Assembly (NCBI GenBank): GCA_964594545.1
Contig: CAZQNB010000003.1
Coordinates: 18,137 to 82,136, forward strand
Length of the DNA: 64,000 nt
Direction: 5' to 3'
Source of the DNA: an uncultured bacterium
GTDB lineage: Bacteria > Chlamydiota > Chlamydiia > Chlamydiales > SM23-39
Positions within the stretch are counted from its first letter, which is position 1. Each line of letters starts with the position of its first letter. The notes under the pieces are model-generated. The model worked only from the letters and a program-made list of their open reading frames with translations, was not told the DNA's origin and did not search any database. The position numbers and the translations under genes were made by a program. Shown here in pieces: positions 1 to 64,000 of this stretch.

Positions 1-180
1 TCCTTCAGGGAGGCTCCGAAAATCATCTAAACCTAAAGAGATGTCTACTTCAATGGGACACCATGACTCGTAATATGTACCGAAACAACTTGAAGGAGAA
101 GATTCTCTCGTTTCTTTCGCGTACAAAAGATTTCCTAGGAGTAGTCCGCCAATAACAAGGGTAAAAATCTGTTTGCCCAT
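1..180 (-). CDS. partial CDS (5' end only, continues past window start): secreted hypothetical protein
   Basis: ATG at 180-178 on the minus strand opens MGKQIFTLVIGGLLLGNLLYAKE..., which has a signal-peptide-like N-terminus. All 60 codons to position 1 are open. It is too short in-window to appear in the ORF track. Confidence 0.35.
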   Translation of the reverse strand, partial: MGKQIFTLVIGGLLLGNLLYAKETRESSPSSCFGTYYESWCPIEVDISLGLDDFRSLPEG

Positions 181-249
181 CTCGTCCTCTCGATTCAAAA
201 AATAGATTCTAGATTAAAAAATATTTTTTTACTACTCTTGTGATCCTTT

Positions 250-1251
250 ATGTTTGGTCAATACCTGGTGATATCTTGCATGTTCTCGGCCGCCGTTGTT
301 GCAAACAGCTCCGCGATTGATATCGCTCAGGAGTCTCTCTGTCTTCGAAATATTCAGCAGGTAACATTTCCGTTCTTTGGGTTTGAAAGAGCCGGCGAAG
401 CCTATTTTTCCCCCGATGGAAATTCGATTATTTTTCAAGCCGTTCCGATGGGGCGTAAATATTATCAAATGTACACAATGAATTTGCGCGAAGGCATTCC
501 TACCCGGGTGAGCCCCGGATATGGGGGTTGCACATGCGGTTTTTATAAACCGGATGGGACGAAAATTCTTTTCGCATCAAGTCATGAATCTCCGTTCGCG
601 CTCGATGATACTTCTGCAAATATTTCAAATAGTTACTCTTGGGAACTTGTTCCTTATATGAATATTTATGAAGCAGATCTAGGCGGTGGGGCTTTACGCA
701 ATATTACCTTTGGATCCCCGTATCATGCAGAATGCGCTTATTCTCCGGATGGCAAGCAGATTGTTTATGCGAGCAATGAAAGTGGAAGCATGAATATCTA
801 CGTAGCTGATGTAGATGGATTCAATGTGAAACAGATCACATCTACACAAAATTGTTACAATGGAGGCCCCTTTTTTTCTCCTGACGGGCAGTGGATTGTC
901 TTTCGGGCTGATCGTAAAGAGCGAGATATGTTGCAGATTTTTATCATTCGTTCCGATGGCACGCAGGAAAGACAGCTAACAGATAACGATTGCGTAAATT
1001 GGGCCCCTTATTGGCATCCGAATGGGCGAATCATTGCCTATACTACATCGAAACATGGACACCATTGTTACCAAATATATTTATTAGATATAGAAACAGG
1101 TCAAGAATACCGTTTAACATATAGTGACACGTTTGAAGGTTTGCCCAGTTTTTCTCCTCAGGGCGATAAGATCGCCTGGACCTCCAAAAGAGGAGATGGC
1201 TCTTCTCAGGTTTTTATTGCAGATTTTTTTCTCCCACCTATAAAGGAATAA
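250..1251 (+). CDS. periplasmic PD40/WD40-like beta-propeller protein (TolB C-terminal-domain-like)
   Basis: 333-aa ORF with a hydrophobic N-terminus. It has recurring PD40 blades: YFSPDGNSIIF, YKPDGTKILF, YSPDGKQIVY, FFSPDGQWIVF, WHPNGRIIAY, FSPQGDKIAW. Confidence 0.75.
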   Translation: MFGQYLVISCMFSAAVVANSSAIDIAQESLCLRNIQQVTFPFFGFERAGEAYFSPDGNSIIFQAVPMGRKYYQMYTMNLREGIPTRVSPGYGGCTCGFYKPDGTKILFASSHESPFALDDTSANISNSYSWELVPYMNIYEADLGGGALRNITFGSPYHAECAYSPDGKQIVYASNESGSMNIYVADVDGFNVKQITSTQNCYNGGPFFSPDGQWIVFRADRKERDMLQIFIIRSDGTQERQLTDNDCVNWAPYWHPNGRIIAYTTSKHGHHCYQIYLLDIETGQEYRLTYSDTFEGLPSFSPQGDKIAWTSKRGDGSSQVFIADFFLPPIKE

Positions 1252-1253
1252 AG

Positions 1254-2801
1254 ATGAATGTTAGATGTTGTTTGATTCTTCTCGTGATTATGCAGATTTG
1301 TTATGGCCAATGTCCGCCATGTACCAATCAAACGGATTTCATTACGCAACCTCTTCAGGAAGATGCTCTTCCTTATCGAGTTCAACTCGAACAGGCGAAT
1401 TTTTCCCTCCCGGCAGCGCTCCATTCGTTTGCGTTTGCTGTCTATAAAGGAAATTGGTTGTTTATATCAGGGAGAACCAATGGATTGCATAACGTAAACA
1501 ATACCGATCCTGCCATAAATTCGTTTCCCGTATCTCAACAAAACACAATTGTATATGTATTTAATCCTCAAACATTAGAATCTTATTCTAGGTCAATTTA
1601 TGATCCGTCGGGAGAATTGACACAGTCTCAGATTGATTTATTGTCCGTTACGAATGCTTTGTTTTATCAGACAGCGGATAAGAAAACGTTATATCTCGTT
1701 GGAGGGTATGGGTTTGATACAGCAACACAGACAATGGGAACGAAACCTGCAGTAACAGCAATTGATATCCCGGGTCTTATTCAATGGGTCAAAAATCCGG
1801 CGCAAGGGAAAAGTGCAGCCTCTTGTCTTCGCACAGCTTTTCATCCTCTTTTACAATTAACAGGTGGAGTGATGTGGCAATCGGATCTACATCAACCATT
1901 TCTTCTTGCCTTCGGTCAAAATTTTGATGGGAACTACGTTGAGACTTCAAATGGTTCTTATTCTCAGCAAATTCGCCCGGTTCAAATTTTTGATAACGGG
2001 AAAAAAATATCGGTGCATGCCTATCTTCCGCCGGAACCGATAGCTACATATCGAAGAAGAGATTTAAACGTGGTTCCGATTGTAAAAAAGCAAGGCAAGG
2101 CGCTGACGATGTCTTATAGCGCATTGTCCGGAGTTTTTACGCCTGCGTTTAATAATGACAATCCCGGCGCTTGGACTGTTCCGATTGCAATAGACCCAAA
2201 TGGGAAATCGCGGATGCTCGATCCGAATGATCCAAATACGCTAGCCCAGGGGATGAATAACTACTCATGCGCAAATATGGGTTTGTATTCACAAAAATCT
2301 AACACCATGTATACCCTTTTGTTTGGAGGCATTAGCGGCGCAATCATTAGCGATGGATCTAATTGTAACACAGATCCGGATCCTCAAAATAATTGCTGCA
2401 CTGCGTGGGTACCTGCATCCGGAGATGTATTTACCGTGTGTTGTAATTTACCCTTTTCTAACGATATTACAACTGTTGAAATCGACTCGCAAGGCGTGTA
2501 TCGACAATATATAATGAGTGAAAAATACCCGATTATCCCTGTTACCCCCATTCCTTGTCCTGGGTATACTCCTCCGGGCAACACCCAGTTTTGGTTTGGA
2601 TCCAACTCAGCCTTTATCCCGCAAGATAACCTTCCGACCTATCCTAATGGGGTGATTGCATGGGATAAACTTAGTCAAAATCCGACCTTTGTTGGGTATA
2701 TTGTTGGAGGGATTGCGAGCACAATCACAGATACGAATTGCACAACAGATTCTCAAGCATCAAACTATGTGTTTAAGGTGACAATCATTCCTGCAAATTG
2801 A
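1254..2801 (+). CDS. secreted cysteine-rich hypothetical protein (possible kelch-like propeller)
   Basis: 515-aa ORF starting 3 nt after the upstream stop. Signal-like N-terminus MNVRCCLILLVIMQICYGQ. Cys pairs are present (NNCCTAWVP, TVCCNLPF), plus an LYLVGGYGFD kelch-like segment. No confident family assignment. Confidence 0.55.
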   Translation: MNVRCCLILLVIMQICYGQCPPCTNQTDFITQPLQEDALPYRVQLEQANFSLPAALHSFAFAVYKGNWLFISGRTNGLHNVNNTDPAINSFPVSQQNTIVYVFNPQTLESYSRSIYDPSGELTQSQIDLLSVTNALFYQTADKKTLYLVGGYGFDTATQTMGTKPAVTAIDIPGLIQWVKNPAQGKSAASCLRTAFHPLLQLTGGVMWQSDLHQPFLLAFGQNFDGNYVETSNGSYSQQIRPVQIFDNGKKISVHAYLPPEPIATYRRRDLNVVPIVKKQGKALTMSYSALSGVFTPAFNNDNPGAWTVPIAIDPNGKSRMLDPNDPNTLAQGMNNYSCANMGLYSQKSNTMYTLLFGGISGAIISDGSNCNTDPDPQNNCCTAWVPASGDVFTVCCNLPFSNDITTVEIDSQGVYRQYIMSEKYPIIPVTPIPCPGYTPPGNTQFWFGSNSAFIPQDNLPTYPNGVIAWDKLSQNPTFVGYIVGGIASTITDTNCTTDSQASNYVFKVTIIPAN

Positions 2802-2835
2802 TATAGTGCACTTCGTTATTTGAGGAGAGTGCGCA

Positions 2836-3702
2836 TTGAAGGGGATTATTTTAGCAGGAGGGAGCGGAACGAGACTTTCTCCCGTTACGATCGCTGTGTG
2901 TAAGCAGCTTCTGCCGATTTACGACAAACCGATGATTTATTATCCCTTGTCGATCTTGCTTATGGCAGGCATTCGAGAGGTTTTAATTATTTCAACACCG
3001 ATCGACATCCCTCGCTTTCAAACGCTATTTGGCGATGGATCCCAAATAGGAATTTCCATTGCGTATGCGGTGCAAGATCATCCCAAAGGTCTTGCTGAGG
3101 CCTTTATTATCGGGGAAAAGTTTTTGAATCATGAGCCTGTTGCCTTGATCCTTGGCGATAATATTTTTTATGGCCACGACCTGCCTGCGATCTTAAAGCA
3201 GGGGGTAGATATCAAGAGAGGCGGCCTTATTTTTGGATATCGGGTGAAAGACCCTCACCGGTATGGCGTTGTTGCTTTTGATCGGGACATGCGCGCGATT
3301 TCTATTGAAGAAAAACCTAAAAATCCGAAGTCATCCTATGTTGTTCCGGGTCTTTATTTTTATGGCCCTGAGGTAATTGATATTGCGAAATCATTACAAC
3401 CGTCGGAAAGAGGTGAGCTTGAGATCACCGATATCAATCAGATCTTTTTGCAAAAAGGAGAATTGCTCGTTCGTCTTTTAGAGCATGGGCATGCTTGGCT
3501 TGATACGGGAACGTTTGATTCTTTTCAAAAAGCGTCATCGTTTGTCCAAACAATCCAAGAAAGACAAGGGATTAAAGTCGCTTGTATTGAAGAAATTGCC
3601 TACAGAAAAGGGTATATCAATCATGGTCAATTAATGTCTTTGGCCGATCGCTATTCGAAAAATGAATATGGCCAGTATTTGCGCGATTTGCTTCCTCTAT
3701 AA
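2836..3702 (+). CDS. rfbA: glucose-1-phosphate thymidylyltransferase
   Basis: N-terminus MKGIILAGGSGTRLSPVT (G-x-G-T-R-L nucleotidyltransferase loop) and full-length RmlA-like sequence (LGDNIFYG, YGVVAFD, EITD). TTG start at 2836 preceded by GAGGAGAG. Confidence 0.92.
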   Translation: MKGIILAGGSGTRLSPVTIAVCKQLLPIYDKPMIYYPLSILLMAGIREVLIISTPIDIPRFQTLFGDGSQIGISIAYAVQDHPKGLAEAFIIGEKFLNHEPVALILGDNIFYGHDLPAILKQGVDIKRGGLIFGYRVKDPHRYGVVAFDRDMRAISIEEKPKNPKSSYVVPGLYFYGPEVIDIAKSLQPSERGELEITDINQIFLQKGELLVRLLEHGHAWLDTGTFDSFQKASSFVQTIQERQGIKVACIEEIAYRKGYINHGQLMSLADRYSKNEYGQYLRDLLPL

Positions 3703-3776
3703 ATTCCGCTTTCTTACCGAAAAAGCTGTGTTAAAATATTTTTTTAACATATAGTCCTCATTCCAAAAAGTAAAAA

Positions 3777-6700
3777 ATGGGGTGTCCTATGGAAAAAAGG
3801 GTTTTATCGTATTTTAGATACATCGCTCTCTTGGCGATGACGTTTGTTGTTCCTTCCGCAATTGCATCGGATATAGGGAACCATGACTCTCATCATTGTT
3901 CCACCGCTGTCAAGCTTTCAGGGCATGTCCCGGACGCAGTAAAAAATAATTGTCAATGTCTCGAATGTCTTGATGCCGATGAGTGTATTCCGATTACCTT
4001 TGTTTTACCTTTGCGAAATCAAGAAGATTTGGAGACGCTGATTCAACAAATTTACGATGTAAATAACAAAGATTCATATGGAAAATATTTAAGTGTAGAG
4101 GAATTTAATAAGAGATTCGCTCCGACGCAAGATGATTATGATAAAGTAATAGCTCATGCTCAAGAAATGGGTTTGGAAGTTGTTGGGATGCATGAAAATC
4201 GTATGTTGTTGAACACAAAGGGAGTCGTGGCGTCGATTCAGTCGGGATTTAATGTTCATTTACATACTTATCAACAACCGAATGGTAGCCAATTTTATGC
4301 TTCAGACGATGATCCTGAAGTTCCTTCTCATATAGCAAATGCAATTGGGGGGATTATTGGATTAGATAATTTTTCGAGAGGGAGAAGATATAGCTCTGTC
4401 AGTATGGAAAAAAATCAGGTAGAAGACGAAAATCCTGTCGTTTCGAGTAATCTCCGATTTCCAAGTGGTCCGGGAGGAGGTGTTTCTCCAATGGATCTTC
4501 GAAGAGCCTATAACCTCTCGAGTGTCAATCGGAGAGGTGCTGGCCAAAAGATCGGGATATTTGCCATGGGTGGATGTCAAGTAAGTGATATTCAGGTGTA
4601 TGCAGCTCAGTTTGGAATGCCAATCCCGAATTTGGTAGAGATTCTTGTGGATGGGGGGTCTGGGGATTCAAAAAATTTGGAAACCACATTAGATGTTCAA
4701 ATGGCTTTAGCTTTAGCTCCAGAAAGCCAGGTTTATATTTATCACGGACGAAATAATGTTCAAGGTATACTCAATACATACAATCGAATTGCTTCTGATA
4801 ATATAGTCAAACAAGTAAGTACCTCATGGGGATGGGTTGAGAGAGCTCCGGGATTGATCGTTTTGAATGCAGAGAATGCGATTTTTCAACAGATGGCAGC
4901 TCAGGGCCAGACGATGTATGCAGCCTCTGGAGATAAAGGTGCTTATGATCTTTATCCAAATATGGAACTGTCTATTCAAGACCCTGGATCTCAGCCCTAT
5001 GTAGTTGGTGTAGGAGGAACAACTCTTGCTTTCAATAATTCTACGGGAAATTATGGCTCTGAAATTGTTTGGAATTACGGTCCAGGATGGAGCAGCGGAG
5101 GAGGTGTCAGTAATATATGGCCTATCCCCTCTTGGCAGAAAGATATCCTAACGACATATTCAAAGACTCACCGGAACACTCCCGATGTGTCTTTAAATGC
5201 TGATGATTACTGTATTTATTATTTAGGTCAGTGGATTCTTGCTTATGGAACAAGTGCTGCAGCTCCTCTTTGGGCATCGTTTACAGCTCTTGTCAACGAA
5301 CAGCGTCAAGCTGTTGGATTACCCTCTTTAGGGTTTGCCAATCCAATATTTTATAAGGTGGGTAAATTATCCACTCAGGGAGCCTCTCCTTTTTATGACA
5401 TTACTTCGGGGGATAATTTATTTTACTCCGCGTCTAAAGGATATGATAACGCGACAGGATGGGGGAGCTTTAATGGAGCGAATTTATTAGCCGTTTTATC
5501 GTCTATTCCTAATGTAGCGATTTCTATCAATTCAACAAACTCTGTTGTAGCAGGGAATGTCAATGTTACAATCAATGCGACAGACTCTCTTATAGGTATT
5601 GAGCGTGTAGATTTTTATATTGATTCACAACTGATCAAAACCTCTACGACAACCCCTTATGGTGTTGATGTAAATACATCCACTCTAGAGGAAGGATCTC
5701 ATGTATTTAAAGCCGTAGGATATAATGTTATTGGGAGCTTTTCTTCGGCGACAAAGAGTGTGACTGTACATAACGGCGCTCCTTCTGTTGATTTTGTGAC
5801 ACCTGTAAATAATAGTCACGTTGCGGGGACGATCAATATCCAAGCAAACGCAGTGGATTCTGTAGCAGGAATCGATAGAGTAGAGTTTTATGTAGATTCT
5901 ACATTGATTGGACAAGCAGCAGCAGCACCTTATGAAGTCTCTTTTAACACTGGGGTTTTTTCAGATGGGCCTCATACTTTAAAAGGAGTAGCTTATAATT
6001 CATTGGGTACTTCTGCATCTACGATTCAGAGCGTGTCTATATATAACACAGCTCCTTCTGTTAATTTTGTTACTCCTGTAAATAATATTCATGTTGCGGG
6101 GACGGTCAATATCCAAGCAAACGCAGTTGATTCTGTCGTGGGGATGGCTCGGGTAGAATTTTATGTAGACTCTACATTGATTGGAACGGCAACAGATGCG
6201 CCTTATGCGGTCTCTTTGAATACAAAAGAGTTTTCAGACGGTTCTCATACGTTGAAAGCAGTCGCCTATAATAGATTGGGGACTTCTGCATCTACGATTC
6301 AGAGCGTGTCTATATATAACACAGCTCCGAGTGTTAGTTTTGCGGTTCCCGAGAATAACGCTAAGATTGCAGGGGTATTTAATATCACTGCCAATGGGGT
6401 TGATTCTGTCGTGGGGATGGCTCAGGTAGAATTTTATGTAGACTCTACATTGATTGGAACAGCAACAGATGCGCCTTATGCGGTCTCTTTGAATACAAAA
6501 GAGTTTTCAGACGGTTCTCATACGTTGAAAGCAGTCGCGTATAATAGATTGGGTACTTCTGCATCTACGATTCAGAACGTGTCTATATATAACACCGCTC
6601 CGAGTGTTAGTTTTACGGTTCCCGAGAATAACGCTAAGATTGCAGGGGTATTTAATGTCACTGCCAATGGGGTTGATTCTGTCGTGGGGATGGCTCGGGT

Positions 6701-7679
6701 AGAATTTTATGTAGACTCTACATTGATTGGAACGGCAACAGATGCGCCTTATGCGGTCTCTTTGAATACAAAAGAGTTTTCAGACGGTTCTCATACGTTG
6801 AAAGCAGTCGCGTATAATAGATTGGGTACTTCTGCATCTGCGATTCAGAACGTGTCTATATATAACACCGCTCCTGTCGTTACCTTTACTTCTCCTGCAA
6901 AGGATAGTAAGGTCGCAGGTCAGGTTTCCCTGGGGGCAAAAGTAGCTAGCTCTCCGGTAGGGATTACACGGGTAGAGTTTTATGTAGATTCTAAATTAGT
7001 GGGCACTTCTACAGTCTCTCCTTATGTAGTCAAATTAGATACGCGAAAGGTTGCAGATGGTTTACGTGTACTGAAAGCTGTCGCCTATAATTCTTTAGGA
7101 GTTTCCGGCGCAACTTCTCAGAATGTAACAATATACAATAAACCGCCGACATTGAGTCTTGCGCTTTCACCAAATACAAGAGAAGTAACCGGGATTCTCA
7201 AGATTTCTGCAAAAGCAACAGATGTTATGGGGATTGCGCGGGTCGATTTCTTTGCCGGGTCTTTATTAATAGGGACTGATACAAGCGCCCCTTACGGAGC
7301 CCAGATAGATACAACAACCTTGCCGAATGGTTCCTGTTCAATTAAGGCTGTTGCATATAATAAATTAGGGACAATGGCATCTGCGATAGTGAATGTGATT
7401 ATTGCAAATCCTTTGCCTTCGGTTATTTTTACTGCCCCAAAGAATGGGTCGAGTGTGACCGGGGTGATTAATCTGGCTGCAAATATCGTCGATCCTGCGG
7501 CAATTCAGCGGGTAGAATATTATGTAGACTCTGTACTCTACGAATCTACATCAGCGGCTCCTTTTCAAGTTAAATTAGACACATCAAAATTGTCGAAAGG
7601 AAAACACAATTTGACAGTGATTGTGTATAATTATAAAGGAACTTCTAGCAAAGAGGCGATAATAATAACTGTGATTTAA
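3777..7679 (+). CDS. secreted S53 (sedolisin/kumamolisin-type) serine-carboxyl peptidase with eight C-terminal Ig-like repeats
   Basis: Signal-like N-terminus and a pro-kumamolisin-type activation region. Catalytic-type motifs are ETTLDVQMALALAP, SGDKGAYD and YGTSAAAPLWAS (SGTSxxxP-like serine). These are followed by 8 units of about 91 aa. Confidence 0.85.
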   Translation: MGCPMEKRVLSYFRYIALLAMTFVVPSAIASDIGNHDSHHCSTAVKLSGHVPDAVKNNCQCLECLDADECIPITFVLPLRNQEDLETLIQQIYDVNNKDSYGKYLSVEEFNKRFAPTQDDYDKVIAHAQEMGLEVVGMHENRMLLNTKGVVASIQSGFNVHLHTYQQPNGSQFYASDDDPEVPSHIANAIGGIIGLDNFSRGRRYSSVSMEKNQVEDENPVVSSNLRFPSGPGGGVSPMDLRRAYNLSSVNRRGAGQKIGIFAMGGCQVSDIQVYAAQFGMPIPNLVEILVDGGSGDSKNLETTLDVQMALALAPESQVYIYHGRNNVQGILNTYNRIASDNIVKQVSTSWGWVERAPGLIVLNAENAIFQQMAAQGQTMYAASGDKGAYDLYPNMELSIQDPGSQPYVVGVGGTTLAFNNSTGNYGSEIVWNYGPGWSSGGGVSNIWPIPSWQKDILTTYSKTHRNTPDVSLNADDYCIYYLGQWILAYGTSAAAPLWASFTALVNEQRQAVGLPSLGFANPIFYKVGKLSTQGASPFYDITSGDNLFYSASKGYDNATGWGSFNGANLLAVLSSIPNVAISINSTNSVVAGNVNVTINATDSLIGIERVDFYIDSQLIKTSTTTPYGVDVNTSTLEEGSHVFKAVGYNVIGSFSSATKSVTVHNGAPSVDFVTPVNNSHVAGTINIQANAVDSVAGIDRVEFYVDSTLIGQAAAAPYEVSFNTGVFSDGPHTLKGVAYNSLGTSASTIQSVSIYNTAPSVNFVTPVNNIHVAGTVNIQANAVDSVVGMARVEFYVDSTLIGTATDAPYAVSLNTKEFSDGSHTLKAVAYNRLGTSASTIQSVSIYNTAPSVSFAVPENNAKIAGVFNITANGVDSVVGMAQVEFYVDSTLIGTATDAPYAVSLNTKEFSDGSHTLKAVAYNRLGTSASTIQNVSIYNTAPSVSFTVPENNAKIAGVFNVTANGVDSVVGMARVEFYVDSTLIGTATDAPYAVSLNTKEFSDGSHTLKAVAYNRLGTSASAIQNVSIYNTAPVVTFTSPAKDSKVAGQVSLGAKVASSPVGITRVEFYVDSKLVGTSTVSPYVVKLDTRKVADGLRVLKAVAYNSLGVSGATSQNVTIYNKPPTLSLALSPNTREVTGILKISAKATDVMGIARVDFFAGSLLIGTDTSAPYGAQIDTTTLPNGSCSIKAVAYNKLGTMASAIVNVIIANPLPSVIFTAPKNGSSVTGVINLAANIVDPAAIQRVEYYVDSVLYESTSAAPFQVKLDTSKLSKGKHNLTVIVYNYKGTSSKEAIIITVI
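5508..7676 (+). repeat. in-frame tandem array of eight 273-bp (91-aa) Ig-like units inside the S53 peptidase gene; units at 6048-6866 are nearly identical
   Basis: Unit boundaries at 5775, 6048, 6321, 6594 and 6867 are exactly 273 nt apart. Consensus: ..APSV.F..P.NN..(I/V)AG..N(I/V).AN.VDSV.G(I/M).RVEFYVDSTLIG....APY.V.(L/F)NT..FSDG.HTLK.VAYN.LGTSAS.IQ.VSIYN. Confidence 0.95.
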
Positions 7680-7686
7680 GAGAGAT

Positions 7687-7854
7687 TATACCGTTCGTAA
7701 TTGAAAAATCGGCGTTTGGACGGGTTCAAAGCGCCGAAAATCCATTAAAAAAAAGGGCATTGTATTAGGTCAATACTATGCCCTTTTTTTTTAATTGATT
7801 TATCGGCAGCTTTCACGCGGCTTAAATATGAATTTATTTGCTGCGTTTGGTATA
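7687..7854. repeat. palindromic TACC...GGTA repeat element (chimeric: family-A left arm, family-B right arm) with central bidirectional terminator-like hairpin
   Basis: The left arm tataccgttcgtaattgaaaaatcggcgtttggacggg matches the copies at 34934 and 52025. The right arm gatttatcggcagctttcacgcggcttaaatatgaatttatttgctgcgtttggtata matches 49808-49870. The centre is aaaaaaaagggcat...atgcccttttttttt. Confidence 0.9.
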
Positions 7855-7862
7855 ACTCGAGT

Positions 7863-8558
7863 TTAGAAATTTTCTATCGATTTTGTAAGCTTGTAGTGCT
7901 TTTCAATTCCTTCAGCAATTTCATCAGGATCATCAGATAAGTGGAAGAGCTCGAGATCTTTTTGCTTGATATTGTTGTGAGCAAGTGCGGTGTTTTTAAG
8001 CCAATCGAGGAGACCTTTCCAATAATCTTTTCCAACGAGATAAACGGGAAAAGGTTTGATTTTCTGTGTTTGGATTAGAGTGAGGGCTTCAAAAAGTTCA
8101 TCGAGTGTCCCGAAACCTCCCGGGAAAACAACAAATGCTTGGGCGTAGCGCACAAACATCACTTTTCGGATAAAGAAGTAGCGAAAATTGAGTTCGTATC
8201 TTTCGTCGATGTATGGATTTGGTTTGGATTCTGAAGGTAAATTAATGCAAAGGCCGCAGCTTTTTCCGCCCCCTTTTTGAGCCCCCTTATTGGCGCATTC
8301 CATAATGCCGGGACCGCCTCCTGTGATGACTCCAAATCCTTTGAGGACAATTTTTTCTGCGATTTTTTCTGTGAGGTCGTAATATTTACGGTCGATGGGG
8401 TTTTGGTTTGTGGAGCCAAATATGGCAACGGACGGGCCTAAGAAGGTCATTGTTTCAAAGCCGTCGACAAATTCGGAGATGATGCGGAAAAGGCGCCAGG
8501 AATCGAGGGAATGGGCATGTTTATGAGGTTTCATCAACTCTTCATCAAACTCATGCAT
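7863..8558 (-). CDS. LOG family protein (TIGR00730-type cytokinin riboside 5'-monophosphate phosphoribohydrolase-like)
   Basis: GGGPGIMEC and PGGFGTLDELFEALTLIQT motifs, typical of the LOG / lysine-decarboxylase-like family. Confidence 0.85.
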   Translation of the reverse strand: MHEFDEELMKPHKHAHSLDSWRLFRIISEFVDGFETMTFLGPSVAIFGSTNQNPIDRKYYDLTEKIAEKIVLKGFGVITGGGPGIMECANKGAQKGGGKSCGLCINLPSESKPNPYIDERYELNFRYFFIRKVMFVRYAQAFVVFPGGFGTLDELFEALTLIQTQKIKPFPVYLVGKDYWKGLLDWLKNTALAHNNIKQKDLELFHLSDDPDEIAEGIEKHYKLTKSIENF

Positions 8559-8576
8559 GCAACACCTCTTTTTTGG

Positions 8577-9488
8577 TTAAAATAGCCCTTTTGCAAACGT
8601 TCTGGCTCTTCTTTTAAGAGCGATTCGAGCTGTCTTCCCATAGGCTACTTCATGGAGATTTTCAATCGCTATGAAGGCGCTAGGATCTTCTCTGAGAACA
8701 ATTTCTTTTAGTTCAGCTAAATCAAGACGCTCGACGATAATGAACAAAATGTCTCTATCCTCTCCCGAATAGCCCCCTTTCCCTTTGATGAAGGTAAGGC
8801 CAAGGCCAAGCTCGAGCGTAATGATTTTGCTGAGCTTGTCCGGTTTAGAGCACATGATAAGGACCGATTTGAGTTCTTCAAGGCCGGCAATGACAAGATC
8901 CATCATTTTAAACGCGACAATGTAGGTCATCAGCGATCGAAGGGCGATATGCCAGTCGTTGAAGATCCATCCATAAGCTGTGAATACAAAGAAGTTGATG
9001 AACAAGATCACTTGTCCAACGGTAAACCCTTTTTTCTTATTGATGATGATCGCAAGGATTTCGGTGCCATCGATACAACCTCCGTGGCGGATGATCATTC
9101 CGGCACCGGCGCCCAGCATCGCACCACCGATCACAATGGCTTCGAGTTGATCTGCCCCAAAAGAAGGGATGGAGTCGAGTAATAGAAGAAAGACGGCAAA
9201 AAAGATGGTTGCAGCGAGCATGTTGATCACAAACGATCTGCGGATGTAGCGCCATGCGAGGAAGATGAAGGGGATGTTTAAGATTAAAAGGAAATACGAG
9301 AGGTATGACCAGCCATAGAGACGGGCTAAGATCATGGAGATACCGATGACTCCGCCGTCGATCAATTCGTTTGGGGTTAAGAAAATGCGGATAGCTAAAG
9401 CGGCTAAAAATGCACCCACAGCCATTCCAAAATAGGAAAACAGGTAGTCTATGAGGCGTTTTTGAGGATTTGAGGAATGATGCGGCAT
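8577..9488 (-). CDS. YitT-family membrane protein (DUF2179 C-terminal domain)
   Basis: Multi-pass membrane N-terminal part plus a soluble C-terminal domain, the YitT architecture. Start moved to the ATG at 9488 (MPHHSS...) because the longer ORF runs into tRNA-Asp. Confidence 0.7.
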   Translation of the reverse strand: MPHHSSNPQKRLIDYLFSYFGMAVGAFLAALAIRIFLTPNELIDGGVIGISMILARLYGWSYLSYFLLILNIPFIFLAWRYIRRSFVINMLAATIFFAVFLLLLDSIPSFGADQLEAIVIGGAMLGAGAGMIIRHGGCIDGTEILAIIINKKKGFTVGQVILFINFFVFTAYGWIFNDWHIALRSLMTYIVAFKMMDLVIAGLEELKSVLIMCSKPDKLSKIITLELGLGLTFIKGKGGYSGEDRDILFIIVERLDLAELKEIVLREDPSAFIAIENLHEVAYGKTARIALKRRARTFAKGLF

Positions 9489-9539
9489 ATTATCACTTAT
9501 TAACCTAAGTGCGACCTGAAAGTCAATTCTTATCAAGGT

Positions 9540-9613
9540 CGCGGGAGACGGGGCTCGAACCCGCAACTTCCGCCGTGACAGGGCGGCGCTCTAACCAATT
9601 GAACTACTCCCGC
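9540..9613 (-). tRNA. tRNA-Asp (GUC)
   Basis: The reverse complement gcgggagtagttcaattggttagagcgccgccCTGTCACggcgg...ttcgagccccgtctcccgcg folds as a cloverleaf. The anticodon loop is CT-GTC-AC. Confidence 0.92.
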
Positions 9614-9631
9614 ATCGAATTTTGTATATGT

Positions 9632-9704
9632 TGGGCGCAAAAGGACTCGAACCTATGACCACCTGTGTGTAAGACAGGCGCTCTACCAACTGAGCTATAC
9701 GCCC
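9632..9704 (-). tRNA. tRNA-Val (UAC)
   Basis: The reverse complement gggcgtatagctcagttggtagagcgcctgtCTTACACacagg...ttcgagtccttttgcgccca folds as a cloverleaf with anticodon TAC. Confidence 0.9.
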
Positions 9705-9802
9705 AAAAAACGAAGCACCATTCTATGCAATAGAGGAATTATTCTACAAGGGGTTTTTGAAGGGCTATAGAGAGAATAAAACTTTTTAGCTTATTTTTGG
9801 GG

Positions 9803-17860: not shown

Positions 17861-19210
17861 GTGGAAAATTCTTCCAAAACTCAAGTTTCATGCATACTTG
17901 AGCCCCTACATCGTCTTGAAGCCTCATCTGATTCCATTCAAGATCGTAAGAAGTTGGTGGAATTTTTTTGTGTTCAAGTGATTCCTTTTATTGCCCGCTA
18001 TGCACCCATTCTTCCTCTCTTGGAGAAGCTCCGAACCGATTACAGAAACCTAAAGGATGCGATTAAAGCACATGAAAACAATGCGATTGCTGAATGTAAA
18101 AAAGCTTTTCGTCAAATCAAGAGAGATCTTAAAGCTCGAGCCTCGCTTCCCGATGAGGCAGTTCTTTGCCTTAATGAAGCTCGTTCTGTCTTTCTCAAAG
18201 GCCAATTCCGAGAAAGCCAAATCTACTCGGATACAGTTCGAGATCTATTGCAGCTCCTTTTAGAGGTAGGATTTAAAGATATCTGTGCAAAACATGCTGA
18301 ACTTATTGAAGTCGGTGCATGTATTCAAATAGATCTCACTCAACGTCCAGGATGGGTTCTTGTCAATGAACAGGGGAAGGGAAAGCTCTTCCCTTTTGAA
18401 GGTTTTAGCAAATCCGATGCACTTCGCAATCCCAATCTGATATTCCACCATCCTGAAATGGAACATGTGAAAACCGCACAAATCCACTTTTTCACATTTG
18501 ACCCTTCTTCGGAAAAAGCTGTTGCGGCATCTAAACGGGTGTATTGGGGCCAACTTCACGATCCTGCGGTTGTTTGGCACTATTTTGAATCTGCACTTTG
18601 GTGTTGGAATACTCCAAGCTCGTATTTTGAAGACAGGTTATCTTCTTCAGAAAGTCAGACGGAGTACGTAAAGTGGAGGGAAATTTCAAAGCTTCAAGGA
18701 GAGGTTCAGGATAACAATCGCATCGTAGTATTTACCGAACGGCTCTTTAAAGAAGGTCTTAAGACCTTAATCAATGCGATTTCCGTATTCATAGCAGAAG
18801 AAACGTACAAGGTTGAAGCCCTACCAAAAGTCATAGAGGAAGCTACTTTCAAGCTATTTTGGGAGCGAGAACAATTATGGATTTCTGTCGAATCTTCCGC
18901 AGGCAAAGAAGAGTTGTGCATTCAAAAATTTAAAGATTTTGGATACACAGAAGGGTCTGAGCCAAAGAAATTTTGCAAAAAATTAGTTCAGGTCTCTCCT
19001 GAAATACAGGTCCCGTATCAGATGCCATTTGATCGGGCAGCTCATGTTCTCGACAGGCTGAATCTTCCTCCCTCTCTGAAAAGGCAGTATTTTGGGACTG
19101 CGCAAAAAGACTCTGTAATCTACCAAGGTCCAGAAATTCATCTCAGTCTGGAGGCTAAAGATCTAGCCTCCATTATTCAAGATCTTCGGACCATTCATAA
19201 TTCTAACTAA
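17861..19210 (+). CDS. hypothetical protein (orphan, island-encoded)
   Basis: 449-aa ORF with a GTG start preceded by GAGGTAG. It diverges from the replication module. No recognisable motif. Confidence 0.55.
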   Translation: MENSSKTQVSCILEPLHRLEASSDSIQDRKKLVEFFCVQVIPFIARYAPILPLLEKLRTDYRNLKDAIKAHENNAIAECKKAFRQIKRDLKARASLPDEAVLCLNEARSVFLKGQFRESQIYSDTVRDLLQLLLEVGFKDICAKHAELIEVGACIQIDLTQRPGWVLVNEQGKGKLFPFEGFSKSDALRNPNLIFHHPEMEHVKTAQIHFFTFDPSSEKAVAASKRVYWGQLHDPAVVWHYFESALWCWNTPSSYFEDRLSSSESQTEYVKWREISKLQGEVQDNNRIVVFTERLFKEGLKTLINAISVFIAEETYKVEALPKVIEEATFKLFWEREQLWISVESSAGKEELCIQKFKDFGYTEGSEPKKFCKKLVQVSPEIQVPYQMPFDRAAHVLDRLNLPPSLKRQYFGTAQKDSVIYQGPEIHLSLEAKDLASIIQDLRTIHNSN

Positions 19211-19226
19211 TTTCTTCATGTTTAAA

Positions 19227-19258
19227 CATTGTAACTAATAAATTATTTAGTTACAATG
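19227..19258. promoter_or_regulatory. perfect 12-bp inverted repeat (cattgtaactaa-N8-ttagttacaatg) upstream of the packaging module
   Basis: Seen directly in the sequence. It lies between the orf449 stop and the 62-aa ORF / TerS genes. Operator-like or terminator-like. Confidence 0.4.
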
Positions 19259-19289
19259 ACCTATAGAGGAATTAAGGCGGGAATTTCTT

Positions 19290-19478
19290 ATGTCAGTAAA
19301 CCGAGAAGAAGCTCTAAACAAAATTGAACAGCAGCTTTGGCTTAAATGGCAAGACAAGCCAGCGACAGAAAAACAGAAGCACTTCCTCAATAAACTAGGA
19401 ATCCCATTCAGCCAAGATCTTTCCAAGGGAGATGCATTTTTCTTCTTACGTCAGCGGCTAAATCATTCAAACCAATAG
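19290..19478 (+). CDS. small hypothetical protein (62 aa)
   Basis: ATG preceded by AGGCGGGA. It sits immediately upstream of TerS and has no recognisable domain. Confidence 0.4.
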   Translation: MSVNREEALNKIEQQLWLKWQDKPATEKQKHFLNKLGIPFSQDLSKGDAFFFLRQRLNHSNQ

Positions 19479-19488
19479 AGGGACAGTA

Positions 19489-19926
19489 GTGCCAGCGCCT
19501 AAGGGACACAAGCCATATAACACGGCAGAGGATAGGGGTGGTAGACCTCGAAAGTGGACTGCTGAACGGATCGAGCAAGAAGCTGATGCGTTTGAAGAAT
19601 GGATGGGTCGACCAGATTCCATTTGGTACGAGGACTTTTGCTTAGAGCGAGGATATCTTCCTGACAATCTTGTTCGGTGGGCAAAGGAGAATGAAAGGTT
19701 TTGCACCGTTTATAAGAAATCACAGGTGTGGCAGAAAAGCAAGCTGGTCCGTGGCGGACTTTTGAACACCTATAACGCTGGATTTACCAAATTCGTCATG
19801 GGCAATACCTGTGGATGGTCAGATAAACAGCAGATTGGAGGCGACGCAACCAATCCTCTCTCTTTCATTCTACAACGGGTTGATGGTGCCTCTAAGGATT
19901 TAGTTGATGATCGAGAACACGCTTGA
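19489..19926 (+). CDS. terS: phage terminase small subunit
   Basis: MPAPKGHKPYNTAEDRGGRPRKWTAERIEQEADAFEEWM... is the typical N-terminal DNA-binding region of TerS proteins. It overlaps the downstream large subunit. GTG start. Confidence 0.7.
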   Translation: MPAPKGHKPYNTAEDRGGRPRKWTAERIEQEADAFEEWMGRPDSIWYEDFCLERGYLPDNLVRWAKENERFCTVYKKSQVWQKSKLVRGGLLNTYNAGFTKFVMGNTCGWSDKQQIGGDATNPLSFILQRVDGASKDLVDDREHA

Positions 19927-21397
19927 GCAAGCAGAAAAGCGATTAGCAGACCCTCTATGGAGATTGGATCATTTGTATTCGATCATCAACAAATCGGGAG
20001 ATAAAGTTTCTTTCCACCTGAACAGAGCACAGAAACAGCTTTATCAGGAGATGTGGTTCTGCAACCTCGTTCTCAAAGCTCGCCAACTCGGCGTTTCAAC
20101 TTTTGTCTGCTTACTTTTTCTTGATAGGTGTCTTTTCAATAGTAACCAGCATGCAGGGATCATTGCCCACACCCGCGAAGATGCCGAAGTCATGTTTCGT
20201 CGAATCAAATTTGCCTATGACAGTTTGCCGCCAGAGTTGAAGGCTGTTCGGCAAGTTAATACCGATAACGCCCGAGAGCTTCAGCTATCGAATGGGTCTT
20301 CTCTTCGTGTCGGCACTTCGATGCGCTCGTCATCCTTGCAATTTCTTCACATTTCCGAATTTGGAAAGATCTGCGCCAAATTCCCCGACAAAGCTAGAGA
20401 AATTATCACAGGCTCTTTGAACGCCCTGGCTTCTGGGCAATATGTTTTTATTGAATCTACAGCCGAGGGTCGTGAGGGATATTTTTATGAAATGGTCAAA
20501 GAAGCTCAAAAGCTCAAAGATTCAGGCAAAAAACTGACGCCCTTGGACTTTAAACTGCACTTTTTTCCTTGGTGGGCTGAGAAAGCCTATAGAATCGATT
20601 CACAAGGATCAACCATGTCAACAGAGCTCTCAACCTATTTTGACGCATTAGAAGTGTCTCTAAACGTTCGCCTGGACCTTGAGCAACGAGCTTGGTATGC
20701 CAAACGCGCTATTACACAAGGCGAAGACATGAAACGAGAGTACCCAAGCACCCCAGATGAAGCTTTCGAGGTATCCAATGAAGGGTTGTACTATGGCAGA
20801 CAGATATCTGAGGCAAGGCAACAAGGACGGATTCGTAAGATCTATTACGATGCAAATATTCCTGTTCACACGGCCTGGGATCTGGGCTATAACGATTCAA
20901 CGGCAATCTGGCTGTTTCTGCAATGTGGCCAGGAAATTCATCTCCTAGAGTATTACGAAAACAGCGGAGAAGCCCTAACCCATTATCTTCACTATCTGAA
21001 GAGTAAGCCTTACAGCTACGGTAAGCATCTCGTCCCTCATGATGCAGCAGTGCATGAATTCAGCACGGGTCTGACAAGAGTAGAGATTGCCAAAAGTCAT
21101 GGAATCAACTTCACGGTTGTTCCTGATATCGGCGTTAATGAAGGAATTGATGCCGTCCGAAATCTTTTGAATCGTTGCTGGTTCGATGAAGAAAAATGCG
21201 GACAGGGCCTTCATGCTTTAGAAAACTATCGAAAAGAGTGGAATGAGCGTTATGGTTGTTGGACCAGTCACCCTCTACATAATTTCGCTAGCCATGGTGC
21301 AGACGCTTTCAGAATCTTGGCAGTAGGTGGCAGTAAACTCGCAAATAAAGGTCTCAGTGCTGAGGAATGGAGAGACTTAAGAAGAAAATACACTTAG
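19907..21397 (+). CDS. terL: phage terminase large subunit
   Basis: Deviant Walker A VLKARQLGVSTF and Walker B-like IFIESTAEG. C-terminal RNaseH-like nuclease acidic motifs (HTAWDLGYNDSTAIW, LVPHDAAV). Confidence 0.8.
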   Translation: MIENTLEQAEKRLADPLWRLDHLYSIINKSGDKVSFHLNRAQKQLYQEMWFCNLVLKARQLGVSTFVCLLFLDRCLFNSNQHAGIIAHTREDAEVMFRRIKFAYDSLPPELKAVRQVNTDNARELQLSNGSSLRVGTSMRSSSLQFLHISEFGKICAKFPDKAREIITGSLNALASGQYVFIESTAEGREGYFYEMVKEAQKLKDSGKKLTPLDFKLHFFPWWAEKAYRIDSQGSTMSTELSTYFDALEVSLNVRLDLEQRAWYAKRAITQGEDMKREYPSTPDEAFEVSNEGLYYGRQISEARQQGRIRKIYYDANIPVHTAWDLGYNDSTAIWLFLQCGQEIHLLEYYENSGEALTHYLHYLKSKPYSYGKHLVPHDAAVHEFSTGLTRVEIAKSHGINFTVVPDIGVNEGIDAVRNLLNRCWFDEEKCGQGLHALENYRKEWNERYGCWTSHPLHNFASHGADAFRILAVGGSKLANKGLSAEEWRDLRRKYT

Positions 21398-21447
21398 AAA
21401 ATTTTATCGGTTTTTGGTAGTCTCGATTAAGATTTTTTTAACCAAGA

Positions 21448-22515
21448 ATGCTCAAAGTGGCCGATACATCGATTAGAGAATCAGAACTCATCCCTTCCAC
21501 ATACGTCGAATTGCTTAACATTCTCAAAGAAAAGATCCGCTCTTCTCAGATTAAAGCCTCTATTTCCGTAAACACAAAGCTGGTTAAACTCTACTGGGAA
21601 ATCGGGCTCGAGATTGTCCAAAGACAAAAGGAAGAAGGGTGGGGGACCAAAGTTATAGATAACCTGGCCAAGGATCTTAAAACCAGTTTTCCTCAAATGG
21701 CTGGATTCTCTCCTCGTAACCTATTCTATATGAAGCAATTTGCCGAAGCTTATCCAGAATTTTCAATTTTGCAGCAAGCTGCTGCAAAAATACCCTGGGG
21801 ACACAACATGCTCTTGATCGACAAGCTTGACGAGCTAGATAAGCGACTCTGGTATGCACAAAAGACAATTGAAAATGGATGGAGTCGGAATGTTTTGGAG
21901 ATGTGGATCGAATCGGATCTTTATAGCAGACAGGGAAAGGCTATTACGAACTTTTCGGCTACGCTTCCTCAACCAGATTCTGATCTTGCAAATGCGACTT
22001 TAAAAGACCCTTATTGCTTTGACTTCTTAAGAATGCGCGAAAAGGCTGATGAGGCTGAGCTTGAAGCGGGGCTGGTTGAGCACATTCAAAAAGTTCTTGT
22101 TGAGCTTGGCACTGGTTTTGCCTTTGTGGCTCGGCAATATCGGGTTGAAGTGGATGGAGAGGAATTTTTAATCGACTTACTTTTCTATCACTTTAAGCTT
22201 AAACGATTTGTTGTTGTAGAACTCAAGAGTGGCCCGTTCAAACCCGAGTATGCAGGAAAGATGAGTTTTTATCTGGCTGCGGTAGATGCACAACTGAAAC
22301 AGCCCAATGATGCCCCCTCGATTGGGATGATCCTTTGCAAAACAAAGAAAAAATTGATGGTTGAATATACTCTACAAGAAAGCCGCCGCCCTATTGGAGT
22401 TGCGACCTACACAACAAAGCTCGTTGAGACTCTTCCTAAGGATCTTCAAACTAGTTTACCGACGATCGAACAGATTGAAGCTCAACTATCTCGAGATCAA
22501 AGAACAAAAAGTTAA
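21448..22515 (+). CDS. DUF1016 (YhcG-type) PD-(D/E)xK nuclease-domain protein
   Basis: Full-length YhcG-like pattern: PWGHNMLLIDKL, LWYAQKTIENGWSRNVLE, DPYCFDFL, GTGFAFVARQYRVEVDGEEFLIDLLFYHFKLKRFVVVELK (D...ELK core). Confidence 0.8.
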   Translation: MLKVADTSIRESELIPSTYVELLNILKEKIRSSQIKASISVNTKLVKLYWEIGLEIVQRQKEEGWGTKVIDNLAKDLKTSFPQMAGFSPRNLFYMKQFAEAYPEFSILQQAAAKIPWGHNMLLIDKLDELDKRLWYAQKTIENGWSRNVLEMWIESDLYSRQGKAITNFSATLPQPDSDLANATLKDPYCFDFLRMREKADEAELEAGLVEHIQKVLVELGTGFAFVARQYRVEVDGEEFLIDLLFYHFKLKRFVVVELKSGPFKPEYAGKMSFYLAAVDAQLKQPNDAPSIGMILCKTKKKLMVEYTLQESRRPIGVATYTTKLVETLPKDLQTSLPTIEQIEAQLSRDQRTKS

Positions 22516-23522
22516 ACTTTCTCTACGCCGTAGGTGATGTGAAAGTCATGATCTCCGCCAAGGCGGCGAGAGAGCCCTTGCTCTAAACGTACTTGCTCTA
22601 GTTCAGGGCAAGCAACTGCTACAAGATGAATTTTTTTTGTTCCCTGATCAAAGCAGTCTGCATGAGAAATCCGAAAAGAAAATTTCTGGCCTAGTTTAGC
22701 AATTTGTCCTGTCTTTTCGGTTGCGACAATGACGCTGATATGGCCGCCAGCCATCCCTTTTTTGAAATAAGGAGGAGGCTCAATTCCCATTTTACCACAG
22801 TATTTGAGAAGTGAAAAGATTTGCTCATCAGGGATGTCGAGATAGACAAACCCTTGATCATTGCGTCTTAAGGTCCCTTCAAGAAGAGGGGCTGTTTCAT
22901 ATTTCCATTGGAGGAGTTTGTATTGGGGAATGGCTTGCTTTAAATGGGCGGCTGCTAGAATGCCCTGACAGAAACCTTCAAAATAATCTCCGTTTTTAAA
23001 ATGTTTGCCCGAATTGTAGAGTTCTAAAATAATCTGGATGGTAGCGCAAAGGACTATAATTTCTATCGAACCGTACAGTATAGAAGCAAGGAATAGTCCA
23101 TCGAGCATTCCTTTAGAAAATGCATTACAGGCACTCCAAGCATCGCCTATACAAACGAACGTTTTCAATTCGTCCATATGGTTTACTAAATCGCTGAATG
23201 AGGTGACTGTATAGCTTAAAACAGGATGAAAAAAGAGAAAGCCAAAAGCGGCAGTAGTCAAACAAGAATGGAAAAATTGATATACAGCTTGGGTAATATC
23301 TTTACGTTCCACTGCTTTTAGGGTAGCTTTCATTTGTGTGATAACACGAGCTCCAGATAGGGCCATCGAAAGAGGCATACGGCATGAGCGGTGGAGAGCT
23401 AATAATGGAAGTGCTGCAATAGCTTTTTGAGGCCAGTTGCAGCTTGTACCATCTGTAATGGGCTGCGGAACATCTCGAGAGTAATCTCTTTGATAGAGAA
23501 TAGGGTAATTAATAGCAGCCAT
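22512..23522 (-). CDS. membrane protein with C-terminal putative 2H-phosphoesterase-like domain
   Basis: Hydrophobic segments TAAFGFLFFHPVLSYTVTSF and LFLASILYGSIEIIVLCATIQIIL. The C-terminal domain carries two H-h-(S/T)-h motifs (GGHISVIV and DFHITYG) about 69 aa apart. ATG at 23522 with GAGG upstream. Confidence 0.55.
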   Translation of the reverse strand: MAAINYPILYQRDYSRDVPQPITDGTSCNWPQKAIAALPLLALHRSCRMPLSMALSGARVITQMKATLKAVERKDITQAVYQFFHSCLTTAAFGFLFFHPVLSYTVTSFSDLVNHMDELKTFVCIGDAWSACNAFSKGMLDGLFLASILYGSIEIIVLCATIQIILELYNSGKHFKNGDYFEGFCQGILAAAHLKQAIPQYKLLQWKYETAPLLEGTLRRNDQGFVYLDIPDEQIFSLLKYCGKMGIEPPPYFKKGMAGGHISVIVATEKTGQIAKLGQKFSFRISHADCFDQGTKKIHLVAVACPELEQVRLEQGLSRRLGGDHDFHITYGVEKV

Positions 23523-23569
23523 ATTTTTTACCTCTGTTTTTTCAGATCTTGCAGGGTTAATTTCCTTTA

Positions 23570-24178
23570 TTACCAATCGTAGAGTTGATGATTAGCTTGG
23601 AAATCGCCTACTTCTAATACTTCGTTAATTTGAATCTCTAAGCAGTCTTCCTTACATGACACAACACCTTGTTGGACGAGGAAATTAGGAGAGGCGTAAG
23701 CTTTTCCCCATCCCGTTCTGCCAAAATATACGGTTTCTAATTGGACGGGTTGATCTGCAATAAATTCGAGTTTTGCCTTTTGTACAGGGCATGCGAGCCA
23801 ATCATTTTTATGAAATGCCTGCGGGAATTTTTGTTTAAATACATCCATATTTGTGCCGCCCCTCCAGATCACTGTAGTTTTATTGGCCGCCACATCGAAA
23901 TAAATTTCGGCATCTGTAGGTAGATGGTATTTAGCTATGAACTCTTGAGCACGTTTTTTTGCTTCAAACTCGTTTGCAACGACGGCATCTAGCATCTGCG
24001 TGTCGATTGCTTGCTTTAGCAAAGCAGTTTCAGCTTTTAACCTTCGATACGAAGATTTTATAGATGTTTCACTTGTAGTATTTTGTTGAGTGGTTGGATG
24101 AACCTGTGCTTCTAAAGAAAATTCTTGAACCTGTTCTGGACGAGAAAAATTAATATGACTGGTAGGGATAAATTCCAT
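23570..24178 (-). CDS. hypothetical protein (first gene of island cargo operon)
   Basis: 202-aa ORF from the ATG at 24178, preceded by AAGGAG. No recognisable domain. A TTGAAA-N17-CATATT promoter-like pair lies at 24232-24204 (minus). Confidence 0.55.
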   Translation of the reverse strand: MEFIPTSHINFSRPEQVQEFSLEAQVHPTTQQNTTSETSIKSSYRRLKAETALLKQAIDTQMLDAVVANEFEAKKRAQEFIAKYHLPTDAEIYFDVAANKTTVIWRGGTNMDVFKQKFPQAFHKNDWLACPVQKAKLEFIADQPVQLETVYFGRTGWGKAYASPNFLVQQGVVSCKEDCLEIQINEVLEVGDFQANHQLYDW

Positions 24179-24642
24179 AATTAACTCCTTTTTTTGCACT
24201 TTGAATATGCTGGTTTTGTTGTTTTATTTCAACTTTAAGTAATTATTAGTGATGGTTGTGTTATGAATAAATAAAAATTAACTAAATTTGTTGACTATAA
24301 TAATGTGTGCAGAAGGTTTAGTACTTAAATCTTAAGAGAATATGCATACACTCTCTTTTTTCTCTGCAAAGGAGTATTTAGAAATTATAGGAATAATTTT
24401 AAAAGTTCTTGCGAGTTTCTGCCAGTCAAAAGTTCTGAATGCGTCCAACCGCCCCCATTCGTCTCTTGGGCACTTTTCCGCTATCGCTCCTTGGGCGTAC
24501 GGAGTACAGCCCTTCGTCGCGATAGCGAAAAATTGCCTCAAGATCCGAACCAAGGACCCCTAATATCTCGTCGGTAAATTTCCGTGATCCTGACTCGGGG
24601 CGTACGGAGTACAGCCCGCCTCGTCACGATCACAAAAATTTC

Positions 24643-24742
24643 CTAGGGCGATCTATTGGGGGCAAGCCCCCATTCTTTTGGATGATTCTTAAAATCCATC
24701 ATCGTTAGAAATGGTTTTCTCGCAGATGCTATAGTCGTTTAA
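24643..24742 (-). pseudogene. fossil 3' end of a second serine recombinase gene (about 30 codons)
   Basis: 24667-24721 aligns ungapped with 13917-13971 (45/55 identical). In the same frame it encodes RKPFLTMMDFKNHPKEWG, versus REPFLTILDFKNRPGEWG in the intact gene. The frame is closed by a stop a few codons upstream. Confidence 0.6.
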
Positions 24743-24897
24743 ATCTCACTTGATAGGTTCTGACTAACGCGAAAGCTGCCAAAGGTTATTAATTATGTTT
24801 TAAACAACTGTAGTTAACTGTGTATTTTTATGATGCAATAAAATATGATTATTTTTTTGGATTAAATATCTTTTTGATTGATAAGGTTTTTTAAATT

Positions 24898-25557
24898 ATG
24901 TCTTTTGCAGTCTCTAGAACAGATCCTTTTTATACGACTAATCCATTTTTAACTGGGGTACATCCCTTTGGTGTTTCGGTAGGAGATATTTTCAACGTTA
25001 CTACCCAAAAAATTAAAGATGCTGTGACATCTCCTGTTGGCCAGGGAGTGATTGGATTTGGATTAGGTACAGGAGTTCATAAAATTTATGGGTCGTTGAC
25101 AGAAAAAACAGTAAAACTATTAGGGGTATCTACAATCCTTCCAAATCCTTTTACAGGTCTATGTCTAGGCTTTAAAATTCTTCTAATTCCTTTTGTATGC
25201 GTCATAGGTCCAATTGAAGAAGAGAAGATGTTTAGAGGGGATTTTCAAGAAGATGTTAAAAATAAACTAAATTCTTTTTATGTGGATCTAGGTCTTTCAG
25301 ATTCAGATGCCAATACAGCTGCTCGTGTGACATCGATATTTTTTGCATCGGTTATTTTTGGTCTTATTCACTTTAGTAACGCTATTGTATTTTGGTGCAA
25401 TCCAGTCCTTTTCCTTCCTCAAGTAGTGGCAGCTACCATTATGGGACTCGTATTCGGCCTTGCCAAGGAATTTTCGGGAGAATTACATATGCCCATTGGC
25501 ATGCATATTGGTAATAACTCCTTAGTCTGGGCTCAATACATAAAGGCATCTTTATAA
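24898..25557 (+). CDS. CPBP family intramembrane glutamic endopeptidase (CAAX protease / Abi-like)
   Basis: All three CPBP motifs are present: EEKMFR (EExxxR), FGLIHF (FxxxH), HIGNN (HxxxN). Polytopic membrane protein. Confidence 0.85.
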   Translation: MSFAVSRTDPFYTTNPFLTGVHPFGVSVGDIFNVTTQKIKDAVTSPVGQGVIGFGLGTGVHKIYGSLTEKTVKLLGVSTILPNPFTGLCLGFKILLIPFVCVIGPIEEEKMFRGDFQEDVKNKLNSFYVDLGLSDSDANTAARVTSIFFASVIFGLIHFSNAIVFWCNPVLFLPQVVAATIMGLVFGLAKEFSGELHMPIGMHIGNNSLVWAQYIKASL

Positions 25558-25565
25558 CTATAACT

Positions 25566-25628
25566 GGACTTTGTACAATTTCATGACTTCCTCGCTGACG
25601 CTCGTCAGTCATGAAATTGTACAAAGTC
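25566..25628. repeat. 63-bp hairpin (23-bp perfect stem)
   Basis: ggactttgtacaatttcatgact ... agtcatgaaattgtacaaagtc, directly after the CPBP gene stop. Confidence 0.85.
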
Positions 25629-25634
25629 GAATAG

Positions 25635-25826
25635 TTCTCAGGGTATATAGTGCTTCCAGTTGAAAGGCCCCTAGACGAAAACTGATTAAAAGCCTCAAAT
25701 TTCGAATAAAAGGTCGGGGTCAATATTGAATTAATATTAACCCCGACCTTTTATTCGAAATTTGAGAGCTTTTAATTCAGTTTTCGTAGGTGGCTTTCAA
25801 CTGGAAGCACTATATACCAGAGAAAA
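25635..25826. repeat. 192-bp palindromic element
   Basis: ttctcagggtatatagtgcttccagttgaaagg...aaaaggtcggggt / accccgacctttt...ctttcaactggaagcactatataccagagaa. It ends 7 nt before the GH3 gene stop. Confidence 0.88.
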
Positions 25827-25832
25827 CTCGGC

Positions 25833-27413
25833 TTATCTAAGGCATTCACTTACAGCTTCGATAGAAATTGAAGTCGGGCTAAATGTTTTAATGATTAGGC
25901 TTGCCCCCGGAAAAAGATCCGCATCCATCGGATCTCTTGTAGCGACGAGAATAAGGGGCTTTCCCGTTTCGATTAACGATTCAATGAGCGCACTTTGCTC
26001 CGGGTTTTCCCAGGCATTGTAGGTACATATAAGCAATAGTTCAGAAGACTCTGCCATTTGTTTTACCCTTTTCTGCTCTTCAATGGTTGGTTTTAACCCG
26101 CTGAAATAAAGGGTCTCTGTTGTTTTACTTAAGTCAAGAAGGGTGGTGTTCTTTATCGGATCAGATAAAATACTCGGCGCCACGACAAGAAGTTTCTTTT
26201 CAGAAATATTGGGTATCGGTTTATTTTGAACGGTTTTTAAGCTAAGAGCGGCGATTTTGTTTGCAAGTTGCAGGTGTTGCTCCGGATCAAAGGGGGTAGG
26301 TTTTGGAGCGGATAAAAACTGCTCTTTGAGTTTTAGAATTTTTTCTACGGCGCAATGGAGTCTATATTCAGAGACTTTGCCGCTTTTAACGCTGTCTACA
26401 AGAAATTTGTGGATTCGTTTGACCTCAGTTATTGTAAGTTCGGTCGAATCTGTTTGATCGAGAAGATCCTTTCCTCCAAGCAATAGAATATCGCAGCCCG
26501 CATTGAGCGCTTTTAGGGCAACAACGTCTATCGATGTATTGTTTTTAAGAACTCCCTTCATCACAAGAGAATCTGAAATAATAATGCCTTTAAAACCAAT
26601 TTTTTCTTGGAGATATTTAAGGGTTGTTGACGATAGCGTTGAACAGTTTTCCGGATCGAGAGCCGGGATTAAAAGGTGGGCTGTCATGATTGCGTGCGCA
26701 GAAGAGGCCAGAGTAGTAAAGGGGAGGAGCTCTTGGCTTTGTAATTCTTCCATCGATTTGTGGATGATGGGCAGCTCTGCGTGTGAATCAATGTCTACAT
26801 CACCGTGCCCGGGAAAGTGTTTTAGCGTAGCAATCACACCTGCTTCTTGAAACCCTTCCATAGCCATTTGACCAAAATTCGATACGGTTTTTGTTGTATC
26901 TCCAAAGGCTCGAATGCCGATGATTGGATTTAATGGATTGCTATTGACGTCGACAACGGGGGCGAGATTCATGTTTACGCCAACTGATTTCAGTTCTTGC
27001 CCCATTGCGAAAGCAGCTGCCTTTGCAAGGAGAGGATCTCCCGTTTCTCCAAGAGCTCGATTTCCCGGAAATTGGGTGAATCCTTGATTGCATCGAGCGA
27101 CAAGACCCCCTTCTTGATCGGCTGCAATAAGTAAAGGGATCGGGTTTTGGTTTTCTTTGGCAAACGCCTGAAGTTCGTTACTTAAAGCGCGAACTTGTGT
27201 TGGGGAGTGCAGACCGTTTGCCCAGTTGTAATAGATGAATCCGCCCACTTTTACATCGCGGATTAATGTTTTTGCATCCTCATTGATACTCTCTCCGGAA
27301 AAGTGAACCATGAAAAGCTGCCCCACTTTTTCTTCCATCGTCATTTGGTCAAGTGGGGATTGAATGCCAAAAAGAGAACATAATCCGACTAGAAATATTA
27401 ATGAGATGCGCAT
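25833..27413 (-). CDS. glycoside hydrolase family 3 protein (NagZ/beta-N-acetylhexosaminidase-like) with signal peptide
   Basis: GH3 N-domain motifs (IAADQEGG, KHFPGHGD) plus a C-terminal extension. Start set at MRISLIFLVGLCSLFG (ATG 27413). Confidence 0.8.
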   Translation of the reverse strand: MRISLIFLVGLCSLFGIQSPLDQMTMEEKVGQLFMVHFSGESINEDAKTLIRDVKVGGFIYYNWANGLHSPTQVRALSNELQAFAKENQNPIPLLIAADQEGGLVARCNQGFTQFPGNRALGETGDPLLAKAAAFAMGQELKSVGVNMNLAPVVDVNSNPLNPIIGIRAFGDTTKTVSNFGQMAMEGFQEAGVIATLKHFPGHGDVDIDSHAELPIIHKSMEELQSQELLPFTTLASSAHAIMTAHLLIPALDPENCSTLSSTTLKYLQEKIGFKGIIISDSLVMKGVLKNNTSIDVVALKALNAGCDILLLGGKDLLDQTDSTELTITEVKRIHKFLVDSVKSGKVSEYRLHCAVEKILKLKEQFLSAPKPTPFDPEQHLQLANKIAALSLKTVQNKPIPNISEKKLLVVAPSILSDPIKNTTLLDLSKTTETLYFSGLKPTIEEQKRVKQMAESSELLLICTYNAWENPEQSALIESLIETGKPLILVATRDPMDADLFPGASLIIKTFSPTSISIEAVSECLR

Positions 27414-27436
27414 TAGAATAGACCGTTGAGGTGAGG

Positions 27437-28072
27437 ATGAAGTTTGCTCCAACGCTTGGCAATTTCGCAATCAATTTTTATCATCGAGACCGTTTTCGTC
27501 TTTTTTCAACAGATGGGAATTTTTCTGAAGAAAGTTATACGCAATTGCTCGAAGCTTTTTCTTCTGTTCCGTGGGTAAGGAGGGAGGAGAATTTTTACGT
27601 GCAGTACGAATCTTTTATTCAACCGACCGATTCTCACGCTTTAGCCTCATTGTATGACCCCTCTTTCTTTTTCCCATTTAAAGAGAAATTGGAACGGCAA
27701 TTGGGTGTATCTTTGCAAAATAAGATTCGGTTGGTCGCTCATAAATTGGTCACTTCTGATGCAATTGGCTTGCACACCGACTATACCCAGCCGGAAGAGG
27801 GCCATGAGAATTTTCGGTACATTTTCCAGTTTTCCCATGGAAATGAGCTGATTTCAGGAGGGGAGCTTTCTTTTTGGGCTTCGAGATACACTAAGGAGCT
27901 CATTAAACAATATTCTTATAGGCGAAATACGGGCGTTTGCTTTGAAATTACGCCTCACTCGTTTCATTCTGTTGCGCCAGTTGATGGGGAGAGGTATACT
28001 TTGGTGATGTATTTGTGGGAAATGGGTCGCCATTACAATGGGCTCGGACACGAAATTAGGGAAAGTCAATGA
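27437..28072 (+). CDS. 2OG-Fe(II) oxygenase superfamily protein (prolyl-4-hydroxylase-like)
   Basis: HxD (GLHTDY), distal His (HSFHSVAP) and Arg (ERYTLVMY) in the order expected for the 2OG oxygenase jelly-roll. Confidence 0.6.
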   Translation: MKFAPTLGNFAINFYHRDRFRLFSTDGNFSEESYTQLLEAFSSVPWVRREENFYVQYESFIQPTDSHALASLYDPSFFFPFKEKLERQLGVSLQNKIRLVAHKLVTSDAIGLHTDYTQPEEGHENFRYIFQFSHGNELISGGELSFWASRYTKELIKQYSYRRNTGVCFEITPHSFHSVAPVDGERYTLVMYLWEMGRHYNGLGHEIRESQ

Positions 28073-28386
28073 ATTGGATCTTGCTTGTTGTTGCTGGTTT
28101 GTTTGAAATTATTTGGGCTGTGGGACTTAAGTATACTCAAGGATTTACAAAGTTGTACCCGAGTCTTCTCTCTGGAGGCTCCATGGTCGCTAGTATGATT
28201 TTATTGAGTTATGCTTTAAAAACGATCCCCATAGGAACGGCCTATGCGGTTTGGACAGGGATTGGGGCTTGCGGAACCCTTTTGTTTGGCATGTTATTTT
28301 TGGGCGAATCTCGAGATCCCATACGTGTCGGATGCATCCTCGTTATCGTCGCATCTATGTTTATTTTAAAGCTCACCCAGAAGTGA
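28069..28386 (+). CDS. sugE: SMR family guanidinium/quaternary-ammonium exporter SugE (Gdx)
   Basis: MNWILLVVAGLFEIIWAVGLKYTQGF...GTAYAVWTGIGA...LGES closely follows E. coli SugE along its whole length. The ATGA overlaps the upstream stop. Confidence 0.9.
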   Translation: MNWILLVVAGLFEIIWAVGLKYTQGFTKLYPSLLSGGSMVASMILLSYALKTIPIGTAYAVWTGIGACGTLLFGMLFLGESRDPIRVGCILVIVASMFILKLTQK

Positions 28387-28709
28387 AAAAAAAGCCAAAA
28401 TGTAAAATCGAGCTTTTATTAGATTCTGCCATGTGCTATATTCGTTGGAAAGCCGCAACTTCAATCAAGTAAATGTTATGAACGCGGGCCCATCCTCCTT
28501 AATCGTGGGGTGGCGCTTTTAGCGAATCGGCAGTTTGGATTGCAGGAGGACGAGTAGTGGATATGTTTTGCTCCGGCCTCAAGGTGTCTAACGACTTATG
28601 TCGTTGGGATAGGGAATTAGCAGGGAAGCACGGAGTCCGTCTGCCCCTTTTACAAAAGAATCTTTACATCAAACATGTAGAGAAAAAACAATTAAGTGAG
28701 AAAATAAGT

Positions 28710-28916
28710 ATGGCAAAATCAAAAGGTACAATTAAATTTTTCAACTCGCAAAAAGGCTTTGGCTTTATCGCACCCGATAATGGCGGCAAAGATCTCTTCG
28801 TTCACGCAAATAACGTGCAAGGCGATCCAAAGTCCCTCCGAGAAGGACAAAAAGTAGAATTCGTAGAAGGCATGGGCCGCAAAGGACCAGAAGCTACTGA
28901 AGTTTCTCCTCTCTAA
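28710..28916 (+). CDS. cold-shock protein (CspA family)
   Basis: GTIKFFNSQKGFGFIAPDNGGKDLFVH carries the RNP1/RNP2 motifs. Start set at the ATG at 28710; the longer ORF is upstream leader. Confidence 0.92.
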   Translation: MAKSKGTIKFFNSQKGFGFIAPDNGGKDLFVHANNVQGDPKSLREGQKVEFVEGMGRKGPEATEVSPL

Positions 28917-28959
28917 TTCCCTTGAGGGAGTCTGCAGATTGATGGTTCGTCAAAGAACT

Positions 28960-30177
28960 TCAATCTGTAGACACCCTCGCATCTTTTTTCTTATCAAAAT
29001 ACATTAAAACTTTCTCAAAGACACGGCACAAAGCTCCATTTGCAATCACGTTTGCGCACGTTACTAAGGGATCTAAAATCACATTCAAGGCAAGTATTGT
29101 CGCGATCATTTCAGGGTTAAATCCGAGATATGATTCGTAAACGGGAAGCATGATGAAGATTGCGCCACCAATGACCGCAGCAGTGGCAAATCGAGCTAAA
29201 ACAAATACTATGCTAAAGGAAATCCAGGTGGAAAGATCCGGGGGAAATCCATTGAATTGGGAGTAAATAATAAAGCAAAAGAAGCAATTTACAATGCAGT
29301 CCCCGATTTGTTGAATATTTGTTGTCGCGGGAATAATGGCTTTTGCAAGGTCTGGATTTTGTAAGTTTTTGGAAGTCCCTTCGATTGTCCACGGCATTGT
29401 GGAGAGGCTGCATCCGGAGCTAAAGGCGATGCCTGTGGCCGGGAGGAGATTTTTAATTCTTTGGAAAAATCGAGGAGAACCGGGACCTGAACCTAGGAAG
29501 AATAGGAAGAGGATATAAGTCCCAACAGATACGATGAGCCATAGAAGAAGCTCTGCATATTGCCCGGCTACTTGATGGATTAGGTTTGTTTGTACCATGC
29601 GAGCGATAAATCCGAGAACAAAGAGGGGGATGAGTTTTGCAAAAAAACGGGTGAGAACTGTTTCGGCGATTTGTTTCCCTTTTTCCAAGAAACTTTTAAG
29701 CCAGGGGAACGCAAAGGCGGCTATAAGGCCTAAGATAATTGCTAAAATTGTCCCTTTATCTGCAGACCACCACGCAGGTTTTGTAAATCCTAAACGCCAA
29801 AGAGGCGAAAATGAGTTGTTAAATAGATGGATTTTTACAGGCTCTGCATACCCGGTTGCTATATGGCCCCAGCCATACACATACCAGACGCTTGCTCCGT
29901 TTGAAATCGCTTCAAATAAGAAAAGACTTAAAATAAATAGGGGCGCTTTTTTTTCAAAGGAGGCGATCGCAGACCCAATAAAAAAGAAAATGGAAATCGG
30001 GAGCGTCCAAAGAAGCAGATCTTTAATCAGAAGGCTGAATGTGTAAAATCCTTGATGCACCGAGAGGGGTAGGTAGGGAGAGAGAAGAAAATAGATCCCT
30101 ATAGTAAAAAACACTTGGAGAGAGCGGTTTTTAAATATTTGGTCCAGGAACAGCTCCTTAAGGGGATCCTTGTTCAA
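28960..30177 (-). CDS. polytopic membrane transporter, dicarboxylate/amino acid:cation symporter-like
   Basis: About 10 hydrophobic segments, with SSGCSLSTMPWTIE resembling the DAACS SSSxxTLP motif. The only ATG (30360) overlaps miaA by about 200 nt, so an in-frame TTG at 30177 is proposed. Start is uncertain. Confidence 0.5.
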   Translation of the reverse strand: MNKDPLKELFLDQIFKNRSLQVFFTIGIYFLLSPYLPLSVHQGFYTFSLLIKDLLLWTLPISIFFFIGSAIASFEKKAPLFILSLFLFEAISNGASVWYVYGWGHIATGYAEPVKIHLFNNSFSPLWRLGFTKPAWWSADKGTILAIILGLIAAFAFPWLKSFLEKGKQIAETVLTRFFAKLIPLFVLGFIARMVQTNLIHQVAGQYAELLLWLIVSVGTYILFLFFLGSGPGSPRFFQRIKNLLPATGIAFSSGCSLSTMPWTIEGTSKNLQNPDLAKAIIPATTNIQQIGDCIVNCFFCFIIYSQFNGFPPDLSTWISFSIVFVLARFATAAVIGGAIFIMLPVYESYLGFNPEMIATILALNVILDPLVTCANVIANGALCRVFEKVLMYFDKKKDARVSTD

Positions 30178-31183
30178 AATCTTGCAAGATGAGTTCTTTG
30201 AGCCGCTCTGCGGGGTGCTCAGCCACGTCAAGCCATCGAAAGAGGGGTTCTTTTCGAAACCAAGTAAACTGCCTTTTCGCAAAATGGCGTGTTGCTTTTT
30301 TAAATTTTGAAATAAAAAGATCCAAATCCATTTGCGTTTGAGGGGAGTCGAGATATTCAAGCGCTTGGCGATAGCCGATGGCTTGCGCGGCGGGTGGGTT
30401 TTTTCGAATTCCTTGGCTTTCGAGACACTTCACTTCCCGGAGAAAGCCTTTTTTGATCATTTCATCGCAGCGCATCTCAATCCGGGAGTAAAGAACCTCT
30501 CTCGGGTGATATAAAAACCAACATCGAAAATCGTATTCCTGCTCATCGAGACTCTCCGCTTTTGGAAAATCGCTCACTTTTTTTTCTGAGAGAGCCATAA
30601 TTTCAAAAGCTCTCACGATTTTATGACGATCCTTTTCAGAAATCGTGGCTGCATAATCGGGGTCGAGCATTTGGAGTCTCTCATAGAGAAATTCGGGACC
30701 GAGATTCTCCATCTGATTTTCAATTTTTTCTCGGATTTGTTTGTTTGACGGAGGCCCCATCGGCGGACCATAAAGAAGAGATCGGATGTAAAAGCCGGAT
30801 CCTCCTACGATGATGGGGACATTTTCTCTATGAATAATGTCCTCGATTGCTGTTTTTGCTGCTTTAGAAAACTCGGCTACATTAAAGGGCTCATCGACAT
30901 TGCAAATATCGATGAGATGATGGGTGATCAGGCTCCTATCTTCGGCAGAGGCCTTCGCAGTCCCTATGTCCATTCCTCGGTATACTTGACAGGAATCGGC
31001 AGATAAAATCTCCCCGCCAATTGCTTGCGCGAGAGCAATCGATATGCTTGTTTTGCCCGTTGCGGTAGGTCCCGCAATAACGATCACCCGTTTTTTGGGA
31101 TTTTTTGAAAACTCTTTTTTCTTTAATGGAATTGGCTCCTGATGAAACAGGGCTTCCGGTAAAAAGGTTTGTTTCACGGGCAA
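30158..31183 (-). CDS. miaA: tRNA dimethylallyltransferase
   Basis: P-loop VIVIAGPTATGKTS, then LSADSCQVYRGMDIGTAK and a full-length MiaA-like sequence. Confidence 0.93.
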   Translation of the reverse strand: MPVKQTFLPEALFHQEPIPLKKKEFSKNPKKRVIVIAGPTATGKTSISIALAQAIGGEILSADSCQVYRGMDIGTAKASAEDRSLITHHLIDICNVDEPFNVAEFSKAAKTAIEDIIHRENVPIIVGGSGFYIRSLLYGPPMGPPSNKQIREKIENQMENLGPEFLYERLQMLDPDYAATISEKDRHKIVRAFEIMALSEKKVSDFPKAESLDEQEYDFRCWFLYHPREVLYSRIEMRCDEMIKKGFLREVKCLESQGIRKNPPAAQAIGYRQALEYLDSPQTQMDLDLFISKFKKATRHFAKRQFTWFRKEPLFRWLDVAEHPAERLKELILQDFEQGSP

Positions 31184-31200
31184 TTTTCCAGAGCAGATAT

Positions 31201-31431
31201 TTATTGAATTATTTCAAGATGGACTCTATGTCCAAGGCGGGCTCCAATTGACATAGCAAGAGTTCTAAGCGAGCGGATGATGTTTCCTTTACGACCCACA
31301 ACTTTACCTACATCTTCCGGGGCAACGCGGATTTCGATTAAAAGACCATTTTGGCCTTCAACGCCTCGGATATCGACTTGTTCCGGGATGTTAACCATAT
31401 TTTTAATGAGATAAGCGACGAATTCTTCCAT
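31201..31431 (-). CDS. KH-domain RNA-binding protein (YlqC/UPF0109 family)
   Basis: VGKVVGRKGNIIRSLRTL is the KH GxxG core in a 76-aa protein. ATG at 31431 with GGAG upstream. Confidence 0.85.
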   Translation of the reverse strand: MEEFVAYLIKNMVNIPEQVDIRGVEGQNGLLIEIRVAPEDVGKVVGRKGNIIRSLRTLAMSIGARLGHRVHLEIIQ

Positions 31432-31541
31432 ATTATTCTCCTGGGAGTGTGGTCTGTGAACAGGTTCTAATGCATCTAGGATATTGAAGTGCAATATTGA
31501 ATTCAATGAGAGTCTCGAAAAAATATTTTTTTAAGAAAGTT

Positions 31542-31734
31542 AGGGGTCGTCCAACAATAACTTTTAGAGCTGTATAGGGAAAAATCGATTAAAAAAAAGG
31601 GGGGATAGTATTGACTTAATACAAACCCCCTTTTTTTTAATTGATTTATCGGCAGCTTTCAATCCCGTCCAAACACCGATTCTTCAATCACGAGCGGTAT
31701 ATACAGCTCTAAAATTTATTATTGGAAGGCCCCT
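31542..31734. repeat. nested palindromic elements: 5'-truncated family-A element inserted at the central TA of an outer palindrome
   Basis: Outer arms aggggtcgtccaacaataacttttagagctgta / tacagctctaaaatttattattggaaggcccct. The inner part aaaaaaaagggggg...ccccctttttttt + ...cccgtccaaacaccgattcttcaatcacgagcggta matches family A. Confidence 0.85.
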
Positions 31735-31818
31735 TATTCTCTCCCCCCTTGTAGAAAAAGGGCGTTTTGTGTAACCTTTTTAGAACATTTTCAGACAATT
31801 CTACCAATTAGGCAAACA

Positions 31819-33465
31819 ATGATGAATCTATCTTCAGAACTTCCCGATACAGTCCACATTCAACATGAACCAGTTCCAGAGGTCTCAGAACCAATGGAAA
31901 AGGTGGATAAGTCAGAGGGGGATCCGAAGTGGAGCGCAGCTTTTGTTGAATTTACGAAGACTCTTTCAGCTTTTCCTACCCCTGAAGAAAAAATCGCTTT
32001 TGGCCTGTCCTACATGAGAGAGACAATTTCCCAAGAAGGGAGCCCCCGTTTTAGAGAGTTCTGGGAATCGCGTCGTTTGGTTCTCCCTTTGTTCCGAGAG
32101 AATGTCAATGCGGCTATCCGCCCTAAATTGTGGGGGGAGTACGTTGAGCTTACTGTTGAAGCGCGCCGTTTAAAGGAAATTCTTGAAGAGCAGAGCGCAT
32201 TTGCGATCGAGCAGATCGATCTAGCCATCCAGGCCATCGAACAAGATCTCGGTCAATTTGAAGCTCTTTTGGCCCAGTCTACAGCACTGCAATTTTCAGA
32301 CGCCCCTTATTCCCTTAAAGGAAAGATTGATGTCTATCATCAAATTCAGCAGGAATTAAATCTTCTCAATACACTCGCTAGCCGACTCAATGGTCTTAGA
32401 AAAGAAATTATTAAGACCGATATGCGTATCCGGTTTAAGACGAAATTTTTCAAACGCCTTTCAGAGCTTGGAGACAAAATCTTCCCACGTCGCAAAGGGT
32501 TGATTGAGCAAGTGAGTGGAGAGTTTGAGAAGGATGTGGAAAGTTTTGTTGCTAAGCATTTTAAAGACAATGAAGTGATTGGAGCCCCTTATTACGCGTT
32601 AAGAGAAGAGATTAAAGCGTTCCAGTGGATGGCGAAGGTGTTGACTTTGAGCAGCGCTGTCTTTAGCCGCACAAGAGTGCGCATGAGCGAATGCTGGGAT
32701 AAGGTGAAAGTTCTTGAAAGAGAGCATAAGAAGGTTCTTTTAGAGAAAAAACAGGCCTCTTCCGGCGCTTGTCAGGCAATTGTAACTAAAATTGAAGAAT
32801 TGAAAGTGAGATCAGAGTCTTTGACTCTCCGTGATCTTGATCGTGAGATTGATGGCATTGTAACTGAGATGCGCGCAATTTACTTAGACAGAGACGATGT
32901 TCGCAATCTTCGCGATGCCTTATTCCAGATCCGCGTTCCTCACATCGCCGCGCAAGAGAAAAAAGCGCAAGAGCTTGAAGAGGCGGAAAAAGAAAAACTT
33001 CGCATTAAAAAAGAAAAATTCCTGCAGATGAAAGAATCGATCCAAGATCTGATCCAAAAAGGGTCTGCAATGGATTTGGATACCCTTTCTGCCCAGTTTA
33101 AATCTCTTGAGGCGGATATTGCGTCGCTCGATATTTCAAAGATGGAAAAACAGCAGATTGACCGCCAGTTACGTCCTTTGAAAGATTTAATTGCCGATAA
33201 GAAAGAAAATTCACTCATGAATTTGAGCGATGACGATCGAAAAATGCTTGAAAACTACCGTCTTGTTCTTCAACAGAAGAAAGATCGAAGACAAGAGATT
33301 AAAGAGCTTGTAGATTCTTACCGCAAAACTCTTGGCGCATCGAACTTAGATTTTGAAAAAGCGTTCCAATTGCGAGAGCTACTAGACCTAGAAAAAGAGC
33401 GTCTAGATAAAGCAAATGCAGCCATCGAAGAGATTGAACAAAAAATCACGAAACTCGAAGGGTAA
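31819..33465 (+). CDS. coiled-coil hypothetical protein
   Basis: 548-aa ORF, highly charged with heptad-like E/K/L-rich sequence. No enzymatic motif recognised. Confidence 0.65.
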   Translation: MMNLSSELPDTVHIQHEPVPEVSEPMEKVDKSEGDPKWSAAFVEFTKTLSAFPTPEEKIAFGLSYMRETISQEGSPRFREFWESRRLVLPLFRENVNAAIRPKLWGEYVELTVEARRLKEILEEQSAFAIEQIDLAIQAIEQDLGQFEALLAQSTALQFSDAPYSLKGKIDVYHQIQQELNLLNTLASRLNGLRKEIIKTDMRIRFKTKFFKRLSELGDKIFPRRKGLIEQVSGEFEKDVESFVAKHFKDNEVIGAPYYALREEIKAFQWMAKVLTLSSAVFSRTRVRMSECWDKVKVLEREHKKVLLEKKQASSGACQAIVTKIEELKVRSESLTLRDLDREIDGIVTEMRAIYLDRDDVRNLRDALFQIRVPHIAAQEKKAQELEEAEKEKLRIKKEKFLQMKESIQDLIQKGSAMDLDTLSAQFKSLEADIASLDISKMEKQQIDRQLRPLKDLIADKKENSLMNLSDDDRKMLENYRLVLQQKKDRRQEIKELVDSYRKTLGASNLDFEKAFQLRELLDLEKERLDKANAAIEEIEQKITKLEG

Positions 33466-33527
33466 GTTTTTGTTGTAGATAAATATTTAGACTGAGCTGT
33501 AACTTTCTTTAGGGGGAGTTATAGCGG

Positions 33528-34577
33528 ATGTCTAGGTCGTTTTTCTTAAAATTTTTTGATTTTGAAGAAGTCAAGTCCCTTTCAATAGATCAAAATATTC
33601 CGCTCCTTCGCGCAGAGGAAAAAGTGGGGGAGCTCTTCTTACGGCTTTCTCATTTGATCGGACTCAAAGAGAATCTTAAAAGTACTTTTAAGATTATAGA
33701 ACCTCAGGCGCTTTCACGTGGTATCGATTGGTCTTTTTCCTATCTAGGATCGGAAAAGCAATCTCGATTGATGTTGATGATTCTCATGACAGCGATGACT
33801 CACGCAATCTATGAACATAGTTGTATCCTTGCGGCATCAAGCGGATCTCTTAAACATGACGCTCCTTCTCTCGAGGTGGATTTAGGAGAGGAAGGAGAGA
33901 GGCTTTTATTTAGAGAAACAGCCGGTAGTAAAAAGGGGAGAGCATTTTGTGTTTTCAATGGAAAAGGCTTTTCTTTTCAGGGATTTGAAATGTTTTCATA
34001 TCCCGCATTTTCTTTGTGCACAATTTTGGCTGCCTTTGCCGATAGTTTGCAGTTGATTTTAGATGCGTTTGAGCGTTTAGGCGATGATTGCAACGCCCTA
34101 GAGGGATTTCTTCGAAAACAGGCAAATGAAGCGAAATCTTCTTCGTGTTTAGAAAAGAGTCGGTTCTATCGATTGGAGCCAAACGCAGTTGCGAAATTCA
34201 TGGAGCCTAAATCGATCCGTTGTTTCGAGAAAATTTTGCAGGAAGATGATCTTGCAAAGATACAATTTTCCCTTTTATCTCACTACAATTGTTTTATGCA
34301 TAAGGAAATTCTGGAGGCGACGGATCGCTTTCGAAAGCAAACGCTTCCGGAGATTTTACACCTGTTTAAAAAACGACAAAAAGAGATACCCCATGAAGTT
34401 GCTCTACAGATTGAAAAGGCGATCGTATCGATGGACGGATTAGAGAAGTTACAAGCGCAGATCAAAGACTTAGGGATAGAAGTTCAGGCAAAGGCTCTTT
34501 TTGAAGTAGGAAAAGAAAAATTAGGAGTGATCAGAGAAGTTTTAGATAGATTGGAGGAAGTGAAAAATGACAGATAA
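33528..34577 (+). CDS. hypothetical protein
   Basis: 349-aa ORF whose stop overlaps the rsfS start. No recognisable motif. Confidence 0.6.
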   Translation: MSRSFFLKFFDFEEVKSLSIDQNIPLLRAEEKVGELFLRLSHLIGLKENLKSTFKIIEPQALSRGIDWSFSYLGSEKQSRLMLMILMTAMTHAIYEHSCILAASSGSLKHDAPSLEVDLGEEGERLLFRETAGSKKGRAFCVFNGKGFSFQGFEMFSYPAFSLCTILAAFADSLQLILDAFERLGDDCNALEGFLRKQANEAKSSSCLEKSRFYRLEPNAVAKFMEPKSIRCFEKILQEDDLAKIQFSLLSHYNCFMHKEILEATDRFRKQTLPEILHLFKKRQKEIPHEVALQIEKAIVSMDGLEKLQAQIKDLGIEVQAKALFEVGKEKLGVIREVLDRLEEVKNDR

Positions 34578-34947
34578 CCCTTGTTCTTTACTCCACGCAA
34601 TTGCTCAATTGATCTATGATAAGAAGGGGATGAATATTATCGCTTTAGATGTTAAAGGGCTCTCTTCCCTTAGCGATTTTATCTTGATTGCAGAGGGCTC
34701 TGTCGATCGACATATTGCAGCTATTGCCGGTGTGATTGTCGATGAGTTGAATAAGCAAAATATTCAACCTCTATTTGTAGAAGGGGTAAAATCGGGCAAT
34801 TGGGTTGTTTTGGACTATGGCGAGGTCACGGTGCATATTTTCACTCCCAGTTGGCGAGAAAAATATCGACTAGAACGTTTATGGGTAGATAGTAAAATCG
34901 TTGATTTGCCCATCGATATCTCAAGGAGCTCTTTATACCGCTCGTGA
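34567..34947 (+). CDS. rsfS: ribosome silencing factor RsfS (iojap-like)
   Basis: DKKGMNIIALDVKGLSSLSDFILIAEGSVDRHIAAIA...WVVLDYGEVTVHIFTPSWREKYRLERLW is the canonical RsfS pattern. Confidence 0.9.
   Translation: MTDNPCSLLHAIAQLIYDKKGMNIIALDVKGLSSLSDFILIAEGSVDRHIAAIAGVIVDELNKQNIQPLFVEGVKSGNWVVLDYGEVTVHIFTPSWREKYRLERLWVDSKIVDLPIDISRSSLYRS

Positions 34948-64000: not shown

Follow-up and report, generated by a model that had tools for sequence, protein, structure and literature searches.

A chlamydial tRNA-Tyr island with an intact TerS-TerL terminase pair as a candidate member of a new phage satellite family

Introduction

Why should a chlamydial genome keep an intact pair of tailed-phage terminase genes when no portal or capsid gene lies beside them? 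Gene exchange among environmental chlamydiae inside amoebae is poorly understood, and to our knowledge no tailed phage of Chlamydiae and no helper phage is known. The phages isolated from Chlamydiae so far are Microviridae only (Chlamydiamicrovirus; PMC5010888). A first-pass annotation of the 64 kb stretch of DNA analysed here, which we call the window, had offered two readings of the pair: a satellite that carries its own complete terminase, or the stump of a Caudoviricetes prophage. Here we describe the terminase genes, the island around them and the related loci of other Chlamydiae, and weigh these readings against further alternatives.

Results

An intact terminase pair

The two terminase genes of the window are as follows.

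19489-19926, + strand: TerS, P22 gp3-like small terminase subunit, 145 aa
19904-21397, + strand: TerL, large terminase subunit with ATPase and RNase H-like nuclease, intact, 496-497 aa

Both open reading frames are intact, as the first-pass annotation had described them, including its overlapping arrangement and its full-length TerL of 497 aa. The TerS protein begins MPAPKGHKPYNTAEDRGGRPRKW. TerL has 497 aa when read from 19904 and 496 aa from the ATG at 19907, which is the likelier start, and the two genes share an overlap of 20-23 nt. Shine-Dalgarno-like motifs stand ahead of both TerS (AGAGGGA) and TerL (AAGGA), and the pair appears to be translationally coupled. TerS scores 27.2 bits against Pfam GP3_package, slightly below the 29.4 cut-off, and its homologue in P. 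naegleriophila carries an unmarked, strong-class match to the same family in a precomputed table. TerL gave no Pfam match at E<=0.01; it matches PHROG phrog_2 (‘terminase large subunit’, 5e-33) as well as phrog_2472/26724, and aligns in the PDB with the T4 gp17 ATPase domain across the Walker A/B region (2e-4). Among cultured phages, PS-1, phiES15 and others have annotated TerLs that share 45-48% identity with it across 94% of its length. Judged by sequence comparison, the matches of TerL, TerS and the DUF1016 nuclease encoded downstream are far beyond chance.

The motifs of TerL argue against decay. KARQLGVST and a nuclease motif, both picked out in the first-pass annotation, occupy residues 58-66 and residues 325-336 (WDLGYNDSTAIW) respectively. 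The Walker A motif is deviant, K58-ARQLG-V-ST, with its lysine upstream of the glycine, a form that Mitchell & Rao reportedly described in 2004 for lambda gpA-type TerLs. We considered the missing canonical GK(S/T) lysine as a sign of decay and rejected it, because the identical motif occurs in the cultured phages PS-1 and phiES15. We also found LHIS-E152 (Walker B and catalytic glutamate) and the coupling motif IESTAEGR, and all ATPase and nuclease motifs are identical in these two phages, which are plaque-forming or inducible, so the disruption that would have marked a decaying pseudogene is absent. The nuclease motifs WD326LGxxDSTAIW, PHD380 and SHGAD467AFR are invariant in 46 TerL homologues and in the cultured phages.

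Sequence motifs, together with Foldseek searches of an AlphaFold model (pLDDT 84), identify both an N-terminal ASCE ATPase and a C-terminal RNase H-like nuclease. The model matches full-length T4 gp17 (2.6e-17), the TerLs of D6E, HK97 and Sf6, and the nuclease domains of P22, SPP1 and G20c. The predicted fold is thus that of a full two-domain TerL, and the structure prediction that had been suggested as a check agrees with the catalytic motifs found intact by alignment. At the codon level, pN of 0.13-0.31 in TerL and 0.19-0.43 in TerS stands against saturated synonymous sites (pS 0.72-0.93 for TerL), a pattern by which both genes are under strong purifying selection.

The island at tRNA-Tyr

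The pair lies within an island of ~10.6 kb (about 13916-24460) that is inserted in the 3′ end of a tRNA-Tyr gene and contains a large serine integrase, a DUF927 primase-helicase, TerS, TerL and cargo genes. Its other features are listed here.

13824-15389, - strand: large serine recombinase (integrase), 521 aa; Pfam Resolvase, Recombinase and Zn_ribbon_recom
13841-13922, + strand: tRNA-Tyr(GTA), found by ARAGORN and Rfam; integration target
15530-17293, - strand: DUF927 primase-helicase, replication module, 587 aa; Pfam DUF927, 6e-76
17290-17640, - strand: SpoVG-like small nucleic-acid-binding protein; Pfam SpoVG, 1e-9
17641-17860, no strand: divergent intergenic region that parts the leftward replication/integration genes from the rightward packaging genes
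17861-19210, + strand: 449 aa protein upstream of TerS; open reading frame call
19290-19478, + strand: 62 aa open reading frame directly upstream of TerS, with a 43%-identical homologue at the same position in locus L014
21448-22515, + strand: DUF1016/YhcG PD-(D/E)xK nuclease, cargo; Pfam DUF1016_N 1e-46, YhcG_C 1.6e-62
22512-23576, - strand: 354 aa cargo protein with C-terminal 2H phosphoesterase (‘Swiss Army Knife’); Pfam 2H-SAK 26.8 bits, at the cut-off
23570-24199, - strand: 209 aa cargo protein; open reading frame call, no function from Pfam/PHROG
24443-24460, + strand: attR, right junction; degenerate tRNA-Tyr 3′ end, 16/18 nt (repeat D5)
24666-24730, + strand: scar of an older related island; tRNA 3′ end plus integrase 3′-end sequence (repeat D1)

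The tRNA-Tyr 3′ end forms the left junction, attL, and is repeated at 24443-24460 and 24666-24676. The 3′ end of the integrase gene runs antisense across the tRNA; its product matches a PHROG integrase family (phrog_95, 8e-75), and the DUF927 protein matches a DNA primase family (phrog_1139, 3e-83). The SpoVG-like protein is a possible regulator, a role that we infer. Three sigma-70-like sites lie on the + strand at 17686-17792 in the divergent intergenic region, where such sites are no more frequent than in shuffled sequence, and a scan for promoters and terminators likewise gave no richer a yield than shuffled sequence. An Rfam scan of the window returned tRNAs only. On the packaging side, the 449 aa protein has no match in Pfam, PHROG or PADLOC and only five homologues, one of which shares a contig with an 86%-identical TerL. 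We considered it as a hidden portal or capsid protein; its AF2 model has a pLDDT of 55 and no Foldseek match (E<=0.001, PDB and BFVD), which is not evidence either way. TerL is followed by the DUF1016 nuclease rather than a portal, in agreement with the first-pass annotation, and this nuclease matches PADLOC PDC-S02 (6e-150), making it a candidate defence gene.

A related MAG, L020, carries the same island at the matching tRNA-Thr/Tyr site, with shared flanking genes and tRNA order and a 96% identical integrase. The assignment of the window to Chlamydiae is based on this shared context, on named homologues of TerL and on syntenic MAG loci. The 35 nt around attR (24422-24456) are kept at the right end of the L020 island, and the scar at 24666-24730, which is 80% identical to 13916-13980, also matches L020 at 7552-7607. 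Within the L020 island, a deletion of 4.47 kb has joined a shortened DUF927 gene to the part of TerL that encodes residues 312-497. Because the attR of the window is degenerate and L020, the nearest relative of its island, carries this internal deletion, the copy in the window may be old or immobile.

A recurrent core in Chlamydiae

About 30 chlamydial loci share the same core, in which an integrase and an interchangeable self-replication module (primase, helicase or both) precede TerS and TerL; defence or accessory cargo comes next. TerS is always paired with TerL (18 chlamydial genome loci), and both are full length in most loci. Upstream, the relatives encode a tyrosine integrase, which adjoins a tRNA gene, and a replicase that may be DnaB-like, Toprim, RepB_primase+DUF3987 or DUF927. 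Downstream of TerL they encode AbiE, HsdM, Schlafen/AlbA, CoiA-like, GNAT/ABC/AadA-like or ankyrin proteins, and in some of them host genes such as the kdp operon follow TerL. The core also includes open reading frames that lack detectable homologues, of ~300-340 aa after the integrase, of ~495-576 aa after the helicase, and small ones before TerS; together with the 449 aa protein of the window, these could hide unexpected functions.

Element sizes range from 5.5 to 17 kb, and the smallest core, from integrase to TerL, comprises seven genes in 5.5 kb. Some elements are bounded by perfect, tRNA-derived att repeats of 42-53 nt, including L007 (17.3 kb, 42-nt repeats) and L010 (14.8 kb, 53-nt repeats). 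Three MAGs hold two different copies each. Both ends of the 10.9 kb contig L129, and of this contig only, consist of the same 25-nt tRNA-like sequence; we did not count this as an excised or circular form, as it may be an assembly break at att repeats. Decayed copies also occur, in that L130 encodes an N-terminally truncated TerL of 431 aa beside a DUF1016 fragment, and L019 and L010 carry TerL fragments. IMG/VR lists L041-L046 among its viral contigs, presumably owing to the terminase, and the element architecture described here lets these loci be reclassified.

Structural genes and the podophage L047

Homologues of portal, MuF and capsid proteins were found nowhere in the 64 kb window. In phmmer searches with the portal, MuF, scaffold and MCP proteins of PS-1, phiES15 and the uncultured podophage L047, none was found in the window or in 32 chlamydial/element loci; this screen spans three portal/capsid types, is insensitive to others, and recovers portals in just 4 of 88 other loci. 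Since such a negative is weak alone, we relied mainly on Pfam/PHROG annotation of neighbouring genes and on a positive control. The annotation yielded no structural gene within +/-10 kb of the related loci, and neither in the window nor in the ~30 related chlamydial loci does a portal or head gene follow the adjacent TerS and TerL. The att-delimited relatives likewise had no detectable capsid, portal, protease or head-tail adaptor/connector genes of their own. In the positive control, related TerLs outside Chlamydiae were followed by a P22- or SU10-type portal in 6 of the 10 loci tested, and the TerL of the cultured PS-1 and phiES15 precedes portal, MuF, scaffold and MCP. A complete cognate prophage, which would have reduced the pair to a duplicated fragment, was not found within the 64 kb of this genome. 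The island also contains no lysis genes that we could find.

The same terminase module is present in L047, a phage of ~37 kb whose TerS and TerL are 50% and 57% identical to those of the window, and in which a P22_portal and a major head protein are encoded downstream of TerL. In a neighbour-joining tree its TerL nests in the clade of the elements with 100% bootstrap. Its sister phage L123 has an 81% identical portal and an unrelated TerL. As far as sequence can tell, the terminase module of the elements thus shares ancestry with that of a real phage, and L047 is a candidate helper or donor.

Discussion

We consider it slightly the more probable outcome that the island is a PICI-like phage satellite that brings a complete terminase holoenzyme and belongs to a tRNA-integrating family of environmental Chlamydiae. 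We favour this reading because the island sits at a tRNA with its own integrase and primase-helicase, because the core recurs without structural genes, and because some elements retain perfect att repeats while TerS and TerL stay intact under purifying selection. Of the two readings in the first-pass annotation, the satellite is therefore the one that gains; the prophage stump loses ground in general, as structural remnants are lacking, and keeps it for individual copies (L020, L130 and L019) that do decay. The wider claim, that environmental Chlamydiae carry a large unrecognised class of satellites with complete TerS and TerL and without capsid genes, appears to us evenly poised between true and false.

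That the island functions as a satellite is an inference, as are its induction and excision, the packaging of concatemers, the headful mode and the identity of the helper; the cycle would run as follows. A tailed phage whose portal is of P22/SU10 type, with L047 as a candidate, would grow in the cell and act as helper, and the serine integrase would excise the island. The DUF927 primase-helicase would then replicate it into concatemers, its own TerS would bind a pac site on the island, and its own TerL would dock on helper procapsids and fill them with island concatemers by a headful mechanism. The island and its cargo would spread, and helper packaging would face competition. Neither a regulator of AlpA, Stl or MerR type (by Pfam/PHROG, in the island) nor a gene for capsid-size redirection was found; the SpoVG-like protein and the small unassigned open reading frames are candidates for the regulator.

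An alternative that we judge unlikely is that the terminase is kept for another role, either as an anti-phage decoy or interference factor, which would occupy or sabotage an invading phage's procapsids or DNA, or as a nuclease-ATPase in replication or resolution of the element. Consistent with this, no helper phage is known, defence cargo directly follows TerL (AbiE, type I RM, Schlafen/AlbA, and DUF1016 as PADLOC PDC-S02), and satellites are known to interfere with the packaging of their helpers (PMC11417361). Against it, every ATPase, coupling and nuclease motif is kept along with a cognate TerS in an apparently coupled pair, as packaging requires, and the genes to which the pair is linked include an integrase and a replication module, not defence genes alone. 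Moreover, interference and self-packaging can coexist in one element.

It is quite unlikely that the pair is a remnant left when a Caudoviricetes prophage decayed and lost its structural genes by deletion. The decay itself is real, as seen in the deletion fusion of L020, the truncated TerL of L130 and the TerL fragments of L019 and L010, and the degenerate attR of the window with the scar of an older island alongside points the same way. However, the marks of a degraded prophage, namely pseudogenes or gene fragments, loosened selection and a gene set that does not recur, were encountered only in L020, L130 and L019. The compact core instead recurs in ~30 loci with differing integrases and replicases and structural-gene fragments in none, some elements keep perfect att repeats, and in most loci full-length TerS and TerL are maintained by strong purifying selection. 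A unit of seven genes in 5.5 kb is not the outcome to expect again and again from a ~40 kb prophage decaying at random.

Just as doubtful is a dispersed system, in which the locus supplies only the packaging module and the genes for capsid, portal and tail are located at other chromosomal sites, as they would be for a GTA or a split prophage. Inspection spanned 64 kb here and +/-10 kb at the other loci, which leaves room for such genes, and a terminase and a tail tip protein are among the phage-like genes reported from some chlamydial plasmids (PMC7846284). However, the module is mobile and multi-copy, with varied tRNA sites and integrases, two distinct copies in three MAGs and linked replication genes of its own, and a domesticated single-copy system would look otherwise. 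A complete minimal virus, with capsid and portal hidden among unannotated genes, is highly improbable: several conserved core genes do lack detectable homologues and the model of the 449 aa protein lacks the quality needed to classify it, but the unassigned open reading frames vary from element to element, the smallest unit has just three of them (299, 85 and 114 aa), which is too few for portal, capsid, scaffold and tail, and the related TerLs with an identifiable downstream gene all pair with a P22/SU10-type portal of 600-750 aa (6/10 loci).

If the satellite reading is correct, these obligate intracellular bacteria are hosts to tailed podophages with P22/SU10-type portals, and satellite transduction carries defence and accessory genes between environmental Chlamydiae. 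A widespread, selected and mobile TerS/TerL module suggests that genes travel between Chlamydiae in the capsids of tailed phages, and L047-type podophages, P22/SU10-type portals and att sites provide handles for finding the phages concerned. The element would also constitute a new satellite design, in which the whole terminase is replaced rather than only retargeted, and one would then have to ask what keeps a foreign TerL able to work with helper portals.

Comparison with known systems

The terminase modules of temperate phages (PS-1, phiES15, Erwinia EhrS_49 and Klebsiella prophages) and of L047 have TerLs with identical catalytic motifs; there the genes after TerL are those for portal, MuF, scaffold and capsid, whereas in the island they are the DUF1016 nuclease and cargo. 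Among chlamydial islands, PnaK_GI2 of Protochlamydia naegleriophila KNic encodes a 65% identical TerL preceded by TerS and a RepB_primase/DUF3987 gene, and differs in its replicase and integration site. PnaK_GI2 was mentioned earlier in passing as a genomic island, not as a family member or as satellite-like. In the literature searched, chlamydial terminase islands are nowhere described as satellites, and no satellite is reported in Chlamydiae.

cfPICIs, which also encode portal and protease, resemble the island in having terL and TerS, an integrase and a pri-rep module. Unlike the island and its ~30 relatives, where none of these genes was found, they further encode a major capsid protein, a head-tail adaptor and a connector, and in the 2023 survey of satellite families they alone have terL in their core set (PMC10085698). 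The marine VEIMEs/PICMIs are likewise small and integrative; they encode an integrase and a primase/helicase, lack capsid genes and in some cases have TerS, but their TerL is presumed to be helper-derived (PMC9618062) and they occupy other host clades; a terminase of any kind is present in just ~8% of VEIMEs (PMC12822802). Their concatemers are reported to be packaged into helper-size capsids (PMC12822802; PMC9618062), and by analogy we propose that concatemer packaging would reconcile the size of the chlamydial elements with that of the capsids.

PICIs such as SaPIs and EcCICFT073 have a core of integrase, regulator, pri-rep, capsid-morphogenesis gene and TerS (PMC10085698). The island shares with them its small size (~10 kb, against a PICI median of 9.5 kb; PMC10085698), an integrase at one end with site-specific integration, a primase-replicase module of its own, the order of integrase, primase-replicase, TerS and accessory or defence genes, and the absence of lysis and tail genes. 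It differs in that it has a full-length TerL besides TerS and no detectable AlpA/Stl/MerR-type regulator or capsid-morphogenesis gene, that the copy in the window uses a large serine integrase, and that its host phylum is Chlamydiae. By gene content, the full TerL places the island outside PICIs proper under the published scheme (PMC10085698). Whether satellites with a complete terminase represent a third strategy, between PICIs with TerS only and cfPICIs with terminase plus capsid, is a proposal for which we find the case and the counter-case equally strong.

An intact terminase pair on an integrative island at tRNA-Tyr

The overlapping TerS/TerL pair described in the first-pass annotation is borne out by ORFs at the expected positions and by homology matches for both subunits, and it lies in an integrative island in which all genes are intact. 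The island spans approximately 13916–24460, roughly 10.6 kb, because the 3′ end of tRNA-Tyr recurs at 24443–24460 with 16 of 18 nt matching.

Features of the island (window coordinates, strand, feature)
13731–13922: tRNA-Thr and tRNA-Tyr genes
13824–15389, minus: large serine recombinase (Pfam/PHROG), 3′ end antisense through tRNA-Tyr
15530–17293, minus: DUF927 primase-helicase (Pfam/PHROG)
17290–17640, minus: SpoVG-like protein (Pfam)
19489–19926, plus: TerS, GTG start, 145 aa
19904–21397, plus: TerL, 497 aa counted from TTG
21448–22515, plus: DUF1016_N + YhcG_C protein (Pfam), directly after TerL
22512–23576, minus: 354 aa cargo protein with a C-terminal 2H-SAK (‘Swiss Army Knife’) phosphoesterase domain (Pfam, at cut-off)

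On the plus strand, a 449 aa protein without an assigned family and a 62 aa ORF precede TerS, TerL and the DUF1016 nuclease, which, as first annotated, occupies the position after TerL in place of a portal. In PADLOC, the DUF1016 protein hits PDC-S02, a candidate defence family (6e-150), and beyond its gene lie two minus-strand cargo genes, one encoding a 209 aa protein and the other the 354 aa protein, whose N-terminal part matched no family and which may be a component of a conflict system or an effector.

The integrase ORF runs antisense through the entire tRNA-Tyr gene (13824–13923), as it also does in L020, a related lake metagenome-assembled genome (MAG), so the integrase coding sequence contains the tRNA-homologous part of attP. 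The tRNA-Tyr 3′ end occurs once more at 24666–24730 (80% identical over 65 nt to 13916–13980); this copy includes integrase 3′-end sequence and is therefore the scar left by an older island related to this one. Together with a 20-nt perfect direct repeat beyond attR (24493–24512 and 24598–24617), this scar suggests repeated or tandem integration at tRNA-Tyr. Farther along, between CPBP-protease-like and GH3 (NagZ-like) genes, 25567–25818 holds nested near-perfect inverted repeats, comprising a 22-nt perfect inverted pair (25567–25588/25607–25628) and a composite palindrome of ~177 nt (25642–25818; arm pairs of 32, 22 and 34 nt, 94%, 82% and 97% complementary), which may represent a MITE-like element or act as a bidirectional terminator.

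In L020 this island likewise sits at the tRNA-Thr/Tyr site, with an integrase and a DUF927 protein 96% identical to those of the window and 35 nt conserved around attR. An internal deletion of 4.47 kb (window 16364–20836) joins its truncated DUF927 gene to TerL residues 312–497, and the L020 copy is thus decaying, whereas the window copy has all its genes intact.

TerS begins with MPAPKGHKPYNTAEDRGGRPRKW. For TerL, ATG at 19907 is a likelier start than TTG at 19904 because most homologues are 494–498 aa long. The two ORFs overlap by 20–23 nt, each preceded by a Shine-Dalgarno-like motif. TerS scored 27.2 bits against Pfam GP3_package, below the 29.4 cut-off, and its homologue in Protochlamydia naegleriophila has a strong-class, unmarked match to this family in a precomputed table. 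TerL had no Pfam match at E ≤ 0.01; it matched phrog_2 ‘terminase large subunit’ (5e-33), two further unannotated PHROGs covering its two halves, and the T4 gp17 ATPase domain in a PDB search, and is 45–48% identical to annotated cultured-phage TerLs with 94% of its length aligned.

TerL motifs, fold and selection

We aligned TerL with those of the cultured phages PS-1 and phiES15, the uncultured podophage contig L047 and three chlamydial homologues. TerL proved full length and motif-bearing as first described, with LKARQLGxST, LH(I/V)SE, IESTAEGR, WD(L/I)GxxDSTAIW, PHD and SH(G/A)xDxFR kept across the alignment, and none of the ATPase or nuclease motifs was disrupted as in a pseudogene. In its Walker A the lysine of the canonical GK(S/T) is missing, and an invariant lysine stands five residues upstream of that position instead. 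We rejected this as a sign of decay and regard it as a family trait, since the bona fide phages PS-1 and phiES15 carry exactly the same form; it is similar to the deviant Walker A of lambda gpA-type TerLs, reportedly described by Mitchell and Rao in 2004. Structure prediction with AlphaFold from 46 homologues (pLDDT 84) gave a model that retrieved full-length T4 gp17 (2.6e-17), along with the D6E, HK97 and Sf6 TerLs and isolated nuclease domains of P22, SPP1 and G20c. Against 21 homologues, pS for TerL was saturated (0.72–0.93) and pN was 0.13–0.31, which, with the same pattern of low pN and saturated pS for TerS, indicates long-term purifying selection on both coding sequences.

A family of terminase-bearing elements across Chlamydiae

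The database holds more than 7,400 TerL homologues, and the best 120 cluster representatives are 60–92% identical, the few named ones being mostly ‘Chlamydiia’, ‘Parachlamydiaceae’ or P. naegleriophila. Some contigs may have been placed in the wrong MAG by binning, as with an 86%-identical copy that carries the label Obscuribacterales. On one-genome-per-species contigs we found 20 chlamydial loci, with TerS and TerL paired in 18. ORF clustering, Pfam and PHROG annotation, and nine contigs with precomputed Pfam matches gave a recurrent one-strand layout: tRNA, tyrosine integrase, a ~300–340 aa protein of unknown function, small ORF(s), a replicase, one or two small ORFs, TerS, TerL and variable cargo. 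The replicase can be a DnaB-like helicase with a ~495–576 aa unknown protein, a 700–780 aa Toprim protein, a 780–860 aa RepB_primase+DUF3987 protein, a 354 aa DUF3987 protein or DUF927. Cargo includes AbiEi/AbiEii, type I HsdM, Schlafen/AlbA, CoiA-like, DUF3800, ankyrin and DUF1016 proteins, HNH, GNAT, ABC and AadA-like genes, and HigBA-like pairs. In P. naegleriophila KNic, a RepB_primase/DUF3987 gene is followed by the TerS-TerL pair and then the kdp operon.

Perfect repeats border a 17.3 kb element (L007; 42 nt of the tRNA-Phe 3′ end) and a 14.8 kb element (L010; 53 nt of tRNA-Lys), and a 10,926 bp contig (L129) has the same 25-nt tRNA-like sequence at both ends. From integrase to TerL, the most compact unit measures 5.5 kb and contains seven genes. 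Two distinct elements coexist in each of three MAGs (L001 and L005, L009 and L013, L004 and L014), and truncated copies occur at L019, L020 and L130. Within the att-bounded L010 element, a second, short TerL fragment (14627–14842) suggests recombination between two elements or tandem insertion.

Downstream of TerL, some relatives encode a 280–360 aa protein and then a giant protein of 1479–1624 aa (L045, 5830–11513; L046, 12305–18031; L017, 11622–17116). These giants are mutually homologous, and the one tested, from L045, has an LPD38 ‘large polyvalent protein’ domain; they are a recurrent large cargo or effector. Several IMG/VR ‘viral’ contigs (L041–L046) are integrase-replicase-TerS-TerL elements with no structural genes detected, and the terminase is presumably the reason for the viral label. 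The lake-water MAGs L006, L008 and L020 are titled ‘Chlamydia trachomatis’ in public records, probably a taxonomy-label error because flanking genes and named homologues point to environmental Parachlamydiales-like organisms.

Structural genes and exchange with a phage lineage

Portal, capsid, protease and tail domains were found in none of ~200 neighbour genes annotated with Pfam and PHROG, a set that covers every gene within the att-delimited L007 element. This is stronger support for absence than our phmmer screen, in which portal, MuF, scaffold and capsid proteins of PS-1, phiES15 and L047 matched no ORF of at least 50 aa in 32 chlamydial/element loci and the 64 kb window; that screen was narrow: of 88 other loci, it recovered portals in just 4. 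As a positive control we took related TerLs from outside Chlamydiae (41–53% identical), for which the next large ORF downstream was a P22-/SU10-type portal in 6 of 10 loci, and PS-1 and phiES15 have the order TerS-TerL-portal-MuF-scaffold-capsid.

The IMG/VR contigs L047–L049 encode a TerS 50% and a TerL 57% identical to those of the window, followed by an HNH gene, a 722 aa P22-like portal and a major head protein. This portal defines a large family of 35–38 kb contigs, one of which, L123, has a typical podophage layout. In a neighbour-joining tree the L047 TerL falls inside the element clade, sister to a Parachlamydia MAG copy and L045 (100% bootstrap), whereas L123 has a portal 81% identical to that of L047 beside an unrelated TerL (33–37% identical). 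The terminase module has therefore moved between the L047-type phage lineage and the elements, and L047 and L123 are a clear case of its replacement inside a single lineage of phages. These phages and chlamydial contigs also have a few further small genes in common.

Possible packaging route and alternatives

We infer all functions of the island genes. A helper phage would trigger excision by the integrase, after which the island could replicate with its own primase-helicase; its TerS would recognise a pac site on the island, and its TerL would dock on helper procapsids. Packaging may be headful, as suggested by a P22 gp3-type TerS and by gp17 as best structural match, and a ~37 kb head would be filled by concatemers of 5.5–17 kb islands. 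Packaging as concatemers is reported for VEIMEs and PICMIs (PMC12822802).

That the terminase is instead kept for interference or replication seems unlikely. We consider a prophage stump, the alternative raised at first pass, improbable; a complete cognate prophage was sought and none was found within the 64 kb window. A dispersed GTA-like system is just as improbable, and an unrecognised minimal virus is very improbable indeed.

Comparison with known satellites

Our preferred reading, a satellite carrying its own complete terminase, was one of two raised at first pass; the PICI-type layout and the intact TerS and TerL favour it, and satellite function itself stays putative. No tailed phage or satellite is reported for the host phylum Chlamydiae, and our literature search found no paper that groups the chlamydial islands into a family or treats them as satellites. 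The island resembles PICIs in its integrase, own replicon, packaging genes, accessory/defence cargo and ~10 kb size (PMC10085698), but falls outside that class because it has a full TerL and no regulator or capsid-morphogenesis gene was detected in it. It likewise falls outside the cfPICIs, as no capsid, portal, protease or connector genes were detected in it. For VEIMEs, the helper is presumed to supply the large terminase (PMC9618062), whereas the island encodes its own. We rate it as a satellite-like element with a new packaging gene set.
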